Origin: Anaerolineae bacterium
Lineage (GTDB): Bacteria > Chloroflexota > Anaerolineae > JAAEKA01
Assembly (NCBI GenBank): GCA_049299095.1
Contig: JBAQWV010000143.1
Coordinates: 25,000-88,999 of the forward strand
Reading direction: 5' to 3'
Length of the DNA: 64,000 nt
In this document: positions 1 to 64,000 of the stretch, one piece after another
Position numbering within the stretch: position 1 is the stretch's first letter
Layout of the letters: the number at the start of each line of letters is the position of its first letter
The notes under the pieces: model-generated
What the model was told of the DNA's origin: nothing
The model's input: the letters and a program-made list of their open reading frames with translations, nothing else
Databases searched by the model: none
Position numbers and translations under genes: made by a program

Positions 1-2
1 TG

Positions 3-716
3 GCGGAGCTGGCCTTAGCCGAGCGGCAGCAACTCGGCGGCGACCTGGATCGCCTGCTGGTGGCGCTGGACGATGGCCCGCTGCTGCTGTGGATGCCGCA
101 ACGCTTGACCGACGTGCAGCAGGAGCGCCGCGTTGAAGAGTTTTCCCGCCCGCTGCGTGAGCTGCGCCAGGTGCAAGCTGTGCCGTTGGGCTATATTGAC
201 CGGCCCCGCAGCGCCAATATCCTGCGCCTGCTGCAACTGGCCGATCTGGCGCTGGAGGAGATTACCACACAGGTGTTGCGCAGCAACCGTTACCGCGGCC
301 TGTCGGACCGTCTGCTGTTCAATCGGTTGCTCGGCCCCGGCCAGCGCAGCAGCCTGTTCGCGGCTACGTCAGAGATCAACCAGACCTATGCCAAAGAGGG
401 CAACCGCATCTGCTTCTGCTATCTGAACGTGGCCGCGCCGGATGCTACGCAGCCGCGCGTCGTGCGCGTGGAAGTGCCTGACTGGGCCGCGCGCGACGAA
501 GACCGGCTCGACACGGCGCTGGCAGCGGTGTGGCAGGATGCGCGCCTGACCGGCTATCCCTATGTGCTGGCGCGCGCGCATGAGCTGGCCGTGGTCAGTC
601 GCCACGAGCGCGCCGCACTGGAGCAGATGATGCAGATCGAGATGATGCGCCAGGGCTTGACAGGCGATATTTCCGCCAAGCAACAGAACAAGAACGATGT
701 CAGTGGACGCCGCTGA
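3..716 (+). CDS. Hypothetical protein, 5'-truncated by window edge; first gene of a co-directional three-gene cassette ending in a HerA-like ATPase
   Basis: The frame of ORF 60..716 stays open back to nt 3 with no stop (AELALAERQQLGGDLDRLL...). An 8-nt gap separates it from the next gene. No recognisable motif; role as a NurA-like partner is speculation. Confidence 0.4.
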   Translation, partial: AELALAERQQLGGDLDRLLVALDDGPLLLWMPQRLTDVQQERRVEEFSRPLRELRQVQAVPLGYIDRPRSANILRLLQLADLALEEITTQVLRSNRYRGLSDRLLFNRLLGPGQRSSLFAATSEINQTYAKEGNRICFCYLNVAAPDATQPRVVRVEVPDWAARDEDRLDTALAAVWQDARLTGYPYVLARAHELAVVSRHERAALEQMMQIEMMRQGLTGDISAKQQNKNDVSGRR

Positions 717-724
717 GGTGAAGC

Positions 725-1327
725 ATGGAAACAAGCGTTGAACCAACTCAACTGGGCCGTGTACTGCGTTCGGCCACAGCCAGCTTTACGGTGGGCTGCC
801 GCACGTCGGAGGCCGGTGTGCCACGCTTTGGCGCACTGGTGCGCGTCGAAGCGCCCAACCGCGGCGCAATTTATGGCTTGATCTACGATGTGCGCGTGGA
901 TGATGACCCCTTTGTGCGGCAATTGCTGGCCGCGGGCGATCTGACGCCGGAGTACGTCGAGGATCAACGCGCACGGCGGCAAGTGCCGGTCGAGGTGAAT
1001 GTCGTGGTGGTGGGCGGCCAGGACGCCGCGGGCCGCATCTTTCGCTATCTGCCGCCGCAGCCCCCCGCCACGCTGAGCTGGGTGACGCTGGCTGCGACGG
1101 ACGAGATCAAGGCTTTTGGCGCGCGGCTGGACTTTCTGCCCACACTGCTGAACGCCTTTGAAGCACCGGGCGACGAACTGGCCCCGGCCGCGTTGCGGCA
1201 AATGGCCGCGGCGCAGGGGGATGCGGAGGAAGCACAACGCTATTTGGTGGCCGCGGGCCGCGAGTTGGCGCGCCTGCTTAGCCGCGACCCTGCGCGCCTG
1301 AACGCGATCCTGCAACGGCTGCGGTGA
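725..1327 (+). CDS. Hypothetical small protein (200 aa) with a possible HAS-barrel-like N-terminal beta segment
   Basis: ATG at 725 preceded by GAGGTGA RBS. The segment LGRVLRSATASFTVGC...FGALVRVEA...AIYGLIYDV resembles the N-terminal barrel of the downstream ATPase (LGMVVAGSLSKGLDV...GSYVVVRG). Sits 25 nt upstream of the HerA-like gene. Confidence 0.4.
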   Translation: METSVEPTQLGRVLRSATASFTVGCRTSEAGVPRFGALVRVEAPNRGAIYGLIYDVRVDDDPFVRQLLAAGDLTPEYVEDQRARRQVPVEVNVVVVGGQDAAGRIFRYLPPQPPATLSWVTLAATDEIKAFGARLDFLPTLLNAFEAPGDELAPAALRQMAAAQGDAEEAQRYLVAAGRELARLLSRDPARLNAILQRLR

Positions 1328-1352
1328 GGAAAAATCAAAGTGGAGACCCGCC

Positions 1353-3140
1353 ATGAATGATCTGAACGCTACGCCTCTTAGTACAGATGCAGAATTCGAT
1401 GCGTTGCCCAGCGCCAGCCAGGCGCGCGGCCTTGACCCCGACACAGCCCGCTATCCCCTGGGCATGGTCGTGGCCGGTTCACTCTCCAAAGGGCTGGATG
1501 TGCGCCTCGCCCGCGAGATCAACACCGAAGATCAGGCTGTGGGCAGCTACGTGGTGGTGCGCGGCGCGGGCAAGCGCTTTTTCAGCATGATTACCGATGT
1601 GCTGCTGGGTGCGGCCAGTGACGAGGTCACGCTAAACCCGCCTGACCTGTCCGATCCCTTCCTACGCGAGATTCACCAGGGTACCAGCACTTTTGGCCTG
1701 CTGCACCTTAGCCCCATGCTGACGCTGGATGCCGAGGCGGGGGGCGAGCCGCAGCCGGTGAAGACCGTGCCGGGGCACTTCAGCCCGGTGCGCGCGGCCA
1801 GTCAAGCGGAGGTAAGCGAGGTATTCGGCGAGGAAGGCCACGACGCGGCGCGCAAAACCCACTTCTTTCATGTGGGCAATCCGCTGGACATGGCTGATGT
1901 CAAGGTGACGCTCAGCCTGGAGCGGCTGGTGGAGCGCTCATCCGGCGTGTTTGGCAAAAGCGGAACCGGCAAGACCTTCCTGAGCCGCCTGCTGCTGGCC
2001 GGCATTATTCGCGAGCGCGTGGCCGTGAACCTGATCTTTGACATGCACAATGAATATGGCTGGGAGGGTAGCAGCGAAGGCGTCACCAGCAAGGTGAAGG
2101 GGTTGAAGCAGATTTTCCCCGACGGCCGCGTCAGCATCTTCACGCTGGACGACGAATCGAGCCGACGCCGCGGCTCTAATCCCGACTATACCGTCACCAT
2201 CGGTCTCGATCAGGTGGAGCCGGACGATGTGGAGATGTTGCAGGGCATCCTCAACCTGAGCGAGCCGCAGTTGGGCGCGATCTTCGCCCTGCACCGCTAT
2301 CTGCGCCGCGACTGGCTGGCGAACTTCCTCGACGACACCTGGTTGGACAACCAGCAAGCCTTCGATCCTGACACCGGCAAAGAAAAATCGGGCTTGCAGG
2401 TGCTGGCCGAGGAGACGGGCCAGCCCTTCCAGACGCTGGCCGCGCTGCGCCGCCGGCTGCTGCAATTTGAGCGCTACGGCTTCCTCAAGCCGCACGCCGT
2501 GGACGATTCGGTGGAGCGCCTGCTGCGCTATCTGGACGCGGGCACCAACGTAGTGCTGGAGTTTGGCCGCTACGGCAACAGCCTGGACGCCTATATTTTT
2601 GTGGCGAATTTCCTTACGCGGCGGCTGCATCAAAAGTACGTAGAGAAGAAGGAGAACGCCTTCGGCAACAAGGCCGAGGAGCCTAAGCCGCTGGTGATTA
2701 CCATCGAGGAGGCGCACAAGTTCCTGGACCCGGCGATTGCCGGCCACACGATCTTCGGCACAATTGCGCGCGAGCTGCGCAAGTACAACGTCACGCTATT
2801 CATCGTGGATCAACGCCCCAGCCAGATTGACCCTGAGGTGATGAGCCAGATCGGCACGCGCGTCACTGCGCTGCTGGACGAGGAGAACGACATCCGCGCG
2901 GTGCTGATGGGGGTGAGCGGAGCAGCCGGGCTGAAGGAGGTGCTGGCGCGGCTGGACACGCGGCAACAGGCGTTGATCCTGGGCCACGCCGTGCCGATGC
3001 CCGTGGTGGTGCAGACGCGTTCCTACGATCTGACCTTCTACAAGGCGATGGGCCATGTGGACGATGCCGAGTTGCCCGCGCGGCTGGCTGAAAACGTCAT
3101 GAAGATGCGTGGCGAGGAAGGCTTCGAGGGCTTCGATTAA
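1353..3140 (+). CDS. HerA/FtsK-class (DUF87-type) P-loop ATPase with N-terminal HAS-barrel
   Basis: Walker A FGKSGTGKTFLSRLL. HerA-type EEAH-containing Walker B region PLVITIEEAHKFL. Arg-finger/sensor block RKYNVTLFIVDQRPSQIDPEV typical of HerA/VirB4/FtsK. N-terminal barrel-like region. GGAG RBS 8 nt upstream of ATG 1353. TAA stop at 3138-3140. Confidence 0.65.
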   Translation: MNDLNATPLSTDAEFDALPSASQARGLDPDTARYPLGMVVAGSLSKGLDVRLAREINTEDQAVGSYVVVRGAGKRFFSMITDVLLGAASDEVTLNPPDLSDPFLREIHQGTSTFGLLHLSPMLTLDAEAGGEPQPVKTVPGHFSPVRAASQAEVSEVFGEEGHDAARKTHFFHVGNPLDMADVKVTLSLERLVERSSGVFGKSGTGKTFLSRLLLAGIIRERVAVNLIFDMHNEYGWEGSSEGVTSKVKGLKQIFPDGRVSIFTLDDESSRRRGSNPDYTVTIGLDQVEPDDVEMLQGILNLSEPQLGAIFALHRYLRRDWLANFLDDTWLDNQQAFDPDTGKEKSGLQVLAEETGQPFQTLAALRRRLLQFERYGFLKPHAVDDSVERLLRYLDAGTNVVLEFGRYGNSLDAYIFVANFLTRRLHQKYVEKKENAFGNKAEEPKPLVITIEEAHKFLDPAIAGHTIFGTIARELRKYNVTLFIVDQRPSQIDPEVMSQIGTRVTALLDEENDIRAVLMGVSGAAGLKEVLARLDTRQQALILGHAVPMPVVVQTRSYDLTFYKAMGHVDDAELPARLAENVMKMRGEEGFEGFD

Positions 3141-3282
3141 ACCAGTTTGGGGGTATTTGAAAAGCCATAATCAGTGGTTCGACAGCGTACAGCGCCACCG
3201 ATGGTAGCTTGCACGCTGCGGGCTGTCAAGTCGCGCAGGCTGTGAACATTTGTCCGCGCTGCGGCGTGCAATGCAATGAACC

Positions 3283-3314
3283 TGCCCGCGCGGGCAAATG
3301 TCGTTTTGTTTTGC
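3283..3314 (+). terminator. Putative intrinsic terminator after the HerA-like cassette
   Basis: GC palindrome tgcccgcgcgggca followed by the T-rich tract aatgtcgttttgttttg. Confidence 0.35.
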
Positions 3315-3340
3315 TGGATATTCAAGCCTATGGGTGTCCT

Positions 3341-5272
3341 ATGACCACTGATCATAACAAACGTTTATTGTATCTGTTCCTCGCCATCGCTCTGGTCGCA
3401 CTGACGGCGCTGACCGGCTGGGCTGGCTATAGGTTGTTCAGCCGTGCGCTGGGACCGGCCGTCACCACCACCCCATCCCCTGCGGTGGTGACGGTGATCG
3501 TGGTCGCCACCCCCACCCAGCCGATCCCCTCTCCCACGCCGACACCCCTCTCGACCGTCACCACCATTGCCACCATGCCAACGGTCGCAACCGTGACGGC
3601 GTCCACACCGACTGCCGCGTTGAGCGTGATCGTCACGGCCGATCTGGCGAATCTGCGCAGCGCACCGGACATTGGTGCGCCAGTGCTGGGGGCCGCGCCC
3701 AAAGGCACACTCTTGCAGCCGCAAGGCCGTACGGCTGACAACCAATGGCTGCAGGTGTGCTGTGTCTCCAATCAGTGGGGCTGGATCACCAACCATTCCG
3801 ACCTGGTAACGTTGAATTTCCAGCCCGGCCTGCTGCCGGTGGTGCAATTCCCCACACCCGCGCCACAGCCACAGCCGACCCATACGCCCCCGCCTACGTG
3901 GACGCCCGCGCCACAGCCGACCCGCACGCCCTTGCCTACGTGGACGCCCGCGCCGCAGCCGACCCGCACGCCCCTGCCCACGTGGACGCCCGTGCCGCCC
4001 GCGGCCACAGCCACTTCCACACCGCCCACCGACTTCTGGCGAGGCGAGTACTTCAACAACCTCACGCTGCAAGGTCCACCGGTGTTGACACGACACGACG
4101 CGGCCCTCACTTTTAGCTGGGGAACAGGCAGCCCCGCGCCCGGCGTGGTCTCCGCGGATAACTTCAGCGCGCGCTGGACGCGCTGGCTGGTCATGCCGCG
4201 CAGCGATACCGTGCGCTTCGCAGTACGCGTAGACGATGGCGTGCGCATCAAGCTGGATGGCGCGCTGATCCTCGATGCCTGGCGCGACAGCGCACAGGCT
4301 GAATACGCGGTGGAACGACCAGTGTCAGCCGGCTCGCATCTCGTGGAGGTAGAGTATTACGAGCGCAACGGGCAGGCCGAGATCAATTTCGGCTGGATGC
4401 CGGTCGCGCCATCCCCAACAGCCAGCAGCACCCCCACGACGACCGCGACCGCTACGCGCACGCCAACGTCCTCCCCCACCGGCACACGCACGCCAACGGC
4501 GACGCCGACGACCACAGTCACCGGCAGCCCCACGTCAACAGCGACGCCGACGCCGACCGTGACGACAATGCCTACTATCGTTGTGCCGCCGTCGGAACCA
4601 ACCGCCACGCCCACCGCCACCAACACGCCAGCCACCACGGCTACGAGCACATCAACGGCTACCACTGCTGCCACAGCCACGAGTACGTCAACACCGACGT
4701 TTACGGCTACCAGCACAGCGACTGCCACAGCGACGGCCACGCGCACACCAACGCCCACACCGCTCACTGCGACCCCGACGGCCACATCCGCGCCGCCCAC
4801 CGCCACGCCCTCTGCCACCAGTGAACCGGCAGCGACGCCCACACCCACGATCACACCATTGCCACCCACCCCGACCGCCACGGCGACGCCTGCGTTGCAG
4901 CCGTCGTTGGTGATCTCACCGACCACCGGCTGGGCGGGCACAGTGGTGCAGGTGACGGGCGCCAACTGGCTGCCGAATGACCGGGTGACACTCACAGTCA
5001 CACAGCCGCGCAGCCGCGGGCTGGAGTTTGCGCGCGCGCGCCTCCGCGTGCGTACCGACCGACAGGGCCGCTTCACCGCCACCCTGACCATGCCGCCGCA
5101 AGTGGCGCAGCCCGGTGCCACCGCAGTATGGATCGTCGGCACGGGCAGCCGCAGCACGCGCGCCACCGCAGTCTTTACGTTGACGCCGCCCTCGGATGCA
5201 ACGCCGGTCGGCGCGCCGACGGTGATCACCCCGGCCACGGACAGCACACCACCGCCGGACAGCAACCCATAG
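3341..5272 (+). CDS. Secreted or membrane-anchored protein with SH3b-like and PA14 domains and long Pro/Thr-rich linkers
   Basis: Start trimmed to the in-frame ATG at 3341 (MTTDHNKRLLYLFLAIALVALTAL, signal/TM). SH3b-like segment LANLRSAPDIGAPVLGAAPKGTLLQP. PA14-like block FWRGEYFNNLTLQGPP...DDGVRIKLDG...VEVEYYERNGQAEINFGW. Extensive T/P/A-rich low-complexity regions. Confidence 0.55.
   Translation: MTTDHNKRLLYLFLAIALVALTALTGWAGYRLFSRALGPAVTTTPSPAVVTVIVVATPTQPIPSPTPTPLSTVTTIATMPTVATVTASTPTAALSVIVTADLANLRSAPDIGAPVLGAAPKGTLLQPQGRTADNQWLQVCCVSNQWGWITNHSDLVTLNFQPGLLPVVQFPTPAPQPQPTHTPPPTWTPAPQPTRTPLPTWTPAPQPTRTPLPTWTPVPPAATATSTPPTDFWRGEYFNNLTLQGPPVLTRHDAALTFSWGTGSPAPGVVSADNFSARWTRWLVMPRSDTVRFAVRVDDGVRIKLDGALILDAWRDSAQAEYAVERPVSAGSHLVEVEYYERNGQAEINFGWMPVAPSPTASSTPTTTATATRTPTSSPTGTRTPTATPTTTVTGSPTSTATPTPTVTTMPTIVVPPSEPTATPTATNTPATTATSTSTATTAATATSTSTPTFTATSTATATATATRTPTPTPLTATPTATSAPPTATPSATSEPAATPTPTITPLPPTPTATATPALQPSLVISPTTGWAGTVVQVTGANWLPNDRVTLTVTQPRSRGLEFARARLRVRTDRQGRFTATLTMPPQVAQPGATAVWIVGTGSRSTRATAVFTLTPPSDATPVGAPTVITPATDSTPPPDSNP
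3869..3994 (+). repeat. Three tandem copies of a 42-nt coding repeat (PQPT-TPLPTWTPA) inside the PA14 protein gene
   Basis: Near-identical 42-nt units ccacagccgacccgcacgcccttgcctacgtggacgcccgcg at 3869-3910, 3911-3952 and 3953-3994. Confidence 0.8.
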
Positions 5273-5293
5273 AGACCGTGGGCAAAGGCTACA

Positions 5294-5335
5294 AAGAATT
5301 CGGCAGCGGCTCAATCGCTGCCGAATTCTTGATTT
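5294..5335 (+). terminator. Intrinsic terminator hairpin with GAATTCGG-core palindrome after the PA14 gene
   Basis: Perfect 15-bp inverted repeat aagaattcggcagcg / cgctgccgaattctt with 7-nt loop, followed by gattttg. Confidence 0.6.
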
Positions 5336-5381
5336 TGCCGCGCCGCTTGCAGATTCCCCGCGCTTCTACTACAATTTTAGC

Positions 5382-6260
5382 ATGACTTATCTTGCTGTTG
5401 CTTTAGCTGCGCAAACCACCGCGGCCGCGCAGGCTGCGCTCCGGCAGATCGCAGGCCGCGCGGATCTGGCTGAACTGCGTCTGGACTTGATGCACGAATT
5501 TGATCTGCCTGCCTTGCTGGCCGCGCGGCCCCTGCCGGTGATCGTAACCTGTCGCCCGCCGCGCGAAGGGGGGCGCTGGCAAGGCAACGAAGCCGCTCGG
5601 CTGGCGGTGCTGCAACAGGCTGCCGCACTGGGCGCTGAATATGTGGACGTAGAGTGGGATGCCGCGGCGATGCTGCCTAACCTGGATCGCACGCACACGC
5701 GCGTGATCCTGTCGCGTCATCATTTCAACACGATGCCCGTGGATTTGGCACAGCAAGCTGCGGCGCTCGCGCAGGCGGGCGCGGATGTGGTGAAGGTGGT
5801 GGGGATGGCGCACAGCCTGACCGACTGCGCACGGGCTTTGCGGGTGCTGGACGAAGCCCCCCTACCCACAATTGCAATCGCGATGGGGGTGTACGGTCTG
5901 CCCAGCCGCGTGCTGGCCTTCCGCTCTCCGCGCGCGCTGCTAAGTTTTGCCACGCCGGACGCTGCTGCGGGCACTGCGCCCGGCCAGCTCACGCTAACGA
6001 CGATGCTGGAGGACTTGCGCGTGCGCGCGCTGACGCCACAAACTACGGTTATCGGTTGGGCTGATGGCGACGTACGCGCCTGCGGGGCGGCAAATGCGCG
6101 GCTGGCCGCGCAGGGGCTGGACGCGGTGACGATTCCGCTGCTGTCTGTGGGGGATACAGACCGCGCACAGGCCGCGGCTAGCTTGCGGCTGGCATTCGTC
6201 CTGCCTGCGGGTGAAGCAGGTGCGGTGGCGCTGGCGCGCTGGGCTGCAACACAAGCGTAG
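5382..6260 (+). CDS. aroD: 3-dehydroquinate dehydratase type I-like (AroD family)
   Basis: N-terminal AELRLDL...PVIVTCRP..EGG and SRHHFNTMP (S-x-H-x-F, as in E. coli VSNHDF) resemble type I DHQase. Carries a C-terminal extension. Confidence 0.55.
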   Translation: MTYLAVALAAQTTAAAQAALRQIAGRADLAELRLDLMHEFDLPALLAARPLPVIVTCRPPREGGRWQGNEAARLAVLQQAAALGAEYVDVEWDAAAMLPNLDRTHTRVILSRHHFNTMPVDLAQQAAALAQAGADVVKVVGMAHSLTDCARALRVLDEAPLPTIAIAMGVYGLPSRVLAFRSPRALLSFATPDAAAGTAPGQLTLTTMLEDLRVRALTPQTTVIGWADGDVRACGAANARLAAQGLDAVTIPLLSVGDTDRAQAAASLRLAFVLPAGEAGAVALARWAATQA

Positions 6261-6299
6261 GGTTGTCATTATCTCCTCATCCGAAACACGGCGATGAGG

Positions 6300-6509
6300 A
6301 CCGTCTTCACGAAAAATTCAGAAATTATTCAGGAAAAATTCAAGACTCGCGCGGGGAGCATATGGTAAGATAGTGCAGTAGTGAGATAATGCAGTTGTGT
6401 AACTGTACAATGCGTGCTCTCACTTCCTCTTTTTGTATACTTATGACCTTGTGTACCTGCCTTCGGCATACCAATCTCCCAATCTACCCGCCTCTGGAGC
6501 ACTTATCCG
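6300..6509 (+). promoter_or_regulatory. AT-richer upstream region of the WXG100-toxin gene with direct repeats and candidate promoter elements
   Basis: Direct repeats gaaaaattcag / ggaaaaattcaag. Repeated gata(a)tgcagt motifs and tgtaactgtacaatg. Local GC drop relative to flanks. Confidence 0.3.
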
Positions 6510-7634
6510 ATGAGCAATGACATCATTCAGGCGCAATACGACACGCTAAACGCAGTGGCGCGGCGCTTCGGCGACCAGGCGGAGGCGAGCAGCCAGATGC
6601 TGGCTGGGGTGCGTCGCGCCATGCAGCCACTGCAAGCCGGTGCGTGGCAGGGTCGCGGCTCCACAGCGTTTTTCAACGAAATGACTGGTGAGTTGTTGCC
6701 CGCGTTGAATCGCCTCGTAGCCGCGCTGCAACAGGCACAAACCGTTACTACTGATATTGCCCGTCTCGTGCGCGCAGCCGAGGAAGAGGCTGCACAGCCC
6801 TTCCGGGGTGGCGAGAACGCAGGCAGCGATGCCGGAACCGCAGCAGGCGCTGACACGGCGCCGATACAAACGCTGCTGCCAACACCGCTGCCGACCAACC
6901 AGATCTTTGCCGATTCCTACATGGATGGTCTGGTGGGTTTGCAAGTACAGGGAGCCAACACCGCCCAACTGAACAGCGCGATGGAGACGCTGGCTGGCAC
7001 CCCCACGCCCGAGCAGGTAAACCAGGCGCTGGATCAGATCGCCCAGGCGCGCGGCGTGCCGCGTGCCGAGATCGAGGCGCAATACCAGCGTTACCTAGCC
7101 CTGCGCGACGAAGCTGCGCGCATCGCCGCGGCCAAGGGCATGGATCAGGTTCCCGCGGCCAGCCAGTTCCTGCACGATGACTTCATGGGCAGTACCACAC
7201 AACTGCGCTACGGCAAGGTCGTGGGCGACGCGCTGGGCATTGACCCGGTGTTCGGTGCGCTACTCAACCCCACTGGCGGGCTGGTCGGCCCCGGCAACGC
7301 GGCCGTTGACCTGGGCGATAGCGCACTGGGTTATCACGGCGTGGTGCATGACGCCGCCGGCTACCTCTACAACTACCACAACATGGGACCAGGCTATGAC
7401 TATCTGGGCCTGGAAGGGCGCGATACCAGCAGTCCATTGACCGGCCAGCAGGCTGGCATCCAGTATTGGACAAACAACATCAACGCGGGCTTTGTGGAAT
7501 CAACCCTGTCGAATACCGGCGGCACGTTGCTCGGTGTAGCGGAAGATGTAAAAACCGGCGTCACCCAAACAATAGACGCTATCAGTGATGGCGTTGAGAG
7601 CGTCCGTGACTGGTTTGGCGATTTATTTGACTGA
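6510..7634 (+). CDS. WXG100/LXG-like N-terminal domain fused to a C-terminal domain of unknown function (polymorphic toxin-like)
   Basis: First ~100 aa is a helical WXG100-type domain with W-x-G (LQAGAWQGRGSTAFFNEM). Followed by an A/G/T/P-rich linker and a ~250-aa C-terminal domain with no recognisable motif. ATG 6510, TGA 7632-7634. Confidence 0.55.
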   Translation: MSNDIIQAQYDTLNAVARRFGDQAEASSQMLAGVRRAMQPLQAGAWQGRGSTAFFNEMTGELLPALNRLVAALQQAQTVTTDIARLVRAAEEEAAQPFRGGENAGSDAGTAAGADTAPIQTLLPTPLPTNQIFADSYMDGLVGLQVQGANTAQLNSAMETLAGTPTPEQVNQALDQIAQARGVPRAEIEAQYQRYLALRDEAARIAAAKGMDQVPAASQFLHDDFMGSTTQLRYGKVVGDALGIDPVFGALLNPTGGLVGPGNAAVDLGDSALGYHGVVHDAAGYLYNYHNMGPGYDYLGLEGRDTSSPLTGQQAGIQYWTNNINAGFVESTLSNTGGTLLGVAEDVKTGVTQTIDAISDGVESVRDWFGDLFD

Positions 7635-7644
7635 GAGGTGTTGC

Positions 7645-8409
7645 ATGACGATTCCCTGTGCCATTTCATACCCTGTCACCCTCTCACCGGCACAACTGGC
7701 TTACCTGCTTTCGCTCACTGGTATTCAAGATTTGGTGGGCCTGGCCGATGAAGGCCTCTTTCCCAGAAACGGCGACCATTGGGAACGGCTTTTTCTGCAC
7801 GGCCGCGCCGAATTGGAGCGTGACCAGTGGTTGTATCAACCGCCCAACAGTGCCCGCACAGCCATCAATCAGGAGTTGCTGACAGTAGTGACCACGATGG
7901 CTGCGCCGGACGCAGTGCTGGTGACCACACTCAACCGTCCTGGCCTGCCCAGCCAAAGCGTCACCCATTATATTTCAACCTTTGTCGTGGAAGCGTGCTA
8001 CGATGGCCTGTACTACCGGATGGCTGCCTTGTCATCACCGGAAGTAATGCTGATGCGGCTGGCAAGCACCTTGGGTCTGCCCTCACAGCAGCCCGCGCTG
8101 GACGAATTCGTGCTGTCCAATGAGAGTGCGCGGCAGGCTGTGGCCGATCCGGCGCCGGAACACCTGGCCCGGCTGGGCGTGCCCAGCAGCAGTATACAGC
8201 TTTTCGCCCGCGCCCTCGATGCGGGTCGGCGTGCCAAGGTGCAGGTGATGCGACTGCGTTACGGCCAGGTGCAGGCAGTTCACCGCGTGCGCGCCCTGTT
8301 CGCCAGTGAATCCTCGGCCTGGCTGGCTTTGCCTGCTGATGGCGCGCGCGTACGCATGGTGCCCGCGTACGCGGGCGGTCTGGCCGAACAGGTGCAAGCC
8401 TTGCTATAA
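7645..8409 (+). CDS. Hypothetical protein immediately downstream of the WXG-toxin gene (candidate immunity protein)
   Basis: In-frame ATG at 7645, 10 nt after the toxin stop (ORF track start 7585 overlaps the upstream gene). No recognisable motif. Position matches the toxin-immunity pair convention. Confidence 0.4.
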   Translation: MTIPCAISYPVTLSPAQLAYLLSLTGIQDLVGLADEGLFPRNGDHWERLFLHGRAELERDQWLYQPPNSARTAINQELLTVVTTMAAPDAVLVTTLNRPGLPSQSVTHYISTFVVEACYDGLYYRMAALSSPEVMLMRLASTLGLPSQQPALDEFVLSNESARQAVADPAPEHLARLGVPSSSIQLFARALDAGRRAKVQVMRLRYGQVQAVHRVRALFASESSAWLALPADGARVRMVPAYAGGLAEQVQALL

Positions 8410-8425
8410 TAGGGGAGAACTACTT

Positions 8426-8863
8426 GTGAATAAACAGTTCCGTCATCGCTTTCTGTCTGGTACAACGTTTCCCATAGTTCTGGTCTTCGTCCTCGCCGTT
8501 TTTGTGCTCACCTCTTGCAATGCCATGAACGCCAACCGCTTACATATTCGCATCCAAAATACCAGCTCCTCTGACATCAGCGACTTTTGGCTGGGTGCAG
8601 GCTCCGGTGCAGGCGGGCCAGGCAGCCGTTCGTTCGGGGCCATTGCCAGCGGCGCAACTACGCCCTATCGCGCGCTAAAAGCCGAATTCGGCTTGTACAG
8701 CAACTATAATTTCCTGACCACAGAGGGCCAGCGCTTCATCGGCACAACCTTCCCCAACGAGCTGTTCGGCAAGGTTGAGCTGGAGCCAGGCTATTACACC
8801 TTTGTCGTTTCCACCAGCGGAGACGCCACCAGCCTTGAGATTGTGACCGATCCAGCGCCTTAA
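8426..8863 (+). CDS. Small lipoprotein, hypothetical
   Basis: GTG at 8426 preceded by AGGGGAG RBS. Signal peptide with lipobox-like VLTSC. Remainder beta-rich, Ser/Thr-rich. Confidence 0.45.
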   Translation: MNKQFRHRFLSGTTFPIVLVFVLAVFVLTSCNAMNANRLHIRIQNTSSSDISDFWLGAGSGAGGPGSRSFGAIASGATTPYRALKAEFGLYSNYNFLTTEGQRFIGTTFPNELFGKVELEPGYYTFVVSTSGDATSLEIVTDPAP

Positions 8864-8887
8864 TCGCTGACTTGCGGTCAGCAATGG

Positions 8888-8992
8888 GGCTATTCCCTGC
8901 TTGCCAGCTAATCGGTGATGTGTACAATGAAAGCAGCCAGCCAGGCGGGCTGGCTGTAGTGCCAACACATGCTGAAAAGCAGGGAATAGTCC
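8888..8992 (+). promoter_or_regulatory. Structured 5' leader whose outer stem pairs the RBS of the VWA-FHA gene
   Basis: Outer 15-nt arms ggctattccctgctt (8888-8902) and aagcagggaatagtc (8977-8991) with 14/15 complementarity. They enclose a perfect 9-bp hairpin gcagccagcc/ggctggctg (8933-8956). The 3' arm contains the AGGGA Shine-Dalgarno 3 nt before ATG 8994. Confidence 0.4.
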
Positions 8993-8993
8993 A

Positions 8994-11135
8994 ATGACTA
9001 AGAGGATATTAGCCGGTTTGGGCGCGCTGTTTGTGCTGTTCTTTGTGGCCGCGTTCGCGGTTTCCGCACAAGCGCCTGTTTCTCCGCAAGTAATTAGCAC
9101 CGTTGCGCATCCGGGGGCCGAAGGGCTGGGGTTGGATGTTTATTTTGTCGTGACAGACGGCGATGGGCAACCAGTACTGGATGCCAACCTGGAAGAAGCC
9201 ACGATCCAGGTCGTCGGCAGCGCCAGCGCGCCGATTCCGGCCACCATTAGCACCCCACAAAGCACCATCTATGTCGTCCTGCTGCTCGACGTCAGCGGCA
9301 GTATGCAGAATATTATCGGTCAGGTGCGCGCGGCCGCGCTGTCTGCACTACAAACATTACCCGCCAATGCCCGCGTGTCGGTCATCGCCTTTAGCGACCA
9401 AATCAGTGTCGTCACCGACTTTACCGGGGACTTTATCACCGTACAACAGCGAATTCAGCAGATCGGCGTTGCTCCTGGCGCGCCGACCTGCCTGTACGAT
9501 GCCGTGTGGGACGTAATTGATCGTCTGGACATTGCCGCAACGGAGCCACAAGACCGCCGCGCGCTGATCCTTTTCACCGATGGCCGCGACGAAAAGGGCA
9601 ACGGGCAAGCATGCAGTATTCACACGTTGCAAGATGTCGTTCAAAAGGCACAACGCCAGCCCGCCACACCCATTCATACCATCGGCTTGTGCGGTGCGAC
9701 ATGCGCCAACCTGAACGTCACAGAATTGAGCGAAATCGCCAGCGCCACGCGCGGTTTTGCTGTAACTGGTGGGCAGACTGACCTGGAAGATATGTTCCAG
9801 GCGATCATGGACGGACTGAACGCCCAACTGGTCGCGCGGGCCGTGGTGTATCCCCGGCAGGGTACGGGGCAGGCTGTGCTGGCCGTACGGCCACACGATC
9901 TGAATGCCTTTGTGACCACGATGTTCAACTTTCGTTCTGACAAGGATTATGCCGAGCCACTGCCGCCGGTGGCTGTGCGCGTGACAGAACTGACCTTCCT
10001 GCCTGACAACAATACCTATCAGGTGGGTCTGGGCATCGGCAATCCGCAATCAGCAGACCGTCTGATCGTGAGTATTGAGGAAACCGAAGGCGGCAAGACG
10101 GTACTCAAGGGTTTGGAGATCAACGTCGAAGGCCGCGCTGCACTGCAAACAGACTTGCCCGCGGCCAACCTGACCGCGGGCCGTAAATACACCATCAAAT
10201 TTCAGGCCGTGGATGTCGCAAACAACTTCCTTACACTTCCTGAAGGCGCCGACGCCTGTTCCGATGACCCGACCGTCCTCGGCTGTAAAGAGTTCACACA
10301 CGAGCCGCCCGTTGCCCCCGGCTGCGAATTCGCGGTTCAGTCCGTTGCTTCGGACTACACCAATCAAGTACTGCGCTTCGATTTGGTGATGCCCAAACAG
10401 TGCAACGATGTGTTCTATCAGGGGGTGATCGTCCAAAAGGACACCGGCCAAAAGGTGCAGGACATCGGCCGCGGCACTTTCTTTGCTGCACAGGGCACCA
10501 ACCAGATCAATATTCCCATGCCTGTGCGGCTGTTACAACTGAAGAAAAAAGACCCTGTGCCGGAATTGGCGATGACCCTCACGCTGGAAACGCGCGAGAG
10601 TAAGCAAACCACGTTGGCCTATGAGTTCGTGCCCGATCGCCGCCCCCCCGTGCCTTTGACGGAATTTTTGCGACGCAATATCATGTTTTTGGTCGGTGGC
10701 CTGGCTATTGTAGTGTTGTACTTTCTATATCACACTTGGCAGTCACAACAGGCAGAAAAGCAGAAACGCGAGCAGGTGCGCCCGCCCATCGAATCCACCA
10801 CCAAGCCTGTTAATTTTGAAACGCCAGCCATGCGCTTGAAGCTACACATTCTATCCACCCCTGATCCCCAAAACCGGCGCGATCTGGTTGTAAGCCAATT
10901 CCCCTTCGTAATTGGCCGCAAGGAAGGCAACCTTATTATCCGGGATCAGAAAGTGTCTGGCAAGCACGCTCAAATCACCATCAACGGCAATGAATTCTTT
11001 ATTGAAGACCTGGGCAGCACCAACCACACCTACCTCGCGGGCAAGCCCCTGGTGCCGCACAGCCCACAGCGCCTGCCCAGCAAGCTGAAAGTGCGCCTCG
11101 GCCCCGACACCGAAATCGAAATCGAAACCATCTAA
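8994..11135 (+). CDS. Membrane protein with extracytoplasmic VWA domain and cytoplasmic C-terminal FHA domain
   Basis: Signal peptide [48 protein letters not shown] ... [13 protein letters not shown]. Single [20 protein letters not shown]-terminal FHA signature [49 protein letters not shown]. Confidence 0.7.
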
Positions 11136-11149
11136 CCCCAGGAGCATCT

Positions 11150-12190
11150 ATGTCCCCGCTACGTCTCGGCTTGAACATTGGCTATTCCGGCGCGCAGATC
11201 GAACTACCGCTTAACCTCGTGCAGGAAGCAGATCGGCTCGGCTTCTTCGCGGTGTGGGCCGCAGAATCTTACGGCTCCGACGCCGTAACGCCGCTGGCGT
11301 GGCTGGGCGCGCGCACCGAGCGCATCCACCTGGGCACAGCCATCATGCAGATGCCCGGCCGCACTCCGGCCAACACCGCCATGACCGCCATCACACTCGA
11401 CCAGCTTTCCGGCGGACGCATGTTGCTGGGGCTGGGACTATCCGGCCCGCAAGTGGTGGAAGGCTGGCACGGCGAAGCCTACGGCAAGCCGCTTGGCAAA
11501 ACGCGCGAATACATCCACATTGTGCGCACCATCCTGGCGCGCCAGCAGCCGCTGGTGCATCAGGGCGAGCATTACCAGGTTCCCTACACCGGTGCCGACG
11601 CCACCGGCCTCGGTAAGCCCCTCAAGAGCATCATTCATGGCCGCGCCGATTTGCCGATCTATCTGGCCGCGATTGGCCCAAAAAACGTGGAACTGGCCGC
11701 AGAAGTCGCCGACGGCTGGCTGCCGGTCTTTTTCTCCCCCGAACACTACGACGCAGTGTACAAGCCGCAGATCGAAGCGGGCTTCGCGCGCGCGGGCAAC
11801 GGCAAAAGCATTGAGCAGTTCGACATCGCGGCTACTGTGCCCGTGGTGATCGGCGACGACGTGGACGCGTGCCGGGCCGCGGTCAAGCCCTTCCTCGCGC
11901 TGTATGTGGGCGGGATGGGTGCCAAGGGCAAGAATTTCTATCACGACCTGGCCTGCCGCTACGGCTTTGCCGAGGCCGCCGACGCCATTCAGGACGCGTA
12001 CCTGGCCGGACGCAAGGGCGAGGCGATTGTAGCCGTACCCGACGAGATGGTGGACGCCGTTGCACTGTGCGGCCCGAAAGAACGCATCCGCGAGCGGCTG
12101 GCGTTGTGGCGAAACAGCCCTGTCACCACGCTCAACATCGCGGATCCCAATCCGCTTAATGTGCGGGTGATGGCCGAGCTGGTGCTATAG
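11150..12190 (+). CDS. LLM-class (luciferase-like) F420-dependent oxidoreductase family protein
   Basis: [11 protein letters not shown]...[75 protein letters not shown] is characteristic of the TIGR03559-like LLM family. AGGAG RBS. Confidence 0.7.
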
Positions 12191-12193
12191 CCG

Positions 12194-13204
12194 CTACAAG
12201 CGCAGCAGCCGTTGAAGCAATTCCTGCAACAGCCACAAAAAGATGGGGAGCAGGATCGCCGTTGCCAGACTGCGCACCGTGGCCGGTTGCCACGGCCAGG
12301 TGGGACGGCTTTCGATGATTTCACGCGTGGTTTTCAGGCTACCGATGGCTTGCTCCACTTCGCCCACACTGGCTAACTGCACGCCATCTACTCGCTGGTA
12401 GAGCAGCGTAATCATCGCTTTCAGGCGGCTTTCCACTTCGCCCAGTTGCTTGCTTTTTTCGTCCAACAGCAGGCGATGCACACCCATCAACGGCCAACTG
12501 AACAGCACAACGGCCACTAGGGTCAAAGTTCCCGCGGGGATAAGCAGCGTCAGCTTGGCTTCGCCGGGCAGCAACGCCAAAATCGCATATTGCAGCAACA
12601 CCAACCCACTGGCCGCGCGCATCGTCAGGCCGGAAAAAGCCATCAGCGGCTCCAGGTTGTACAAGTCAACCGATTTGATCTGCGCATAGATGCGTCGCAC
12701 AGTGCGCATTTGATGGATGACGTGCTGCATAAAGGAGCCGCCGACTGCGAAGGACAAGATACTGATGATCACTTCCCAAAGTGGAAAAAACGGCTTGATG
12801 TGCGCGTAGCCGGTGATCACCAGCACGGTGGAGGTCACGATCCAAAACAGGCTGCCTAGGCGGGCCGTGCGCACGGGCGTGACCGTCAACTCGTAGCGCA
12901 GCCGCTCCATCTCTCCCTCGCCGCCGTGCAGCAGCGGCTCGAACTGGGCCAGCGCGCGCCGCGCGTAACGATCCAGATAGCTGTGCAGCAGCAGCACCCC
13001 CACAATCCACAAAAGGAAGGGCGGTGGTGCTGGGTTGAACGTCCCCAACGGCTGCCGCCCATCCACCCAACGCATCATGCTGGTCAGAAGATAACCCGCC
13101 GCGCCAATGCCAAGATAATACGGCCAGGGCGGGCCGGGCAGACGATCTACCCACTGGCTGAAGCGATCCAGCCAACTGGGCGGGTAGGGCGGGGTCGCGG
13201 GCAT
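12194..13204 (-). CDS. Hypothetical polytopic membrane protein
   Basis: Multiple hydrophobic helices. Convergent, nearly abutting the LLM gene. Immediately downstream of pepF on the same strand. Confidence 0.4.
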
Positions 13205-13208
13205 GAGT

Positions 13209-14903
13209 TTATCCTTCCAGCAGCGCGAGCTGCTCCTTAATCAGCGCCATCAGGTCACCCACAGTTTGGCGGTCGAAGGCAAAGCGCGCGCCAGCCGCGG
13301 CAAACAACTCCGGCAGCGGACGCGTATACCCCAGCGCCAGCGCGGAACGATAGGCGGCCACAGCCTGCGCCTGATCGGTCAGGGCATTGCGCCACACTTG
13401 CAGCGCGCCGAGCTGGGCCAGCCCGTATTCGATGTAGTAGAAGGGGGCTTCGAAGATGTGGCCCTTGCGCTGCCAGCCAGTGGCTTTTTCCGTTGCCAGA
13501 CCGCGATAATCAATGCCTGGCAGAAAACGATCCCACAGACCTGCCCAGACCGTGTCCAGGTCGTCGGCGGTCACGGTTTGCGGCGCGTCGGCGTACACCC
13601 AATGCTGGAACGCATCCACCACGGCCATGTAAGGGAGGAAGAGCACAATCTTGCGCAGTTTGTTTGCATAAGCGCGGCGCGCGGCCGCGGCATTCATCTG
13701 GAATCCACCTTGATCCTGCGCCAGATAGGGCACGCTAAGCAGTTCCATAGACATTGACGCCACTTCGCAAAACTCCATCGGGCCGTTCATGTTCCAGACC
13801 AACGGCTGGCACTGCGATTCCATGAAATGAAAGGCATGGCCGCCTTCGTGCAGCAGGGTAAACACATCCGTCTGCGTACCCACGCCGTTCATCTGGATAT
13901 AAGGCTTGCCGCTGACCGGGAAGCCATTGCAGTACGCGCCGGGCGCTTTGTTGGGACGGGATGCCAGATCGAGATAGCCGATGCGCATGGCGCGAAAATA
14001 GCCTGCCAGCACCGGGTCAACCTGATCGAAGATATGCTGCGCGCCTGTTTCCAGTGCCGCGGCTTCGGTGAAGGGTTGCAACGGCTCGCCGTCCGGATCC
14101 GCGTCCACATCCCAGGGACGCAGGCGCTCGATCCCCAGCCGCGCAGCCTGCTGCTGGTAGAGCTGTGTCGCCAACGGCACGACTTCGTGTTCGATGGCGT
14201 CGTGAAAGGTGAAGGCATCGTCGGCACGGTAATCGAAGCGCCCCAGTTGAAGCCAGCGAAAGTCGCGGTAATTGGCGAAACCGGCCTGTGCGGCCACAGT
14301 GCGGCGCAGGGGTAACATCGCCAGGTAGAGGTCGTTCAATGCGCTGCGTTCTTGCAGATAACGCTGCATGATGCCGTGCCAGACCGCTTCCCGTTCGGCG
14401 CGGTCAGGGCCTTGCAGACGGCTGGTGGCCTGCGCCACCGTTTCCTGCGCGCCTTGCCAGGAGATCGTCATGCCGCCAACAATCTTGTTGTACTGATTGC
14501 CCAGCCCGTCCAGCTTGCTTTCGACCGGCACATTTTCGGCACGGAACAGGTCAGCCTCACTACGAAAACGCCGCAATAGCAGGACGGCGTCCGCAGCCGG
14601 GACGTAGTCAGGTAGCGCCAGCAGCTTTTGTTTCAAAGCCTGCTCGGCGTGCTTGGCCTGCGGTATGATTTCTTCTATGAAATGGGTGAAGCGTTGCTCG
14701 GCGGCTGTGTCAGCGGTGTTTTCGGTGATTTCCCGGTAAATCTGCGCGCCCGCTTCTTCCAGAACCGCTTCCAGCGCACTCCATTGGCGCAGCCAGGCCT
14801 CGACGTTAGCCGCGTTCAGCGTCACGGCCAGCAGAGCGTCAACGTGGGGTTGCACCGTGGGCCAGTCGAGGGCATTTACATCGTTGTAAGCAAGTATCGT
14901 CAT
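13209..14903 (-). CDS. pepF: M3-family oligoendopeptidase F
   Basis: Zinc-binding HEGGHAFH (HExxH) within an M3B-like context. 564 aa, typical PepF length. Confidence 0.75.
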   Translation of the reverse strand: MTILAYNDVNALDWPTVQPHVDALLAVTLNAANVEAWLRQWSALEAVLEEAGAQIYREITENTADTAAEQRFTHFIEEIIPQAKHAEQALKQKLLALPDYVPAADAVLLLRRFRSEADLFRAENVPVESKLDGLGNQYNKIVGGMTISWQGAQETVAQATSRLQGPDRAEREAVWHGIMQRYLQERSALNDLYLAMLPLRRTVAAQAGFANYRDFRWLQLGRFDYRADDAFTFHDAIEHEVVPLATQLYQQQAARLGIERLRPWDVDADPDGEPLQPFTEAAALETGAQHIFDQVDPVLAGYFRAMRIGYLDLASRPNKAPGAYCNGFPVSGKPYIQMNGVGTQTDVFTLLHEGGHAFHFMESQCQPLVWNMNGPMEFCEVASMSMELLSVPYLAQDQGGFQMNAAAARRAYANKLRKIVLFLPYMAVVDAFQHWVYADAPQTVTADDLDTVWAGLWDRFLPGIDYRGLATEKATGWQRKGHIFEAPFYYIEYGLAQLGALQVWRNALTDQAQAVAAYRSALALGYTRPLPELFAAAGARFAFDRQTVGDLMALIKEQLALLEG

Positions 14904-15125
14904 TGATCTTTCTCCTCGCGGTTTGTGTGTTGATTCTACTGCGGGTGCGGCAACGCTGCAAATAGCCGGTGCGCTTCAAGGTAAGCTGGCTGCCAAAGTT
15001 GCGGCTTGTTCCTTTGGTCGCAAGCGCCAGATGCAGTATAATCGCGCCAGGTTTTTCATAAAGCAAGAAAAACCCTGATCTAACCATTGAATTGTTCCAC
15101 AACCCTAGATGAGCTAAGAACAGAA

Positions 15126-17972
15126 ATGGACCCCAATTCAAATTCGATGACGCCTGCAAGACCGAATAGCAGTGATTGGTACAGTGTCAGCACTGAACAA
15201 GTGCTGGCGCATCTGGAAAGCAATTTTCACGACGGCCTGACCAGCCAGTTGGCGCAGCAGCGTTTGGCGAAGGACGGCCCGAACGAACTGACCGAAGCGC
15301 CGCGCCCTGGCTTTTGGTCGCGATTAGCTGACCAGTTCAAAAGCTTTTTGGTGATGATCCTGATCGTCGCCAGCGTGATTTCGTTGGCGCTGGGTGATGT
15401 GGTCGAAGCCATTGCGATTATGGCTATCGTGGTATTAAACGCTATTTTGGGCGTGATTCAGGAATCGCGCGCGGAAGAGGCGCTGACTGCCCTGCGCAAG
15501 ATGACCGCGCCCGAAGCGCACGTCCTGCGCGACGGGCATCAGATCACCGTGCCCGCCCGCGAGCTGGTGGAAGGGGACGTGGTGATCCTGGAAACGGGTA
15601 ACTACGTACCTGCGGACGTGCGCCTGCTGGAGGCTGTCAATCTCAAGATCGAAGAGGCCAGCCTGACCGGCGAATCGGAGCCGGTGCAGAAGCGCGCCGA
15701 TGTGGTGCTGGATCGTGACATCCCGCTAGGAGACCGCAAAAACACCGCGTACATGGGTACAGTCGTGACCTATGGCCGCGGCCGCGGCATCGTCACCGAC
15801 ACCGGTATGCGCACCCAGATCGGCCTGATCGCGCAGATGATCCAGAGCTTCGATACAGAGCCGACCCCCTTGCAGCGCAAGCTGGAGCAGTTGGGGCGCA
15901 CGCTGGGTATTGCCGCACTGGCAGTCTGTGGCCTGGTATTCGTGGTCGGCGTCGGGCGCTACATGATGAATCCGATCCCAGGCGTTACACTGACTGAAGA
16001 AATCCTGGAAATGTTCATCGTGGCGATCAGCCTGGCGATTGCGGCTGTGCCAGAAGGCCTGCCCGCGGTGGTCACGATTTGTTTGGCGCTGGGGATGCAG
16101 CGTATGGTCAGGCGTCACGCGTTGCTGCGCCGTCTGCCCGCGGTGGAAGCCCTCGGTTCGGCCACAGCAATTTGCTCCGACAAGACCGGCACGCTGACCC
16201 AGAACGCCATGACGGTCACGCGGGTATGGACGCCGGACGTGCATCTGTCCGTCACCGGCGAAGGCTACACTCCGGAAGGCAATTTCTACGCCGGAGACGC
16301 GCAGGTGGGCGCGGGTGAATTGCCCGGCAGCGTCAAGCTGCTCCTGCAAACCGGCTTGCTCTGCAACGATGCCTACATCGAAACCAGTGGCGCGGAAGAA
16401 GGTCAGCGCACCTGGCGCATGGTGGGTGATCCCACCGAAGGCGCGCTGGTAGTGGCTGCGGCCAAAGCGGGCTATTGGATCAACGACAACACCCTGCCGC
16501 GCCAGGCAGAGTTGCCCTTCGATTCGGAACGCAAGGCGATGACGGTGGTCTACCAAACCACCGGAACCGCGCTGGATACCGGCAAGTTGGGGCTTGCTGC
16601 GGCTGGAACTGCACCATTTTTGGCAATGGTCAAGGGCGCGCCAGACATGGTGCTGGACAAGTGCACACAAATCTACCAGAATGGCGAAGCGCGACCCTTA
16701 ACCGCGACTGAAAAGCAGCGCATCATGGATATGAACGCGCAGCTGGCTTCGCAGGCTTTGCGGGTGCTGGGCGCGGCCGTACGACCACTGGCAGCCCTGC
16801 CCGCCGAAGATGACCTGACGCCCGCCCACATCGAACGGGACCTGGTGTTCGTAGGCTTAAGCGGCATGATTGACCCGCCGCGGCCAGAGGTGAAAGCTGC
16901 CGTAGACACCGCACGCCGGGCAGGCATCAAGACTGTGATGATCACCGGCGACTACCTGGATACTGCGGTGGCGATTGCCAAGGATATTGGCTTGCTACGG
17001 CCCGGTGGCCGTGCCATGATGGGCGCCGAGTTGGACACCTACGACGACAAGGCTTTCGACGAGGTGGTTGAGACGGTGAACGTGTACGCGCGCGTGTCGC
17101 CACAGCACAAAGTACGCATCGTGGAAGCGCTGCGCCAGCGCGGCCACATCGTGGCAATGACCGGCGACGGCGTCAACGATGCGCCGGCCCTCAAGCGGGC
17201 CGACATCGGCGTGGCGATGGGGATCACTGGTACCGATGTGAGTAAAGAAACTGCGGCGATGGTGTTGACCGATGATAACTACGCCTCAATTGTCTCTGCG
17301 GTAGAAGAAGGCCGCGTGATCTATTCCAACATCCGCAAATTCGTTTCTTATCTGCTGTCGTGCAACGTCGGTGAAATCCTGATTATCTTCCTGGCAACGC
17401 TGGTTGGGCTGCCATTGCCCTTGACGGCGATTCAACTGCTGGTGCTGAATCTGATTACCGACGGTGCGCCCGCGCTGGCGCTGGGGCTGGAAAAGGGTGA
17501 TCCCGACATCATGCAACGCCCGCCCCGCCGCCCGGAGGAGCCAGTGATCAACCGCGAAATGGCGATTGGCATTGCTGTGCAGGCGGTCGCTATCACCGTT
17601 GCTGTACTGGCTGTCTTCCTGATTGGCCTACGCTGGTACCCGGAAAACCTGCACCACGCGCAAACGATGGCTTTTGTGACATTGGCGCTTTCTGAGCTTC
17701 TGCGCGCATACACCGCCCGCTCCGAGCGTTACAGCGTGTTTAGCGTCGGCGTGTTCAGCAACCGCTATATGCAATATGCCGTGCTGTTGTCACTGGCAAT
17801 CATGTTGTTAATTATCTACGTACCCGCACTTGACCCGATCTTCAACACGACCTTCCTGGGGGTACGTGACTGGCTAACCATGCTGCCCTTCCTGTTCATT
17901 CCCGCAATTGCCGGCGAACTGGCGAAGATTCCCTTCCGCCGCCAGCAGGAACAAGCGCAGGCGGCGCTGTAA
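15126..17972 (+). CDS. P-type cation-transporting ATPase (P2-type, Ca2+-ATPase-like)
   Basis: Phosphorylation motif [15 protein letters not shown]-type [46 protein letters not shown]. 10 TM pattern. Start trimmed to ATG 15126 (ORF track 15087). Candidate promoter TTGGTC-17-TATAAT near 15017-15045. Confidence 0.85.
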
Positions 17973-18026
17973 TTCTGACGAGTTTCGACGCATAAACCGC
18001 GGGTCAGCTACGGTTGACCCGCGGTT

Positions 18027-18809
18027 TTGGTTTTCATCAGCCGATTGCTGAAACAGCCAAGCGATGCTATACTGCTTCGGTCTATGGGATGGGAAAAACA
18101 AAAACGACACCAAAGGAGTTTGACCCTCGTGACGAGTACCAACAAAAGCAAGTTAGGGTTTTTATCCGATATTGAGCTGTTTCAAGATCTGTCGCCCAAA
18201 GAAATCGAGGAACTGGAACGCCTCATCACCATCAGTTCGGTGAAGCGCGGCAAGGTATTCTACCGCCCCGAAGAAACCGGCGAAGTCTTGTTTATCATCA
18301 AATCCGGACGCGTGCAGCTTTACCGCATCTCACCGGAAGGCAAGAAGCTGGTCATTGCATCGCTGGGGCCGAGCACGTTGTTCGGCGAAATGCCCTTGCT
18401 GGGCCAGCAGTTACACAACACCTTTGCGGAAGCCGCCGAGGACTGCACGATCTTCGTGATGAGTCGCAAGGACCTGGAGCGGCTCTTCCTCAACAAGCCC
18501 CACGTCGCCCTGCGTGTGCTGGACATCACAGGCCGACGCCTGCGCGAGGCGGAAAACCGCCTGCAAACGATGGCTTTCAAGGGAATTCCCGCCCGGCTGG
18601 CCTCGTTGCTATTGCTGCTGGCCGAAGAAAGCGAAAGCCTGGAAGTCGTCGGCTTGACACATCAGGATTTGGCGGAAACGGTCGGCACCTACCGCGAAAC
18701 CGCCACGCAGGTGCTGAACGATCTGAAAGCGCAGGGCCTGATTGAAATCGGACGCAAGCGCATCACGATTCTGGATACGGAACGTTTGATGGCAATTGCA
18801 GAAAGTTAA
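18027..18809 (+). CDS. Crp/Fnr-family transcriptional regulator (cNMP-binding domain plus C-terminal HTH)
   Basis: cNMP-binding beta-roll region [22 protein letters not shown]...GEMPLL. C-terminal [30 protein letters not shown]. True start uncertain (alternatives near 18084 or 18129). Confidence 0.75.
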
Positions 18810-18927
18810 GCGGTGCAGCAACCAGGGCTGATTGCCGCCCAAAACCCTGTTTCCTGCGACTTGCTTGTACCTCGCCGATCTTGTGCGCGTATTCTATTTG
18901 TGCCATGCTGCGCTAGCTCAAGCTGTT

Positions 18928-18956
18928 TTGACAATTGCCCGTATAGGTTGTAAAAT
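18928..18956 (+). promoter_or_regulatory. Sigma-A-type promoter upstream of tandem ferredoxin genes
   Basis: TTGACA (18928-18933), 17-nt spacer, TAAAAT (18951-18956). Followed by a structured leader containing gcttgcaac...gttgcaagc. Confidence 0.45.
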
Positions 18957-19074
18957 TCTTTCACCGTCTGGCCCAGCTTGCAACTTGCCCGGCGGCGCTT
19001 GCATCGTTGCAAGCACATCAAGTCACCAACTGTTGCCTTGATGGCAACACCTCAGTTTAGGAGGACACCCATCC

Positions 19075-19428
19075 ATGACCCACGTTATTACTGAAATCTG
19101 CCTGCGCGATGGCGCTTGCGTCGAAGTTTGCCCCGTTGAATGTATCATTCCTGGCCAGCCGGAATCCGATTGGCCCTGGTACTTCATTGACCCCGACACC
19201 TGCATTGACTGCGGCGCGTGCGTGCCGGAATGCCCATTCGAAGCCATCTTCCCCGAAGAAGATGTCCCCACCGATTACGAAATGCGCGCTGGCCAGCAGG
19301 CTGTGCCGTGGGACAGCAAGGAACTGTACACCGCCGAGGGTGGCGAAGTGGTTGATATGACCCCCGCTATCCAGGCGAACGCCGATTTCTTCACCGAAGG
19401 CCCTGGCTACGACGCCTTGAACATGTAG
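19075..19428 (+). CDS. Ferredoxin (two Cys clusters, 7Fe/8Fe-type)
   Basis: CLRDGACVEVCPVEC and CIDCGACVPECP motifs. AGGAGG RBS. Confidence 0.8.
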   Translation: MTHVITEICLRDGACVEVCPVECIIPGQPESDWPWYFIDPDTCIDCGACVPECPFEAIFPEEDVPTDYEMRAGQQAVPWDSKELYTAEGGEVVDMTPAIQANADFFTEGPGYDALNM

Positions 19429-19450
19429 CCTGTTTGGAGAGCGATAGCCC

Positions 19451-19723
19451 ATGCCTCACGTTATCAGCGATCTGTGCTTACGCGACGGCGCGTGTGTTGA
19501 AGTATGCCCCGTTGAGTGCATCGTCGCCGGCCAGCCTGAAATGGAGTGGCCGTGGTATTACATTGACCCGGACACCTGCATTGACTGCGGCGCGTGCGTA
19601 CCGGAGTGCCCTGTCGAGGCAATCTTCCCGCAAGAAGAAATGCCCAAAGAGTATCACCGATCTGCCCAGCTCAACGCTGATTTCTTCTCCAAGGGGCCGG
19701 GCTACGAAGCACTCAACATGTAG
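19451..19723 (+). CDS. Ferredoxin paralog (tandem duplicate of the upstream ferredoxin)
   Basis: Same Cys motifs. Shares an identical 29-nt stretch gacacctgcattgactgcggcgcgtgcgt with the upstream gene. Confidence 0.8.
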   Translation: MPHVISDLCLRDGACVEVCPVECIVAGQPEMEWPWYYIDPDTCIDCGACVPECPVEAIFPQEEMPKEYHRSAQLNADFFSKGPGYEALNM

Positions 19724-19825
19724 CCGGTTCAGCCCGACTCGTTGGCCCTTCGATACCGACGGCTTGTCCGGTAGCTGGTGTCGTTCACTGCCAACCCATC
19801 GGTTGAATGAAACGACCATGCTAGT

Positions 19826-19858
19826 AAAAAGCCTCTGCCACCCTGCAGAGGCTTTTTA
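19826..19858 (+). terminator. Intrinsic (bidirectional-looking) terminator after the ferredoxin pair
   Basis: aaaaa gcctctgc caccc tgcagaggc ttttt: 8-bp GC stem flanked by A-run and T-run. Confidence 0.7.
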
Positions 19859-19900
19859 CTACGCATATCAAGAAAAGCAACGACAAAAGGAGACCCGCCG

Positions 19901-22093
19901 ATGAAAGAAATCTTAGTCCTCCACCTGGACGATGGCGAAAGCAACGAAGTCGTTACCTTTCTCAACCAGCAGGTACACATCCACCGGATCGGCTGCCACG
20001 GCGATGCCGAACAGGTGCGCGCCCTGATCGCAGAATACGATGGCCTGGTAGACGCTATCGGGCTGGAAGGCTACCCTGCTGAGTTGGAATTGGGCGGCGT
20101 GCGCGTCGCACACGAAACAGGTGCCACCCTGGCTCAAGCAGCCCAGAATACGCCAGTTGTAGATGGCGGTGGCATTCGACCCGGTTTGGAACGTTGGGGC
20201 GTGATCCTGGCCGACCGCGCCCAGCCGGGCATTTTTGCCCAAAAGCGTATCCTGCTGGCTCCGGGGCTAAACCACGGCGGGCTGGGGCAGGCTTTACACC
20301 GTCGCACCCCGTATTTGAGCTATGGCGACCCGGAGATTTTCTTTGACTTGCCCGATTTCCCCGGTGTCACCAGTCAGCGCGCACTGGAGCAGGCCGTGCG
20401 CCCCACCCTCGACACGCTCAAAAGCGCGCCATTCCGCCGCTTGCAACCGCAAGCTGGCGCGCCTGGCAAGCAGCGTTCCCCCGCCCGCTTCGAATGGGCC
20501 GACGTCATTGTAGGCGACATCGGCGCAATCCGCCGCTATGCGCCCATGCAGTTGGCGCACAAGACCATCGCGGTGGAATGGGCCACAGAAGAGGATGTGG
20601 ACGATCTGCGCCGCCGCGGCGCTGCCATTCTGGTCACCATGATGCCATCGCTGGAAGGCAGCAACGGACTGGGTCGCTGGTCCGCGGCCACGGTCGAAGC
20701 CGCCCTGGTGGCCTTGCGCACGCATCCGGAAATGCCGCTCACCGAGGACACCTATCTCGACTTGATGGCTGACATCCAGTGGACGCCCCACGTACGCTAC
20801 TTACAGCCGGACGAAGCAGGCATCAACCGCTTTGCCTTTGTCATCCACCCGCTCAACGTCAAGTTTATTCACAACAGTCCCCAGTTCCGCTGGACCAAAT
20901 ACCTGCCCGACGATCTCGTAGAGCGGTTCGCGGCCTACATGCAGCCAATGTACATCTCGCGCATCACCGGCGGCCAGTCACCAACCACCGGCCAGCGCAT
21001 CGAAGGCACATTGATCACCCTTGGCGCCACCCCGCGCCAGATGATGCAGCGCGGCGAGCGGTTCACCTATGACCGGCTGAATAAGGCCGCACGCATTGCC
21101 GAGCGCAAGGGTGCACGCATCATGGGCCTGGGCGCGTTCACCTCGGTGGTGGGCGACGCAGGCATCACCGTGGCGCACGAAGCCGACATCGCCATCACCA
21201 GCGGCAACAGCCTGACCGTGGCGATGACACTGGAAGCCGCCAAAAAGGCAGTGATTTTGATGGGGGCAACCGACCTGACCCAGGGCAAGGCGATGATCGT
21301 TGGCGCGACCGGCTCCATCGCGTCGGTGTGCGCCCGCCTGATTGCGCAAGCCATCGGCAACGTGGTGCTGGTCTCCATCGAACCGGAGAAGCTGATCGAG
21401 CTAAAACGCACCATCCAGAAGGAAACACCCGGCTGCGAAGTAACGATTGCCACCAAAGCGGGCGACCTGCTCGGCGATTGCGATCTGATCATCACCGCCA
21501 CATCGGCCTTTGGGCAGCGCGTAATTGACATTACCAAGTGCAAGCCGGGCGCAGTAATCTGTGACGTGGCGCGTCCCCCCGACATCAACGCGGCCGAGGC
21601 GGCGTTGCGCCCCGATGTACTGGTGATCGAAAGCGGCGAAGTATTGATTCCCGGCGACATTGATTTTGGCTACGACATTGGTCTGCCGCCCAAGACCTCC
21701 TACGCCTGTCTGGCGGAAACCGCGCTGCTGGCCATGGAAGGTCGCTTCGAGGATTACACGCTGGGCCGCAACATCACAATGGATCGCGTCAAAGAAATCT
21801 ACAAGATGTCGCTCAAGCACGACTTCAAGCTGGCCGGGCTGCGCTTTGGTGAACAGTACATCACCGATGAAGACATTGCAGCCAAGCGCGCTCTGGCCGA
21901 TCAATATCGCCATGACCCCGATTTGTTCGCCCGCGTGCAGGCCGAAGCCACCCAAAGGCTGATGGCTATTCCGGTAATGTCCAAGGGCGTGTCAAATTCC
22001 AGTAATTCACGCCTGCCCATGGCCGCGGCCGCGGCTGGTGCCGGTTTGGCAGTGTTAGCACTGGGCCGTAAACTGAGCAAGCGCGGCAAATAG
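19901..22093 (+). CDS. Fusion protein: N-terminal ~300-aa unknown domain, C-terminal acyl-ACP reductase (AAR)-like NAD(P)-binding reductase domain, C-terminal hydrophobic tail
   Basis: C-terminal half aligns by eye with cyanobacterial AAR: [11 protein letters not shown] ~ [19 protein letters not shown] ~ [28 protein letters not shown] ~ [46 protein letters not shown] ~ [35 protein letters not shown] RBS before ATG 19901. Confidence 0.5.
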
Positions 22094-22124
22094 CTCTCAG
22101 AGGCTGTTTCGAAAATCGAAATTT

Positions 22125-22170
22125 GAATTCGGAAAAGGTAACGTGTCCGTATCACCAGCCATTTCCGAAT
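22125..22170. repeat. Short palindromic element with 11-bp terminal inverted repeats (GAATTCGGAAA core)
   Basis: gaattcggaaa (22125-22135) ... tttccgaattc (22160-22170). Same core as the elements at 62308-62393 and 5294-5330. Confidence 0.5.
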
Positions 22171-22338
22171 TCTTCTTTCGTTCCAACAGCCCTTTATTTG
22201 CTAAAGTCTGATCCTCTGTAAGACTTAGGAAGCACCAATACTGAAATCGCCCGCGAAATCCTGTATTCTATACATGGATTGAGATGAGGCGTTAGGTGAG
22301 CTTCCGAGGATGTGGACGATAGTGGGTGTGTGGAGTTG

Positions 22339-22363
22339 AAGCCGTCCCTTGGGACGGCTTCAA
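22339..22363. other. Perfect GC-rich stem-loop in ORF-free spacer
   Basis: gaagccgtccc ttg ggacggcttc (11-bp perfect stem). No T-run on either strand. Confidence 0.4.
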
Positions 22364-22390
22364 CGCGTCTGGCGCTGAAAACGAGCATCT

Positions 22391-22825
22391 ATGAGCCGAG
22401 AATACCCTGAATTTCCCCGTGTCGGTGTGGCCGCGGTCGTTATACGTGACGACGAGGTGTTGCTGGTGCAGCGCGGCAGACCCCCCGCGCAGGGTTTGTG
22501 GGGGCTGCCCGGCGGCGCGCTAGAACTGGGTGAAACGGTGCTGAACGGCGTGCGCCGCGAAGTGCGCGAAGAAACCGGCCTTGAAATCAGCGTTGGCCCG
22601 TTGGTGGCTGTATTCGAGCCAATGGAGCGCGACGCCGCGGGCCGACTGCGTTTTCATTACGTGGTGCTGGACTATCTGGCGACGCCTGTGAGCGGTGAGC
22701 TGCGCGCGGGCGACGATGCAGCCGCGGCGCGCTGGGTACGGCTGAATACGCTGGCAGAACTGCCCATGCTGGCAGAAACGCAGCAAGTCATTCGCCGTGC
22801 ATGGGAGATGAAACGGGCAGAATGA
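22391..22825 (+). CDS. NUDIX hydrolase
   Basis: NUDIX box GLWGLPGGALELGETVLNGVRREVREETGLE (GX5EX7REUXEEXGU). Confidence 0.8.
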   Translation: MSREYPEFPRVGVAAVVIRDDEVLLVQRGRPPAQGLWGLPGGALELGETVLNGVRREVREETGLEISVGPLVAVFEPMERDAAGRLRFHYVVLDYLATPVSGELRAGDDAAAARWVRLNTLAELPMLAETQQVIRRAWEMKRAE

Positions 22826-22862
22826 AGCCTAAAGCTCGAAGTGCCCGCGTTCCCCTGGTCTT

Positions 22863-24068
22863 TCATACCGTTTGTGCCAGAACGTCCTTCAACGCCTGTT
22901 CGATCTCGTTGACACGCTGATGCCAGGTGTTTTGTGCGGCCACCGCCTGCCGCGCAGCAACCAGCGTCGGATCGTTGGCTTCGCGCAGCGCGGCATCGAT
23001 CTGCTCCACCCACGTCGCGACCGTGGCATCGGCCATGCGCACTACGTCCGCATGCGCTTCAGCTGCGGGTACGCGCGCACTGACCACCGGCCTGCCCGCG
23101 GCCAGGTATTCGTACAGCTTCAGCGAGCTGATCGCGCGCGTTTCGTCGGTCACTCGGTACGGAATCAAACCAACCGCCAGACTGGCAACAAAATCCGGCA
23201 CAGCCTCCACCGGCAACAAACCCCGAAAGAGCACATTGGGGAGCGCCTTCAGCGCAGCTAACTCTTCGGCTACCCCGACATCCCATTCACTACCTGCAAA
23301 TTCAAACAACCAGTCTGGCCGCGCCATTGCCAGCTCGCGCAGCAAGGGCAAGTCCAGCCGCGCACTGACGTGTCCACTGTAGCCCAATCGTGGCACAGCA
23401 GGCCGCGGGGCCGTCATGGCCGCGCGCTGAAACGCGGTGACATCCACGCCGTTGGCGACCAAAACGCTGTGCCGTGCCGCTGGCCCCTTGATCTCCAGCA
23501 AGCGTGGTGCGGTAACCAGGGTCAGATCGGCCGCGGCCAGCAGGCCGCGTTCTTCTACCAGCAGCGCAGCGCGTGCTGCATCGTCCAAATGTGCGAACGC
23601 GGCGTAGTCATCGGTGATGTGATAGACCAGCAGGCGGTGCGGTATGGCTTGCGCAGCCCATTGCCAGCGTGCCGGGCGGTACAGCCACAGCACCGGATCG
23701 GTAAAATTGAGCGTGCGCAGCGTGTGTCGCAGATGCCATGCCAGACCGCGGTCGCTGGTCTGGTCAAACCGGTCGCCGGTGGCCCGGGTGGGCAACAGCG
23801 CAGGGATGCGATACAGCGCCAGATTGGGACGTTCCTGCACCAACGCGGGGCCACGTACCTGCGCAGGTGCGACGCGCCCGCGCCGCCAGTCGGCCAGGCT
23901 AGCCCGCGCCGGTTCCACGTACAGCACGCGGTGCTGCCGGGCGGCCAGGCGGCTGAAAATCTGCTGCCGATTACGCCACAGGTCATGCCAGGGATTGGGG
24001 GCAAAGACAACAAAATTCATAGATCGAAGGGACTTGTCGCTGGGGAAGTATGCTAGTCTGTTTTTCAA
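22863..24068 (-). CDS. Glycosyltransferase family 1 (GT4-like)
   Basis: GT-B fold, GT4-type C-terminal region (…LYEYLAAGRPVVS…). 4-nt overlap with the upstream GT gene. True start may be the internal MNFVVFAPNPW. Confidence 0.6.
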   Translation of the reverse strand: MKNRLAYFPSDKSLRSMNFVVFAPNPWHDLWRNRQQIFSRLAARQHRVLYVEPARASLADWRRGRVAPAQVRGPALVQERPNLALYRIPALLPTRATGDRFDQTSDRGLAWHLRHTLRTLNFTDPVLWLYRPARWQWAAQAIPHRLLVYHITDDYAAFAHLDDAARAALLVEERGLLAAADLTLVTAPRLLEIKGPAARHSVLVANGVDVTAFQRAAMTAPRPAVPRLGYSGHVSARLDLPLLRELAMARPDWLFEFAGSEWDVGVAEELAALKALPNVLFRGLLPVEAVPDFVASLAVGLIPYRVTDETRAISSLKLYEYLAAGRPVVSARVPAAEAHADVVRMADATVATWVEQIDAALREANDPTLVAARQAVAAQNTWHQRVNEIEQALKDVLAQTV

Positions 24069-25228
24069 GCGGCTTTTAGCACCTGCCGGTAGAGCGCGGC
24101 CATCTGCTGGCCGGTGCGTTGCCAGCTAAATTGATCCACCCAGGCCAGGATGGCGGCGCGCTGGCTGGGCCAGTTGATCGTCGCGGCTTGCTGCAACGCG
24201 TCGGCCAGGCCATTGGGTGCGGCAGGATCGTACAACAAACCCAGGAAGGGCGCGTCGGCCAGTGGCTCGGTAAAGGCAGGCAGCGCAGGTGCGATAATCG
24301 GCTTGCCGAAGCTCCATGCCAACATGGCTGCGCCGCTGGTGGTGATTTGGCGATAGGGCAGCACCACGGCATCCGCCGCGTTCATCCATAACTGCACATC
24401 GTCGTTTGGTACAAACTGCGGATGCCAGCGCACGCGCGGGTCGTTGCTCACCTGCACAGCCAGCCGCGCGGCGAAATCGTTGGGCCGCGGCCGTCCGGCT
24501 ACCAGCAGCGTGGCCTGAGAATCGGACAAGCGGCGAAACGCGGGCAGCAACTCCTCCAGCCCTTTGTACGGACGCAGCAACCCGAAAAACAAAAACGTCG
24601 GGCTAGCGGAATCGTCCACCGCGCGCAGATGCAGTGCGCGGCGGGCATCGGTGCCGCTCACGGTGTTGGCATAGGCCGCGCGGTAGTTGACATGCGGGAT
24701 TACGGCCACCGGGGTGGGTGCATTGGATAGGCGACGGCGCATCTCGTCGGCCAGTGCGCGGCTGTGGACGTGTACCGCGTCCACCTCGTGCAGCAGGCGC
24801 TGCAAGGCCGCGGCTTCCACGGCTGCGCCCTCGCCCTCGTGCTGGCCCAGGTTATGCACGGTGTACAGCACCCGGCCGCCGCGCGCCCGATATTCAGCGA
24901 GCGCGGCAAAGAACTGATCGAGAAAGCGTTGTCGGCGGTGGTCGGTATGGGCGGCGCTGTTCAGGGCGGGTTCCAGCCAGCGGCGCAGGCCGCGGCCCGG
25001 CGCGCCCCAGCGGCTTAGCTGCGCCAGGCTGGTGTAGGCCGGTTTACCCCACAGCTCCAGCCAGTGCAGGTGCAACAGATCAGCCGCGCCCGCGGGCGCG
25101 GGCAGCGCACCATCGCCGGGCTGATCCAGCAAGGTGACGGCGATCCCCTCGGCGGCGAGGCCGCGACACAGTAGGTCAATGTAGGGGTTGGCGTCGCGCG
25201 CGGCCGCGGAAAGCATGGCGGTGTGCAT
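24065..25228 (-). CDS. Glycosyltransferase family 1 (GT4-like)
   Basis: GT4-type conserved region PSQRAAILAWVDQFSWQRTGQQMAALYRQVLKAA. Start trimmed to ATG 25228-25226 (MHTAMLSAA...), 1 nt after the Lon-like stop. The ORF-track extension to 25519 overlaps the Lon-like CDS. Confidence 0.6.
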   Translation of the reverse strand: MHTAMLSAAARDANPYIDLLCRGLAAEGIAVTLLDQPGDGALPAPAGAADLLHLHWLELWGKPAYTSLAQLSRWGAPGRGLRRWLEPALNSAAHTDHRRQRFLDQFFAALAEYRARGGRVLYTVHNLGQHEGEGAAVEAAALQRLLHEVDAVHVHSRALADEMRRRLSNAPTPVAVIPHVNYRAAYANTVSGTDARRALHLRAVDDSASPTFLFFGLLRPYKGLEELLPAFRRLSDSQATLLVAGRPRPNDFAARLAVQVSNDPRVRWHPQFVPNDDVQLWMNAADAVVLPYRQITTSGAAMLAWSFGKPIIAPALPAFTEPLADAPFLGLLYDPAAPNGLADALQQAATINWPSQRAAILAWVDQFSWQRTGQQMAALYRQVLKAA

Positions 25229-25229
25229 A

Positions 25230-27860
25230 TCAGCCTGGCCTGGCCTCATCGCCCGGCAGTTCCGGCGCATCTTCCGGGTCGCTGGGATCGTCGCCCGGCA
25301 ATTCCGGTTCGCTGTCCGGGTTTTCCGGCCTGTCCCCCGGCAAAATCGGCTCTTCCGGCGCGGGCGCTTCCTCGTCGCGGTCATTCTCGGCCCGGCTGGC
25401 GCTGCTTTCCTTGCTTGTTGCAGTCTTGCCGAAGTTGCGCAGGCGCAAAGCCAGGCGGGTGAGGGCATCGTCCACGCGACGGTTGAGGCTGCCGTCAGGA
25501 TAATGCCCCTCCGCGTCACGCTCGCCCGCGGGCACGCCGGTCAGCACGGTGATGCCTTCATCCACGGTGGTGACGGGGTAAATGTGGAACTGGCCTGCGG
25601 CGACCGCATTGATCACATCCTCGCGCAGCATCAGCGTCGGCACGTTGGCCGCGGGCAAGAGCACGCCCTGCTCGCCGGTCAGTCCTTTGGCCGCGCAAAC
25701 ATCGAAAAAGCCCTCGATTTTGGCTGTGGCCCCGCCGATGGCCTGGATTTCGCCGTGCTGATTGACGGAACCAGTGACCGCGATGCCCTGGCGGATGGGG
25801 GCTTGCGCCAGCGCGGAGAGAAGCGCGTACAGCTCGCTGCTGCTGGCGCTGTCGCCGTCCACACCGTCATAGCTTTGCTCGAAGGTGAGGGTGGCGGTCA
25901 GGCTGAGCGGTTTGTTTTGCGCGTAACGCCCGCCGAGAAAGCCGGTCAGGATCAACATGCCCTTGTCGTGGGTCTTGCCGCTGAGCTTGGCCTCGCGCTC
26001 GACGTTGACGACGCCCGACTGGCCAAGGTAGACTTTGGCGGTGATGCGGGTGGGCTTGCCGAACATGGTGTCGCCCAACGACAGCACTGCCAGGCCGTTG
26101 ACCTGACCGATGCGCTGGCCGGTGACGTCAATCATTACGAGGTTGTTGACGATGGACTCGCGCACGCGCTCTTCGACGAGGCCAGAACGGTAGCGGCGCT
26201 CGTTGATGGCGCGCTGCACATCGTTGCCGGTGACCATCCGCGGGGTCGCGTCGGCATTGCCGCGGCTGGCGTTGGCCCAGTAGGCAGCTTCGCGGATAAT
26301 GTCGGCCACGTCGGCAAAGCGAGTGGTCAGTTTGTTTTGATCTTCCACCAGCCGCCCGCTGTATTCGACGATCTTGGCGACGCCGCCAGGGTCAAACGGG
26401 GGCAGGGCTTCTTCGGTGCAGCGGGTGTGAATGAAGCGGGCGATCTTGAGGACGTTGTCATCGGTCCAGTTCATCTGGCCAGTAAAGTCGGCGCGTACCT
26501 TGAACAGCTTTTGGAACTCTTCGTCGTAGGCGTAGAGCCAGTAATAGGTATAAGGGTCACCGATCAGGATCACCTTGACGTTGAGCGGGATGGCTTCGGG
26601 GTCGAGGCTGGCGGTGGCGATCATGCTGTATTGTGCGCTTAGCTCTTCGATGTGGACTTGCTGATGCCGCAGTGCGCGCTTGAGTGCGTCGAAGGAAAGT
26701 TGTTGGCGCACGATGGCGCGGGCGTCCACGACGAGATAGCCGCCGTTGGCTTGCAGCAGCGAACCGGCTTTGATCAGGCTGTAGTCGGAGACAACTGTGC
26801 CGAACTGCGCTTCCTGCTCGACGCGGCCAATCAGGTTGTAGTAAGTAGGGTTGGTTTCGACGACGACCGGCGCGCCGGTTTCGTTGCTGTGATCCACCAC
26901 GACGTTGATGCGGTAATGCTCGAACAGCGATTCGGGTGGGCCGAGCAGCAGCGCGGGCGACATGCTGGCTTTGTCTTCTTCGTCGCCCGGTGCATCCACG
27001 CCGAGCTTGTAGCGATCTACGTGCTCGGCGATGTGGGTCTGCACTTGCTGCAAGTATTCGACCACTTCGTCCCAAGCCGCGTAGTCGGTGAGTAGGGGGG
27101 TGAAGAGCGGCTGGATGGCGGCTGTGGCAAGCTCGCGGTCAAGGTTTTGCAGGCGTACGTTGGTTTCGTCTTGCAGGGTGCGCAATGAACGCAAGGAGCG
27201 TTCCAGTTCGTCGCTCAACTCTGGTTCGCGGGCTTCCAGCACCTGCTGTTCGGCCACCGGCAACTGGTTGAATTGTTCCTGGGTCGCGGCTTTGCCATCA
27301 ATCAACGGCGCAAAAAGCAAGCCGGTTGCTGTTTGTACCAACGCGAAGCCCCGCTCCAGGGCAAAGGCGTTGATATGGTCGTTGATTTCCTGCCGGCGCT
27401 GTTCGATTTCTTTCACGACCGCTTTGCGGTGTTCATCGTATGCTTCGCTCTCAAAGCTGCGCGGCAGCAGTTCTTCCAGTGTAATCAGCACAGCATCCAG
27501 CTTGTCACGCAACATGCGGCCACCGCCCGGGGGTAACCGCAGCGCCTGTGGGCTGTCAGGCTGTTGGAAGTTATTGACGTAGCCCCAGTCGTTGGGAACC
27601 GGGCGGGTAGCGGCTTTGCGTTGCAGGTATTTGGCGATGGTAGTGGTTTTGCCTGCGCCACCCGGCCCAAGCGCAAAGATATTGTAGCCGTAGGAGGGCA
27701 TGTCCAGGCCAAATTCAATGGCGCGGGTGGCGCGCTCTTGACCGATGATTTCGTTCAGTTGCTCCAGCTCGTCGGTAGACTGGAAAGGCAGTTGTGCGGG
27801 GTTGCAGACGTGACGCAGTTGATCTGCTGTCAGCTCGCGCGGGGGAATGGTACTGGGCAT
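25230..27860 (-). CDS. Lon-like ATP-dependent protease (AAA+ N-terminal, S16 Lon_C protease domain; lon-related family) with acidic PELPGD-repeat tail
   Basis: Walker A GPGGAGKTT. Lon_C Ser-Lys region GDSASSSELYALLSALAQAPIRQGIAVTGSVNQHGEIQAIGGATAKIEG. No Lon N-terminal (LAN) domain. C-terminus PILPGDRPENPDSEPELPGDDPSDPEDAPELPGDEARPG. TGA stop at 25232-25230. Confidence 0.7.
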   Translation of the reverse strand: MPSTIPPRELTADQLRHVCNPAQLPFQSTDELEQLNEIIGQERATRAIEFGLDMPSYGYNIFALGPGGAGKTTTIAKYLQRKAATRPVPNDWGYVNNFQQPDSPQALRLPPGGGRMLRDKLDAVLITLEELLPRSFESEAYDEHRKAVVKEIEQRRQEINDHINAFALERGFALVQTATGLLFAPLIDGKAATQEQFNQLPVAEQQVLEAREPELSDELERSLRSLRTLQDETNVRLQNLDRELATAAIQPLFTPLLTDYAAWDEVVEYLQQVQTHIAEHVDRYKLGVDAPGDEEDKASMSPALLLGPPESLFEHYRINVVVDHSNETGAPVVVETNPTYYNLIGRVEQEAQFGTVVSDYSLIKAGSLLQANGGYLVVDARAIVRQQLSFDALKRALRHQQVHIEELSAQYSMIATASLDPEAIPLNVKVILIGDPYTYYWLYAYDEEFQKLFKVRADFTGQMNWTDDNVLKIARFIHTRCTEEALPPFDPGGVAKIVEYSGRLVEDQNKLTTRFADVADIIREAAYWANASRGNADATPRMVTGNDVQRAINERRYRSGLVEERVRESIVNNLVMIDVTGQRIGQVNGLAVLSLGDTMFGKPTRITAKVYLGQSGVVNVEREAKLSGKTHDKGMLILTGFLGGRYAQNKPLSLTATLTFEQSYDGVDGDSASSSELYALLSALAQAPIRQGIAVTGSVNQHGEIQAIGGATAKIEGFFDVCAAKGLTGEQGVLLPAANVPTLMLREDVINAVAAGQFHIYPVTTVDEGITVLTGVPAGERDAEGHYPDGSLNRRVDDALTRLALRLRNFGKTATSKESSASRAENDRDEEAPAPEEPILPGDRPENPDSEPELPGDDPSDPEDAPELPGDEARPG

Positions 27861-28020
27861 AACATTGCCTCGATGAGTGGAAGAAAAAAATGTACCGGCA
27901 GGACACGCCCCGGTGAAACGATTGTACCATACCCCCGGCTTTCTAAACGAGTTGTTGCATTGAAATGACTATGCTATAATCGCCGCACTCCTTCTTTGTG
28001 GGTCGTTCTGTTCTTTCGTA

Positions 28021-29187
28021 GTGGGAAACAATGCCGGTACGCATGTTTCTCTTCGATGCAAGGCGCATCTCCGCGTAATCATCATAGAAAGCAGTGATCC
28101 GTTGTTACCTCTACCTGCTTCACCCAACTCTGGTCAGCCCTTTTGGAAACGCATTAGTTTCATCAAGATTGGGCTGTTTATCCTAAGCCTGTTCCTATTC
28201 ATCCTGGCACTCACCTTGATGAAAGATGGCGCGCGCAGCCTGGCGCCGCTGGTGCGCGATTCGTTTCGGGTGACGAACCCGGCCAACAGCCTGGGGTTCG
28301 GTTGGATTTTTGCCTACGTGGTGATGAGTGGTTCCCCCGTGGCCGCGGCCGCGCTGACCTTTTTCGACGCCGGCGTTATCACCAAGCTGGAAACTTTTAC
28401 GATGATTACCGGCAGCCGCATGGGAGCCAGCTTCATCGTGTTGTTCATCGGCTTCATCTATGTATTGCGCGGGCGCAATCGCGTCACCAGCTTGAGCATG
28501 GGCTTGACTTCGTTGACAGTAACCTGGACTACGTACCTCGCGGGCCTGTTGATCGGTGTGACGATTCTACAAACCGGTGTATTGGACAGCGTGCAGCTTC
28601 AATCCGGTGCGGCACTGAACTCGGTGCTGGACTATATATTCGATCCAATTGCAGGATTTTTTAAAAGCTTTTTACCCGGCTGGGCCTTGTTTTTGGTTGG
28701 TATGGGCATTATTTTGGGCAGTTTCAACCTCTTTGACCGTTGTTTGCCGGAGATGTCCATCAAAGACGGTCAGGTGGGGCGTGTGTCGCGCCTTGTCTAT
28801 CGTCCGTGGGTGATGTTTCTGCTGGGCGCGGGCATCACCATGATTTCGATGTCTGTCAGCGTTTCCTTGAGCATCCTCGTGCCGCTCAGCAATCGTGGCT
28901 TTATCCGCCGCGAAAACGTGATCCCGTACATTATGGGCGCAAACATCACCACCTTTGTGGATACCCTGCTGGCTGCAGTGCTGCTGAACAATCCGGCGGC
29001 TTTCACCGTGGTATTAACCGAGATGACCAGTATTGCGCTGGTTTCCCTGGTAATCTTGTTGTTGTTTTATCGCTGGTTTGAACGCCTGTCGCTGGCGCTG
29101 GTGGCCAGAATAACCGAAAGTAATCGCAATCTGGCGATTTTCATGACCGTGCTGTTTGTAGTTCCCATCATCCTCCTGCTCATGTAA
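28021..29187 (+). CDS. Polytopic membrane protein, possibly Na/Pi-cotransporter-like family
   Basis: Multiple TM helices. GANITT motif (IMGANITTFVDTLLAAV) reminiscent of PF02690 repeats. Start uncertain (ORF may begin later). TGcTATAAT -10-like element at 27973-27981. Confidence 0.4.
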   Translation: MGNNAGTHVSLRCKAHLRVIIIESSDPLLPLPASPNSGQPFWKRISFIKIGLFILSLFLFILALTLMKDGARSLAPLVRDSFRVTNPANSLGFGWIFAYVVMSGSPVAAAALTFFDAGVITKLETFTMITGSRMGASFIVLFIGFIYVLRGRNRVTSLSMGLTSLTVTWTTYLAGLLIGVTILQTGVLDSVQLQSGAALNSVLDYIFDPIAGFFKSFLPGWALFLVGMGIILGSFNLFDRCLPEMSIKDGQVGRVSRLVYRPWVMFLLGAGITMISMSVSVSLSILVPLSNRGFIRRENVIPYIMGANITTFVDTLLAAVLLNNPAAFTVVLTEMTSIALVSLVILLLFYRWFERLSLALVARITESNRNLAIFMTVLFVVPIILLLM

Positions 29188-29214
29188 CGCGCATCGCAAA
29201 GGAGATTTTCCCCA

Positions 29215-30033
29215 GTGAAAATTTTGATCGCAACGGGTGGTTCCTCCCATTCGGAAAAGGCGCTGCGTTTTTGCGCCCAACTCGTGCAATGCGGTGACGA
29301 GCCGCCAACGGTTTTAACTGTGGTGCGCAATCAATCGGAGATAGCCGCGGGCGAAGCGATTTTGCAGCGCGCCCGCGCGATGTTGCACGACCGCCCCTGC
29401 GCCAAAACGCTGGTGCGCGTGGGCCGACCAGCCGAGCAAATCCTCGCGGAGGCACGCGAGGGGCGTTATAATTTGATCATTGTCGGCGAGCGGCAGGGTT
29501 ACACACTAAAAACGCGCGTTTTGGGGTCTACTGCCCTGCGCGTGATCGAACACGCTGCCTGTCCAGTGCTGATCGTGCGCGGCGAAGTGCGTCCGATCCA
29601 GCGCATTTTGCTGTGTGAAAGCGGCGCGCTCACCCCATCCCTGCACACACGCTTTACAGCGCAACTGGCGGATGTGCTGCAGGGCCAGGAAGAGATCACC
29701 GTGCTCCACGTCATGTCGCAGTTTACCGCCTGGCCGGGGGTAAGCGACCATGATCTGGTAGCATCGGCCGAAGAATTGATGGCTGATCACGCACCGGAAG
29801 GGCAGTGGCTGGTCAACGACCTGCAAGTGCTGACACGGCCCGACATTCAAGCGCGCCCCAAAGTGCGGCATGGCACAGTTGTAGAAGAAATCATGGCAGA
29901 GATCGAAGAGAACGCCTATGACCTGGTGGTAATCGGCGCGCATCGCGATGCTGGCTGGCAGCGCGTATTGCTGGAAAACATCGCCCGCGAGATCATCCGG
30001 GTGGTGGATCGCCCCCTGTTGATCGTGCGCTAG
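29215..30033 (+). CDS. Universal stress protein, tandem UspA domains
   Basis: Two USP-like halves (MKILIATGGSSHSEKAL... and ...ILLCESGALTP...VVIGAHRDAGW). GTG start with AAGGAG RBS. Confidence 0.7.
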   Translation: MKILIATGGSSHSEKALRFCAQLVQCGDEPPTVLTVVRNQSEIAAGEAILQRARAMLHDRPCAKTLVRVGRPAEQILAEAREGRYNLIIVGERQGYTLKTRVLGSTALRVIEHAACPVLIVRGEVRPIQRILLCESGALTPSLHTRFTAQLADVLQGQEEITVLHVMSQFTAWPGVSDHDLVASAEELMADHAPEGQWLVNDLQVLTRPDIQARPKVRHGTVVEEIMAEIEENAYDLVVIGAHRDAGWQRVLLENIAREIIRVVDRPLLIVR

Positions 30034-30168
30034 CTGGTAGTAATTGAGATGACGAGCAAATCAAGTGCGTTCTGGTATCGCCAGAAGGCACTTGTTCGTT
30101 TTACAGCCCCTTGAGCACGACGCGCATATAACAAGGCGCGGGGCGGCACGCCCCAGTTCAGGAGTGCT

Positions 30169-31116
30169 ATGAAAATACTTTCGGCAGGCTTTGTATGCGG
30201 CGATCTGGTGCTGGCTGCGGTGGACGAGTTGCCCCCCAGCAGCGGTAACCGCTTTGTGGATCAGGCGGCACTGGCCATTGGCGGTTGCGCGGCCAACGCG
30301 GCAGTCGGCTTGGCGCGCCTACTGACCGGCGCGGACGATACCGTGGCCGTGGCAGGCCGAGTGGGCGCGGACCCGCTCGGCGACTTGCTGCGCAGCGCGC
30401 TGGCCGGGGAAGGGGTGCGCACCGATCCTTTGCTGGCAACGACCGCGGCGACGACCGCGATCAACACCGTGCTGGTGTCCAGCAGCGGCGAGCGCAGCTT
30501 TTACGTGTTCGACGGCGCGTGTCGCCTGTTCACCCCCGCCGATCTGCCCGACACCCTGCTGCGCCAGTTCGATCACCTGCACCTGGCCGCGGTCGGCTCA
30601 CTCGCCGGGCTGGCGGGAGACGCAGGCGCGGACGTGGCGCGCCGTGCGCGGGCGCTGGGCCTGACCGTTAGCCTCGACATGACATTGAACCCGCCGCGCG
30701 CGGCAGCCGCGGATGTGCTGCCGCTACTGCCGTTCGTTGATCTATTTTTGCCCAACCTGGCCGAAGCGCAAGCGGTGCTGGGCGTGACCGCGCTGGCTGA
30801 TGTGATACAGGCCGGGCTGGCGCTGGGTGTAAAGCTGTTGGGGATTAAGCTGGGCGCGGCGGGGTGTTTGCTGGCGACGCCGCAAGAGCAGCGCTTCGTG
30901 CCGGGCTTTGCTGTCTCTGCCGTAGACACGGTGGGCGCAGGCGATGCGTGGGGTGCGGCGCTAATCACCGGCTGGCGGCAGGGCTGGACGTTGTCTGAAC
31001 TGGGATGGTTCGCCAACGCGGCCGGTGCGCTGTGTACGCAGCAGCCGGGCGCGACCGCGGGAATGGCCACCGCCGAGGAAATCTGGGCATTTCTGGCCGC
31101 GGCCAGCCGCGCCTAA
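30169..31116 (+). CDS. PfkB-family carbohydrate kinase (ribokinase-like)
   Basis: PfkB signature 2 VDTVGAGDAWGAALITG. N-terminal GG-containing region. AGGAG RBS. Confidence 0.75.
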   Translation: MKILSAGFVCGDLVLAAVDELPPSSGNRFVDQAALAIGGCAANAAVGLARLLTGADDTVAVAGRVGADPLGDLLRSALAGEGVRTDPLLATTAATTAINTVLVSSSGERSFYVFDGACRLFTPADLPDTLLRQFDHLHLAAVGSLAGLAGDAGADVARRARALGLTVSLDMTLNPPRAAAADVLPLLPFVDLFLPNLAEAQAVLGVTALADVIQAGLALGVKLLGIKLGAAGCLLATPQEQRFVPGFAVSAVDTVGAGDAWGAALITGWRQGWTLSELGWFANAAGALCTQQPGATAGMATAEEIWAFLAAASRA

Positions 31117-31338
31117 GTTTCAGCATGGCTTTTATTGGGCAGCAGATTGTTACGAAGATAGTTTAATTTGCGCAGCGTAACAATTCCGTAACACCCTTAT
31201 GCTACTATAAAGCATGTGGTGCTTGCTGGTGAGTACATCGCCTGATAAAATCGCGGAGGGGGGCTGTGATTGCAGAAGGCCCCAGTCAATTTTGTGATTG
31301 AGGCGTTCCGTCGGGCGGGTAACATCCAACAGCATCGC

Positions 31339-31370
31339 GCGGGCCAGTGCAAACTGGCCCGCTTTTATTT
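31339..31370 (+). terminator. Orphan intrinsic terminator, ~225 nt downstream of the PfkB kinase stop
   Basis: gcgggccagt gcaaa ctggcccgc ttttattt: perfect 9-10-bp GC stem plus T-tract. Confidence 0.6.
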
Positions 31371-31454
31371 CTCCAGCGACCATGCCCAATTGGCAGTTAC
31401 CAAGACTTGACAGCCCGCGATGCGTAGGCTACCATGCCGCCGGAGTACAAACCC

Positions 31455-32477
31455 ATGATTAACTTTGCTCTGATCGGCTGTGGCCGGGTTGCGCCCCGCC
31501 ACGCACAATCATATGGACAACTGGCGGAAACGCGCTTTGTGGCCGCAGCGGACATCCGCGCGGAACGCGCTGAACGCTTTGGCGCGGAATACAGCGTCGC
31601 GACCTATACCGACTACGCAGAGGTGCTGGCGCGGCCTGATGTAGATGCGGTCAGCATCTGTGTGCCCAGTGGCCTGCACGCGCAGGTGGCGATTGACGCG
31701 CTGCAAGCTGGCAAACATGTGCTGGTGGAAAAGCCGATTGCCCTTAGCCTGGCCGACGCCGACCGCATGATCGCGGCCGCACGCGCCCACAACCGGCTGC
31801 TCGGCGTGGTGCTGCAAAACCGCTACAACTCGCCCATGCAGCAGGTGCGCCGCGCCGTGGACGATGGCTTGCTGGGCCGGTTGTATCTGGGCAACGCCAC
31901 AGTGCGCTGGTATCGCCCGCAGTCCTACTACGAAGACGGCTGGCATGGCACATGGGCGATGGACGGCGGTGCGTTGATGAACCAAAGCATCCACCACATT
32001 GATGCGTTGCAATGGCTGCTGGGGCCGGTGCAGTCGGTGCAAGCCTATGCGGCCACGCTGGCGCACCAGATGGAAGCGGAGGACGTGGGTGTGGCTGTGT
32101 TGCGTTTTGCTAATGGCGCGCTGGGCACAGTGGAAGGTTCGACTGTTACCTGGCCGCAAAACCTTGAAGGCTCGGTGGCGCTGTTCGGCGAGCATGGTTC
32201 GGTTCAGGTGGGCGGCACGGCGCTCAATCGCATCACGCTGTGGAAGGTGCGCGGCCAACTGGAACAGGAAGCGGAAATCCTCACCAGCCAGCGGGTTGAT
32301 CCGCCCTCGGTGTATGGCTACAGTCACCGCGCAGTGATCCGCGACTTTGCGCAGGCGATTATGGAAGGGCGCACGCCCGGCACCCCGGGCGAAGAAGCTC
32401 GCAAATCGCTGGCGCTGGTGTTGGCAATCTATGAAGCCGCAGCCACAGGACGGGAAACGATTGTGAGTGGCGAGTAA
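31455..32477 (+). CDS. Gfo/Idh/MocA-family NAD(P)-dependent oxidoreductase
   Basis: N-terminal Rossmann MINFALIGCGRVAPRHA...DVDAVSICVPSGLHA...LQAGKHVLVEKP. Start trimmed to the second ATG (31455) with GGAG RBS. Candidate TTGACA-17-TACCAT promoter at 31408-31436. Confidence 0.75.
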   Translation: MINFALIGCGRVAPRHAQSYGQLAETRFVAAADIRAERAERFGAEYSVATYTDYAEVLARPDVDAVSICVPSGLHAQVAIDALQAGKHVLVEKPIALSLADADRMIAAARAHNRLLGVVLQNRYNSPMQQVRRAVDDGLLGRLYLGNATVRWYRPQSYYEDGWHGTWAMDGGALMNQSIHHIDALQWLLGPVQSVQAYAATLAHQMEAEDVGVAVLRFANGALGTVEGSTVTWPQNLEGSVALFGEHGSVQVGGTALNRITLWKVRGQLEQEAEILTSQRVDPPSVYGYSHRAVIRDFAQAIMEGRTPGTPGEEARKSLALVLAIYEAAATGRETIVSGE

Positions 32478-32585
32478 GCAGGTGGCAAGTGGCATTCGCC
32501 TCATCCGTCCTTTGTCCTTATACCTCCTACTCGTTTACCGTTTCCGTTCCCCCAATCTCCCCATCTCGTGCTATAATTCTGCCCT

Positions 32586-35500
32586 ATGACAACGAAACTT
32601 TCACGCCTGTGCGAAGCCTTGATTGAAGCGGGTTGGCTGGCGGCGCTGATCATCGCGCCGGTCTTCTTTAACGTCCATTCCAGCCGTGTATTTGAACCGG
32701 ACAAGATCAGTCTGGTGCGCTCGCTGGCGCTACTGATGGCCGCGGCTTGGCTTGTCAAGACGATCCATGACGGCTGGGGCTTTGCGCGCGCGGGCGGAGA
32801 AGGGGAACGCGGTTCGTTATGGGGCTGGCTGCGCGCCACGCCGATGGGGCTGCCTGTGCTGGGACTGGTCGTCGTCTACCTGATCAGTACCGTGTTTTCG
32901 CTCACCCCGCGCATCAGTTGGTGGGGATCGTATCAGCGTCTGCAAGGCACGTACACGACCCTTTCCTACATTATCATTTTTTTCATGCTGCTGACACAGT
33001 TGCGCAGGCCCGAACAATGGCGACGCATCGCCTACGTGATCATCCTGACCAGCCTGCCGGTGGCGATTTACGGTATTTTGCAGCGCAGTGGCGCGGATCC
33101 GCTGCCGTGGGGCGGCGACGTGCAACGACGCGTGGCTGCCAACATGGGCAATGCCATCTTTGTGGCGGCCTATCTGCTGATGGCCTTCTTCCTAACCCTC
33201 GAACGCACGGTGTATCACTTCGGGCGGGTGCTGCGCGGCAGCGCGACCGGCCTGGCTGATACGATCCTTGCAGGCTGCTACCTATTTGTGCTGGCCGTGC
33301 AAAGCCTGACTATCCTGTTTACGCAAAGCCGCGGCCCCTTCCTCGGCCTGCTGGCCGGCCTATATGTTTTCGGCATGGTTGGCGTGCTGGGCTTGCGCGC
33401 CTGGGCGAGGGGGAAACAGGCACTGAACGGCGGCCTGCGGCTGGTTGCCAACTGGGGTTGGTTGGGCATGATCGTGGGCGCGGTGCTAATTTTGGGGTTT
33501 TTGGTGATCTTTAACTTGCCCAATTCGCCGCTGGCCAGCCTGCGCACCAATCCGTACATTGGCCGCCTCGGTACCGCGCTGGACCTGGAAGCCAACACCG
33601 CGCGCGTGCGTACCCTGATCTGGCAAGGCGCGAGCGAGCTGGTTGTACCACACGATCCGTTACTGCGCCCTGTGCCCACTGGTGACGGCTCCACCGCGCA
33701 GATGGAGCCGGATACGTTGAATATTATCCGCCCGCTGATCGGCTACGGCCCGGAAGCGATGTGGGTGGCCTTCAATCGCTACTATCCGCCCGATTTGGCA
33801 CATCACGAGGCGCGCAACGCGTCGCCCGACCGCTCGCACAACGAAACCTTTGACTCGCTGGTGATTACTGGCTTGTTCGGCTTCATTGCCTACATGGCGG
33901 TGTTTATCAGCCTGTTTTACTACAGCCTGAAGTGGCTGGGGCTGATCCGCAACGGTCGCCAGCGCACCTTGTTCCTGGCCACAGTATTCATTTCAGCCGC
34001 GCTGGGTGCGCTGTTGCCGTACCTTGTGCAGGGCAACTTCGTGTTGGCCGGGTTGACGCTGCCCGGCTTTCTGGTGATCGGCATCATTCTGTATATCACA
34101 GTGGCCGCGCTCTGGAATGAGCAGAAGGGCCTGCCGATGCATCTCGGCCATCGCGAGCTGATTGTGATGACCATTCTGGCGACGCTGATCGCCCATTTCC
34201 TGGAGATTCACATCGGTATAGCGATTGTCTCCACCCGCACCTATTTCTGGGTGTGGAGCGGGGTCCTGGTGGCGCTGGGCATGAACTGGCTGCGACTGGA
34301 TGGCGCGGCGGAAGCTGTGCCTGTGGAAAAGGTCACGGCCAAGCCCATTCAGCAGCCTGTCAAGGGCAAGAAACGCCCGTCTTCTGCGCCAGTGGTCGCA
34401 CCCGTGCGCGGGCTGACCCAGCCCTCCACACTGATGGAAGCAGCCCTATACGCGACTACAATCGGTCTAACCCTGTTTACCCTGGCGTTTGATTACATCA
34501 TCAACCCGAACGCGGTTGACCTACGCCAAACCAATCCGGTACTGGTGTTCTTCTATGCGTTTACCTCGCGCGTAGTCAGGGGCGAACGCCTTACCTCGTT
34601 TGCGCTGCTGTGGCTGGTGCTGTTTGTGCTACTGGTAGGGCTGGCAATTGCCTTGTTCGACATTAGCCGATACCAGCCGCGCGGCCAGGGCAGCAAAGCA
34701 GGACGCAACGCGGCTGTTTTCCTGGCGATCAGCCTGGGCATCTTTTTCGTCTTTGGCCTGCTGCACGCGGCCAGTATCGCTGGTGACGTGCAAGTGCAGC
34801 TTGCGGGCGGGGTCACGCTGGATCAGCTTGCCTTGCGCGCGGCCAATCACATCGTCACGTATTACATCGTAGCCCTGATTCTGGTGTTGACGATGGCCGC
34901 GCTGATCTTCTTCAATCGTCCGTTGCACGATCCCTGGCTCGCTGGCCGCGGCAGGCTGGCACTGGTCGCAGCCGCGGTTTTATTCCCGCTGGCGCTCTTC
35001 TTTATCTACAAAGTCAATATCAACCTGGTGCGGGCAGACGCAGTGTATAAACAAGGTTCAGCCTATGAAGCGGCTGATCGCTTCGATGAAGCCGTTTACC
35101 TATATCAACTAGCCGCGGAGATCATGCCCAAAGAAGACTATTACCAGTTGTTTATTGGTCGTGCGCAACTGGAGCAGGCGCGGCAGGCCACGGACACAGA
35201 GCGCGAAGCCTATCTGCGGCAGGCCGAGCAATCGCTGATTGCGGCGCGCGGTCTCAACCCGATGAACACTGACCACAGCGCCAACTTGAGTCGCCTTAAC
35301 CTGGCCTGGGCGCAGATGATGCAGGGAGACGAGCGCGCACAGCGCACGCAATTGGCGCTGGACAACTATGCTATCACCACGCAACTCAGCCCGAACGCCG
35401 CGCACCTGCACAACGAATACGCCGGAGCCTATCAATTTGCGGGCGATCTGGACAACGCGCTGATGCAATATCAAAAATCGCTCAGCCTGGACCCGCTGTA

Positions 35501-35858
35501 CGTGGAAACTTACCGCCGTCTGGGTGATTTCTACCGTGCTACGCAGCAGAACGACCTGGCGATTAGTACCTATGAAAAGGGGCTGGAGATTGCCCCGCGC
35601 GATGTGGCGCTGCACAGCCTGCTGGGCTATCTGTACTCGCAGGTGAACGAATCGCAAAAAGCCATTGAACAAAACCTGATCGTGCTGGACTTGCGCCCCA
35701 ACGACGCCTCCGCGCTGCGCAACCTGACAGTGCTGTATTCTGAAACCGGCGACAAGGCCGCGGCATTGCGCTACGCACAGGCGGCGCTGGAAGTCACCAC
35801 CGACGAGGATGACCGCGCGGCCTTGCAAACCTTGATCCAGCAACTGCAAACGCCATGA
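32586..35858 (+). CDS. Large polytopic membrane protein: O-antigen ligase/polymerase (Wzy_C)-like domain fused to C-terminal TPR repeats
   Basis: More than 12 predicted TM helices, with an O-antigen-ligase-like loop region. C-terminal TPR-like repeats ([28 protein letters not shown]...). TATAAT just upstream. Confidence 0.55.
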
Positions 35859-36883
35859 TCGCCTTTCTCGCGGTTCATCCCACCAGTGTTTATCTGCTGG
35901 TTGCGCTCACAGCCCTGCTCCTGGCGGTGGTCACCACGCCGATGGTGCGTCGGATCGCCTGGCGCTACGGCTTCGTAGACCAGCCCAGCTTTCGCAAGGT
36001 GCATACCACGCCGATCCCGCGGCTGGGCGGCGTGGCGATCTACCTCGGCTTCATCGTGGCCCTGCTCCTGCTGGGCACACGTTTTCGCATCAACGAGGTC
36101 ATCGGCATCATGCTGGGCGCAACGCTGGTGTCGGTAATCGGCGGCATTGACGACCGCAGCCCGGTCAATCCGCTCCCCAAGCTGATCGTGCAGGCGCTGG
36201 CCGCGGGCATCTTGATCCTGAACAAGGTGCAGATTCAAATGTTTCCCTGGCCGTGGCTGAACATCCTGGCAACGGTGATTTGGGTGACGGGAATTACCAA
36301 CGCGCTGAACTTTCTGGACAACATGGACGGCTTGTCTGCGGGCGTGGCTGCCGTCGCCGCGGGATTTTTTCTGCTGCTGGCTGCGCTCAGTGGGCAGTAC
36401 CTGGTCGGCGCGCTGGCCGCGGCGCTGTTGGGCGCGTGTCTTGGCTTTCTGTATTACAACATCAACCCGGCCAGCATCTTCATGGGCGACAGCGGTTCGC
36501 TCTTCATCGGCTTTGTGTTAGCCGCGATTGGCATTAAACTGCGCTTTCCTGACAACGTAGACATCGTTACCTGGATGGCTCCGGTGCTGGTGCTTGGCCT
36601 GCCCATTCTCGATACCACGTTGGTCATCATTTCCCGGCTGCGGCGCGGCAAAAACCCGCTGACCACAGCAGGCAAAGACCATATCTCGCATCGGCTTGCC
36701 CGCCGCACCGGCTCCAAGCGCGAAGCTGTGCTGATCTGCTACCTGATCGGCTGCGCGCTCGGCATGACAGGCATTTTTATCACCACGGCCACAGTAGCCG
36801 AGGGCTATCTGGTCGGCAGCGCAGTCGCCCTGATTGGCCTCAGCGTCATCTGGTGGCTGGAAACCAAAGTAGGCTACGAATAA
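35855..36883 (+). CDS. Glycosyltransferase family 4 polyprenyl-phosphate HexNAc-1-phosphate transferase (WecA/TagO/MraY-like)
   Basis: MraY/WecA-type membrane topology and motifs ([23 protein letters not shown]...GIDDRSPV...[12 protein letters not shown]...[13 protein letters not shown]). ATGA overlap with the upstream gene. Confidence 0.75.
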
Positions 36884-36891
36884 AGTTCCGT

Positions 36892-38232
36892 ATGACTTTG
36901 CAAGCAAAAATCAACCAAAAGCAAGCTACGATTTGTGTGATCGGGTTGGGCTATGTAGGATTGCCTCATGCCACCGCCTTTGCCCGGGCTGGTTTCAACG
37001 TACTGGCCCTCGACATCAATGAGCACCGCGTGGCCGCGATCAACGCCGGTCACAGCGACATTCCCGACGTTTCCTCGAAAGCGTTGGCTGCGGTGGTGAC
37101 AGCCGGCAAGCTGCGCGCCACCACCGACTACAGCCTGCTCACTGATGCTGATGTGGTGCTGATCTGCGTGCCTACACCCTTTGACGACATGAAGACCCCC
37201 GACCTGGCCTTCATCATCAGCGCGGCAGAGGGCATCGCGCCGCACCTGCACGCAGGGCAGATGGTGATCCTGCAAAGTACGACCTACCCCGGCACTACCG
37301 AGGAGATCGTGCAGCCGATTCTGGAGCGGGGCGGGCTGCGTGCAGGCGCCGACTTCCATCTGGTCTTCTCGCCCGAACGCATTGACCCCGGCAACGCCAA
37401 CTACAGCGCACATAACATTCCCAAGGTGGTCGGTGGCCTCACCCCCACCTGCACCGAGTTGGCTTGCCAGCTTTTTCGACATCTGACGCCGGAAGTACAC
37501 GCGGTTTCCACCCCGCGCGCGGCGGAAATGACTAAATTGTTGGAAAACATCTTCCGCAGCGTTAATATCGCACTGGTGAATGAGCTGGCATTGCTGATGG
37601 AGCGGATGAACATTGACATCTGGGAAGTGATCGCCGCAGCCAAGACCAAGCCGTTCGGCTTCATGGGCTTCACACCAGGGCCTGGCGTGGGCGGCCACTG
37701 CATTCCGGTGGACCCGTACTACCTGTCGTGGAAGGCGCGCGAGTTCGACTTCTACACTAAGTTCATCGAGCTGGCCGCGGAGGTCAACGCGGACATGCCG
37801 GAGCATGTTGTGCGGCTGGTGGCAGCCGGGCTGAACCAGCAGAGCAAGGCGCTCAACGGCGCGCAAGTTCTCGTGCTGGGCGTGGCGTTCAAGCGCGATA
37901 TTGATGATGCTCGTAACTCACCGGCCCAACGCGTCATCGAACTGTTACTGGACGCGGGTGCCAATGTGCGCTATTATGATCCCTATGTGCCGACGTTCAA
38001 GGTGGGTGGCAGCGCGCTGCACCGCAGCAAGGTCGTTTTGCAGTCCGCTCCACTGGACGAGGCATTGGCCGACGCGGATGCGGTGGTAATTGTCACCGGC
38101 CATTCCGGGGTGGACTATGAGCATGTCTTGGCGCGCTGTCCCATCGTGATTGATGCGGTCAACGTGACTCACACGCTGCCCAACTCAGCCAGCCGCGTGA
38201 TCCGCCTCGGCGCGCCATTGCCCGCGGCTTAA
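36892..38232 (+). CDS. Nucleotide-sugar dehydrogenase (UDP-glucose/GDP-mannose dehydrogenase family; WecC/WbpA-like)
   Basis: N-terminal ICVIGLGYVGLPHATAFARAGFNVLALD Rossmann, plus central and C-terminal UDPG_MGDP_dh domains. Start trimmed to ATG 36892. Confidence 0.75.
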   Translation: MTLQAKINQKQATICVIGLGYVGLPHATAFARAGFNVLALDINEHRVAAINAGHSDIPDVSSKALAAVVTAGKLRATTDYSLLTDADVVLICVPTPFDDMKTPDLAFIISAAEGIAPHLHAGQMVILQSTTYPGTTEEIVQPILERGGLRAGADFHLVFSPERIDPGNANYSAHNIPKVVGGLTPTCTELACQLFRHLTPEVHAVSTPRAAEMTKLLENIFRSVNIALVNELALLMERMNIDIWEVIAAAKTKPFGFMGFTPGPGVGGHCIPVDPYYLSWKAREFDFYTKFIELAAEVNADMPEHVVRLVAAGLNQQSKALNGAQVLVLGVAFKRDIDDARNSPAQRVIELLLDAGANVRYYDPYVPTFKVGGSALHRSKVVLQSAPLDEALADADAVVIVTGHSGVDYEHVLARCPIVIDAVNVTHTLPNSASRVIRLGAPLPAA

Positions 38233-38312
38233 TCTTTATTTGTGATGCAAGGCTCTGGTAAGGAGACCTTTTCATCTAACTGAACGCTTGAATTTGTTTG
38301 GAGGTATATCTG

Positions 38313-39686
38313 TTGTCTAACTCAAAATTCCGCAATGTGCTGTTGACTCTGGTCGTTTTTACGGTACTGGCGCTGGCGTTGGCAGCCTGTTCCACGCCGC
38401 CCGCGACTACAACTGACACCGCAGCGACCGCGGCTCCGGTTGCCACCGAAGCCGTCGCAGTTATTCCCACTGAAGTCCTCACGATGACTGTGCCGACCGC
38501 GACCACGCCGATCAGCATGGGCCCCAAGCCCATGCCGGTCACCGATGGATCCCGCCCGCTGGCTGACCTGACAGTGCCGCAGCGTAATGGCATCTACGGC
38601 GGCGCGCCGGATATGACCATTGACCCGGCCAAAATCTATGTCGCCACTTTCAAGACGGCCAAGGGCGATGTCGAAATTGAACTGTACGGCAAGGAAGCCC
38701 CGGTTGCGGTCAATAACTTCGTCGTGCTGGCCGACCTCGGCTACTACGATGGGATGCCGCTGTACCCGGTCGGCCCGCCCAATGCCGTGCTGTCCGGCGA
38801 TCCGACGGGCGACGGCCAGGGCGGCCCCGGCTATGACTTCCCCGCGGAGATCATGATTGCCAACGGCACGGGCGCGCTGGGCTACCTGCGCCTGCCTGAC
38901 CAGATCAACCCCGACCGGCTGAGCAACGGCAGCCAGATTTACATCACGCGCGAGGCAGTGCCGGATATTGACGGCGTATACGCGGCGTTCGGTCAGGTGA
39001 TCAAGGGCCAGGAAGTGCTGGATCAGCTCGTGCAGGGCGACGTAGTTGAAACCGTTACCATCAGCGAGGCCAAGGAACGCGTGGCGGCCACACCTGCACC
39101 GCCGACCCCCACCCCCACGCCTTACGCGCCGACCTCGGAGAAGGGCCGCCCGCTGGCTGCCCTCGATCCAGAGAAGCGTATCAACTACTTTAATACGGCT
39201 CCGACCATGCAGTTGGAAACGGGCAAGGACTACCTCGCTCGCATCACCACTGATCTGGGCGACATCGTGGTGGACCTAAATGAAAAGCAAACCCCGCTGA
39301 CTGTCAACAACTTTGTGGTGCTGGCAAACCTCGGTTTCTATGATAACACCATGTTCCATCGCGTGATCGAAGGCTTTATGGCGCAGGCAGGCGATCCGAG
39401 CGGCACCGGCCGCGGCGGCCCCGGCTATACCTTCGAGGACGAAATCGTGCCGGAATTGGTGTTCGACAAGGCAGGTATTCTGGCGATGGCTAACGCCGGG
39501 CCTGCCACTAACGGCAGCCAGTTCTTCATTACCTTCGACGCGACCGACTGGCTGAACGGCCAGCACACCATTTTTGGCAAGGTCATCGAAGGCCAGGACT
39601 TGCTGAGCAAGATTCAGTTGCGCGATCCCGCGGATCCCAGCGCGCCCGCGACCATGATTAAGACGATCACCATCGAAACCAAATAA
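38313..39686 (+). CDS. Secreted/lipoprotein peptidyl-prolyl cis-trans isomerase with two tandem cyclophilin domains
   Basis: Two cyclophilin cores (…[30 protein letters not shown]… and an earlier [30 protein letters not shown]). Signal peptide with LAACS lipobox. TTG start 38313 after GGAGG RBS (ORF track alt-start 38298). Confidence 0.75.
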
Positions 39687-39704
39687 TCCTGAATAAGCAG
39701 TAGC

Positions 39705-39745
39705 TAAAGCGGTGACTGTGCCATAATGCAGTCACCGCTTTTTTG
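39705..39745 (+). terminator. Intrinsic terminator after the cyclophilin gene
   Basis: aaagcggtgactg tgccataatg cagtcaccgc tttttt. Confidence 0.7.
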
Positions 39746-39867
39746 TAGCGCGCATGAAGATTCAGCTCTCCTGGTGTCTTGGACATAAGCATATGGGCGC
39801 GAAAAATGGGCTTCCAGACATCTGATCCGTGTGGCATCATTGATAGGGGCCTGCAAGGAGCAAACAT

Positions 39868-39899
39868 ACGCGCTGGCCCGTTACGTTGGGCCAGCGCGC
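39868..39899 (-). terminator. Perfect 11-bp GC hairpin downstream of the minus-strand island operon (putative terminator)
   Basis: acgcgctggccc gttacgtt gggccagcgcgt. On the minus strand it is followed by a moderately T-rich tract. Confidence 0.4.
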
Positions 39900-39929
39900 T
39901 CACTACAATTTGTATGACTGTAGAGCCGG

Positions 39930-40559
39930 CTAGAAATGAGTCCAGATGGGGGTTATTCCTGCAACAAACCACCTTCCATTAACTCTCACAAGGATCGCTT
40001 CCTGAAGTGCGGCTCCATCATCATAGCGGACCACAGCCCTGTCTCCAGTTATCTGCATGGACTCGTAGGTCAACACGGTCTTGGTGATAACAGGGCTGGC
40101 TAGAGCAGGCATCTGGCCGTGGTTCGCTTTGACGACCTCCTGCAACTCGTCCGCAGTCACTTCACGATCTTCTGCTTTAGCCTTATCAAGAGCTTTTTGC
40201 AGAAGCCTGGCGCCTTGTCCCCAGGCAACATACTGTGCTTGCATCACGGTTAGATATCCCGCACTACTTGCTTCTGCCTGTCCCACTATCTCAGCAACTT
40301 TTTCCATCTGCCGGGCAGTGAGTGTGTAATCCGACGTATTGACAAACACGCTGGGGAGCTCCGAGATATCAAAGGTCTGCGAAGCGGAGGCAATGACCTG
40401 ATAGGCTCGATCCATTGTCGCCATGATTTCCATGGCTTCATCGGAATCAGGCACCCCGGGGTCAGACCTCACCTGCGTCGCTCGGATAACAAACAACCCC
40501 ATTGAAAGGACAACCACCGTGACTGCGATTAGCCAGCGATTGCGGATTTGCTTGAACAT
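39930..40559 (-). CDS. Hypothetical secreted protein (signal peptide), in lower-GC island
   Basis: N-terminal MFKQIRNRWLIAVTVVVLSMGLFVIRA signal/TM. No known motif. Confidence 0.4.
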   Translation of the reverse strand: MFKQIRNRWLIAVTVVVLSMGLFVIRATQVRSDPGVPDSDEAMEIMATMDRAYQVIASASQTFDISELPSVFVNTSDYTLTARQMEKVAEIVGQAEASSAGYLTVMQAQYVAWGQGARLLQKALDKAKAEDREVTADELQEVVKANHGQMPALASPVITKTVLTYESMQITGDRAVVRYDDGAALQEAILVRVNGRWFVAGITPIWTHF

Positions 40560-40602
40560 GAATAGCTCCTTTCACGCTTGTGTGAGATTTGATGCACCCT
40601 GA

Positions 40603-41228
40603 CTAGTAGATCACATGCCACGCCCAGAGCGGCGTGCCGCCTGGAATATTGTAATCCCATCTGACCCTTTTTCGGTCGACACAATGTTGGCTGCCCAATA
40701 GCCTCCATTGCCCGATCTGATCTCCTTCTTGTACATTCCCCCATCCCACGATTACTCGGCCATGATCGGGGCCATTGAAGGGATTGGTGGGTAGATTCAT
40801 TACAAAAAAAAATCGCCCGCACTTAGGGACGACGGCCCACTGGAGATGTATTGATACCTTGAAGACTGATACTGCGACGCGTGAGTGTTGAGCCAATCTG
40901 CGGCAGCCCACGTCCTTGACACTTTCCACACTAGCAAAACTTTGTAGGCGTACCAACGCAGCGCATCATTGCTTCCTCTGATCTGCGGTATGCCACCTTG
41001 CTCCAAAACTTGTGATATGAAGTTGGTGCAGTCATTGCAGCCATTGTCAGTTCCATAGTTCGGGTAATTGCTGGGACGGTCTTTGGCATGCGCGTCAGCC
41101 CAAGCGACAGCGGATGATCGGTTATAGACTCCGGCGTATACTTGACTGGTGTGCAGCATGATCACAGTCGTAATCACGAGTACCAGCGCAGTTGCAGCAA
41201 CGAGTTTTATTGGACGCATGGTTACCAC
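40603..41228 (-). pseudogene. Putative amidase-domain (Amidase_6/PF12671-like) secreted protein interrupted by a frameshift at an A9/T9 homopolymer
   Basis: ORF 41228..40800 (…GCNDCTNFISQVLEQGG…SAGDFFL*) stops at a T9 run (A9 at 40804-40812, plus strand). ORF 40956..40603 continues in another frame (FFFVMNLPTNPFNGPDHGRVIVGW…). Inserting one T fuses them into a single ~210-aa protein. Confidence 0.55.
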
Positions 41229-41348
41229 CTTAGATTCGATTTACTTGTTGGGCTGTTGATCCGCCGGACTTTCCCGCAACAACCACAACTCTATCACATC
41301 CCGAGGTCCTTGTCATCCGTAAAACTACCAGATTCTATTCACCTAACT

Positions 41349-42035
41349 CTATCTGGTTTTCGCTCCATGCCACCAGTCCGGGGGCAGGTTGTCGCGAATC
41401 CACACAGCCAGCGCCAGCCGCGACAAAACGCCGACCTTGTCCAGCGCGTTGCCCATGTGGTACTCAACAGTTCTTGGAGTGATTTGCAGCGCTTCCGCCA
41501 TCTGCTTGGTGTCCATGTCTCGTGCTGCCAGCCTTGCCACCGCGCGCTCTTGCACCGTCAAGTTGAGCCAGCGTGATCCCACTTCCTCCCTCCACCGCCG
41601 CGCCCGCGATCTCTCTTCTTGCGTCCAAATCGTCTCACCTCCAGCAACGCGGCGCAGTGCTGCAATGAGCATCTCAGGTGAAGCGGCTTTTGGCAAGAAG
41701 CCGGCGATGCTGCTGCTCTCCATTGCACCGAGATAGCGATCGTCATCAAAGGCTGTCAATCCCACCACGCCAGTGCTCGGACAGTTTGTCTGCACCCATG
41801 CAACGATCTCTAAAGGATCTGAATTTGGCATGTTGAGGCTCAGGATCAGGACATCCGGCGTCAAACCGTTCATACCACTCAACAATGCCTCTGCATCACC
41901 GAATTCAGCCATGACTCGCATATCATCCACCGGTTCCAGCTGTTGGCGCAAGGAAGCGCTAAACAATGCATGGTCATCTGCGATCACGACATGGATAGTG
42001 CGTTGGCAGGTCAAATTTTCCTCCACAAACAACAC
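41349..42035 (-). CDS. LuxR/NarL-family response regulator with atypical receiver (phospho-acceptor Asp replaced by Ser)
   Basis: REC domain VVIADDH...DVLILSLNMP...LTAF...LPKAAS, where the canonical D of the hDhhhhDhxMP motif is S. C-terminal LuxR HTH LTVQERAVARLAARDMDTKQMAEALQITPRTVEYHMGNALDKVG. No histidine kinase nearby. Confidence 0.7.
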   Translation of the reverse strand: MLFVEENLTCQRTIHVVIADDHALFSASLRQQLEPVDDMRVMAEFGDAEALLSGMNGLTPDVLILSLNMPNSDPLEIVAWVQTNCPSTGVVGLTAFDDDRYLGAMESSSIAGFLPKAASPEMLIAALRRVAGGETIWTQEERSRARRWREEVGSRWLNLTVQERAVARLAARDMDTKQMAEALQITPRTVEYHMGNALDKVGVLSRLALAVWIRDNLPPDWWHGAKTR

Positions 42036-42179
42036 CCTCTCATGAAAGGTCGAAGTTATTCTCTAAAACAGTTAGTATCCATCATACTAAATTCAGCTGC
42101 CCTGTCAAATGGAGTTCAATCCTCCTGTGCGCGCCCGCGCGCAAGCTGGCGGCGGTGCGCGAAAGCAACCTGCGCCGGA

Positions 42180-42208
42180 TTGACACGCTCCCCCGAACCG
42201 GCTATAAT
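42180..42208 (+). promoter_or_regulatory. Consensus sigma-A promoter driving the valS T-box leader
   Basis: TTGACA (42180-42185), 17-nt spacer, TATAAT (42203-42208). Confidence 0.6.
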
Positions 42209-42214
42209 CCTTCC

Positions 42215-42545
42215 ACCTGAAAACAAACAACAACTGTGAACCGGAGGAGTAAGCGGACTGCCGTCGCCAGGGAAGACAGGCCAGCGATTGAGAGCCTGTC
42301 CCGATGTGAGCACCGCCGAAGGTCGCCGGTGAGTTGATGGGCTGAGATCGGTGACTGGTAAACGGTTATCGGTGATCCGCGGTTAGACACTCATCTGACC
42401 GATCACCGATTACTGATCACCCAAGTAGGCCAACCCGGGTGCGCCCGTTACAGCGATCGAGTGGATAGCTGGCCGCGCTGGCTGTCAAACAAGGTGGTAC
42501 CGCGAAAGCTCCTTTCGTCCTTGTGACGATGGAGCTTTTTTATAT
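42215..42545 (+). promoter_or_regulatory. T-box riboswitch leader with intrinsic terminator upstream of valS
   Basis: Conserved T-box core GGTGGTACCGCG at 42493-42504. Followed by terminator aaagctcc tttcgtccttgtgacgat ggagcttttttat (T-run 42536-42541). ~330-nt leader, canonical for aminoacyl-tRNA synthetase genes. Confidence 0.7.
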
Positions 42546-42564
42546 CTGGAATGAGGTTCTTTAT

Positions 42565-45303
<2,739 letters not shown>

Positions 45304-45306
45304 CCC

Positions 45307-46230
45307 ATGCCGCAACGATACCAACCTCTTCGCCGGAGTGCCGCGCTGCTGCTTTTTGCCATGCTGCTGGTGGCGTGCAGTGTGCCCGGCGCTCCGGTGA
45401 CATCACAAACCGATACGGCCGCGAACCAACCTGCCAACTTGCCGGAACACTGCACACTGGACGGCGCAGTGCAGAGCTGGCTGCTGCTGCCGTCGGATCC
45501 GCCGCGGTCGGGTCTAATGGATGCCTACCAGACAGGCGAGATCATTGACTTCCAGGCTACGATTATCGGCAGCGACGACAGCCCTGCCTTGCAGCCGCAC
45601 CGCCGTTTCATGCTGCGCGACGCGGCCGAGGGCATTGTGCTGTGGCTCGATTATCAGGGCGATCCGCCCCCGCTGGTGCAGGGGATGAGCTACCGCTTTG
45701 TGGCCTGGGCGGATTTTGCGCCTCCCCCTGCGGCAACACCGACCCCTTCCGCTGACCCGCGCGCGGCGATTCCAGATGCACTGCGCTTCGAGATGCAAAT
45801 TTACGACACAACCGGGCTGCTGTTTGTTGGCAGTACTGATGTACAAGAGCAGGACCCGCAACTTGGCCTGACGATGGAAGATGCCCGCGGCGATTGCCCT
45901 GCACTCCCCCCGCGCAGCAATGCCTGTGTAAAGACGCGCCGGGTGCTGCCGCTGGCGATCGAATGGGGCGACGGCGACCTGACACTCTATCCGGGTGAAG
46001 ATGGTGAGATCGTGCGGCGAGGTGTGGCGTATACAGTGTCCCTGTTTCGCAACCGGCAAGTGACGTATGCTGACCCGCCCTGCGACGGCTACACGGAATA
46101 TGCGCGTTCGCTGCGGATTGACCGGCTGGAGCCACCGCCGCTCAGCCCTACCCTGACACCGACGCCCCGACCGGCCCCTGTGATTGTGCCGACTGCACCG
46201 ATCACAACCACCGCGCCGATCACGCCGTAA
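45307..46230 (+). CDS. Hypothetical lipoprotein
   Basis: Signal peptide with lipobox LLLVACS. Pro/Thr-rich C-terminus. No known motif. Confidence 0.45.
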   Translation: MPQRYQPLRRSAALLLFAMLLVACSVPGAPVTSQTDTAANQPANLPEHCTLDGAVQSWLLLPSDPPRSGLMDAYQTGEIIDFQATIIGSDDSPALQPHRRFMLRDAAEGIVLWLDYQGDPPPLVQGMSYRFVAWADFAPPPAATPTPSADPRAAIPDALRFEMQIYDTTGLLFVGSTDVQEQDPQLGLTMEDARGDCPALPPRSNACVKTRRVLPLAIEWGDGDLTLYPGEDGEIVRRGVAYTVSLFRNRQVTYADPPCDGYTEYARSLRIDRLEPPPLSPTLTPTPRPAPVIVPTAPITTTAPITP

Positions 46231-46237
46231 ACAAATC

Positions 46238-46672
46238 ATGCCTGACGAATTTCTGACGATTAACGACACGGTCTTCATCCCCTCTAGCGAGCTAGCTTTT
46301 CGCTATGCGCGCAGCAGCGGGCCGGGGGGGCAGCATGTGCAGCGCACCGAAACCAAGGTTGAATTACTCTTCGACTTGCTCCATTCGCCCAGCCTGAACG
46401 AAGAGCAACGCCAGCGCGCGCTGGCACGGCTGGCTGGACGCGTGGACACGGACGGCGTGTTGCACTTGACGTCGCAGGCAGGCCGCAGCCAGCTCGATAA
46501 TCGCAATGATGTCATCGAACGCTTTCGTCGCCTGCTGGCGGCCGCGCTGAAGCCGCCCAAGGCCCGTCGCGCCACACGTCCCAGCGCCACAGCCCGCGCG
46601 GCCCGCCTGGAAGCCAAAAAGCAGCGCGGCGCAGTCAAACGGCAGCGCGGGCGCGTGGCGCGCGACGAATGA
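46238..46672 (+). CDS. arfB: Peptidyl-tRNA hydrolase ArfB (alternative ribosome-rescue factor B)
   Basis: GGQ motif SSGPGGQHVQRTETKV. Basic C-terminal tail KPPKARRATRP...KKQRGAVKRQRG. Start trimmed to ATG 46238. Confidence 0.8.
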   Translation: MPDEFLTINDTVFIPSSELAFRYARSSGPGGQHVQRTETKVELLFDLLHSPSLNEEQRQRALARLAGRVDTDGVLHLTSQAGRSQLDNRNDVIERFRRLLAAALKPPKARRATRPSATARAARLEAKKQRGAVKRQRGRVARDE

Positions 46673-46708
46673 CGCGTAGCGTCATAAACGCCAGAAGTTG
46701 TGATGTTT

Positions 46709-46737
46709 TTGACAATGCCTTGTGCGCATGTTATAAT
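46709..46737 (+). promoter_or_regulatory. Perfect consensus sigma-A promoter upstream of the Rieske/cyt b/cyt c operon
   Basis: TTGACA (46709-46714), 17-nt spacer, TATAAT (46732-46737). Confidence 0.6.
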
Positions 46738-46892
46738 CTCAAACTAACCAACCTTTTGTTGTCCGGATAGTCTTGCGTCCCATAAACCGGCGACAAAATC
46801 CCGATCTTTTTTTGTTTTTCCTACAATCCGATACGTCGCTGTATCACTTTATACAGCTCCGTCGCGCATCCACCCAGGAGGTAATAAGGCTT

Positions 46893-47603
46893 ATGGCCAA
46901 CCCCAAACCCTCTGATACGGGCGAGGAATTAAGCCCGGAACAACAGAAGTTTGCCGAAACCAAGCGGCAACAGAAGGCTGCGGACGCGGCCGCTGGTACA
47001 GAACATCGGTCAGATCGCGGTCAGTATCTCAAAACAGGCCGACAGCAAAAAGAGGAAGACAAGGCTGAACAGAAGACAGCACGCGTCAAGGGTCCGCGCG
47101 TTTCACGTCGTGAGTTTCTGAACTACGCGTGGGGTGCGGCAATGGGCGTTGTGTTGGCTGAAGCTGGTGCGGCCAGCTTTATGTTTGCCATGCCACGTTT
47201 CCGTGAAGGTGAGTTTGGCGGTTTGTTCCCCCTGGGGACTGGTTCAGCGATGCCTGGTGTGGAAGTCGGCCCGCTCCGCAATCTGGACGGCCAATTCTGG
47301 CTCAGCAATGAACCGGACGGCGTGCGCGCCTTGTACCGCGTCTGCACGCACTTGGGCTGCTTGTACGAATGGAAAGACCAGACTTTCCGCTTTGAATGCC
47401 CCTGTCACGGCTCGAAGTTTGAAAAGAATGGTGTTTACATCGAAGGCCCCGCGCCGCGCTCGCTGGATCAATTCAAGATTCAGAAGAAGGTTAATGGCGA
47501 GGTTGTTGAAGAAACCACGACCGGCGGCCAGCCATTGACGGTAGATACTAACGCTGAATACGTCGTGGACACAGGCGTGGTCATTAAGGGCCAACCGCAT
47601 TAA
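46893..47603 (+). CDS. Rieske [2Fe-2S] iron-sulfur protein of a cytochrome bc/b6f-type complex
   Basis: Rieske boxes CTHLGC and CPCHGS. N-terminal TM. Start trimmed to ATG 46893 after CAGGAGG RBS. Confidence 0.85.
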   Translation: MANPKPSDTGEELSPEQQKFAETKRQQKAADAAAGTEHRSDRGQYLKTGRQQKEEDKAEQKTARVKGPRVSRREFLNYAWGAAMGVVLAEAGAASFMFAMPRFREGEFGGLFPLGTGSAMPGVEVGPLRNLDGQFWLSNEPDGVRALYRVCTHLGCLYEWKDQTFRFECPCHGSKFEKNGVYIEGPAPRSLDQFKIQKKVNGEVVEETTTGGQPLTVDTNAEYVVDTGVVIKGQPH

Positions 47604-47626
47604 ACCTTGCCGAGGAGTCGCAAACT

Positions 47627-49303
47627 ATGAGCATAGCCAACAACGTTATGCAAGAGATTCGTAAGCAGGGACTGTTCCAGTGGATATTGAGACAGCTTGA
47701 TGTCCTGATTACCCGCCTTACCACGGGTATGAACTGGAGTGATCTCCGTGGGTTGGCCCGTGGCGATGAACCGCGTCGCCCCAACCCCCGTCTCACGGTC
47801 CATTCCGAATCTTTTTTCTTTCACATTAAGCCCAGTTATTACCATCAATCGGTTACAAAATTTGCCCATACGTTTCGCCTAGGGCTGCTTAGCACCTATT
47901 TCTTTATTCTCGAAACGATCACCGGCGTGTTCCTGATGATTTTTTATGCGCCCACGCCGGAACGGGCTTATACCGATATGATCACCATCCTGACCAATGT
48001 GCCGTTCGGCCAGTTCATGCGCGATATTCATCGCCTGGGCGCTGAAGGTATGGTCATCGTGGTATTCCTGCACATGGTACGCACCTTCCTGACCGGCTCT
48101 TACAAAAAGCCGCGTCAGTTCACCTGGTTGACAGGTGTTGTGCTGCTGCTGGCAACGCTGCTGATGAGCTTTAGCGGCTATCTACTCCCTTGGGATCAGT
48201 TAGCTTACTGGGCGGTGACCATCGGCACCAGCATGGCCGACAAAGCCCCCTTGGTTGGCACGCAAGCCAAGCTACTGCTGCTGGGTGCGCCCAGCATCGG
48301 CGCGGGCGGTTTGTTGCGCTTCTATCTGCTGCACGTTTTGTTCGTGCCCCTGGTGGTTATCTTCGTCTTCTTCATCCACTACTACAAAGTGGTACGCGTG
48401 GGCATCTCCTTGCCCGCATCGGAAGAGGAAGTCGGCCAGGATACTGCCAAGCGTGTACCGGCTGACAAGCGTCGCTACTACCTGCCCGATGTGCTCACCG
48501 ATGAAATGGTGTTCCTCGGTATCGTTACCTTCATCCTGCTGGCGATGATCGTCTTCAACATCTATCCCGGCGCACCGCTGGAGCATCACGCCAATCCAAA
48601 CAAGACTCCACTCCACACGGAAGCCCCGTGGTATTTCCTCTGGATTCAGGGCTTACTGAAGCTGGGTGATCCCACGGTGATGGGCGTCATTGTCCCTGGC
48701 TTGGTGTTCGGTTTCCTGGCCATCATCCCGTACATTGACTTCAACCCCAGCCGCAAGGCCAAAGATCGTCGTGTGGCGATTGCTTTATGGATGGTTTCGA
48801 TGGCTGTGCTGGTCGTCCTGACCTGGATGGGTACACCCTTCTTCATGGTTGAATCGCCCCCTGCCGAGGAGGTCGTCCAGATCATGATGCCAGAGGAAAA
48901 GGCTGGCGCAGTGCGCGAGACCGATTGGGACTTGCTCACCATCGGTCAATGGGACACCACGCAGGACAACAGGACCGCTAGCTTCGCTATTCAGAATTTG
49001 ATGACTGAATATCGCCATCTGATTGAAGAAGAGCACGCGAAAGCTGTGGAACGCCACGAGGCCAAGCTGGAAAAGGCCCGCGCCATCAGCAACCCCACAG
49101 ATGCGGAACAAGCTGCGCTGGCAAAGCTAGAGGCCACGGATCCGGGCCTACCCAACGGTTACGGCAAGATGATTATCGAAAACTGGCAGGATGGTCTCAA
49201 AAAGATCACCATGCGCGTGTTCTGGACGCCGGCTGGCAGCAGCGAGCAGACGTTTGAGAAGACCTTCTATGTCAGCAACGGCTCCAACTATGATGGGCGG
49301 TGA
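47627..49303 (+). CDS. Cytochrome b (fused b6-like N-terminal and subunit-IV-like C-terminal regions plus C-terminal extension)
   Basis: Cytochrome b N-terminal region with haem-ligand His context (…DIHRLGAEGMVIVVFLHMVRTF…). Multiple TM helices. 558 aa. GAGGAG RBS. Confidence 0.8.
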   Translation: MSIANNVMQEIRKQGLFQWILRQLDVLITRLTTGMNWSDLRGLARGDEPRRPNPRLTVHSESFFFHIKPSYYHQSVTKFAHTFRLGLLSTYFFILETITGVFLMIFYAPTPERAYTDMITILTNVPFGQFMRDIHRLGAEGMVIVVFLHMVRTFLTGSYKKPRQFTWLTGVVLLLATLLMSFSGYLLPWDQLAYWAVTIGTSMADKAPLVGTQAKLLLLGAPSIGAGGLLRFYLLHVLFVPLVVIFVFFIHYYKVVRVGISLPASEEEVGQDTAKRVPADKRRYYLPDVLTDEMVFLGIVTFILLAMIVFNIYPGAPLEHHANPNKTPLHTEAPWYFLWIQGLLKLGDPTVMGVIVPGLVFGFLAIIPYIDFNPSRKAKDRRVAIALWMVSMAVLVVLTWMGTPFFMVESPPAEEVVQIMMPEEKAGAVRETDWDLLTIGQWDTTQDNRTASFAIQNLMTEYRHLIEEEHAKAVERHEAKLEKARAISNPTDAEQAALAKLEATDPGLPNGYGKMIIENWQDGLKKITMRVFWTPAGSSEQTFEKTFYVSNGSNYDGR

Positions 49304-49309
49304 TGACTT

Positions 49310-50122
49310 ATGAAAAACATCATGACTAAAATCACAGTTGGCTTGCTGGCAATGGTCGTATTGGCGCTTATTCTGCTGGTCTTCGTAGCCCGGCCAGAAG
49401 CTGCCCGCCTGCCGGCTGAAACAACCAACTTTGCATCCCGCTCGATTGAAAATGGCGCACTGATCTTCGAAGCCAACTGCATCGGCTGCCACGGCGTTCA
49501 GGGCAAGGGCATTCCTGGTGTCGCACCAGCCTTAAATACGGCCGAATTCTTCACCAACCGGCTAACCGAAATAGGCTACGTCGGTTCACTGCGCACCTTT
49601 ATCGAAAGCACGGTTAACTCCGGTCGCCCGGTTGGCAGCGGCCAGTATAGTGGCAAGATGGCAACCTGGGGCAAGCAATATGGTGGTCCCCTGCGCCCAG
49701 ATCAGGTTTCGGACGTGGCTTCGTTTATCCTGAATTGGGAAGCGACAGCAATGGGCACGACAGTTCTCATCACCAGCACAGCCACTGGCCCCACCATTGA
49801 CGAAAGCCTGCCGCCGGTTGAGCTTGGCAAGGCCGTCTACGCGGCTAACGGGTGTTCTGGCTGTCATGGCGACCCCGCTACCGGCACAGCTGGTGCGGTC
49901 GGCCCCACCATGGCCGGCATCGCGACACGCGGTGGCAACGAAGTGGCTGGCTTGTCCGCAGAAGAGTATATCCGCCAGTCCATCCTGCAGCCGAATGCCC
50001 ATCTTGTGGCACAGTGCCCGACCGGCGCTTGTCTGCCGAACCTGATGCCGCAAACGTTCGCAACGACCATCCCGCCCAAGCAACTTGACGGCCTGGTTGA
50101 ATACCTGCTGACGCTGAAATAA
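49310..50122 (+). CDS. Membrane-anchored dihaem cytochrome c
   Basis: Two CxxCH motifs (CIGCHG, CSGCHG). N-terminal TM anchor. Confidence 0.8.
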   Translation: MKNIMTKITVGLLAMVVLALILLVFVARPEAARLPAETTNFASRSIENGALIFEANCIGCHGVQGKGIPGVAPALNTAEFFTNRLTEIGYVGSLRTFIESTVNSGRPVGSGQYSGKMATWGKQYGGPLRPDQVSDVASFILNWEATAMGTTVLITSTATGPTIDESLPPVELGKAVYAANGCSGCHGDPATGTAGAVGPTMAGIATRGGNEVAGLSAEEYIRQSILQPNAHLVAQCPTGACLPNLMPQTFATTIPPKQLDGLVEYLLTLK

Positions 50123-50127
50123 CATAG

Positions 50128-50168
50128 CAAACAGGCAACTGGAATCCTTTCTGGTTGCCTGTTTTTTC
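50128..50168 (+). terminator. Internal hairpin plus T-tract between the two cytochrome c genes (possible attenuator/partial terminator)
   Basis: aacaggcaac tggaatcctttctg gttgcctgtt ttttc. Confidence 0.5.
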
Positions 50169-50185
50169 AGCCGTAAGGAGTCAAC

Positions 50186-51004
50186 ATGAAACAAGTACGC
50201 ATGGCACGTCTCTTAGGCGCTGGCGCGCTCATCGCGCTGTTGCTCATCATTGGTACGCTCACGACCTGGGCGCAGGAAGGCGGCAGCGGCGACGTTACCC
50301 GCGGTTCGCAAATCTTCGATGCCAACTGTGCGGTCTGTCACGGGCCAGATGGCAAGGGACGCGTCGGCGCGAACCTATCCAACGCTTTTTCCGCCATTGA
50401 TCCCGTCGCTTTTGCCCGCTCGGTCGTCGAACAAGGGGTTAGCGGCACACCGATGATCCCCTGGAGCAAGAAATATGGCGGCCCGCTGGATGACCAGCAG
50501 CTTGAGGACGTAATTGCTTTCGTAACCAGCCTGAGCGGCGGGCGCAGCAGCATGGCCCCCACGGCCACCCCCTTCCCTGTGACACCAGTTCCACCGGTCC
50601 CCGGAGCCACTGGCGATCCCACGCACGGCAAGCTGCTCTTCCTGCAAAACTGTTCCGTCTGCCACGGCGATCAGGGTCAGGGGCGCATCGGCGCAGCACT
50701 CACCAAGGGCTTCTCCAGCTTCAACCCGCAACAGTTTGCCCGCACCACCATCGCGCAGGGTGTGGCGAACTCGCCCATGCCCGCCTGGGATCAGGCCTAC
50801 GGCGGCCCGCTGACCGCGAGCGAGATTGACGATATTTCGTCGTATCTAATCACCCTGCCCGCGCAGGCTGTCACTCCCAGTATGGTCACCGTGCAAACAC
50901 CGGTCAAAAACACCAACTGGCTGGTCGTCTTGCTGGTGATCGTTGCGGCAATCATCCTGGCCGTGATGGTGATGCTCTTCTCTGGACGAAATAATCCAGC
51001 TTAA
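50186..51004 (+). CDS. Dihaem cytochrome c with signal peptide and C-terminal TM anchor
   Basis: CAVCHG and CSVCHG. C-terminal WLVVLLVIVAAIILAVMVMLF. AAGGAG RBS. Confidence 0.8.
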   Translation: MKQVRMARLLGAGALIALLLIIGTLTTWAQEGGSGDVTRGSQIFDANCAVCHGPDGKGRVGANLSNAFSAIDPVAFARSVVEQGVSGTPMIPWSKKYGGPLDDQQLEDVIAFVTSLSGGRSSMAPTATPFPVTPVPPVPGATGDPTHGKLLFLQNCSVCHGDQGQGRIGAALTKGFSSFNPQQFARTTIAQGVANSPMPAWDQAYGGPLTASEIDDISSYLITLPAQAVTPSMVTVQTPVKNTNWLVVLLVIVAAIILAVMVMLFSGRNNPA

Positions 51005-51022
51005 AGCCCGCCTTCTTCGATA

Positions 51023-51060
51023 AAAAAAGTCCCTGCGCTCATGGCAGGGACTTTTTTTTA
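51023..51060. terminator. Bidirectional intrinsic terminator between the convergent cyt c gene and the minus-strand gene
   Basis: aaaaaa agtccctgc gctcat ggcagggact ttttttt. Confidence 0.75.
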
Positions 51061-51088
51061 TCGCTACACTTGCAACAAGCAAAAAACG

Positions 51089-52861
51089 CTATCCAGCCTG
51101 TAAGCGGTTGATCTCCACCTGCAAGATGCGTCGCAGGATCGCGATGCTGGTGGCGTAGGTCGGGTCTACCCCGAAATAACTCAGACTCTTGGCCAGCAGG
51201 CTTTGCCGCCGACTGTACGGCGTGTCCGACGTATAATGCAGCAAGCCGATATCGTAGGGCGCATTGATGAACAGATTAACAATCTCGTTCGTTGGATACC
51301 GCTGCGGATAAATGTCTTCGTAGATGGCGCTCAGGTACGGCCCGGCTTCCATCTCAATGTCCGTGTAGCCTTCACGGTAAAAGACAGCCATAAACTGGCG
51401 GTTCTGCAGGAATGTACCGCGCACCGTCACACCCTTTTGATTGTCGAATACCGTGCTGTGCAGCAGGTAGGGCCGTACATCCCCCGCCTTGAAGCAATTC
51501 TTAAAGAGGAAAGTGTTCTTCGAGTGCTCGTCGTACACTACGTTCGGGATCATCACATCACCCACGCGGCCATTCAGCGACGCGGCTTTCCCCATGATGT
51601 AGATACCCTGAATATCCGGCACTTCCGCGGCCATCTGCGAAAACACCAGATACGCCGCCATGCCCAGCGGATAATCAATGTTGATAATCAGCGCACGGCT
51701 TTGCTGAAGCATGTCCAGCCCCGGCATATGCAGCCGTGGGTCCATCCGGCTCGGCTTGAGCTGCGCCAGATCAATCACCTGGCTGCTGACATCGAGGTAA
51801 TGCGGGTTGTCCACGCGGTGAATCCCCAGCGAGCGTTCCAGGTCGAAATACTGCTCATAGCGCTGCGGATCGGCAGCCAGAAAAGAGCGCTGCATGTAGT
51901 ACAGCAGGTTTTCCTGCCCCGCCTGGCTCCCTTCACTCACCAAATGCTGCCATTCTTCCCACAAGCCTTCGGGGTTATGCTCCTGCAAATGCGCCAGGAT
52001 TTCTCCCTTGTGCTGCCGCGCATAGCCGTTCAACAGATTAGGCAGCGCGTGTGGGTTGCTGGACACAAAGTACACCGGGCGCGTATCCAGCGCATCCACA
52101 TCGCTCAGGTTCAGCACACTGTGCCACCACGACTGCACCGCCTGGCGATAATCCGACACCGAGCCAGCCAGCAAGTTCAGCCGCATGTCAGCCGGTTCCG
52201 AAGCCATGCTGCGCAACGCCGCAAAGAAATCCTTGCCCCACACGCGTTGCAGCAAGCGAAAATCATCTTCGCTCAGTCCCAATGTAGCGCGCACTTTGCT
52301 CAGCTTGCTGTCACTGATCGGCTTTTTGCCCGTCTGCCGCACCAGCCACTCGCCGATTTCAGTCTCGTGCAGGCGTTGGTGCAGCTTGTTCCATTCAATC
52401 TGATACGCGGTCAGAATCGGGATCAGGTCATCAATATCGCTAACGCTGGAGATGTACGCAGCCAGCACGCCATCCTGCGTATTGAAAAACATCTTGCGTC
52501 GCCGCGCCACCGCGAACACGCGCTGCCAGTCGCTCACCTTCACACCCGCGCGGCGCTGGAACACCTCATCCGACTGCGCCAGCAGCACCCGCTTCACCTG
52601 ATAAATGCAGGAGGGCAGGCGCATCGCTGCATACACCAGCGCCGGAATATCCGGCTCCGGGCTATCCGCCTTCGGGTGCAGGCTGGCGCGCATCCCCGCG
52701 TGGGTTTCTTCCAATGAACGCACACGCACCGATTCGCTGCTGCGCAGCAGCGAATAATAGGTACGAATGTACAGGTCTACTTCTTCGTTGATAGTTTCGG
52801 GTACGGTTCTTAACATAGTAGGTAGATTGGTGGGTGGGGAAATTGGTGCGCCCTTACACAC
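51089..52861 (-). CDS. Phosphorylase-superfamily (PNP/MTAN/AMP-nucleosidase-like) C-terminal domain protein with long N-terminal region of unknown function
   Basis: C-terminal region LIINIDYPLGMAAYLVFSQMA...IYIMGKAASLNGRVGDVMIPNVVYD...TDIEMEAGPYL resembles the PNP_UDP_1 fold (compare AMP nucleosidase AIDMESATIA). The first ~330 aa are unassigned. Start may be an internal Met. Confidence 0.4.
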   Translation of the reverse strand: MCKGAPISPPTNLPTMLRTVPETINEEVDLYIRTYYSLLRSSESVRVRSLEETHAGMRASLHPKADSPEPDIPALVYAAMRLPSCIYQVKRVLLAQSDEVFQRRAGVKVSDWQRVFAVARRRKMFFNTQDGVLAAYISSVSDIDDLIPILTAYQIEWNKLHQRLHETEIGEWLVRQTGKKPISDSKLSKVRATLGLSEDDFRLLQRVWGKDFFAALRSMASEPADMRLNLLAGSVSDYRQAVQSWWHSVLNLSDVDALDTRPVYFVSSNPHALPNLLNGYARQHKGEILAHLQEHNPEGLWEEWQHLVSEGSQAGQENLLYYMQRSFLAADPQRYEQYFDLERSLGIHRVDNPHYLDVSSQVIDLAQLKPSRMDPRLHMPGLDMLQQSRALIINIDYPLGMAAYLVFSQMAAEVPDIQGIYIMGKAASLNGRVGDVMIPNVVYDEHSKNTFLFKNCFKAGDVRPYLLHSTVFDNQKGVTVRGTFLQNRQFMAVFYREGYTDIEMEAGPYLSAIYEDIYPQRYPTNEIVNLFINAPYDIGLLHYTSDTPYSRRQSLLAKSLSYFGVDPTYATSIAILRRILQVEINRLQAG

Positions 52862-53053
52862 AGTACAACAGCCAGTGTGCCAGAGGCAGAAAAATAGTAA
52901 AATGGAATGCCAAGGTTGTACGAGGCAAGTGTCACCAACAATTTACAACCTGCCACTCACTCATGCAAGTATAGTCTAGCCCGTGCGTCTGGTCAAACTG
53001 CGGGCTTTCCTGACAGCTTGGCGGGGTCGTTGCCGCTATGGTATACTCGCGCT

Positions 53054-53704
53054 ATGACATTCACCGCATCTCCCCCGCCCCCCTCCCGTTGGCTCACCCC
53101 CGCGCGCGCCGCGCTTTTCAGTGGCGTACTGCTGGTGCTTCTAGTCGCATTGCTCCTGCTGGCCCCCGCAGAACAACAACTCGGCAATCTACTCAAGGTC
53201 ATCTATCTGCACGGCGCGCTGGCGCGTATGGGCATCTATGCCATGCTGCTGGCCGGGCTGCTTGGCGCCCTCTATCTGCTGCGGCCCCTGCCCGCGTTGC
53301 TGCGTTGGTCAAACGCCACGCAAGTAGCCGGCATGACCGCCTTCATCGTCCACTTCCTACTGAGCGTGATCCCCACACACGCCACCTGGGGCATGTGGAT
53401 CGCGTTCGATGAGCCGCGCACGCGCATGAGCCTGCAAATCATCGGCGTCGGCCTGCTAGTCATGCTGGTGCGTCACCTGCTCAACGACCACCGCTTCAGC
53501 GCGTTATCCAACCTGCTGCTGGCCGGCGCAGTGTTGCTCCTCAACCTGCGCACCGGCGTGCTGCGGCATCCACTCAACCCGATTGGCGATTCGTCATCGT
53601 CAACCATTCAAATCTTCTATCTCGCCATCCTGCTGGTCTGCGGCCTGCTGACCGCACTGCTGGCCTGGGCACTTGCCACGCGCACCGACGCGTCCACCGC
53701 ATGA
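53054..53704 (+). CDS. Hypothetical membrane protein, translationally coupled to nnr
   Basis: Start trimmed to ATG 53054 (MTFTASPPPP...). 5-6 TM helices. The ATGA overlap with the next gene suggests translational coupling. Confidence 0.45.
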   Translation: MTFTASPPPPSRWLTPARAALFSGVLLVLLVALLLLAPAEQQLGNLLKVIYLHGALARMGIYAMLLAGLLGALYLLRPLPALLRWSNATQVAGMTAFIVHFLLSVIPTHATWGMWIAFDEPRTRMSLQIIGVGLLVMLVRHLLNDHRFSALSNLLLAGAVLLLNLRTGVLRHPLNPIGDSSSSTIQIFYLAILLVCGLLTALLAWALATRTDASTA

Positions 53705-55398
53705 AAATCCTCTCCGTCGCCGAAATGGTGCGCATCGAGCAAGCTGCCGATGCCGCAGGCCATCCTTACGCCACCATGATGGAACAGGCAGGGCGCGGCG
53801 TTGCGGCCAGCTTGCTGCGCGCCCTGCATTCGTGGGACAGCAGCGGCAGCGTGCTGGTGCTGGTGGGGCCGGGCAACAACGGCGGCGACGGGCTGGTGGC
53901 CGCGCGCTATGTGCGTCAATGGCAGCCCCAGCGCCAGATCCTCGTCTACACCTGGCGGCACAGCCCGGACGGCGACGCCAACTACGAGGCCGCGCGCCAG
54001 CTCAAGATCACGCTTCAGCGCGCCGAAGACGATCCCGACTTTGCCATCTTGCAAGACGCGGTGCTGGAAGCCGATGTCATCATAGACGCGCTGCTGGGAA
54101 CCGGCGTCGCCCGCCCAATCACCGGCCAACTGGCCGAACTGCTGGCTGCGGTGCAGGAGAGCCTTGCCGCCCGCGCCCAGGCCCTTGCCGAGGCCGCCGC
54201 CGATTTCGATCCGCCCCCTCCCACCAACGCGCACAGCGCCGCGCAAGCCGTGCGTCCGGTGGCCGACTATGATTTCCTGCTCCTGCCGCCGTGGCCCGCG
54301 CCGCCCGAGCCATACATCGTCGCCGTGGACTGTCCCAGCGGGTTGAACTGCGACACGGGCCTGCTTGATCCCGCCGCGCTGCGCGCCGATTTAACCGTCA
54401 CCTTCGCCTTCCCCAAGACCGGCCATTTCATCGCCGATGGCCCCGCGGCCTGTGGCCGCCTCGAAATCGCCGACATCGGCGTAGACGACACCTTTGCCAA
54501 CACAGTACCGCTGGAACTGGCAACGCCCGCCCGCGCCCAAAGTTGGCTGCCGTCCCGCCCCAGTGATGCCAACAAGGGTACCTTCGGCAAGGCATTGCTC
54601 GCGGCAGGCTCCATCAACTACACTGGCGCAGCGCACTTGGCCAGCCTGGCCGCGTACCGTGTGGGTGCAGGGCTGGTGACCTGTGGCATCCCGGCTTCGC
54701 TGCACACTGCGCTGGCTGCGGGCGCAGTCGAACCAACCTGGCTCTTGCTGCCCGAAGCGCAAGGCGGGTTGCATCCTGATGCAGCCGCGCCACTGGCTGC
54801 GCAGGCCGCCGGGTACAAAGCCCTGCTGGTTGGCCCCGGCCTGACCCAACAACCCGCCGCGGTGCAGTTTATCCATCGTCTGATCGGCGCGGACGGCGAC
54901 AGCCTGCGCGGTTTGCCCTGGGTACTGGACGCCGACGCGCTCAACGCGCTGGCGCAGCAGGCCGACTGGCCCCGTCGCCTGCCCTCCCAGGTGATTCTAA
55001 CACCGCATCCAGGCGAAATGGCGCGGCTGTGCGATTGCGATGTGCGTACCGTGCAGGCAGACCGCATCCACCTGGCGCGCACGCAGGCTGCCGCCTGGCA
55101 GGCAGTGGTGATGCTGAAAGGCGCGTACACCGTGATCGCCGCGCCCGATGGCCGCACGGTGCTGCTGCCCTTTGCCAACCCTGCGCTGGCTACCGCAGGC
55201 AGCGGTGACGTGCTGGCCGGCGCTATCGTTGGCTTGCTGGCGCAGGGCCTGCCCCCGTTCGAGGCTACTTGCTGTGCCGGTTATCTGCACGGGTTGGCGG
55301 GCGAACTGGCACGCCGCGATCTGGGCGAAGCGGGCGTGGTTGCCGGGGACTTGTTGCCCCGCTTGCCGCTGGCATTGCGCCAACTGCGCGCAGCCTGA
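53701..55398 (+). CDS. nnr: Bifunctional NAD(P)H-hydrate repair enzyme (epimerase + ADP-dependent dehydratase)
   Basis: YjeF_N region VLVLVGPGNNGGDGLVAARYV. C-terminal carbohydrate-kinase-like region with GSGDVLAGAIVGLLAQGL. Confidence 0.8.
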   Translation: MKILSVAEMVRIEQAADAAGHPYATMMEQAGRGVAASLLRALHSWDSSGSVLVLVGPGNNGGDGLVAARYVRQWQPQRQILVYTWRHSPDGDANYEAARQLKITLQRAEDDPDFAILQDAVLEADVIIDALLGTGVARPITGQLAELLAAVQESLAARAQALAEAAADFDPPPPTNAHSAAQAVRPVADYDFLLLPPWPAPPEPYIVAVDCPSGLNCDTGLLDPAALRADLTVTFAFPKTGHFIADGPAACGRLEIADIGVDDTFANTVPLELATPARAQSWLPSRPSDANKGTFGKALLAAGSINYTGAAHLASLAAYRVGAGLVTCGIPASLHTALAAGAVEPTWLLLPEAQGGLHPDAAAPLAAQAAGYKALLVGPGLTQQPAAVQFIHRLIGADGDSLRGLPWVLDADALNALAQQADWPRRLPSQVILTPHPGEMARLCDCDVRTVQADRIHLARTQAAAWQAVVMLKGAYTVIAAPDGRTVLLPFANPALATAGSGDVLAGAIVGLLAQGLPPFEATCCAGYLHGLAGELARRDLGEAGVVAGDLLPRLPLALRQLRAA

Positions 55399-55404
55399 AC
55401 CACC

Positions 55405-56814
55405 ATGCCCCTCACGTCTTCCGTGCCAGTTGCCTTCGCCAGTCGTCGTATTATGTGGACGCTGCGCGCCCTCTGCGTGACGCTGCTGGCCCTGCACCTG
55501 GCCGCGCCGCACCTGCCCGAAGCCCAAGCTTGGGCTGTGTGGCCGTACACCTACCTGCCGCCGATTTGGCGCTGGCTGTTGGCCGCGCTGGCCGGAGCAA
55601 CATTGCTGCCAGCCGTGGCAAACCGTCTGGCCGACGCCATCACGACGCGGCCCGGTCTGCCCACGCGTCACCGCAACGCACTGTTCGCCTTCATTGCGCT
55701 GCTCTGCTTGCTGCCCTTTAGCCTGTGGCGCATCGTGCATACCCGCTGGGGAGACGCGTACATTCTGGTCAACGGTATTTCGTATCCCGATCCTGCACTG
55801 CGCGTCGGGGTGTCCTGGCGTGCGCCGATTGACCTGTGGCTGCACATTCGCCTATGGGAGTTCGGCCAGCGCCTCTGGGGCTGGACCGACGCCTGGCCCG
55901 CGTATCGCATTCTCAGCCCACTGGCAGGCGTGCTGTTTGTCTTTGTCCTGCTAAAGCTGGCCGATAGCATCGGGCACACGCGCAGCGAAAAGTTATTGAT
56001 CGCCGGACTGATCGGCACGCTGGGCTTGATGCAAATTTTCTTTGGCTACGCAGAAAATTACAGCCTGGCCGCGGCAGGTGTGTTATTATTTTTATGGTTG
56101 GCATTGGAAACACTAGCCGGACGGCGTGCTTTATGGCAGCCTGCGCTGGCGCTGGCAGTTACGCACGGCCTGCATCCATCCACGCTGGTACTGGCCCCCG
56201 CGCTGCTGTATGTGCTGATGGTTGATGCCCGGCGCACGAGCTGGCCGCGTGCACTGCTCCAGGCCGCGCTGCCGATGTTCATCGTTGGCGGCGGCATCTG
56301 GTTGCTGATGACGGCAAGCGGGCATGGGCTGGGCACGCTGGCAACCACCGATTCGCCGGGCGGCGGTGATGGTCGCTGGCTGGTGCCGCTGCGTCACACC
56401 GCCACCCGCTGGGAACATTACACGCTCTTTTCCGCCGCACATCTGCTCGACTGGCTGAACTCGCACCTGCTGAGCGCACCGGTGACGCTGGGCAGTTTGC
56501 TGATTTTGGCTGCGGCAGCCTGGCGGCAACGCATCCCCGCGGCCGTGTCTGATGCTGAAATCCGGTTTTTGTTCGTGGCTACAGCAGGTTACTGGCTGTT
56601 TACCTGGATTTGGAACCCGGACTATGGCGGGCAGCGCGACTGGGATTTGTTCAGTCTGGCCGCGTTGCCGGGTACGTTGCTGTTGGCGCGGGCTTTGCCA
56701 CGGTTCCTGCGCGCACGCGCGACCCTGAACCAGGCCGCGGTCATGCTGATCGCCGTCAGCGCCATCCACACCATCGCCTGGATTTACCAAAACACCCGAC
56801 CGTGGGAATGGTGA
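55405..56814 (+). CDS. Hypothetical polytopic membrane protein, Trp-rich
   Basis: More than 10 TM helices. No recognised motif. Confidence 0.4.
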   Translation: MPLTSSVPVAFASRRIMWTLRALCVTLLALHLAAPHLPEAQAWAVWPYTYLPPIWRWLLAALAGATLLPAVANRLADAITTRPGLPTRHRNALFAFIALLCLLPFSLWRIVHTRWGDAYILVNGISYPDPALRVGVSWRAPIDLWLHIRLWEFGQRLWGWTDAWPAYRILSPLAGVLFVFVLLKLADSIGHTRSEKLLIAGLIGTLGLMQIFFGYAENYSLAAAGVLLFLWLALETLAGRRALWQPALALAVTHGLHPSTLVLAPALLYVLMVDARRTSWPRALLQAALPMFIVGGGIWLLMTASGHGLGTLATTDSPGGGDGRWLVPLRHTATRWEHYTLFSAAHLLDWLNSHLLSAPVTLGSLLILAAAAWRQRIPAAVSDAEIRFLFVATAGYWLFTWIWNPDYGGQRDWDLFSLAALPGTLLLARALPRFLRARATLNQAAVMLIAVSAIHTIAWIYQNTRPWEW

Positions 56815-56823
56815 CAGACTCTA

Positions 56824-56888
56824 CCACCAAGACACAAGGACACAAAGCAATTATTTCTTTCTGATCTTTGTGCCTTGGTGTCTTTGTG
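56824..56888. repeat. Imperfect palindrome built from CACAAAG-type units (24-nt arms, 17-nt loop)
   Basis: ccaccaagacacaaggacacaaag ... ctttgtgccttggtgtctttgtgg. Arms complementary at 20/24 positions. A related element lies at 61622-61690. Confidence 0.55.
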
Positions 56889-56908
56889 GTAAAGTTTGCT
56901 ATGAAACA

Positions 56909-58099
56909 ATGTCTATGCCTGATTTAACTGATATCCAACCCCTCCTCACCGACGCTCAATTGGACGGCTGGTTGCTGTTCGATTTTCGCGGCATGAACCC
57001 GATTGCCGCGAGCATTGCGCCGCTGCCCGCGCACGCGATCTTTAGCCGCCGCTGGGCTTACTGGATCCCCGCACAAGGCGAACCGCAGTGGCTGGTCCAT
57101 GCCATCGAGCTGGCCCCCTTCCACGATCTGCCCACACCGCCGCGCAGCTACGTGCGCTGGGATGAACTAGCAACCCAGCTCAAGGCGATGCTGGGCGACG
57201 CGCGCCGCATCGCGATGGAATATTCCCCGCGCGGGGCAATTCCCTACGTCAGCCGCGTGGACGCGGGCACACTGGAACTGGTGCGCGGGTTGGGCGTGGA
57301 GGTCGTCACCTCTGCCGACCTGGTGCAGGCTGTGGAAGCACGTCTGACGCCCGCGCAAATCGCTGGACATCGCCGCGCCGCGGCCGCGCTGCTGCGCATC
57401 AAAGACGCCGCCTTCGTGCATGTAGCGCACGCGCTGCGCGACGGCCAGCGCATCACCGAGTACAGTGTGCAGCAATGGATTGATGCACGGCTGGCCGAGG
57501 CCGGGTTGGAGGCGGATCACGGTGCTATTGTGGCAGTCAACGCGCACGCAGCCGATCCACACTACATCCCCACCGCGCAACGTCATGCAGCGATCACGCC
57601 CGGCGACTTCCTGCTGCTGGACCTGTGGGCGCGCGAACAGCAACCAGACGCGATCATGGGCGACATTACCTGGGTGGCGCTCTGTACCGACGCAGTGCCG
57701 CGGCGTTATCAGCATATTGCAGATATTGTGGCCGATGCACGCGACGCGGCCGTGGCCTTCATCGAAACGGAGATGGCCGCGGGGCGGTCTGTGCGCGGCT
57801 GCGACGTGGACGATGTGTGCCGCGGCGTGATCGAACGCGCCGGCTATGGCCCTTACTTCATCCATCGCACCGGCCATTCGCTGGGCCACGAAGGCCACGG
57901 CAACGGTGCGCATCTTGACAACCTGGAGACGCACGACACGCGTATATTGCTGCCCAACACCGCCTTCACCATCGAGCCGGGTATTTACCTGCCGGGCGAT
58001 TTTGGCGTGCGGCTGGAAATTGACGTGTTGGTGCATGAACACGGCATCGAAATCACCACCCTGCCTCTGCAGCGGGACATCATTCCGCTGCTGGCGTAG
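56909..58099 (+). CDS. M24-family Xaa-Pro aminopeptidase/dipeptidase
   Basis: Creatinase-like N-terminal domain. M24 metal-ligand region HRTGHSLGHEGHGNGAHLDN. Start trimmed to ATG 56909. Confidence 0.75.
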   Translation: MSMPDLTDIQPLLTDAQLDGWLLFDFRGMNPIAASIAPLPAHAIFSRRWAYWIPAQGEPQWLVHAIELAPFHDLPTPPRSYVRWDELATQLKAMLGDARRIAMEYSPRGAIPYVSRVDAGTLELVRGLGVEVVTSADLVQAVEARLTPAQIAGHRRAAAALLRIKDAAFVHVAHALRDGQRITEYSVQQWIDARLAEAGLEADHGAIVAVNAHAADPHYIPTAQRHAAITPGDFLLLDLWAREQQPDAIMGDITWVALCTDAVPRRYQHIADIVADARDAAVAFIETEMAAGRSVRGCDVDDVCRGVIERAGYGPYFIHRTGHSLGHEGHGNGAHLDNLETHDTRILLPNTAFTIEPGIYLPGDFGVRLEIDVLVHEHGIEITTLPLQRDIIPLLA

Positions 58100-58170
58100 G
58101 GTGGCGGATTGGAGACAAGACCTTACCCACTTGTTTACCCATCTACCTGCCTACTCGCCTGCTTCCAACA

Positions 58171-58926
58171 ATGACACCATTGACTAACCCATCCCCCATC
58201 TCCATCGCCCTCTTCATCACCTGCGTGGCAGACCTGTATCGCCCCGACGTAGGCGATGCCACGGTTGCGCTGCTGGAGCAACAAGGGCTGACTGTGCAGT
58301 TCCCGGTGGCTCAAACCTGCTGCGGCGCCATCGCCCACGAAGCAGGCTGGCAGCCGGAAGCAATCGAACTGGCTCGACGCTGGATCGAAATCTTCGAGCC
58401 TTACGAGACCATCGTTTCCCCTTCGCCCTCCTGTGTGGCGCATGTACGCTTCGAATATCCGCGCTTGCTGGCCGCGGAACCCGCCTGGCAGCGCCGCGCC
58501 GAGGCGGTAGCCGCCCGTACCTACGAACTGAGTGAATTTCTGGTGAATGTGTTGGGTATCACCGATGTCGCTGCAACTTTCCGCGGCAAGTTGACCTATC
58601 AGCCTGCCTGCCAGCAGCTTCGTACTCTGCAAACCGACGCGCAGGCGCGGGCATTGCTGAACGGGGTGCAAGGCAGCACCGTGGTTCCCCTGGGCGATGC
58701 CGAAGCCTGCTGCGGGTTTGGCGGCCTGCTCAGCGTGCGGATGCCACAGATTGCCGATGCGATGGCCGACCGCAAGGCCAAAGCTATTGAGGCAACCGGC
58801 GCTGACGCAGTAGTGACCGGTGAAGCAGGCTGTGCACTGCACCTGAGCGACGCGCTGAAGCGGCGCGGCAGCGCCTGCCGCGCGTTGCATTTGGCCGAGT
58901 TGCTGGCTGGACAAGCGGATGAATGA
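58171..58926 (+). CDS. CCG-domain (Fe-S)-binding protein, LutA/HdrB-like
   Basis: Two cysteine-rich CCG-type regions (CCGAIAHEAG...PSCVAHV and CCGFGGLLS...). Confidence 0.6.
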   Translation: MTPLTNPSPISIALFITCVADLYRPDVGDATVALLEQQGLTVQFPVAQTCCGAIAHEAGWQPEAIELARRWIEIFEPYETIVSPSPSCVAHVRFEYPRLLAAEPAWQRRAEAVAARTYELSEFLVNVLGITDVAATFRGKLTYQPACQQLRTLQTDAQARALLNGVQGSTVVPLGDAEACCGFGGLLSVRMPQIADAMADRKAKAIEATGADAVVTGEAGCALHLSDALKRRGSACRALHLAELLAGQADE

Positions 58927-59263
58927 GCTGTTTTGGTACAACCTGGATCAACTCATCGCGGCCAGCGAGATCGTGCTTGATCGCCCCGCGGGTTCTGTAC
59001 ATCCGCGCCACACCGATATAATTTACCCGCTGGACTACGGCTATCTGGCGGGCACTTCGGCAGGTGACGGCGACGGCATTGACGTGTGGCTGGGCAGCCT
59101 GCCGGAGCGGGCGCTGGTTGGCATCGTCTGCACCGCGGATGTATTAAAACGAGATACAGAAATCAAGCTGCTGCTGGGCTGCACCTGTGAAGAAATTGCC
59201 CTGATCCAAACGTTCCTGAACCACTTTGGCCTGGGCTGCCTCATCGTACCGCGTTCTGCATAG
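58919..59263 (+). CDS. Short inorganic-pyrophosphatase-like protein (family I PPase core motifs, truncated N-terminus)
   Basis: YPLDYGYLAGT...DGDGIDVWL resembles the PPase YPxNYGFIPxT...DGDPLDVL. At 114 aa it is far shorter than canonical PPases and lacks the N-terminal E/K motifs. Confidence 0.4.
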   Translation: MNELFWYNLDQLIAASEIVLDRPAGSVHPRHTDIIYPLDYGYLAGTSAGDGDGIDVWLGSLPERALVGIVCTADVLKRDTEIKLLLGCTCEEIALIQTFLNHFGLGCLIVPRSA

Positions 59264-59287
59264 CATCTCTTCATTTTCGAGGTTCCC

Positions 59288-60511
59288 ATGACCCCATTTC
59301 CCCTCCCCGCCGGTTTTCACTTCACCGGTGTGTCCTGCGGCATCAAGCCACACACCGCGGCCTACAGCGCGGGCCACGACGCAGCACAGCCACTCGATCT
59401 GGCGCTGGTATTCAGCGATGCACCCTGCCAGGCCGCAGGCGTATTCACTCAAAATCGCTTTCCTGCCGCGCCAGTGGTGTATGACCGCGCCCTGTTGCAG
59501 GCCAATACCACCGCGCTGCAGGCAGTCGTCATCAATGCGGGCAACGCCAATGCCTGCACCGGTGAGCAAGGATTGGCCGACACCGCGCGCAGCGCCGCGT
59601 GGGTAGAGGCTGTGCTGGGGCTGCCCGCTCACTCCGCACTGGTGTTATCCACCGGCGTGATCGGCCTACCGTTGCCGATGGACAAGATCGAGGCGGGCAT
59701 TGCCGCGGCCGCCGCGCACCTGCGCACAAACGACCCCACAGACGGCCTGAACCTGGCCGCGCGTGCCATCATGACCACCGACACGCGGCCCAAACTGGCT
59801 GCGCAGCGAGTGGGGCAGGCCACGCTGCTCGGCATCGCCAAGGGCGCGGCCATGATCCATCCCAACATGGCGACCATGCTCGGCGTGCTTGTCACCGACG
59901 CCGCGCTGGACGCCGCCACCCTGCACGCGTTGCTGCGCGGCGCGGTGGATCGCAGCTTCAACGCCATCACGGTGGATGGTGACACCAGCACCAACGATAC
60001 GGTGCTGCTGTTGGCCAATGGCGCGGCTGGGCCGGTGGACACGGCCGCCTTTGCTGCGGCCCTTGCCACGGTTTGCACCGACCTGGCGCAGCAGATCGTG
60101 CGCGACGCGGAGGGTGCCACTAAGTTCATCACGGTTCGCGTGACGGGGGCGGCGACAGCCGCCGACGCGCGACAGGTGGCGCAGACCATTGCCACCTCGT
60201 CGCTGGTGAAGACCGCGGTCTACGGGGGTGATCCCAACTGGGGACGCGTGCTGGCCGCGGCCGGGCGCAGCGGCGTGGCGCTCAATCCGCAGCAGTGCGC
60301 GCTCTGGTTCGCCGGTGATGGCGGCGCACCTTATCAAACCGTGGCGCGCGGTGTGCCGTGTGCCTACGACGAAAGTGTGGCCGCGGCGATTTTTGCCTGC
60401 CAGGAACTGGAAATTCACCTCGATTTGGATGCTGGTACAGCCGAAGCGACGCTGTGGACCAGCGACCTGACCCATGACTACGTGTCGCTCAATGCGCATT
60501 ATCGGACATAG
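59288..60511 (+). CDS. argJ: Bifunctional glutamate N-acetyltransferase / amino-acid acetyltransferase
   Basis: ArgJ autoproteolysis site ATMLG (PNMATMLGVLVTDAAL). Family-typical length of 407 aa. Confidence 0.85.
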   Translation: MTPFPLPAGFHFTGVSCGIKPHTAAYSAGHDAAQPLDLALVFSDAPCQAAGVFTQNRFPAAPVVYDRALLQANTTALQAVVINAGNANACTGEQGLADTARSAAWVEAVLGLPAHSALVLSTGVIGLPLPMDKIEAGIAAAAAHLRTNDPTDGLNLAARAIMTTDTRPKLAAQRVGQATLLGIAKGAAMIHPNMATMLGVLVTDAALDAATLHALLRGAVDRSFNAITVDGDTSTNDTVLLLANGAAGPVDTAAFAAALATVCTDLAQQIVRDAEGATKFITVRVTGAATAADARQVAQTIATSSLVKTAVYGGDPNWGRVLAAAGRSGVALNPQQCALWFAGDGGAPYQTVARGVPCAYDESVAAAIFACQELEIHLDLDAGTAEATLWTSDLTHDYVSLNAHYRT

Positions 60512-60658
60512 CAAGGGTACACTGGTATACAAGTAGACTGGTAAATAGCAAACAAGACGGAAGATGCTCCCTTACGCCGCCGCGTCCTTGGGAGTTCACA
60601 ATTGTTTGGAAGCACTCATTTACCAGCTTACCGCCTACCAAATGCCGAAGGAGTTTTC

Positions 60659-61621
60659 ATGGAATACCGCAATCTGGGCCGTACCGATTTAAAAGTCAGT
60701 GAATTGTGCTTGGGAACGATGCAGTGGGGCTGGACTGCCGATGAAGCCACTGCGTTCGCGGTGATGGATGCCTTTGTCGAGGCGGGTGGCAACTTCATTG
60801 ACACCGCTGACATCTATTCCAACTGGGTGGCAGGCAACCCAGGCGGTGTGTCGGAGGAGATTATTGGCCGCTGGCTGCGCGCTCGCGGCAACCGTGATCA
60901 GATCGTGCTGGCCACCAAGGTGCGCGGCACGATGTGGGAGGGGCCGACTGGCGAAGGCTTGAGCCGCGCCCACATTATGACTGCCGCAGAGAACAGCTTG
61001 CGCCGTCTGCAAACCGATGTGCTCGACTTGTATCAGTCGCACTGGTTCGATGCCAACGTGCCGATTGAGGAAACGCTGCGCGCGTTCGACGATCTGGTGC
61101 GACAGGGTAAGGTGCGCGTTGTGGGGTGTTCAAACTACCCCGCGGATCGTCTGCGCGGGGCCCTCACCGTGAGCATGGAGTTTGGTTTGGCGCGCTACGA
61201 CACGCTTCAGCCGCATTACAGCCTGGTGCATCGTATGGAATTTGAACACGAGCTGCGTGCCCTCTGCCTGCGCGAGAAGATTGGCGTCGTTCCGTACAGC
61301 CCGCTGGCGGGTGGCTTCCTCACAGGTAAATACCGCCGCAACGAACCAATGCCGGACAGCGCGCGCGCCAGCTCGGTGCAGCGCAAATACCTGAACAACG
61401 AAGGCTACACAGTGGTCGAATTGTTGCAGGAGCTGGGCGCGCCGCGTGGCAAGACGGTGGCGCAGATGGCGTTGGGCTGGCAGTTGAGCCAGCCGGTGAT
61501 TACCGCGCCGATCATCGGCGCTAACTCGATCAGCCAACTGAACGACAGCCTGGGTGCGGTGGGGTTGCGTCTGACTAATGCGGAGATGCAGGCGCTGGAT
61601 GCCGCGAGCGCGTGGGCATAG
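60659..61621 (+). CDS. Aldo/keto reductase
   Basis: [31 protein letters not shown], and AKR active-site context. Start trimmed to ATG 60659. Confidence 0.8.
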
Positions 61622-61690
61622 CACCTTTTTTATCACAAAGGCACAAAGATACCCAATAGTTTATGTCTTGGCGTCTTCGTGATAAATTCT
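61622..61690. repeat. Second CACAAAG-type imperfect palindrome, between the convergent AKR and DUF123 genes
   Basis: ttttttatcacaaaggcacaaagataccc ... atgtcttggcgtcttcgtgataaa. Shares cacaaag/ggcacaaagat units with the element at 56824-56888. Confidence 0.45.
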
Positions 61691-61768
61691 GCAGGGCCTT
61701 GTCCTGATTTTTCATCATTAAGGCTTACCGTATGCTTCCGGATCGAGATTCACCTCGTTCCTCGAGAC

Positions 61769-62227
61769 TTAGCAAGCCTCCCTATGCAACGCGTACCAGC
61801 GCGCCTCCCACTTTTTCACCATCCAATCAATCCATTCTCCCGCGCTGACTGTCGCGCCGAGGCGAAACAGGTGCCCGGCGCAACGACAATCGGAAGCGCC
61901 GAAGCCGGAGATGATTGCCGGCGCGTGCGCGGCCAACTCACCGGCCCAGGTACATTCCAGCCGCGCGGCGCTCACCTGCACCAGCGCGCCAAGCAGCTCA
62001 GCTTGCGGCAACAGATGATCAATGTGCCAGTGGGGTTTGGTCGTGCCGCGCGCGTGACGTCCGACGCGCGCAGCAAGACCGCCCGGCCCCAGTGCGCTGC
62101 CAACATACGCATACACGCCCGCGGGGAAGCTATAGCGCCGCGACCGGCCAATCGGAAAATCCGTCAGCGCGGGCAGCGTGAACAGCACGATGTAAGACCC
62201 GCCCGAGCGGGGGAGAGCATGGAACAT
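61769..62227 (-). CDS. DUF123-family (GIY-YIG-like fold) protein
   Basis: GVYAYVGSALGPGGLAARVGRHARGTTKPHWHIDHL matches the DUF123 conserved core (YxYxGSA...R..RH...HWHIDYL). Confidence 0.55.
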   Translation of the reverse strand: MFHALPRSGGSYIVLFTLPALTDFPIGRSRRYSFPAGVYAYVGSALGPGGLAARVGRHARGTTKPHWHIDHLLPQAELLGALVQVSAARLECTWAGELAAHAPAIISGFGASDCRCAGHLFRLGATVSAGEWIDWMVKKWEARWYALHREAC

Positions 62228-62307
62228 GAGAGAGATTGTACGTGCAACGCGGCTGCACGCAAGCTTCCCTGAACAGATTGCACGAATGGGCGGGCAATGG
62301 TATCTTT

Positions 62308-62393
62308 AGAATTCGGAAGTGCCTGCACATCTCAAGAACCGGTTAGCATCTCACAGCGATACTTATGACACAATCTGAGCCACTTCCGAATTC
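62308..62393. repeat. Palindromic element with 13-bp terminal inverted repeats (GAATTCGGAAGTG core) in the divergent DUF123/argH spacer
   Basis: gaattcggaagtg (62308-62320) ... cacttccgaattc (62381-62393), perfect, flanking 60 nt. Same core as the 22125-22170 element. Confidence 0.5.
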
Positions 62394-62438
62394 ACGATAA
62401 GCCGTTTCTTAGAGCGAATTCCACACCATGAGGACCGT

Positions 62439-63830
62439 ATGCCGGTAAATTCTCCCACCCTTTGGGGCGGGCGCTTCGAGCAAGCAGCCAGCCCCCTGTT
62501 GCGTCAATTCAACGATTCACTGCCCTTTGACCAGCGCCTGTGGCTGGAGGACATCCTGGGCAGTCAGGCCTACGCGGCCGCGCTGGCGGATGCCGGACTG
62601 CTGACGGCTGCCGAGCGTGACACTTTGCACACTGGCCTCGCTCAGGTGGCTGACGAGTGGCGCAGCGGGCAGTTCGTGCTGGCGGCAGGCGACGAAGACA
62701 TTCACACCGCGGTGGAGCGTCGTTTGGGCGAGATCGTCGGGCCGGTGGCGGGCAAGCTGCACACCGGTCGCAGCCGCAACGATCAGGTGGCAACCGATCA
62801 ACGTTGGTGGGTGCGCAACCGGATTGACGAGTTGGACACGGCGCTGGGGGGGCTGCTGCAAACCGCGCTGGACCGTGCCGCGGCAGACATAGAGGTGCTG
62901 ATGCCGGGCTACACCCACTTGCAGCCCGCACAGCCGATTCGCTGGTCGCACTGGCTTCTTAGCCATGCCTGGGCGTGGCAGCGCGATCGCGAGCGCCTGG
63001 CCGAGCTGCGCGCGCGGGTCAATCGCTGTCCGCTGGGTGCGGGGGCGCTAGCCGGCACCCCCTTCACCGTGGATCGCACCGCACTGGCTGCAATACTCGG
63101 CTTTGCCGCGCCGATCCCCAACAGCATGGACGCGGTGCGCGACCGCGATTACATCGTCGAGTTCCTCGCCTGGGCCGCACTGCTGGGCAGTCATCTCAGC
63201 CAGTTGGCCGAGGATTTGATTCTGTGGAACAGTAAGGAATTTGGCTTTGTGCAGGTCGCCGATCAGTGGAGCACCGGCAGCAGCTTGATGCCGCAGAAAC
63301 GTAACCCCGATTCGCTGGAGCTGCTGCGCGGCAAAGCGGGGCGGCTGACGGGCAACCTCACGTCCGCGCTGGTGATGCTGAAGGGCCTGCCCGCGGCATA
63401 CAACAAGGATTTGCAGGAGGACAAGGAACCGCTTTTCGACAGCGTGGATACGCTGCTGCTGGCTTTGCCCGTGGCTGCGGGAGTGTTAGGCACGTTGACA
63501 ATTCATCCGCAGCGGATGCGCGATGCGCTGGTGGATGAGATGCTCGCCACTGATCTGGCCGATTATTTGGTGCGTCGTGGCGTGCCCTTCCGTCAAAGCC
63601 ATGAGCTGGCCGGGGTGGCCGTGAAGCGCAGCGAGACGCTCGGCGTACCGCTGCGTAGCCTGCCGCTGGAGGAATACGCGGCCATCAGCCCACAGTTTGG
63701 CGCGGACGTGGCCGCGGTCTTCGATTTCGAGCGGTCGGTGGAACAACGCGCGGCTATCGGCGGCACAGCCAGGGCTGCGGTCGAGGCACAGATTGCCGCA
63801 CTGCAAGCCTTGGTGGTGCGGATCACGTAG
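62439..63830 (+). CDS. argH: Argininosuccinate lyase
   Basis: Fumarate-lyase signature GSSLMPQKRNPD. N-terminal LWGGRFE. 463 aa. Confidence 0.9.
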   Translation: MPVNSPTLWGGRFEQAASPLLRQFNDSLPFDQRLWLEDILGSQAYAAALADAGLLTAAERDTLHTGLAQVADEWRSGQFVLAAGDEDIHTAVERRLGEIVGPVAGKLHTGRSRNDQVATDQRWWVRNRIDELDTALGGLLQTALDRAAADIEVLMPGYTHLQPAQPIRWSHWLLSHAWAWQRDRERLAELRARVNRCPLGAGALAGTPFTVDRTALAAILGFAAPIPNSMDAVRDRDYIVEFLAWAALLGSHLSQLAEDLILWNSKEFGFVQVADQWSTGSSLMPQKRNPDSLELLRGKAGRLTGNLTSALVMLKGLPAAYNKDLQEDKEPLFDSVDTLLLALPVAAGVLGTLTIHPQRMRDALVDEMLATDLADYLVRRGVPFRQSHELAGVAVKRSETLGVPLRSLPLEEYAAISPQFGADVAAVFDFERSVEQRAAIGGTARAAVEAQIAALQALVVRIT

Positions 63831-63841
63831 TAAATCCTCCC

Positions 63842-64000
63842 ATGACAGTTATCTGCGAAATCGAAGCCAAAACTCTGCTGTCCACAGCCACACGGCCTGA
63901 TAGCTGGTTTGGTATCAAATACACTATGAACCTCTATCGCGGCTGTCAGCATCGCTGCATCTACTGCGACAGCCGCAGTCTGTGCTATCACATTGATGAT
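63842..64000 (+). CDS. Radical SAM protein (SplB / DNA-repair-photolyase-like), 3'-truncated by window edge
   Basis: ATG 63842. CQHRCIYCDSR (CxxxCxxC) radical-SAM cluster motif. The ORF runs off the window. Confidence 0.5.
   Translation, partial: MTVICEIEAKTLLSTATRPDSWFGIKYTMNLYRGCQHRCIYCDSRSLCYHIDD

Follow-up and report, generated by a model that had tools for sequence, protein, structure and literature searches.

A three-gene nurA–herA operon with a stand-alone HAS-barrel protein, conserved in Chloroflexota and other bacterial phyla, and its putative LexA operator in Chloroflexota

To our knowledge, the effector of every HerA–effector machine solved so far, whether NurA, Sir2, DUF4297 or TdpB, is bound at the motor's HAS-barrel face. 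The end-resection complex of Deinococcus radiodurans (PDB 7F6D and 7WRW), in which NurA binds the HAS-barrel ring of HerA, is encoded by a two-gene operon without a third subunit (PMC9960219), and the physiological role of NurA–HerA is disputed, repair being set against the destruction of foreign DNA (PMC9960219; PMC12977600). In Sulfolobus, Pyrococcus and Thermococcus the genes belong to a herA-mre11-rad50-nurA operon, which lacks a solo HAS-barrel gene, while the nurA-csm6-herA clusters of Pyrobaculum carry an extra gene between nurA and herA (PMC12977600). A free-standing barrel protein is not known from any of the Sir2-HerA, DUF4297-HerA and TdpA/TdpB systems. Our literature searches retrieved no publication that describes a HAS barrel standing alone, a nurA-herA operon of three genes or a connection of such a locus with LexA.

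The locus described here lies at the start of the window, the whole 64,000-nt stretch of DNA that was analysed (contig JBAQWV010000143.1, positions 25,000–88,999), which belongs to a chromosome of Chloroflexota, class Anaerolineae, Caldilineales-type. The window carries most of a three-gene operon, namely the 3' part of nurA, the complete gene for a solo HAS-barrel protein and the complete herA (ORFs 3..716, 725..1327 and 1353..3140, all on the plus strand), separated by gaps of 8 and 25 nt, in agreement with the preliminary description, which had recorded three tightly spaced co-directional genes and had allowed for more of the system upstream of the first, which runs off the window. The stretch 3..716 comprises the last 237 codons and the stop codon of nurA, and the upstream DNA of the same genome shows that the full-length gene has 397 codons and a start codon 477 nt before the window. 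All three ORFs are real genes and not chance ORFs, because dN/dS is low in gene 2 (0.12–0.24) and in herA (0.11–0.18) and the triad is kept in more than 80 loci. A terminator-like hairpin with a T-rich tail (TGCCCGCGCGGGCA; 3283..3312, plus strand), located by a consensus scan 143 nt past the herA stop codon, is weakly supported, as such sites are no commoner in this region than in shuffles. No Rfam families or tRNAs were found within the window, and a comparison of the charge and pI of the three proteins was uninformative.

Gene 1 is a NurA domain protein by Pfam, by its NCBI name and by its fold. The fragment encoded in the window scores 68.9 bits against PF09376 (NurA; cut-off 21, E = 6.2e-19), a domain present in all full-length relatives; the identical protein is named NurA in the NCBI annotation, and fold comparison assigns it the RNase H-like NurA fold. 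The earlier statements that this gene has no recognisable motif and that neither partner looks like an obvious NurA are therefore incorrect. A search of the PDB with the NurA family profile reached no solved NurA at E ≤ 1. Residues D88 (in DGSQ), E156, D184 (in DGP) and H353 (in RAHELA; many relatives have aspartate) show little or no variation, and are matched to the D-E-D-H sites of solved NurAs by motif position rather than by superposition; D88 and E156 are encoded outside the window. NurA nucleases as a class are Mn2+-dependent, act 5'-3' and form a toroidal dimer.

Gene 2 (725..1327, plus strand) encodes a 200-aa stand-alone HAS-barrel protein, with the barrel at residues ~9–122 and a conserved helical domain at residues ~125–199. 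Structure comparison identifies the barrel fold found at the N-termini of HerA and of ATP synthase, and a resemblance to the first ~130 residues of HerA. The window copy reaches no Pfam threshold and has no match to PF09378 (HAS-barrel), which does match 25 of 51 members of the family (best E 2.7e-9), including the L087 member at 27.2 bits (cut-off 25.2), and is precomputed on most members of a second clade. Structure and family matches thus bear out the earlier impression of a stand-alone HAS-like protein. The likeness to the barrel of the cognate HerA is marginal at the sequence level: profile–profile comparison of the two families gave a sole local match of 35 columns (P = 0.005), which falls in the HAS-barrel segment of HerA, pairwise BLASTP was not significant (E = 0.34), and sequence searches of the PDB with the gene 2 family returned nothing significant. 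Its dN/dS places the gene under purifying selection, conservation between phyla extends to both domains, and 14 residues are invariant across three phyla, some of them in the C-terminal domain, which is not of HerA type. Clustering at 50% identity divides the family into 889 clusters, almost all of which have the full length of ~200 aa. A NurA+HAS fusion (P0231), considered as Rosetta-stone evidence, was rejected as a frameshift artefact, because it lies on a long-read contig of 2x coverage in which nurA is split.

Gene 3 (1353..3140, plus strand) encodes a 595-aa HerA/FtsK-class hexameric translocase ATPase, recognised by Pfam DUF87 (PF01935, HerA central domain; E = 2.3e-27, 97 bits, cut-off 23.2), by NCBIfam and by its relatives in the PDB, the closest of which are the HerA proteins 8wiv, 4d2i and 9x1l; a search for an identical HerA protein in the databases had no hit. 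As had been read before, it contains the Walker A motif GKSGTGKT (1953..1976), the Walker B/catalytic motif EEAH (2706..2717) and the QRP sensor/arginine-finger block (2811..2819), all on the plus strand and invariant in the HerA alignment (A2). The N-terminal HAS-barrel segment (residues 37–91; 1461..1625, plus strand) matches PF09378 weakly (E = 4.2e-4, 20.8 bits, below the gathering cut-off of 25.2); in relatives, the match on the cognate HerA of L085 carries no mark of weakness, and the others are recorded as weak. The top NCBIfam models are HerA models (HerA_antiphage, 74 bits; HerA_Thermprot, 71.5 bits) with cut-offs of 800, which leaves the protein outside the curated HerA equivalogs of either repair or anti-phage type, and it is classified here as a separate HerA clade. 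The HerA of D. radiodurans is very distant, the family profile having no match to it at E ≤ 0.001, and TdpA of the tdpABC cluster reaches only 46 bits. An identity as a VirB4/TraC conjugative ATPase is ruled out by scores far under the NCBIfam cut-offs (TIGR00929, 11.9 bits, cut-off 643; NF045975, 20.4 bits, cut-off 590), and the HerA-class assignment stands.

The order nurA, solo barrel gene, herA recurs in Chloroflexota, Latescibacterota and Gemmatimonadota, the triad being also present on Latescibacteria- and Gemmatimonadota-named contigs, and a conserved third gene sits between nurA and herA in every locus examined. The locus is not the canonical two-gene bacterial nurA-herA operon. The preliminary description had foreseen a canonical repair locus if a clear NurA were joined by a conserved housekeeping gene 2; the first half of this holds, but gene 2 does not encode any known housekeeping protein, and the locus is therefore more than a canonical nurA-herA pair. 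The additional gene also differs from that of Pyrobaculum, which encodes the CRISPR-associated Csm6 beside CRISPR arrays, whereas the gene found here encodes a HAS-barrel paralogue and has no CRISPR context. Linkage is tightest on the nurA side: wherever the contig extends far enough, nurA is the gene directly 5' of the barrel gene (80/80 loci), with a median gap of 7 nt and often an overlap. On the other side, herA begins no more than 150 nt away in 35 of 65 loci, is displaced by 0.5–4.8 kb in 24 of the 65 and is not within ~6 kb in several others, so that co-expression of all three proteins is not a given. An overlap of 4 nt joins the barrel gene to herA in L085 and L089, and in L085 the barrel gene adjoins herA, with nurA not adjacent. 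The interval between the barrel gene and herA in relatives contains toxin–antitoxin pairs, IS elements, an Mrr-type nuclease and a DEAD+MZB helicase. GmrSD is carried downstream in L002. The STAS-HATPase_c, wHTH and ~250-aa genes upstream of the Latescibacteria/Gemmatimonadota-type loci were rejected as core components, having no counterpart in the Chloroflexota loci. The gene identities and the conservation of the triad are direct observations.

Upstream of the triad, the genome of the window (L094) encodes an sbcD/mre11-family protein (TIGR00619, 136.9 bits, cut-off 77.65), followed by the nurA promoter. Unlike in the archaeal herA-mre11-rad50-nurA operon, sbcD here is transcribed separately and has a terminator of its own, and it is found next to the triad on the same strand in only 14 of 94 loci, with sbcC/rad50 coming after it in L051; in most loci Rad50/SbcC is not a neighbour. 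The promoter, observed outside the window 61–89 nt 5' of nurA in a 60-bp fragment at L094 9230–9290, is near-consensus (TTGGCA, 17 nt, TATAAT), and 10 nt downstream of its TATAAT lies a GAAC-N4-GTTC-type box, CGAATATTTGTTCG, with the palindrome CGAAT-N4-GTTCG covering the start region. Across 12 diverged loci, neither TATAAT nor CGAA..T.TGTTCG varies. Relative to the locus background, enrichment of the box is 19-fold at 9/10 matches and 7-fold at 7/8 matches, the latter clustering at −25 to −40; at least 7/8 matches are found in only 37 of 78 loci, and upstream of displaced herA genes the box occurs in just 1 of 26. Within the window, which offers no SOS gene as a reference for the motif, the LexA-type pattern occurs at chance level only and inside coding sequence. 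Deinococcus has PprI/DdrO instead of a LexA box. In Firmicutes and Actinobacteria LexA recognises GAAC-N4-GTTC, and variants of this motif occur in Chloroflexi (PMC4951493). The palindrome is thus, by its motif, a putative LexA operator and the locus probably SOS-controlled.

We favour, at a probability of roughly 55%, the reading that the locus encodes a three-component variant of the NurA–HerA machine for end processing, probably under SOS control and with the barrel protein as third subunit, and not a new defence cassette. From the solved archaeal and Deinococcus complexes we infer that HerA would form a translocase ring and pass DNA ends on to a dimer of NurA bound at the HAS-barrel face of its N-terminus. 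The operon would be transcribed from the promoter described above under the putative LexA operator, and, if the palindrome is so read, the machine would be made upon DNA damage; the linked sbcD/mre11-family nuclease would fit a role in double-strand-break processing. For the barrel protein we infer by analogy a NurA-docking adaptor or gate: it appears to copy the NurA-binding module of HerA and would most likely be a physical third subunit touching NurA through its barrel, bridging NurA and HerA in the manner of an adaptor or collar, or controlling the timing of NurA docking, with its C-terminal helical domain supplying a second contact. The conserved DDPFVRQ and LPPQPP surfaces are candidates for the predicted interface between the barrel and NurA. 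A more specific and tentative proposal, which is possible with the odds somewhat against it, is a free-standing "crown" subunit that takes its place beside the HerA ring and the NurA dimer, or between the two, and gates nuclease docking in an SOS-controlled three-component architecture. In F1/V1/FliI-type ATPases the N-terminal crown barrels are, as far as is known, always fused to the motor, whereas the barrel found here is encoded as a polypeptide of its own and carries a helical domain.

That the barrel shares the fold of the NurA-docking module could also indicate a decoy or safety catch, which would serve as inhibitor or chaperone and not as a stable third subunit, occupying the HerA-binding face of the NurA dimer and holding the nuclease inactive until it is displaced by a HerA ring loaded with DNA. 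We consider this unlikely, although the barrel gene is linked most tightly to nurA, with probable translational coupling at a median gap of 7 nt, and the nurA–barrel pair is kept where herA is displaced or not nearby. NurA of D. radiodurans is, moreover, little active without HerA (PMC12977600), and docking may therefore be the control point. However, the 4-nt overlaps of the barrel gene with herA and its adjacency to herA in L085, where nurA is not adjacent, suggest that the barrel protein also works with HerA, and a pure decoy leaves the conserved C-terminal domain unaccounted for.

The preliminary description had proposed an uncharacterised defence module, and the triad might indeed degrade invading linear phage or plasmid DNA, with NurA as effector, HerA as translocase and the barrel protein as regulator. 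The bacterial HerA partners Sir2 and DUF4297 form anti-phage systems, and among the top structural matches are TdpA/TdpB from the phosphorothioate cluster tdpABC, a HerA-fold/NurA-fold pair which we take to be defence-type in function. The accessory genes in the barrel–herA interval of relatives, together with GmrSD in L002, point in the same direction, and HerA–NurA of Thermococcus kodakarensis degrades both strands, for which reason its authors propose an antiviral role (PMC12977600). Against this, no PADLOC-DB 2.0.0 model matched the full-length NurA or the barrel protein, HerA gave partial matches only (99–114 bits on models of ~576 positions), and no catalogued PADLOC anti-phage system has all its components matched here; the locus lacks a Sir2, DUF4297 or tdpC-type partner as well as a linked modification gene. 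The flanking genes are housekeeping genes in the window, in L094 and in L085, and the LexA-type box in the promoter and the linkage to sbcD also argue against defence. HerA is 51–91% identical across orders, and identity tracks taxonomy, unlike in fast-turnover defence genes. The defence proposal thus finds no support in these searches, and we regard it as quite improbable.

Although gene 2 resembles the first ~130 residues of HerA and sits just 5' of herA, the idea that it is what remains of a duplicated and now decaying herA 5' end, or a hitch-hiker that is unrelated to the NurA–HerA machine and plays no part in it, is already disfavoured and highly improbable in view of its low dN/dS, its invariant residues also in the non-HerA domain, its 889 nearly always full-length clusters and its fixed place beside nurA.

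A separately encoded copy of the barrel, fixed beside nurA in hundreds of lineages, implies an unstudied mode of nuclease assembly or regulation. The LexA-type operator and the sbcD linkage in Chloroflexota offer a directly testable handle on the disputed role of NurA–HerA, and a clean family definition is gained for ~890 clusters now labelled "hypothetical protein". If the crown proposal is true, a crown-subunit architecture for HerA–effector machines would be kept in at least three bacterial phyla.

The second gene of the operon (725..1327, plus strand) encodes a protein of 200 amino acids, a stand-alone HAS barrel to which a conserved helical tail is attached. It lies between nurA, whose reading frame starts before the window and stops at 716, and herA (1353..3140, 595 aa), both also on the plus strand. 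The intergenic gaps are 8 nt and 25 nt, respectively, and SD-like sequences precede the starts of the barrel gene and of herA. A hairpin with a T-rich tail (3283-3312) may be the terminator of this three-gene unit, being one candidate from a scan that yields no more such sites than shuffled sequence. Two antisense ORFs overlapping the triad (560..1444, 294 aa, and 1938..2747, 269 aa, both on the minus strand) are rejected as genes, as they are usual by-products of a G+C content of about 65%.

The barrel protein matches nothing in Pfam, NCBIfam or PADLOC, and its approximately 970 close homologues, every one of them 'hypothetical' by name, all belong to Chloroflexota. Its AlphaFold2 model (pLDDT 86, pTM 0.81) consists of a beta-barrel (residues 9-122), into which a helical hairpin is inserted, and a helical domain (residues 125-199), and the first 50 Foldseek matches of the model are HerA chains without exception. 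The Pfam HAS-barrel model is matched by 25 of 51 diverse family members, which are 28-47% identical to the window copy (best E = 2.7e-9). Profile-profile comparison with the cognate HerA family yields a single match (barrel positions 34-69 with HerA positions 62-109, P = 0.005), which covers equivalent barrel strands and the DPF motif common to both families. The suspicion of a HAS-like fold voiced in the preliminary description is thus borne out. With dN/dS values of 0.12-0.24 (0.11-0.18 for herA), the barrel gene is under purifying selection.

Gene 1, in which no motif had initially been recognised, encodes a NurA, as its 237-residue fragment matches Pfam NurA (E = 6.2e-19, profile positions 95-254 of 254), with Piwi and RNase H domains coming next. 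The full-length protein P0409 (397 aa), identical across the fragment, is named 'DNA double-strand break repair nuclease NurA' by NCBI. Its contig, L094, is 100% identical to window positions 1-2866 (subtracting 9801 from an L094 coordinate gives that of the window), and therefore provides the missing upstream DNA from the same genome, where the 5' part of nurA, a promoter and an sbcD-family gene are found, in line with the early suggestion that more of the system may lie there. Since the DGSQ, E156, DGP and RA(H/D)ELA positions are conserved, the product is, judging by motif position, likely an active nuclease.

Gene 3 matches DUF87, the HerA central domain (E = 2.3e-27), and its N-terminus scores weakly against the HAS-barrel model (20.8 bits, cut-off 25.2). 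The motifs reported for it earlier, GKSGTGKT (nt 1953-1976), EEAH (nt 2706-2717) and QRP (nt 2811-2819), are all present. HerA models rank top in NCBIfam, all far under their equivalog cut-offs, and at the level of sequence no curated HerA equivalog takes in this protein. The best solved matches of the family profile are the Sir2-linked HerA of Paenibacillus (95 bits), Sulfolobus HerA (88) and Thermococcus HerA (76), while D. radiodurans HerA is not reached at E<=0.001. These matches place gene 3 in a distinct HerA clade, and with only 12-20 bits from the VirB4 models of NCBIfam the alternative of a conjugative ATPase fails.

An exhaustive HMM search at E<=0.001 gathers the barrel family into 889 clusters (50% identity), nearly all of about 200 aa. 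Relatives are present in 204 of the scanned species-representative genomes, the best 80 of which are all Anaerolineae-class MAGs (Caldilineales, Anaerolineales, Thermoflexales and Ardenticatenales), and one family member carries a Dehalococcoidia name. Among 84 loci examined, nurA lies immediately 5' of the barrel gene in all 80 whose contig reaches there, with a median projected gap of 7 nt and frequent overlaps, and herA lies 3' of it in 64. Over the 65 loci measured, herA is at <=150 nt in 35 and displaced by 0.5-4.8 kb in 24; several loci (e.g. L006, L008, L009, L028 and L060) have no herA within about 6 kb downstream. On the L085 contig (4.9 Mb), the barrel gene runs 4 nt into herA (pair at 4976-7600); upstream, where no nurA adjoins it, a DDE transposase separates two DUF4058 fragments.

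A second barrel clade (about 218 aa, mostly with Pfam HAS-barrel) occurs on Latescibacteria- and Gemmatimonadota-named contigs, again between nurA and herA, and shares 14 invariant residues, spread over both domains, with the first clade. Same-strand genes before nurA in loci of this type (L087 3167-5740, L089 3307-5634 and L088 24-758) encode a STAS+HATPase_c protein, a protein of about 190 aa with a weak winged-helix-type match and one of about 250 aa with a weak SH3-like match, the last being homologous among L086, L087 and L088; the three have no counterpart in the Chloroflexota loci. An apparent NurA and HAS-barrel fusion of 372 aa (L086 3450-5167) is a frameshift artefact of a long-read contig of 2x coverage, where nurA is split and herA truncated. 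Eight relatives (L003, L008, L018, L032, L034, L044, L046 and L061) show an insertion hot spot at the junction where the barrel gene is followed by herA, the contents in relatives including MNT/HepT toxin-antitoxin pairs, IS605 TnpB-type and DDE transposases, an Mrr_cat nuclease and a 1437-aa DEAD+Helicase_C+MZB helicase. In one subclade, a pentapeptide-repeat (DNA-mimic-type) protein is encoded directly 3' of the barrel gene.

In relatives, a NurA dimer docks on the HAS-barrel ring of HerA hexamers, which move dsDNA towards it, and in D. radiodurans this contact pairs acidic barrel residues with basic motifs of NurA (PMC9960219). By analogy, the separately encoded barrel protein most probably binds NurA as the HAS barrel of HerA does; its gene is fixed beside nurA, in many loci with probable translational coupling. 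Contact with NurA may be made by its conserved acidic DDDPF loop, the counterpart of SDPF in the alignment with the cognate HerA. The additional link to herA, seen in the overlaps and in L085, speaks together with the conserved C-terminal domain for a protein that would act as a bridging adaptor or collar, or as a docking gate. A pure decoy is a serious rival, though an improbable one.

In L094, the gene directly before nurA (ATG at 9324), on the same strand, encodes an SbcD/Mre11-family phosphoesterase of 416 aa (7889-9139; TIGR00619, 136.9 bits, cut-off 77.65) and ends in its own hairpin and T-run. Between them lie a near-consensus promoter, TTGGCA (9235-9240) and TATAAT (9258-9263) with a 17-nt spacer, and, 10 nt after TATAAT, the palindrome CGAATATTTGTTCG (9274-9287), together at about -566 to -514 in window numbering. 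In a 12-locus alignment where the NurA proteins are 40-78% identical, TATAAT and CGAA..T.TGTTCG are invariant and the flanks have diverged. Within 300 nt 5' of nurA, matches of at least 9/10 to CGAAC-N4-GTTCG occur in 17 of 78 loci (0.67 per kb vs 0.035 per kb elsewhere in the loci), and 7/8 matches to GAAC-N4-GTTC in 37 of 78 (1.94 vs 0.28 per kb), clustered at -25 to -40; only 1 of 26 displaced herA genes has such a box upstream. Firmicutes and Actinobacteria have GAAC-N4-GTTC as their LexA operator, and variants are reported for Chloroflexi (PMC4951493, citing the Dehalococcoides study). The palindrome is thus a putative LexA-type operator, which would place the operon under LexA (SOS) control. 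In 14 of 94 loci (including L031, L062, L003 and L051), an SbcD-like gene adjoins the triad on the same strand, either ahead of nurA or immediately behind herA, echoing the archaeal herA-mre11-rad50-nurA linkage; in L051, sbcD is followed by an SbcC/Rad50-like ORF with the Walker A motif GDNGAGKSSLLDA.

A defence module, one of the two possibilities raised at first, is a doubtful reading of the triad. It would accord with the contested role of NurA-HerA itself (PMC9960219; PMC12977600), with the NurA-fold/HerA-fold pair TdpB/TdpA within the tdpABC phosphorothioate cluster, and with the toxin-antitoxin pairs, IS elements, Mrr-type nuclease and DEAD+MZB helicase gathered at the junction in relatives. 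However, neither the barrel protein nor full-length NurA matches a PADLOC model, and the matches of HerA are only partial. The neighbours are a PA14/SH3 surface protein, aroD, a WXG100-type protein, a VWA-FHA protein, a monooxygenase, an M3 peptidase and a P-type ATPase 3' of the operon in the window, rhodanese, prephenate dehydrogenase, M50 peptidase, amidohydrolase and sbcD genes 5' of it in L094, and obg, proB, proS, rpsU and ftsH in L085. As, in addition, the identity levels of the triad track taxonomy and HerA conservation is unusually high, a chromosomal DNA-damage function is favoured.

Three of the downstream genes (all plus strand) have further features. The 643-aa protein (3341-5272) is probably located at the cell surface; it has an N-terminal membrane anchor, a bacterial SH3 domain, a PA14 domain and low-complexity linkers that are very long and rich in Pro and Thr. 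The 374-aa protein (6510-7634) has an N-terminal WXG100 domain (E = 1.5e-9) and a C-terminal part without family match, and could be an LXG-like secreted toxin, with the next ORF (7645-8409, plus strand, 254 aa, no family match) as its immunity protein. The 713-aa protein (8994-11135) carries VWA at its N-terminus and FHA at its C-terminus, along with a membrane segment.

The locus would work like known NurA-HerA systems, with bona fide members of both families. Of the canonical nurA-herA locus considered as an alternative in the preliminary description, the NurA identity of gene 1 stands, but the conserved third gene sets the triad apart from the two-gene operon. In a literature search of incomplete coverage, no paper was found to describe a free-standing HAS barrel, nurA-herA operons of three genes or their control by LexA. 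What deserves attention in this otherwise ordinary nurA-herA locus is the conserved third component, together with the regulatory handle that the putative LexA-type box offers on the contested role of NurA-HerA.

Follow-up and report, generated by a model that had tools for sequence, protein, structure and literature searches.

Three forward-strand genes of an Anaerolineae bacterium, g1 (6510..7634) and, close-packed behind it, g2 (7645..8409) and g3 (8426..8863), raise the question of what kind of system they encode and which role each product plays in it. They are located in a 64-kb stretch of one contig, herein referred to as the window. A preliminary description of this DNA had read g1 as a WXG100-tagged toxin of the polymorphic type, g2 as its candidate immunity gene, and g3 as a small lipoprotein behind them. 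All three ORFs were found at these positions in the ORF list and in the sequence, and the spacing is as tight as had been claimed, with the ATG of g2 10 nt past the stop of g1.

We consider it likely that the genes in 6510..8863 form one operon, an effector cassette of a secretion system in Chloroflexota that resembles type VII in combining WXG100 with an FtsK/SpoIIIE ATPase. This judgment refers to the reading as a whole, in which domain identities, folds, synteny, and distribution were computed, and secretion, toxicity, binding, and the division of labor between g2 and g3 were inferred. The copy in the window is an ordinary member of a large and widespread family.

WXG100 Module of the Effector

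The gene g1 encodes a predicted effector of 374 aa, with a WXG100 module followed by a C-terminal domain herein referred to as TOX. A GGAG motif is located 10 nt 5' of its ATG. Full-length homologs with 42–80% identity were found in Chloroflexota (458 proteins), and a protein identical to g1 (P0001, from an Anaerolineae bacterium MAG) carries the name "WXG100 family type VII secretion target."

Residues 1–100 (6510..6809) are predicted to form the WXG100 helical hairpin, an export or targeting module. The N-terminus of g1 matches both PF06013 (aa 6–91, 38.4 bits versus a Pfam cut-off of 27.3) and TIGR03930 (aa 6–96, 63.7 bits versus an NCBIfam cut-off of 44.85). The W-x-G motif corresponds to W46-Q-G48, and W46 and G48 are invariant in an alignment of 70 homologs. 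The EsxA structure 3zbh in PDB is a weak match to this domain. A mismatch with WXG100 profiles had been named beforehand as a possible refutation; these profiles matched above their curated cut-offs, and the similarity is genuine rather than a chance one. The N-terminus had been called "WXG100/LXG-type," of which only the first half stands, as the LXG model (PF04740) did not match g1 at E ≤ 1 in the Pfam profile search. Instead of being a free-standing protein of ~100 aa, as WXG100 proteins are defined, this domain is the N-terminal module of a 374-aa fusion. It is followed by a Gly/Ala-rich linker (aa 101–120; 6810..6869), the length of which is very variable among homologs (alignment columns 101–236).

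In the same loci as the cassettes of relatives, two to four WXG100 fusions were found. These sister proteins, 296–592 aa long, have N-termini 50–58% identical to that of g1 and unrelated C-termini, one of which matches the Pfam families ART and ADPrib_exo_Tox. Such a combination of one trafficking domain with differing C-terminal domains is that by which polymorphic toxins are defined (Zhang/Aravind). The product of g1 would be a secreted effector, with its N-terminal WXG100 hairpin serving as an export module common to several sister effectors.

This architecture is similar to that of the LXG/WXG100 toxins of T7SSb (Staphylococcus aureus EsaD, Streptococcus intermedius TelA-C, and the LXG toxins of Bacillus subtilis), which also have an N-terminal Esx-like export domain, a C-terminal toxin, and downstream cognate partner genes; several effectors beside an EssC-type ATPase are a further common feature, seen in relatives of g1. 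In contrast to the LXG toxins, g1 has a bona fide WXG100 N-terminus (PF06013) and no LXG. The other differences from T7SSb are the host phylum, Chloroflexota, an ATPase of ~2,900–3,000 aa in the relatives, an unnamed toxin domain known here from sequence, and no small helical partners of the Lap/DUF3130 type seen beside g1.

TOX Domain and Its Distribution

Residues 121–374 of g1 have no match in Pfam, NCBIfam, or PDB, either by sequence or by fold, as expected from the preliminary description, which had found no recognizable family here; a housekeeping enzyme, named beforehand as a possible refutation, was likewise not matched in these databases. In the AF2 model (m22771769075a), TOX begins with a helical N-subdomain (aa 121–210; 6870..7139; pLDDT 88–98), which the TOX matches of PAAR and other fusions also cover. 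The conserved core (aa 221–327; 7170..7490) contains invariant residues including R233, D245, P254, G256, G257, H276, H280, D281, Y298, E302, and W320, with H276 encoded at 7335–7337 and H280-D281 at 7347–7352. The amphipathic tail (aa 328–374; 7491..7631) was modeled with low confidence (pLDDT 35–54). It ends in an aromatic motif, RDWFGDLFD in g1 and SDAWNWLRD or AWDxIW elsewhere. A role of this motif as a T7SS export signal was rejected: PAAR and other fusions end in the same motif, and the tail therefore belongs to TOX.

As modeled, TOX is an all-alpha domain with an invariant H-x3-H-D helix and further invariant R, D, E, and W residues, and we infer that it is a putative enzymatic toxin. 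Several known activities were considered and rejected. A phospholipase A2 of the parvoviral or group XIV type has the PLA2 fold with a Ca-loop GxG followed by a catalytic HD, which was not found in TOX. The zincin, HD-domain, and HNH readings of H-x3-H-D had no fold or profile support. The family PF26363 ("Phospholipase-like"), a candidate identity for TOX, is listed for one protein of 4,210 aa (P0337), but in the same precomputed annotation none of ~120 g1 homologs is assigned to it; in P0337 the match is most likely to the lipase region next to TOX.

Matches to TOX were found in 579 representative clusters, including 258 at E ≤ 1e-30, and in a wide range of taxa: Chloroflexota, Myxococcota, Planctomycetota, Verrucomicrobia, Actinobacteria, and Alpha- and Betaproteobacteria. 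Besides WXG100, the carriers are PAAR (E 1e-22 to 1e-25), eCIS_core, RTX repeats, dockerin/cadherin domains, and an added endonuclease. The PAAR-TOX fusions were found in Polyangium, Chondromyces, and a planctomycete. In giant multi-effector proteins of other phyla, TOX has lipase, calpain, VgrG3-C, and nuclease domains as neighbors. Some giant proteins have TOX at an internal instead of a C-terminal position, and these are not followed by g2 or g3; no g2 or g3 homologs were found beside the eCIS- or VgrG-linked giant proteins. The occurrence of one domain on WXG100, PAAR, eCIS_core, RTX, and dockerin/cadherin carriers again agrees with the Zhang/Aravind definition of polymorphic toxins. The earlier reading of g1 as a WXG100-tagged effector of the polymorphic-toxin type is supported. 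Both H276 and H280 are kept in 65 of 68 TOX ORFs; in the three others they are replaced by N/S, and the WXG100 module is retained.

A comparison of related genomes for variable C-termini had also been proposed, and here the outcome was contrary: orthologs throughout the phylum keep the full 374-aa architecture, over the range of identity given above for the homologs. Polymorphism sits elsewhere, in the other C-termini of the sister WXG100 fusions and in the presence of TOX on PAAR, eCIS, and RTX carriers. Judged by this distribution, TOX appears to be a mobile effector module despite its conservation at this locus. The conservation would also fit a conserved physiological exoprotein. Under such an explanation, g1 would be an enzyme or surface factor secreted for physiological purposes, such as envelope remodeling or filament or sheath biology, g2 would be its chaperone, and g3 and the following gene g4 would be envelope partners. 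This explanation agrees with the phylum-wide full-length architecture at one or two copies per locus, the non-variable C-termini of the orthologs, the steady association of g1 with the VWA-FHA membrane protein g4, and the lack of a toxin family match for g1. We regard it as very improbable, given that TOX is fused to PAAR, eCIS_core, and RTX and adjoins lipase, calpain, VgrG3-C, and nuclease domains, that the clusters also contain sister genes with an ART toxin domain, and that a dedicated cognate partner gene is the rule.

EspG-Fold Partner g2

The gene g2 (7645..8409) encodes a predicted cytoplasmic partner of TOX, 254 aa long and without a signal peptide. No sequence match to it was found in Pfam, NCBIfam, or PDB. 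In a Foldseek search of PDB with its AF2 model (pLDDT 89, pTM 0.81), the top 18 hits were all EspG1, EspG3, or EspG5 (E 8e-13 to 2e-9, TM 0.58–0.71), and the next hits had E > 5e-3 and TM 0.15. The Pfam EspG family PF14011 (cut-off 27) was matched by the g2-family members P0186 (33.4 bits) and L005:7267-8061 (27.8 bits), but not by g2 of the window; in another search, 2 of 13 family members matched Pfam EspG. In this model, g2 has the EspG chaperone fold. Its earlier characterization as lacking recognizable motifs is thus correct for sequence and incorrect for fold, and some of its relatives pass the Pfam EspG threshold.

The model of g2 superposes full-length on EspG3 and EspG5 of mycobacteria (E ~1e-12, within the TM range given above), and g2, like EspG, would be cytoplasmic and encoded with a T7SS substrate. 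In contrast to EspG, with which g2 has 13–22% identity, no PE/PPE genes were seen and the predicted partner is a WXG100-TOX fusion. Whereas there is one EspG per secretion system, the g2 family has one paralog per effector, and g2 homologs adjoin PAAR-TOX and other non-T7SS effectors in Gram-negative phyla. No relevant literature on EspG together with Chloroflexi was found.

A g2-family gene was found downstream of TOX in 54 of 64 loci, namely 40 of 42 with a WXG carrier, 7 of 7 with PAAR, and 7 of 13 with other carriers. In nearly all of the 54 loci it starts between approximately −200 and +120 nt from the TOX stop; the two exceptions are 492 nt (L025, after g3) and 1,711 nt downstream (L047). 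The PAAR-linked partners are shorter than g2 (196–211 aa) and were confidently aligned with its N-terminal half only; hhalign comparisons bore out the homology of the non-Chloroflexi partners, with a Prob of 98.6 full-length and 85.5 for the N-terminal half. The three TOX loci lacking the histidines have no g2; these loci are closely related, and the two losses are probably one evolutionary event. Adjacency in 54 of 64 loci, presence with every PAAR carrier, and absence where the histidines are lost all argue that g2 is the cognate partner of TOX, with immunity, chaperoning, or both as candidate roles.

Lipoprotein g3

The gene g3 (8426..8863), the third of the cassette, has a GTG start with GGGGAG 8 nt upstream and encodes a predicted lipoprotein of 145 aa. 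Its N-terminus, MNKQFRHRFLSGTTFPIVLVFVLAVFVLTSC, reads by eye as a signal peptide with the lipobox L-T-S-C, in agreement with the pattern [LVI][ASTVI][GAS]C. The lipoboxes of its homologs are L-A-G-C (SLAGC) or L-T-S-C (VLTSC).

This gene was detectable in 17 of 64 loci. It follows g2 in 13 WXG loci and one truncated Chloroflexi locus and is located directly after TOX, without g2, in two actinobacterial loci and one further locus. Two tandem cassettes, both with g3, were found in Herpetosiphon. Since the synteny of g3 is kept throughout the closer relatives and in both of these tandem cassettes, its presence is not incidental. The lipoprotein noted earlier behind g2 is present, with its lipobox, and among the closer relatives it is conserved as the third gene of the cassette. 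On the outer face of the membrane, g3 could act as a lineage-restricted second protective factor against incoming toxin.

Immunity and Chaperone Roles of g2

Adjacency had been the ground for calling g2 an immunity protein. Its EspG fold makes it unsafe to name immunity from adjacency alone, and its linkage to TOX outside T7SS contexts keeps immunity alive. We lean slightly toward a reading in which g2 would bind and neutralize TOX in the cytoplasm of the producer and possibly also keep it export-competent, like EspG, EsaE, and YfjC. Against this reading stand the two actinobacterial loci with g3 and no g2, and the two cassettes of Herpetosiphon llansteffanensis, with TOX only 57% and g2 96% identical, which argue against tight toxin-specific co-diversification.

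The possibility of a classical immunity role, with g2 specific to its toxin and not involved in export and with the lipoprotein as an unrelated neighbor, appears improbable. It is consistent with the position of g2 directly downstream behind a 10-nt spacer, its linkage to TOX across delivery systems, its loss along with the catalytic histidines, and its fast evolution (27–55% identity versus 55–80% for TOX). However, the fold of g2 is that of a secretion chaperone family, its paralogs pair with unrelated toxin domains, and the synteny of g3 described above is not that of an unrelated neighbor.

A precedent for the cassette is the yfj operon of B. subtilis, with the order of toxin, EspG-like protein, and membrane antitoxin (bioRxiv 10.1101/2023.08.02.551746; PMC10765036). 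In this operon, attack requires the EspG-like YfjC, and YfjD, a membrane protein, serves as the antitoxin (bioRxiv 10.1101/2023.08.02.551746). Similarly, EsaE is an EspG-like chaperone of EsaD (PMC10765036, PMC12478183). The yfjA operon (YfjA WXG100, YfjB toxin, YfjC, and YfjD) shares with the cassette a WXG100 export module and the order of toxin, EspG-fold protein, and small membrane-anchored protein. The differences are that YfjA is separately encoded whereas WXG100 of the cassette is fused to the toxin, that YfjB is a glycine-zipper membrane protein whereas TOX is predicted to be soluble and all-alpha, with two invariant His residues and an invariant Asp, that the lipoprotein g3 shows no sequence relationship to YfjD, and that the g2 family also accompanies TOX in T6SS (PAAR) contexts.

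By analogy, g2 could be purely an EspG-type chaperone or adaptor that binds the helical part of g1 and delivers g1 to the ATPase, while g3 would be the real immunity protein and TOX would act on the envelope from outside. In clusters of relatives, an EspG-fold paralog of g2 is located behind every WXG100 fusion, including the ART toxin, with a small extra gene between them in one locus (L002); this occurrence irrespective of the C-terminal domain points to a chaperone role for g2. The EspG fold, the family members above the Pfam EspG threshold, and the YfjC/YfjD and EsaE precedents point the same way, as does g3, which is predicted to be extracytoplasmic, is conserved, and directly follows TOX in the two actinobacterial loci without g2. 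We find this purely chaperone-based explanation unlikely, although less so than immunity alone. It is opposed by the rarity of g3 relative to g2 (17 versus 54 of 64 loci) and by the TOX variants without histidines, which keep WXG100 but lack g2. Moreover, g2 accompanies TOX in Alphaproteobacteria, Planctomycetota, and Verrucomicrobia, where the effectors have no WXG100 and no EssC-like ORF was detected within 10 kb. In the PAAR-TOX loci of Myxococcota and Planctomycetota, a g2-like gene immediately follows PAAR-TOX, as in the canonical immunity position of T6SS PAAR-toxin/immunity pairs, from which the copy in the window differs in being on WXG100 and the PAAR loci in their 196–211-aa partners. 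No conserved third gene downstream of PAAR-TOX-g2 was found by tblastx, and immunity would therefore be missing from these loci if g2 were only a chaperone. T6SS effectors are not known to require EspG.

g4 and the Secretion Context

Just outside the cassette as first delimited, g4 (8994..11135, forward strand) encodes a predicted membrane protein of 713 aa with a signal peptide, a VWA domain, a TM segment, and a cytoplasmic FHA domain (Pfam VWA_2, VWA, and FHA). Homologs of g4 were found next to such cassettes in at least 17 loci of Chloroflexi, and g4 has to be counted with the same conserved neighborhood. Within the system, this protein would serve as a conserved membrane component or as a regulator.

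No EssC or FtsK/SpoIIIE gene was found in the 64-kb window by Pfam scans of the large ORFs or by phmmer of all ORFs with a Chloroflexi EssC-like query, which confirms the absence of EssC noted earlier. The suggestion that the secretion genes may lie elsewhere is borne out by relatives, in which an FtsK_SpoIIIE protein is encoded a few kb from the orthologous cassette (3,024 aa in L002 and 2,903 aa in L006); together with these two, 13 loci have an EssC-like ORF within 10 kb of the cassette. As read within the window, the cassette here lies apart from the ATPase and from other WXG100-toxin fusions. The HerA/DUF87 ATPase at 1353..3140 was rejected as a substitute for EssC: it does not match the Chloroflexi EssC-like protein, unrelated genes lie between it and the cassette, and related loci do not have it.

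Leader and Intergenic Signals

The region upstream of g1 is lower in GC, as had been observed for its 250 nt (0.50–0.52 at 6151–6600 versus ~0.65–0.68 on either side). The repeats reported there are real, with units that differ slightly from those written: a repeat search found three 11-nt-phased direct repeats TTCAsrAAAwATTCA (6306..6342) and two tandem 16-nt repeats GTrAGATArTGCAGT (6365..6396). The former are candidate operator or activator sites. The region upstream of one ortholog (L007) is unrelated to this leader and the repeats are not conserved there, which indicates that they are specific to the detached copy. No sigma-70 consensus site was found in the leader, and an RNA element was rejected, as no Rfam family matched the 250 nt at E ≤ 1. 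The cassette and g4 of this genome would lie apart from the ATPase cluster, under a repeat-bearing promoter region of their own.

Just past the g3 stop, a hairpin GCTGAC-TTGCG-GTCAGC (8866..8882, forward strand) was read from the sequence. This hairpin lacks a T-run and went undetected in a terminator scan; it is a possible operon end. The sole sigma-70-like site of the region 5' of g4, TTGCCA-16-TACAAT (8901..8928, forward strand), is weak evidence, since one site compares with a shuffle average of 1.3.

Implications for Type VII-Like Secretion in Chloroflexota

What is known of type VII-like secretion in this phylum comes from genome surveys only, with no study of a substrate, chaperone, or immunity protein. 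The cassette is a defined and very widespread substrate family, and TOX is an unnamed toxin-type domain that T7SS, T6SS, and eCIS effectors have in common, in at least seven phyla. As the same partner family accompanies TOX inside and outside T7SS contexts, these loci represent a natural experiment on the role of the EspG fold. The same genes occur in culturable relatives, among them Herpetosiphon aurantiacus DSM 785 and Polyangium spp., which makes these questions directly testable.

As a tentative proposal, which we hold to be possible rather than probable, EspG-fold proteins may be a broader family of toxin-domain-specific partners, immunity or neutralizing proteins, in two-gene cassettes moving between secretion systems, and TOX may be a new enzymatic toxin fold built on the H-x3-H-D helix. 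If so, the routes would be WXG100/T7SS in Chloroflexota, PAAR/T6SS in Myxococcota and Planctomycetota, and others in Alphaproteobacteria and Verrucomicrobia, and the EspG chaperones of mycobacteria would be one specialized branch of a wider family of EspG-fold partners.

Cassette Organization and the WXG100 Module

The gene for the WXG100-TOX fusion protein, herein referred to as g1 (6510..7634, + strand, 374 aa), has a GGAG motif 10 nt ahead of its ATG. It is followed on the same strand by a partner gene, g2 (7645..8409, 254 aa), with an ATG 10 nt past the g1 stop, and by a lipoprotein gene, g3 (8426..8863, 145 aa), with a GTG start and GGGGAG 8 nt upstream. Because the three genes are tightly packed, a hairpin (8866-8882) is located directly past the g3 stop and a sigma-70-like site (8901-8928) lies ahead of the next gene, g4, the g1-g2-g3 cassette looks like one operon.

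The 5' neighbor of g1 is the type I dehydroquinase gene aroD (5382..6260). In the 250 nt separating these two genes, GC content decreases to 50-52%, compared to ~65-68% on both flanks. This leader contains three 11-nt-phased copies of the direct repeat TTCAsrAAAwATTCA (6306-6342) and two copies of the 16-nt tandem repeat GTrAGATArTGCAGT (6365-6396). Neither an Rfam family nor a sigma-70 consensus site was found in the 250-nt leader, and the repeats are not conserved upstream of the orthologous gene in a related locus (L007).

The N-terminal domain of g1 matches Pfam WXG100 (aa 6-91, 38.4 bits, cut-off 27.3) and NCBIfam TIGR03930 (aa 6-96, 63.7 bits, cut-off 44.85), with EsxA (3zbh) as the top PDB sequence match and with W46 and G48 invariant in 70 homologues. 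The preliminary description had named this domain WXG100/LXG-type; the WXG100 assignment stands, while the LXG one is dropped, as no LXG model matches g1.

The TOX Domain

The C-terminal domain of g1 (aa 121-374), herein referred to as TOX, had been described as ~250 aa of no recognizable family, and indeed no match to it was obtained from Pfam, NCBIfam, or the PDB sequences. Conservation of TOX is strong; its invariant residues include R233, D245, P254, G256, G257, H276, H280, D281, Y298, E302, and W320, with H276-x3-H280-D281 carried by one helix. This H-x3-H-D pattern suggests an enzyme, possibly a metal-dependent one, of no assigned chemistry. The glycine loops and the HD dyad had prompted a phospholipase A2 (PLA2) reading, which was rejected on testing. 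The C-terminal end of TOX is a variable run of amphipathic helices (window 7491-7631; likewise in L013, L018, L024, L027, L030, and L059). Its terminal aromatic motif (RDWFGDLFD, SDAWNWLRD, AWDxIW) is kept across WXG100, PAAR, and other carriers and may serve in membrane interaction or translocation.

A separate sub-family of WXG100-TOX proteins was found in three loci (L053:7230-9215, L055:3-746, and L058:8738-10573). Here both invariant histidines are replaced by N and S, the Gly-rich linkers are very long, and there is no g2 partner; a VWA-FHA gene directly follows the TOX gene in L053 and L058. The toxin domain of this sub-family may have been inactivated or repurposed.

Distribution of TOX

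In total, 458 proteins match g1, including an identical one from an Anaerolineae MAG. The best 120 of these are mostly full-length WXG100-TOX proteins, 42-80% identical to g1, from Anaerolineae, Caldilineales, Ardenticatenaceae, and Herpetosiphon. Among these orthologues, the TOX C-terminus is not polymorphic. The polymorphic-toxin logic holds at two other levels, the shared export module and the shared C-terminal domain.

At the first level, the same cluster in related loci holds 2-4 WXG100 fusions with N-termini 50-58% identical to g1 and unrelated C-termini. The C-terminus of one sister fusion (L005:5919-7151) matches the Pfam families ART and ADPrib_exo_Tox (precomputed PF01129 and PF03496), an ADP-ribosyltransferase toxin domain, and a protein in L002 (6751-7980) is 64% identical to this fusion. 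An EspG-family gene is located directly 3' of the fusion gene in L005; in L002, a 159-aa gene and then an EspG-like gene follow.

At the second level, an exhaustive TOX profile search yielded 579 representative clusters of many architectures. Besides WXG100 fusions, the carriers include PAAR fusions of Polyangium, Chondromyces, and a planctomycete (Pfam E 1e-22 to 1e-25), eCIS_core fusions, an RTX protein, a dockerin/cadherin protein, a protein with a C-terminal endonuclease, and a 4,210-aa multi-effector that also contains VgrG3-C, lipase, and calpain domains. The hosts belong to Chloroflexota, Myxococcota, Planctomycetota, Verrucomicrobia, Actinobacteria, and Alpha- and Betaproteobacteria. 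Such a range of carriers and hosts is the hallmark of a mobile module, be it an effector or a toxin.

The EspG-Fold Partner

Direct sequence search with g2 found only 6 relatives, 56-60% identical where g1 is 78-79% identical; by this comparison, g2 evolves fast. Adding syntenic genes of related loci to the profile increased the number of relatives to 83. The AlphaFold2 model of g2 (65 sequences; pLDDT 89, pTM 0.81) has EspG1, EspG3, or EspG5 as all of its 18 best PDB matches (E 8e-13 to 2e-9; TM 0.58-0.71 over about 265 aligned columns), the hits ranked next being PCNA (E>5e-3, TM 0.15). Two members of the g2 family exceed the Pfam EspG gathering score. On these grounds, g2 has the fold of EspG, the T7SS chaperone of mycobacteria, and the earlier view that its gene lacks recognizable motifs does not stand. 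Five family members (P0148, P0162, P0164, P0185, and P0204) have a precomputed Pfam match to PF27351.1.

Linkage was surveyed among ORFs from the first 22 kb of the window and 63 fetched loci, using HMMs for TOX, g2, g3, and the WXG module and a Chloroflexi EssC-like protein. A g2-family gene was found within 2.5 kb downstream of 54 of the 64 TOX genes for which the downstream side extends over 900 nt or more. Nearly all of these start about -200 to +120 nt from the TOX stop, the exceptions being L025 (492 nt, after g3) and L047 (1,711 nt). By N-terminal module, the partner was found for 40/42 WXG100-TOX genes, 7/7 PAAR-TOX genes, and 7/13 others. Partners from Planctomycetota, Alphaproteobacteria, and Verrucomicrobia are full-length homologues of g2 by hhalign (Prob 98.6, E 5e-16). 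The shorter PAAR-linked partners align with its N-terminal half (Prob 85.5) and are probable homologues; no other conserved gene was found downstream of PAAR-TOX. In the three related Anaerolineales loci where H276 and H280 are replaced, the WXG100 module is kept and g2 is absent. It is thus with the toxin domain, and not with WXG100 as the export module, that g2 is linked, as expected of an immunity or neutralizing protein.

Other observations point to a chaperone role. EspG-fold paralogues of g2 come after every WXG100 fusion in Chloroflexi clusters, whatever the C-terminal domain, and the g2 copies in the tandem cassettes of Herpetosiphon llansteffanensis are 96% identical where their TOX domains are 57% identical. 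In Bacillus subtilis, attack requires the EspG-like YfjC, whose gene comes directly after that of the toxin YfjB, and the antitoxin is the membrane protein YfjD (bioRxiv 10.1101/2023.08.02.551746); EsaE of Staphylococcus aureus is likewise an EspG-like chaperone (PMC10765036, PMC12478183). Chaperoning as the sole function of g2 seems rather unlikely. We conclude that g2 is the cognate partner of TOX in the cytoplasm and would bind it; that it would neutralize TOX, possibly combined with chaperoning, is favored as somewhat probable.

Two tandem TOX-g2-g3 cassettes were observed in Herpetosiphon (L017:6573-12127, H. llansteffanensis; also L012 and L001). Herpetosiphon aurantiacus DSM 785 carries the cassette genes at CP000875.1, 4,102,784-4,124,154. 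The g3 copies in L017 are 95% identical, close to the value for g2 and far above that for TOX, whereas all three genes have diverged in L012 (g2 28%, g3 35%), which suggests that the partner genes of one species recently underwent gene conversion.

The Lipoprotein

The g3 protein has a signal peptide and a lipobox, LTSC; its homologues likewise have a signal peptide and a lipobox. The gene comes after g2 in the closer relatives among Chloroflexi as well as in Herpetosiphon, where both tandem cassettes have it; in two Acidimicrobiia-type loci it directly follows TOX without g2 and its product is TM-anchored. With this position kept and detection in 17 of 64 loci overall, g3 is a real, lineage-restricted member of the cassette on the outer face of the membrane. 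By analogy with YfjD or with the lipoprotein immunities of envelope-acting toxins, g3 could be an extracytoplasmic immunity factor.

Secretion Context

As the preliminary description stated, the window contains no EssC-like ATPase gene; no second WXG100, TOX, or g2 gene was found in it either. The orthologous cassette of relatives is accompanied, at a distance of a few kb, by a giant protein of 2,903-3,024 aa that bears several FtsK_SpoIIIE domains and is about twice as large as EssC or EccC, as well as by an FHA protein and the other WXG100 fusions. EssC-like ORFs were found within 10 kb in 13 loci (L002:1-447, L006:1-6863, and 11 further loci with these giant ATPases).

The g4 gene (8994..11135) encodes a 713-aa protein with a signal peptide, VWA domain, TM segment, and C-terminal FHA domain. 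Homologues of g4 adjoin the cassette in at least 17 loci of Chloroflexi, on its downstream side in the closest relatives and on its upstream side elsewhere; g4 belongs to the same conserved neighborhood. The VWA-FHA gene of some relatives is followed by PP2C phosphatase and Ser/Thr kinase genes, a hint of a regulatory module based on phospho-threonine like that of T6SS. The cassette and g4 are placed after aroD both here and on an independent contig (L004). They are thus detached here from the ATPase cluster seen in relatives and have acquired their own repeat-bearing leader.

A HerA/DUF87-type ATPase of the window with a weak HAS-barrel match (1353-3140), preceded by two unannotated ORFs (60-716 and 725-1327), belongs to the FtsK-HerA superfamily and has no relationship to the EssC-like ATPases that relatives encode. 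The 687-aa protein encoded at 3209-5272 combines SH3_3 and PA14 domains with long stretches of low complexity that are rich in Thr and Pro. Its gene gives rise to a strong skew of GC and AT and to long ORFs on the other strand, which are spurious. A LonC/LonB-like protease (25230-27860) and a full-length DUF6909 protein (51089-52861, 727 bits) are unrelated to the cassette.

Comparison With Known Systems

From its gene content, the cassette is read as a putative T7SS-type polymorphic toxin cassette. It is alike in working to the LXG/WXG100 polymorphic toxin loci of T7SSb, the B. subtilis yfj operon being the closest likeness. It differs from these in that WXG100 and the toxin form one fusion protein, the toxin domain has neither a name nor a known fold, each effector has one EspG-fold partner, and the partner family also accompanies TOX on T6SS PAAR spikes; the host belongs to Chloroflexota, and relatives have the giant ATPase. 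A review mentions only a smaller number of WXG100 sequences in Chloroflexota (PMC10765036), and no literature joining EspG with Chloroflexi was found. Within its large and conserved family, described here from sequence and models, the cassette is a typical case. Its interest would rise if EspG-fold proteins were indeed toxin-linked immunity proteins moving between secretion systems.

Follow-up and report, generated by a model that had tools for sequence, protein, structure and literature searches.

The Anaerolineae DNA analysed here, a stretch of 64,000 nucleotides referred to below as the window, contains a gene for a 713-aa membrane protein that combines a VWA domain, a single transmembrane helix and an FHA domain. 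The gene follows a three-gene block headed by a WXG100 protein, and its leader carries a long inverted repeat (Table 1).

Table 1. Features of the VWA-TM-FHA gene, its leader and the upstream gene block, in window coordinates.
Feature	Coordinates	Strand	Basis
374-aa protein, N-terminal WXG100 and conserved C-terminal domain of unknown family; first of upstream three-gene block	6510..7634	+	Pfam, TIGR03930
254-aa cytoplasmic partner protein	7645..8409	+	hhalign to L090 264-aa family
145-aa predicted lipoprotein, lipobox L-T-S-C; last of upstream block	8426..8863	+	translation, synteny in orthologues
6-bp hairpin just past upstream stop codon, no T-run	8867..8883	+	sequence, folding
5' arm of inverted repeat (core 8887-8902), overlaps -35 hexamer	8884..8908	+	RNAfold, repeat search, shuffles
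Predicted sigma70-type promoter, TTGCCA-16 nt-TACAAT	8901..8928	+	10/12 consensus match, conserved in leaders
9-10-bp GC-rich hairpin, predicted at extreme 5' end of primary transcript	8933..8957	+	folding, orthologous leaders
3' arm (core 8977-8992), covers SD-like AGGGA 8981-8985, ends at ATG	8971..8995	+	RNAfold, repeat search
VWA-TM-FHA membrane protein, whole CDS, 713 aa	8994..11135	+	ORF translation, Pfam, AF2 model
Signal peptide or N-terminal anchor, aa 1-26, MTKR...SAQA↓P	8994..9071	+	hydropathy; A25, Q26 invariant in family
Extracytoplasmic VWA domain with MIDAS motif, aa 92-276	9267..9821	+	Pfam, AF2, Foldseek, residue conservation
Extracytoplasmic beta-sandwich domains, paired cysteines, aa 279-545	9828..10628	+	AF2 secondary structure
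Transmembrane helix, aa 563-590	10680..10763	+	hydropathy, AF2
Juxtamembrane motif R-P-P-[IVM]-x-x(x)-T, aa 596-603, disordered linker	10779..10802	+	family conservation
Cytoplasmic FHA domain, aa 615-712	10836..11129	+	Pfam, Foldseek, conserved pThr-binding residues

The preliminary description placed a VWA domain with an intact MIDAS outside the cell and an FHA domain inside, a layout borne out by Pfam, hydropathy, an AF2 model and residue conservation. Pfam assigned VWA/VWA_2 to aa 94-258 (E 2e-14, above cut-off), with scores on the 713-aa protein of 54.4 bits for PF13519 (cut-off 27) and 53.3 bits for PF00092 (cut-off 23.8), and assigned FHA (PF00498) to aa 639-703 (E 2e-14; 54.1 bits, cut-off 20.7). 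Apart from an N-terminal hydrophobic segment leading to the AQA↓P end, hydropathy revealed one other hydrophobic segment, at about aa 563-590. The AF2 model (overall pLDDT 82) comprises a helix (aa 3-22), a beta-sandwich (30-86), the VWA fold (92-276; pLDDT ~85-93), further beta-sandwiches (279-545), the transmembrane helix (563-590) and the FHA domain (615-712). Foldseek matched the VWA region to ArnB, ITIH1, ANTXR2 and BatB, with target TM-scores of 0.7-0.75 against the VWA domains of ANTXR, integrin I and BatB, and the FHA region to the ArnA FHA domain (5a8i, 32% identity).

Conservation of individual residues suggests that both domains retain their binding sites. The MIDAS residues D99, S101, S103, T165 and D196 were invariant (28/28 family members), as were G641, R642 and H658 of the FHA domain (28/28), in which N677 was kept in 27/28 and S655 was S or T. 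Cysteine pairs in the beta-sandwich domains are conserved or lost jointly across the family, and this pattern, together with the signal peptide and hydropathy, predicts that the VWA domain faces outward. In the linker past the membrane, where pLDDT falls below 50 around the RPPVxxT motif, R596, P597 and P598 are invariant and position 603 is T in 27/28 members and S in one; T603 is a candidate phospho-acceptor. Profiles of named T7SS membrane components (EssA/EssB/EsaA, EccB/D/E) gave no match to the protein, and only the VWA, FHA and YscD-cytoplasmic profiles matched.

The upstream block links the gene to WXG100 proteins. Its 374-aa product matches WXG100 in Pfam (E 1.5e-9) and TIGR03930 (63.7 bits, cut-off 44.85), and shares 66% identity with the orthologue at locus L090 across its entire length. 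The 254-aa protein is identical to NCBI protein WAZ19_13145 of an Anaerolineae bacterium, encoded on a 118-kb contig. It has no direct Pfam or PDB sequence match, and its AF2 model (pLDDT 55.5, from six sequences) was too poor for a fold search. It aligned by hhalign with the family of the L090 264-aa protein (probability 99%, E 8.6e-18), which itself matches Pfam EspG weakly, one family member doing so at E 0.028; these matches suggest an EspG-like chaperone, and not an immunity protein, as a possible identity for the 254-aa product. PADLOC, run on the four cluster proteins, returned no defence-system match.

As previously described, no Ser/Thr kinase or phosphatase lies in the window: domain scans of its ~50 ORFs found no Pkinase or PP2C domain, and the sole tblastn match to kinases was the SH3_3 part of a PA14/SH3 protein (3209-5272). 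The 64 kb also hold no EssC-like ATPase and no small WXG100 genes, and a DUF87/HerA gene at 1353-3140 pairs with NurA. Since all of these components are missing from the window, the local evidence is confined to the WXG100-headed gene block.

Relatives of the locus are better furnished. Homology searches yielded 76 protein homologues, which retain the full architecture down to ~30% identity, and 174 confirmed genomic relatives, the best 80 of which were all labelled Chloroflexota except for one unclassified MAG; in the searches run here, the VWA-TM-FHA family was found almost only in Chloroflexota, where its genes lie within type VII-like secretion loci. Gene clustering and HMM searches within 6 kb of the gene at 74 Chloroflexota loci placed WXG100 proteins at 60/74, Ser/Thr kinases (Pkinase) at 57/74, PP2C at 15/74 and an EssC-like FtsK/SpoIIIE ATPase at 8/74, and Pfam checks on representative loci agreed with these assignments. 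The co-encoded kinases bear SH3_3, CBM9 or M14 ectodomains, and a second VWA-TM-FHA paralogue is often present. Among orthologues of 54-86% identity, the order long WXG100 protein, ~255-aa protein, ~112-150-aa protein and VWA-FHA protein is syntenic, with a C39_2 peptidase next at L002, L003, L004, L090 and L092, followed in L004, L090 and L092 by a Ser/Thr kinase; the window lineage has lost both of these neighbours. The suspected link to the WXG group is strengthened by this synteny and by the WXG100 counts, and the proposed coupling to phospho-Thr signalling fits the kinases and PP2C proteins at the related loci.

The locus of Oscillochloris sp. ZM17-4 (L077) encodes a 1658-aa multi-FtsK ATPase, a 225-aa protein, the VWA-FHA protein, a 655-aa protein and a kinase. 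The 225-aa protein has no Pfam match and shares a homology cluster with a counterpart at L069 that has an FHA domain; the 655-aa protein, also lacking a Pfam match, falls into the same cluster as the VWA-FHA protein. In Pfam scans, neither the L077 EssC-like ATPase, which was the only complete copy covered, nor the L069 ORF, which starts at a contig end, showed an FHA domain.

By guilt by association, we infer a role in secretion: the VWA-TM-FHA protein would be a membrane scaffold or sensor of a type VII-like secretion or antagonism apparatus. Its VWA/MIDAS ectodomain would bind an extracellular or cell-envelope ligand, while its FHA domain would dock on phospho-threonine sites that the co-encoded kinases create and PP2C removes, with the conserved RPPVxxT in its own or its paralogue's linker as a candidate docking site. 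The functional analogy would be with the threonine-phosphorylation pathway of type VI secretion. Taken together with a promoter of the gene's own within the repeat and a stem that would form only on read-through RNA (discussed below), this is the reading towards which we cautiously lean.

Alternatively, the protein could be a general envelope or cell-cycle Ser/Thr adaptor of the FipA/FhaB type, or an adhesin, with no part in secretion. VWA ectodomains are common as adhesion modules, and the window lineage has kept the gene despite losing the kinase and C39 peptidase and with no secretion ATPase nearby. The TM-FHA part also resembles FhaB/FipA (Rv0019c), in which a transmembrane helix precedes a cytoplasmic FHA domain and whose equivalog model NF049868 aligns to aa 572-704; however, the score of 55 bits is far under the 125 required for the family. 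FipA itself lacks a large ectodomain, and its gene is part of the PknA/PknB cell-division operon. Co-location with WXG100 at so many loci, in deeply divergent Chloroflexota and down to ~30% protein identity, would be hard to explain without a functional link, and we consider an adaptor or adhesin unlikely.

Several known systems resemble the proposed secretion component in part. The PpkA kinase of T6SS has a periplasmic VWA domain, and the PpkA/Fha1/TagH/PppA set likewise has VWA outside, kinase, FHA and PP2C inside, and its genes within a secretion locus. Here, in contrast, the VWA ectodomain is fused to an FHA reader rather than to a kinase, the context is WXG100/EssC-like, and TIGR03354 (T6SS TagH/Fha) scores 31.2 bits where its cut-off is 120. 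Structurally, the two halves of the protein are best matched by ArnB (8s05) and the ArnA FHA domain (5a8i) of Sulfolobus acidocaldarius, an FHA/vWA pair under the control of Ser/Thr kinases and a phosphatase (PMC6509490, PMC7472852). ArnA and ArnB, which regulate archaellum expression, are separate proteins of the cytoplasm, whereas here the two domains share one chain with the membrane between them.

Closer in context are novel T7SS subtypes that encode kinases, phosphatases and FHA proteins and for which an analogy with T6SS phosphorylation has already been drawn (PMC11217815). In T7SSc-j of Bacillota and Actinomycetota, the loci include TscD/TsdD kinases, the PPM phosphatase TscF, the vWA protein TscE and the FHA proteins TseJ/TsfJ, so that, as at the Chloroflexota loci, a membrane Ser/Thr kinase, a phosphatase, FHA proteins and a vWA protein occur together (PMC11217815). 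In that system, however, TscE is predicted to be cytoplasmic, with neither signal peptide nor transmembrane segment, and the FHA proteins carry DUF6382; neither a VWA(out)-TM-FHA(in) fusion nor Chloroflexota is covered there (PMC11217815). No description of a VWA(out)-TM-FHA(in) component was found in the literature searched. The earlier remark that FHA domains also occur in T7SS components of the EssC/YukC type holds for EssC, which carries them (PMC11217815), but not for YukC/EssB, which is a pseudokinase (PMC9600267) and not an FHA protein.

Nearly everything understood about type VII secretion comes from Actinomycetota and Bacillota. For Chloroflexota, the literature only mentions "a smaller number" of WXG100 sequences (PMC10765036). 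The conserved locus plan, with an EssC-like ATPase, one or more small FHA proteins, one or two VWA-TM-FHA proteins, a WXG100 array, membrane Ser/Thr kinases and PP2C, offers a concrete proposal, open to testing, for the way a T7-like machine is put together and regulated in a third phylum, and it would extend a recurring theme of secretion systems gated by threonine phosphorylation. A bolder version, which we regard as doubtful, makes the protein the signature membrane component of an undescribed Chloroflexota T7-like subtype. There the VWA-TM-FHA protein would supply in trans the FHA domains that Bacillota have in cis on EssC, and ligand or metal binding at the MIDAS, read out through the kinases, PP2C and the RPPVxxT linker site, would gate export of WXG100-headed effectors. 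The window lineage would in addition have gained a fold-back helix in the style of IS10, which would silence translation on transcripts that read through from the effector operon.

The helix in question arises from the longest inverted repeat in the 64-kb window. The preliminary description reported 15-nt arms, 14/15 complementary, that enclose a perfect 9-bp hairpin and cover the AGGGA SD, and all of this was reproduced. The arms at 8888-8902 and 8977-8991 form 14/15 Watson-Crick pairs; because the remaining position is G·U, RNAfold draws 16 contiguous pairs (8887-8902 with 8977-8992). The inner hairpin (8934-8942 with 8948-8956) has nine perfect base pairs and one G·U. The minimum free energy structure of 8860-9010 (-71.5 kcal/mol) retains the outer stem, and its z-score is -7.1, with 0/200 shuffles folding equally well. 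The SD had been placed 3 nt before the ATG; AGGGA in fact lies 8 nt before it, and what ends 2 nt before it is the 3' arm.

Ten leaders were compared, including that of the 86% identical relative, L082, and eight from orthologues at 54-68% identity. A sigma70-type promoter motif was conserved in 10/10, and the only invariant columns were the CTT of the -35 and the TAnAAT of the -10 element. This conservation and the consensus match point to a transcription start near 8935. With the promoter placed between the arms, transcription probably starts downstream of the 5' arm and leaves it out of the primary transcript. Hairpins analogous to that at 8933-8957 also lie near the start in L090, L092 and L004. 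A different-sequence hairpin occupies the position of the 8867-8883 hairpin in L082; the latter was rejected as a canonical intrinsic terminator for lack of a T-run. No terminator-like site was found on the + strand between the upstream operon and the VWA-FHA gene, and canonical T-run terminators are used elsewhere in the same genome (for example 19822-19861 and 51022-51058).

These features suggest a division between two kinds of transcript. The VWA-FHA gene would be transcribed from its own promoter at 8901-8928, giving a primary 5' UTR of ~59 nt with the 9-10-bp hairpin at its start and the SD roughly half accessible (predicted probability of an unpaired SD ~0.5). Only read-through from the upstream WXG100 operon would yield RNA able to form the 16-bp outer stem, and on such RNA the SD would be fully buried; in RNA with both arms, the computed probability of an unpaired SD is 0.00-0.01 from 25 to 65 °C. 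If functional, the stem would thus be a lineage-specific fold-back insulator of the IS10 type rather than a ligand or temperature switch, and would most plausibly block translation of read-through transcripts in the manner of IS10 fold-back inhibition. In IS10, according to the 1985 work of Davis, Simons and Kleckner, the 3' arm reportedly covers the RBS and the element's own promoter starts between the arms, and the RBS-masking helix is said to form only on transcripts entering from outside. For RBS sequestration in IS10, PMC13181058 cites that study (pmid 2416461). Here, the 3' arm does lie over the RBS, the conserved promoter predicts a start between the arms, and the missing T-run terminator upstream is consistent with read-through. 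The case differs from IS10 in that the gene is chromosomal and not a transposase, start and read-through are both inferred, and the repeat is confined to one lineage. A wider lesson may be that a striking RBS-masking helix can straddle a promoter and thus lie outside the leader.

The repeat could instead be a neutral, lineage-specific accident, for example a template-switch inverse copy of the SD region beside the -35 element, and we keep this as a serious, if tentative, alternative. Complementarity between the 5' arm and the SD was significant only in the window (z -6.9) and in L082 (z -4.6), with z between -2.0 and +1.0 for the arm-SD duplex in the other eight leaders; as most orthologues lack the stem, the family can do without it, and it may be neutral. 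Elsewhere the 5' arm region shows no conservation, and it is already decaying in L082, in which two changes (TATT to TTAT) are uncompensated, while the 3' arm is ancestral, as its SD block CAGGGAAT is conserved in orthologues. A 21/25 arm match also arises by chance as the window-wide maximum in ~3% of shuffles (2/60). However, the pairing has outlived divergence to 60-65% synonymous-site identity and still amounts to -25 kcal/mol in L082, and 14/17 arm positions are kept where ~10.5 would be expected at the neutral rate, a difference that is not significant alone.

The preliminary description likened the leader to a translational riboregulator or thermosensor, in which the whole repeat would lie in the 5' leader as a cis-regulatory RNA, riboswitch-like or a thermometer, that opens the RBS on a signal. 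The stem is indeed unusually stable and covers the SD, and purifying selection acts on the leader as a whole between the two closest lineages (the window and L082 are 88% identical there, compared with 60-65% for third codon positions in the flanking genes). Further upstream, a weak promoter-like sequence, TTGAGA-18-CTTAAT inside the end of the upstream CDS, would in principle permit a longer leader. However, neither conservation nor covariation extends beyond L082: the RNAalifold consensus on nine leaders contained 0 pairs, and the L082 arm changes lack compensation. Since a metagenome scan for close leaders with the SD-region pattern GCAGGGAATAGYCCAATGAC gave only three chance matches in unrelated contexts, just two lineages are informative for covariation. 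An Rfam 15 scan of 8000-12000 at E <= 10 found nothing relevant, its three matches being to eukaryotic families at chance level (E >= 1.7) and none falling in 8884-8995. Known RNA thermometers (ROSE, fourU) are weak, mismatched helices, whereas the outer helix (-30.5 kcal/mol) stays closed in silico from 25 to 65 °C. With the conserved promoter also sitting between the arms, we regard a signal-responsive leader as very improbable.

Least probable of all is that the repeat acts as DNA, as regulator half-sites for looping or occlusion or as recombination sites of an invertible promoter: although the arms bracket the -10 and overlap the -35 element in the geometry of flanking operators or invertons, the arm motif has no further copy in the 64 kb, single arms are not palindromic, the enclosed 62-74 bp are very short for inversion, the orientation is the same in six independent assemblies (L001, L082-L086), and Pfam scans of neighbouring genes found no recombinase or obvious local regulator.

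Three other readings of parts of the leader were set aside. The inner hairpin is not a plausible minus-strand terminator, as no minus-strand gene or promoter feeds into it. A 37-codon uORF (8884-8997, its stop codon overlapping the ATG as ATGA) is kept in L082; it was rejected as coding in view of eight non-synonymous against four synonymous codon changes there, the absence of an SD and its position upstream of the predicted start. Finally, CAGGGA(A/T) is conserved 8-12 nt before the ATG in orthologues, and a CsrA-type reading of it was set aside, the motif occupying the SD position; CAGGGA does fit the CsrA-type CARGGA and is duplicated in some of the longer orthologous UTRs.

The product of the VWA-FHA gene had been described as a VWA(out)-TM-FHA(in) protein with an intact MIDAS, and this topology is well supported, though not proven, by domain, structural and conservation analyses. 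Pfam places VWA/VWA_2 at aa 94-258 and FHA at aa 639-703 of the 713-aa protein, both well above cut-off, and hydropathy indicates a signal-like N-terminus ending SAQA|P with a single additional TM segment at ~aa 563-590. An AlphaFold2 model made from 28 family members (mean pLDDT 82) contains a helix (3-22), a beta-sandwich (30-86), a VWA fold (92-276) and beta-sandwich domains (279-545) on the ectodomain side, followed by a TM helix (563-590), a disordered linker and FHA (615-712). In Foldseek searches of the PDB, the VWA domain matched ArnB (from the ArnAB complex), ITIH1, anthrax-toxin receptors and BatB, while the C-terminus matched the ArnA FHA domain (32 % identity). The five MIDAS residues never vary (28/28 family sequences), the pThr-binding residues of the FHA domain are conserved in the same comparison, and the eight cysteines all lie within the predicted ectodomain, the less conserved ones being retained or lost in similar numbers, which fits disulfides outside the cell. 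The disordered juxtamembrane linker carries the motif R-P-P-[IVM]-x-x-T, with RPP invariant family-wide and T603 kept in 27/28 sequences; by inference, T603 is proposed as a phospho-acceptor candidate for the FHA/kinase module.

The protein belongs to a Chloroflexota family that is widespread yet uncharacterised. Its full architecture is retained in homologues down to ~30 % identity, and a genome scan confirmed 174 relatives, the best 80 of which all belong to Chloroflexota lineages (Anaerolineae, Caldilineales, Ardenticatenaceae, Chloroflexales and Herpetosiphonaceae) except for one unclassified MAG. Among NCBIfam models, the TM-FHA part is nearest to FhaB/FipA and TagH, with scores so far below their cut-offs that it is a member of neither. 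At the 74 loci with a VWA+FHA protein, where all ORFs within ±6 kb were clustered and counted by HMMs from Pfam-verified seeds, WXG100 genes occur at 60, typically four (~100 aa each) alongside a single WXG100-headed protein (300-375 aa). Pkinase proteins occur at 57/74 (one of ~355 aa, and others of 430-900 aa whose ectodomains are SH3_3, CBM9 or M14), PP2C at 15/74 and an EssC-like multi-FtsK ATPase at 8/74. The previously proposed link to the WXG100 group therefore holds, and the kinase and PP2C counts fit the proposed role in phospho-signalling.

Beside the first copy, roughly a dozen loci encode a further, more divergent protein (~655-760 aa) that all-vs-all clustering assigns to the same homology cluster. 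Pfam detects VWA or FHA in only some second copies, and a stricter VWA+FHA HMM count finds at least two proteins in 4/74 loci. At L009, L069 and L077 (the last from Oscillochloris sp. ZM17-4), VWA-FHA is followed by a ~655-675-aa same-cluster protein and then by a kinase and/or PP2C. The second copy has VWA and FHA matches in L069, FHA and a weak VWA_3 match in L009, and no Pfam match in L077. This arrangement suggests that the two copies may work as a pair. No Pfam FHA domain was found in the one complete EssC-like protein scanned, that of L077; in L069 the ATPase is followed by a small FHA protein, and its L077 counterpart falls in the same homology cluster with no Pfam match.

On the best-supported reading, the VWA-FHA protein would act within a T7SS-like apparatus of Chloroflexota, as a membrane scaffold or sensor that operates by pThr-FHA docking. 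Novel T7SS subtypes with kinases, PPM phosphatases and FHA proteins were described in Bacillota and Actinomycetota by Garrett et al. 2024 (PMC11217815), who drew an analogy to T6SS phosphorylation and whose vWA protein, TscE, is predicted to be cytoplasmic; neither Chloroflexota nor a VWA-TM-FHA fusion is covered there. ArnA/ArnB, the closest structural pair, make up a cytoplasmic FHA/vWA module that is controlled by kinases (PMC6509490). A literature search on Chloroflexota T7SS found only two kinds of statement, that T7SS-type toxin neighbourhoods (PMC3482391) and WXG100 sequences (PMC10765036) exist there. The VWA-FHA locus context would represent a new form of a known theme, phosphorylation-gated secretion systems.

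In the window's own clade, the conserved gene order is WXG100-headed (~375 aa), ~255 aa, ~112-150 aa (in the window, a predicted lipoprotein) and VWA-FHA. A Peptidase_C39_2 gene follows VWA-FHA in orthologous loci L002, L003, L004, L090 and L092, then an SH3_3-bearing Ser/Thr kinase in L004, L090 and L092, and then, in L004 and L092, a luciferase-like gene. In the window and L082, its 86 % relative, peptidase and kinase are both missing, and the luciferase-like gene comes directly after VWA-FHA; the junction in both is a clean 14 nt, so this lineage, which also bears the inverted repeat, has lost the two genes. As the preliminary description had stated, no kinase or PP2C was found within the 64-kb window. 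The 254-aa protein, earlier considered an immunity protein, may instead be a T7SS chaperone, since hhalign relates its profile (99 %, E 8.6e-18) to that of a family whose Pfam EspG matches are weak; its AF2 model is too poor to check the fold. Over its C-terminal two-thirds, the WXG100-headed protein shares 66 % identity with an orthologue that accompanies a VWA-FHA protein of only 56 % identity, and this domain, which has no Pfam match, is conserved, not polymorphic, in this clade. The SH3_3 region of the 687-aa protein is 28-35 % identical to ectodomains of VWA-FHA-flanking kinases at orthologous loci. The window's HerA matches PADLOC HerA models and, being paired with NurA, was ruled out as an FtsK/EssC-type secretion ATPase.

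Coordinates of features in the window and at orthologous loci
Feature	Locus	Position	Detail
NurA gene, 200-aa ORF, HerA gene	window	60-3140	HerA: DUF87/HAS-barrel
PA14 + SH3_3 protein gene	window	3209-5272	687 aa
Octamer hairpins	window	5294-5330, 22117-22180, 62309-62393	just 3' of genes
Further octamer site	window	8676-8697	
WXG100-headed gene	window	6510-7634	
254-aa protein gene	window	7645-8409	
Predicted lipoprotein gene	window	8426-8863	145 aa; end of upstream block
uORF	window	8884-8997	37 codons
Inverted-repeat region	window	8884-8995	
Inverted-repeat arms	window	8888-8902 / 8977-8991	14/15 complementary
Contiguous RNA pairs	window	8887-8902 / 8977-8992	16, one G·U counted
Predicted promoter	window	8901-8928	TTGCCA-16-TACAAT
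Inner hairpin	window	8934-8942 / 8948-8956	perfect pairing
VWA-FHA gene	window	8994-11135 (+)	713 aa
Juxtamembrane motif	window	10779-10802	aa 596-603
Junction after VWA-FHA	window	11136-11149	
Second-best inverted repeat	window	56822-56891	21/25
Peptidase_M24 GTG start, predicted	window	56870	
Peptidase_C39_2 and SH3_3-bearing kinase region	L092	7188-10264	
VWA-FHA, second copy, kinase and/or PP2C	L009	8142-11927	
	L069	8264-13154	
	L077	8170-11377	
Longer 5' UTR	L089	1312-1389	
	L090	4880-5000	
	L092	4901-5000	
	L004	5900-6000	

The inverted repeat ahead of the VWA-FHA gene is the longest in the 64-kb window and, judged by its sequence, is real and modestly above chance expectation: its 21/25 extended arm match was reached as the window-wide maximum in 2/60 composition-preserving shuffles. 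The arms and inner hairpin noted previously were confirmed, and the MFE structure of 8860-9010 (-71.5 kcal/mol, z -7.1) includes the outer stem. A consensus scan placed a predicted promoter between the arms. Across orthologous loci with 99, 86, 68, 68, 59, 58, 57, 56, 55 and 54 % protein identity, every leader has a -35/-10 pair with 16-17 nt spacing, 57-121 nt ahead of the ATG. Only the CTT of the -35 and the TAnAAT of the -10 are invariant alignment columns; upstream of the -35, in the 5' arm region, the leaders are unconserved save for the window and its 86 % relative. Since transcription is predicted to start near 8935, the 5' arm would not be transcribed from this promoter.

The inverted repeat is probably not a leader switch; of the preliminary interpretation, the architecture, phospho-signalling context and WXG100 link stand, and the riboregulator or thermosensor does not. 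Duplex energies between the 25-nt SD region and a segment that begins 70 nt ahead of the -35 and includes the -35 hexamer were -30.5 kcal/mol (z -6.9) for the window and -25.2 kcal/mol (z -4.6) for L082, and the remaining eight leaders gave z from -2.0 to +1.0. Significant pairing is thus confined to the window and L082, whose 5' arm has changed from TATT to TTAT without compensation; RNAalifold predicted no pairs across nine leaders, and an Rfam scan matched nothing. In partition-function folding, P(unpaired) for the SD was ~0.5 on the predicted primary transcript and, across the whole range of 25-65 °C, 0.00-0.01 on RNA including the 5' arm; a thermometer is implausible because the SD stays buried throughout.

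The leader is constrained as a whole: the window and L082 share 88 % identity there, versus 60-65 % at third codon positions of flanking genes. The upstream three-gene block ends in a 6-bp hairpin lacking a T-run (L082 has a hairpin of different sequence in the same place), though canonical T-run terminators are used elsewhere in this genome, so read-through into the VWA-FHA gene is plausible. On such a transcript, the SD would be buried by pairing with the 5' arm. With this presumed read-through, the geometry would resemble IS10 fold-back inhibition, reportedly described by Davis et al. in 1985. PMC13181058 cites RBS sequestration in IS10. A neutral origin of the repeat is nearly as likely as fold-back inhibition, since a single lineage carries it and it shows decay in L082. 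A DNA-level role, as flanking operators or an inverton, has no positive support: the arm motif is unique within the window, its orientation is the same in six/six assemblies, and no recombinase lies nearby.

The uORF, whose TGA overlaps the main ATG as ATGA, has no SD and is probably non-coding; it is preserved in L082 with mostly non-synonymous changes. The longer orthologous 5' UTRs have a hairpin at the predicted start (TGGCAGGC...GCCA in L090 and L092; a weaker TGGAAGGC...GTCA variant in L004) and, 5' of the SD copy, an additional CCAGGG(A/T)AT-like one, and this doubling may reflect a repeated protein- or ribosome-binding motif. The 3' arm of the window's second-best inverted repeat overlaps the predicted start of a Peptidase_M24 gene and could form another start-masking hairpin, or the start could be mis-called. 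The octamer CCGAATTC occurs in 11 copies in the window versus 1.7 expected, and its inverted-repeat pairs in three hairpins suggest a REP-like or shared terminator element.

Follow-up and report, generated by a model that had tools for sequence, protein, structure and literature searches.

An accessory insert with an orphan, aspartate-less NarL-type regulator and an apparently exchangeable amidase cassette in an uncultured Anaerolineae bacterium

What kind of locus places a response regulator with a serine at its acceptor position in front of a broken amidase-domain gene and an exported protein, and do these genes belong together? We addressed this question for a low-GC stretch in the window (the whole 64-kb stretch of DNA that was analysed). 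The stretch 39742-42170 is the lowest-GC 2.4 kb of the window (0.529 as compared to a window mean of 0.604, sd 0.031 for 2.4-kb windows), and only 2 of 616 sliding windows, both overlapping it, have a GC content as low. GC3 is 0.55–0.56 in the amidase gene and its downstream neighbour (the cargo genes), 0.63 in the regulator gene and mostly 0.66–0.81 elsewhere in the window; GC and GC3 profiling thus agree with the initial annotation, which had described a GC drop across about 39.7–41.4 kb. The cargo genes are low-GC in all hosts examined.

The 39.74–42.17 kb stretch is an accessory insert between the terminator of a cyclophilin-type PPIase gene (dG −26.1 kcal/mol, z −5.35) and the T-box leader of valS in an uncultured Anaerolineae bacterium; Table 1 lists its features. 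The T-box was sub-threshold (Rfam gave zero matches for the whole window at the gathering threshold) and was recovered only by an E-value search of the leader. Among the relatives in the genome collection that keep both flanking genes, 6/6 have the PPIase-valS site without the insert, and in these syntenic relatives the site holds other genes or the T-box alone. The insert is therefore neither syntenic in relatives nor typical in composition, the two properties that had been proposed for checking. Its composition, its syntenic absence and the discordant identities of regulator and cargo (see below) are those of a horizontally exchanged islet, and to this extent the earlier suggestion of a horizontally acquired module stands, but on one other metagenomic contig (L009) a same-clade regulator adjoins the same valS T-box leader, so part of the insert may predate a one-off recent acquisition. 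No integrase or transposase was found within the insert, and no flanking repeats were found by an inverted-repeat search and blastn of the flanks. Matches of the amidase in viral contigs are partial N-terminal stretches at only 27–42% identity, and no close relatives of the regulator were found there; lacking a close viral-contig relative of either, a phage origin is unsupported.

Table 1. Features of the insert and its borders (positions in the window)
Feature	Position	Strand	Details
PPIase intrinsic terminator, left border of the insert	39706..39741	+	inverted repeat: 13-bp stem, then T run
GC-rich hairpin	39869..39898	-	11 perfect pairs, about 30 nt 3' of the u209 stop
u209, intact, 209 aa, NTF2-like domain	39930..40559	-	N-terminal hydrophobic signal/anchor helix
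Amidase_6 (Tae3/NlpC-P60-like) gene, frameshifted	40603..41219	-	predicted signal peptide MRPIKLVAATALVLVITTVIMLHTSQVYA/G
T9 run (A9 on plus strand), frameshift site	40804..40812	-	N-half ORF stops directly after the run
Conserved element of about 120 bp	41230..41351	-	promoter scan, alignment, nhmmer
NarL/LuxR-type response regulator	41349..42026	-	225 aa from GTG 42026; 228 aa from GTG 42035
Ser66 acceptor codon AGC	41838..41840	-	GAC in L005, L009, L001; GGT in L006
Regulator-gene promoter, sigma-70-like	42081..42108	-	TTGACA-16-TATGAT, 11/12 matches; conserved in L005

The regulator is an orphan NarL-type protein from a small Chloroflexota clade, of which a handful of members are known, mostly from short contigs. 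Of its two GTG starts, the downstream one is more likely. According to Pfam, it has an N-terminal receiver (Response_reg, 1.1e-15, 58.2 bits, cutoff 30.2) and a C-terminal GerE-type HTH (GerE, 2.8e-12, 46.5 bits, cutoff 23.5), the architecture of the NarL/LuxR (GerE) family, and it aligns over its full length to NarL, VraR and RcsB (E 1e-19 to 1e-16); the C-terminal tail WIRDNLPPDWW is clade-specific. In the phmmer alignment with NarL (1a04), the query 'pdvlilSlnmp' lies on 'pdlillDlnmp', which puts Ser66 at the position of the acceptor D59; D20/D21, T94 and K116 are kept. The replacement of the phospho-acceptor Asp by Ser with intact DD, T and K residues, previously read from the letters alone, is thereby confirmed, the Ser being at the acceptor position and not elsewhere. 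With Ser66 instead of the canonical Asp at the end of beta3, the receiver falls under the published definition of aspartate-less receivers (ALRs), i.e. receivers without the acceptor Asp (PMC12632262). HisKA and HATPase_c domains are absent from the 46 window ORFs scanned (a non-overlapping set of at least 100 aa), as expected from the earlier remark that no histidine kinase is nearby.

The closest homologue of the regulator (P0001; 89% aa identity, and 92% nt identity in L005) has the acceptor Asp (GAC vs AGC) and is followed by other cargo. At this position the remaining relatives show Gly, Asp, Cys or Asn; Ser is found only in the window strain, and regulators that are 70–92% identical at the nt level carry Asp, Ser or Gly. 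As relatives carry Asp, Gly, Cys or Asn, we take the Ser to be a recent change in a weakly constrained pocket. The dN/dS of the regulator against L005 is fairly high (0.41, and 0.55 in the C-terminal linker and HTH part). Sequence comparison places the regulator outside any established Asp-less lineage, and it is plausible that it acts independently of phosphorylation.

Immediately behind the regulator lies the conserved element of about 120 bp, consisting of (T/C)ACGG repeats (read by eye), a -35 TGACA (41316-41311), a 17-nt spacer and an extended -10 TGTGATAGAGT (to 41288), followed by a short CCGGAGAGTCCGG-type hairpin and then by a cassette-specific 5'UTR with SD. The 5'UTR hairpin of the element in the window is no more stable than shuffles (z −0.3), and compared to L005 the window has a degenerate upstream (T/C)ACGG repeat. 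The element is found 3' of all clade regulators, even at 47% protein identity, and its nhmmer matches occur only after clade regulators, except for a second copy in L090/L091, which in L090 precedes another secreted-protein gene. Within the 64-kb window, a 12-mer search and the nhmmer profile both give a single copy; isolated 12-mer matches in L013 and L041 had no profile support and were taken as chance. When metagenomes were scanned with a 44-bit DNA pattern for the element, only two loci were found, both of the already-known L001 type. The recombination breakpoints (41266-41291) fall inside the element, which we infer to be both the target promoter of the regulator and a recombination junction.

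The three minus-strand genes had been regarded as one unit, a view that does not hold: regulator with promoter and amidase with u209 recombine independently, and the insert is composed of two separable modules, namely the regulator with the promoter element and a cargo cassette of the amidase and the NTF2-like protein. L005 is 92% identical to the window over 42118-41266, beyond which its cargo is different. The nearest cassette, that of L090, matches 41274-39928 at 87% nt, but its regulator shares just 53% identity. In L098 and L100 the match to the window is 99.6% as far as 39927, where they diverge, and L001 and L090, close relatives, have different cargo at the same chromosomal site. Remnants of regulator 3' ends (…LPESWWR, …VWIRDDLPPD) are found before or after downstream cassettes in L090 and L098/L100. 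Cassette exchange thus appears to occur by homologous recombination in the promoter element. Pfam found no families in the other cargo proteins (244 and 171 aa in L006; 155, 57 and 142 aa in L090; 176 aa in L001) except for a small PLDc_N membrane protein.

The first cargo gene encodes an Amidase_6 (PF12671) protein. Its N-half (40800-41228(-)) matches profile positions 2-86 of 163 (E 5e-16), and the frame-restored protein matches positions 2-151 (E 1e-18, 68.2 bits, cutoff 23.2), i.e. the whole domain, including the conserved Cys and His of the papain-like core; intact homologues are about 204 aa long and share 90–41% identity. In the window the reading frame is interrupted at the A9 tract, just as the initial annotation proposed, with a stop after T9 and a Pfam match that extends on repair. 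The intact allele reads GAT TTC TTT GTA, and the window GAT TTT TTT TTG TAA (TTTCTTT in the 99.6%-identical L098 allele vs TTTTTTTTT in the window). Homologues read FF here and have no homopolymer at this site (GACTTCTTT, GATTTCTTT), therefore the lesion is a +2 expansion from T7 to T9, after a synonymous C>T relative to the L098 allele. Outside the run there is no damage to the frame, and the protein encoded is that of the intact allele. L097 and L099, two more assemblies that come from different runs, show 100% identity with the window across the tract and also have T9, so we consider the frameshift real; as a 99.6%-identical allele elsewhere is intact, it is also very recent.

Judging by its predicted signal peptide, the amidase would be a Sec-exported cysteine hydrolase. 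A PDB sequence search with the repaired amidase gave nothing significant, so the fold assignment required a model, in which the closest folds are predicted to be the peptidoglycan amidase effector Tae3 and NlpC/P60 enzymes. Amidase_6 has been placed with Tae3 among papain-like amidases (PMC10318531), and of the B. subtilis members, neither YhbB nor YjcM has a reported biochemical activity (PMC10653849). Pfam's own name for Amidase_6 contains the word 'putative'.

The third gene, described at the outset as encoding a secreted protein, is indeed a 209-aa ORF with an N-terminal hydrophobic helix (u209). It has an NTF2-like fold, in which an alpha+beta cone contains a curved antiparallel sheet; its dN/dS of 0.15 points to purifying selection, and it is identical in the assemblies of four sequencing runs. 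The genes for Amidase_6 and u209 are neighbours in four or more divergent lineages (the window, L090, L094-96 and L115/116), and the u209 family is also found without the amidase (L101, L103 and L117). Foldseek gives u209 a weak similarity to the immunity protein Tai3 (E 0.03–0.05). We regard u209 as a candidate inhibitor/immunity or cofactor partner of the amidase. The perfect 11-bp hairpin, noted earlier at 39868-39899, was recovered one nucleotide shorter at each end; it has a dG of −28.6 kcal/mol (z −4.8, with 0/200 shuffles as stable) and is likely the terminator of the cargo operon, lying outside the exchanged cassette, as homology to other cassettes ends at 39927/8. A 101-aa ORF overlapping it (39667-39972(-); GC3 0.52, no support) was rejected as spurious.

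The best explanation overall, to which we give somewhat better than even credence, is a two-module insert with a swappable exported-hydrolase cassette. The regulator would act without a partner kinase, binding the (T/C)ACGG repeats that adjoin the -35 of the promoter behind it; in this way it would govern transcription of any cassette placed there. The hydrolase may attack peptidoglycan of its own cell or of a neighbour, and the NTF2-like protein, membrane-anchored or exported, may restrain the hydrolase or shield the producer. Incoming cassettes would recombine in the conserved stretch formed by the regulator 3' end and the promoter. In the window strain Ser has replaced the acceptor Asp, the T7-to-T9 slip has newly broken the hydrolase gene, and the partner is intact. 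A more far-reaching version, which we consider unlikely, holds that an Anaerolineae clade of NarL-type regulators that lack a kinase and whose phospho-pocket is degenerating forms the fixed 'head' of a cassette-exchange locus, whose regulator 3' end and promoter serve as a handle for swapping Sec-exported effectors (one being a Tae3-like amidase with an NTF2-like immunity protein), leaving orphan cassettes behind. If true, filamentous Chloroflexota would have a regulator-anchored, T6SS-independent antagonism/immunity system, with the window strain as a 'toxin-lost, immunity-kept' genotype.

Several other explanations have to be weighed against the swappable cassette. The cargo could be a housekeeping autolysin pair, in which the amidase remodels the cell's own wall (e.g. 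in filament growth or separation) and the NTF2-like protein is its anchor or regulator, like IseA for LytE; this is possible, and we hold it short of probable, since the patchy presence, the cassette exchange, the atypical composition in every host, and an enzyme readily lost from a partner that is kept (and that also occurs without it) suit core wall maintenance less well than accessory genes of the toxin/immunity type. It is rather doubtful that the locus is a decaying remnant, with the Asp-to-Ser change and the frameshift both inactivating and no working system left in an unused accessory locus. Lesions in two adjacent genes, one of them extremely recent, the degenerate upstream repeat and the regulator's dN/dS, which next to a dead amidase could mean whole-locus decay, would all fit such a remnant, but the regulator ORF and the promoters of both regulator and cargo show no damage, u209 is likewise intact and invariant across the four runs, and non-Asp acceptors (Gly, Cys, Asn) recur in otherwise conserved relatives, so the acceptor change seems to be tolerated rather than lethal to function.

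That the amidase is still made, either because RNA polymerase or the ribosome slips on T9 or because the length of the run was assembled or sequenced wrongly, is improbable in our view. Transcription tends to slip on runs of nine A/T, and apart from the run nothing prevents the gene from encoding the intact protein; against this, the assemblies from different runs agree on T9, and a +2 shift requires a -2 or +1 slip. Slippage is in any case not an evolved feature, because homologues have no homopolymer here. As for Ser66, it might be a regulatory phosphosite of a Hanks-type Ser/Thr kinase, replacing His-Asp signalling: the DD, T and K residues are kept around it, and 12% of Asp-less receivers have Ser, Thr or Tyr instead, residues that could be phosphorylated (PMC4395418). 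This we find very improbable, as the Ser is confined to the window strain, no kinase is linked to the locus, and the mechanism is without demonstrated precedent at the acceptor position.

Asp-less receivers are common and, to our knowledge, their origin is poorly documented; the Asp/Ser/Gly series described here provides natural material on whether phosphorylation matters in an orphan regulator. Chloroflexota are an important phylum in activated sludge, and we know of almost no work on their cell-wall hydrolases and interbacterial antagonism, for which the cargo supplies a candidate Sec-dependent peptidoglycan-hydrolase/partner pair. The locus also illustrates clearly how cassettes can be exchanged at a conserved promoter. 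It alters no general principle, what we propose about function is inferred, and we see it as a variation, of modest interest, on system types already known.

Among these, the regulator is closest to ALR-class NarL(LuxR)-family regulators (surveyed in PMC4395418 and PMC12632262; examples are Streptomyces WhiI and RcsB-like SecR), with which it shares the REC and GerE domains, a non-Asp acceptor, an orphan gene without an adjacent kinase and a presumed phosphorylation-independent activity; Ser is the third most common substitution among Asp-less receivers (PMC4395418). Unlike in these regulators, the Ser of the window is confined to one strain and is no fixed trait of the family (the nearest relative has Asp, and DD, T and K are all kept), and its clade has its own linker and Trp-rich C-terminal tail and always precedes a conserved promoter driving variable secreted cargo. 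For the cassette, the closest systems are the type VI amidase effector-immunity pair Tae3-Tai3 (PDB 4hz9) and the NlpC/P60 hydrolase-inhibitor pair LytE-IseA. In contrast to Tae3-Tai3, the window amidase has a predicted Sec signal peptide and a Chloroflexota host, no T6SS genes (hence no indication of T6SS delivery) were found among the window ORFs scanned, and u209 resembles Tai3 weakly, at the level of the NTF2 fold only; the two cargo proteins are a candidate pair. Displaced or downstream cassettes preceded by a remnant of the conserved upstream gene, which gives homology for exchange, are known from the orphan-cassette arrays of polymorphic toxin loci (cdiA-CT/cdiI and rhs orphan modules). 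The likeness to these arrays would lie in the upstream-gene remnants before cassettes and in cargo that varies at one site; the arrays seen here are short (one or two cassettes), and their 'handle' combines a promoter with the 3' end of the gene for a transcription factor, rather than being the constant region of a toxin.

The insert between the PPIase gene and valS appears, on sequence comparison, to combine two modules (a response regulator with its promoter, and an amidase with a 209-aa partner, u209) rather than to form a single unit. It is bordered by the terminator of a PPIase gene (two-domain cyclophilin type) and by the valS leader, with four minus-strand features between; the table lists these together with promoters and flanking signals. 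Gene callers and SD spacing favour GTG 42026 as the regulator start. The stretch 39742-42170 has 52.9% GC as compared to a window mean of 60.4% (sd 3.1%, 2.4-kb windows), the lowest at the 2.4-kb scale within the 64 kb, and GC3 is 0.56 and 0.55 in the two cargo genes (amidase and u209) and 0.63 in the regulator, with other window genes mostly at 0.66–0.81. The GC drop reported in the initial annotation is genuine yet moderate, and low GC of the cargo genes was seen in every examined host. The hairpin that it described was also recovered. An ORF encoding 101 aa (39667-39972, minus strand), which overlaps this hairpin and the PPIase terminator, is probably no gene (GC3 0.52, unsupported).

Features of the insert and its borders (window coordinates)
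Feature	Position	Strand	Evidence
PPIase terminator hairpin	39706-39741		fold computation
GC-rich hairpin, perfect 11 bp	39869-39898	minus	dG -28.6 kcal/mol, z -4.8
209-aa ORF (u209), NTF2-like	39930-40559	minus	Pfam: no family
Amidase_6 gene, N-half		minus	Pfam, profile positions 2-86 of 163
Conserved promoter element	41230-41351		alignment A4
Promoter-like site ATGACA-17-TAGAGT with upstream TG, between regulator and amidase	41316-41288	minus	promoter scan
REC+GerE response regulator	41349-42035 as listed	minus	Pfam Response_reg E 1.1e-15, GerE E 2.8e-12
Sigma-70-like promoter TTGACA-16-TATGAT, 5' of regulator	42108-42081	minus	promoter scan
Perfect sigma-70 consensus promoter TTGACA-17-TATAAT, 5' of valS	42180-42208	plus	
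valS T-box leader	42227-42525	plus	80.4 bits, E 7.6e-18 (Rfam gathering score 93)
T-box terminator hairpin with U run	42505-42538		

The T-box score falls below the gathering score, apparently through a ~70-nt insertion without counterpart in two relatives (L010 and L017). Because the terminator hairpin overlaps the mechanically called GTG start (42523), the true valS start is probably the ATG near 42565 (MTNSSFDMPKTYDF).

Relatives (PPIase 57–83% identical) share the gene order glycosyltransferase, UDP-glucose dehydrogenase, PPIase, gap, valS and beyond. Six relatives from a species-representative genome collection keep both PPIase and valS, and regulator, amidase and u209 are absent from all six (in L045 the gap, ~1.5 kb, is known by size). 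The gap holds only a ~370-nt T-box leader in L015, a DedA-like membrane protein plus a methyltransferase in L010, the DedA-like protein with an HNH protein and a further gene in L012, a REP-associated tyrosine transposase in L014, and a methyltransferase in L017. In related Anaerolineae this site is a hotspot of variation, and a SAM methyltransferase sits there between T-box and valS. Since a clade regulator (62% identical) abuts the same T-box leader in a short metagenomic contig (L009), the regulator may have been located here in several lineages. The insert showed no integrase or transposase, and an inverted-repeat scan and blastn of the flanks gave no flanking repeat; viral contigs contained no close relative of the regulator or the amidase. 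Elsewhere in the window, a plus-strand cluster (1353-11135) includes genes for a HerA/DUF87 ATPase, a PA14+SH3 protein, a VWA+FHA protein and a 374-aa protein (6510-7634) that begins with a WXG100 domain and is long extended at its C-terminus; the setting may be one of type VII-like secretion or of an LXG-type toxin.

In a phmmer alignment with NarL (1a04), DVLILSLNMP falls on DLILLDLNMP, which places Ser66 at the D59 acceptor position, as the initial annotation had proposed; the acidic pair D20/D21, T94 and K116 are kept. Neither HisKA nor HATPase_c was found in 46 scanned window ORFs (non-overlapping set, at least 100 aa), in agreement with the earlier report of no nearby kinase. By the definitions of PMC12632262, the protein counts as an atypical orphan regulator whose receiver is aspartate-less, a kind of domain in which Ser ranks third among the commonest substitutions (PMC4395418). 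Only four close relatives were found in 5.8 billion proteins: P0001 (89% identity, acceptor Asp), P0002 (70%, Gly), P0003 (62%, Asp) and P0004 (47%, Asp, DD pair degraded to DH); beyond them, matches are generic NarL-type at ~32% identity. No entry exceeded 89% identity, though Logan contig L097 encodes an identical regulator, evidently overlooked by the word-indexed search or outside its index. The acceptor codon is AGC in the window, GAC in L005, L009 and L001, and GGT in L006; Ser66 is a recent change and no family trait. An exhaustive profile search extended the family (common linker EQLxRARRWREEV..RW, tail WVRDHLPxxxW) to members whose acceptor is Cys or Asn, or in which the DD pair is missing. 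The regulator's dN/dS (0.41 vs L005, 0.30 vs L006, 0.23 vs L009) indicates purifying, relatively relaxed selection. The phosphorylation pocket of the clade appears weakly constrained, which would fit phosphorylation-independent action.

The observations of the initial annotation are confirmed and its interpretation is supported in part: the atypical regulator and the compositional shift stand, and the insert is absent from six syntenic relatives, but the reading of the three genes as one unit does not hold, according to blastn of the region against fetched loci. L005 matches window 42118-41266 (promoter, regulator and intergenic element) at 92%, and past this point encodes small proteins, secreted or in the membrane, that are unrelated. 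In L090 and L091 the match covers 41274-39928 (amidase and partner) at 87%, with an upstream regulator just ~53% identical, and L098 and L100 match up to 39927 and diverge beyond. The junction lies within the ~120-bp element found 3' of every clade regulator, down to a protein identity of 47%; searched with an nhmmer profile, it turned up only after clade regulators and in a second L090/L091 copy before another secreted-protein gene. The element contains (T/C)ACGG repeats, a -35, an extended -10 and a short hairpin, followed by a cassette-specific 5'UTR; read by eye in the alignment, the TAC or CAC repeat form seems to co-vary within a locus. Regulator 3'-end remnants adjoin or follow cassettes (…CLPESWWRQP in L090, …IVWIRDDLPPD in L098 and L100), lying 3' of the complete cassette at L090 2039-2199, L098 1614-1677 and L100 973-1036; in L090 the second element copy follows, and the other two contigs end within the remnant. 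L001 and L090 share flanks around different cargo (GAF-SpoIIE gene 82.6% identical; the rpsO-pnp side is not seen in L090). Remnants placed in this way would be expected for cassette exchange by recombination in the conserved stretch.

The amidase reading frame meets TAA immediately after a T9 run (40804-40812; the A9 tract of the initial annotation, on the plus strand), and its homologues (~204 aa, 90–41% identity) are intact. Two further assemblies, L097 (SRR28060467, compared over 14,089 nt) and L099 (SRR28060526), match the window at 100%, also at the T9 and the AGC, and L098 (DRR438478, another study) carries an intact allele at 99.56% identity over 1365 nt. At the site, L098 reads GAT TTC TTT GTA vs GAT TTT TTT TTG TAA in the window; therefore a synonymous C>T made a T7 run, which then expanded by two, and deleting two T restores the L098 protein exactly. 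Given the two identical assemblies and the near-identical intact allele, the frameshift is real and arose very recently. Among homologues the Cys of DCTNF and the His of PDH do not vary, the N-terminus (MRPIKL…VYA|G), as read from the sequence, resembles a Sec signal peptide, and the amidase dN/dS is 0.10 (0.15 for u209). The 41 u209 homologues, all unnamed, are from Chloroflexota, one being 100% identical (WAZ19_13260 [Anaerolineae bacterium]). The family lies directly 3' of an Amidase_6 gene in the window, L090/91, L094-96 and L115/116, and without an adjoining one in L101 (Ca. Amarolinea), L103 and L117 (integrase neighbour). In L096, a hot-spring-type metagenome contig, u209-family copies (5356-6000 and 7087-7731) lie on either side of Amidase_6, and the related L094 and L095 have the downstream copy only. 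L116 (1875-3935) encodes a 686-aa secreted relative in which an unannotated domain of ~215 aa occurs twice and a linker rich in Thr and Pro leads to Amidase_6 at the C-terminus, followed 3' by a u209 homologue; the L115 equivalent was called as a 249-aa protein.

Taken together, the regulator would control the promoter that follows it independently of phosphorylation, the amidase would cleave peptidoglycan, and the NTF2-like protein may restrain the amidase or protect against it, with cassettes probably exchanged through homologous recombination. In this strain the enzyme is dead and the partner is intact and identical across samples, a genotype compatible with toxin loss and immunity retention and fitted equally well by an accessory autolysin that is simply decaying.

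The components are of known kinds: the regulator is an orphan of NarL type without the acceptor Asp, and the hydrolase, which comes with a partner, is Tae3/NlpC-P60-like. The unusual part is the architecture, in which regulator and promoter would serve as a 'handle' for cassette exchange, and in their arrangement the remnants are similar to orphan modules at polymorphic-toxin loci.
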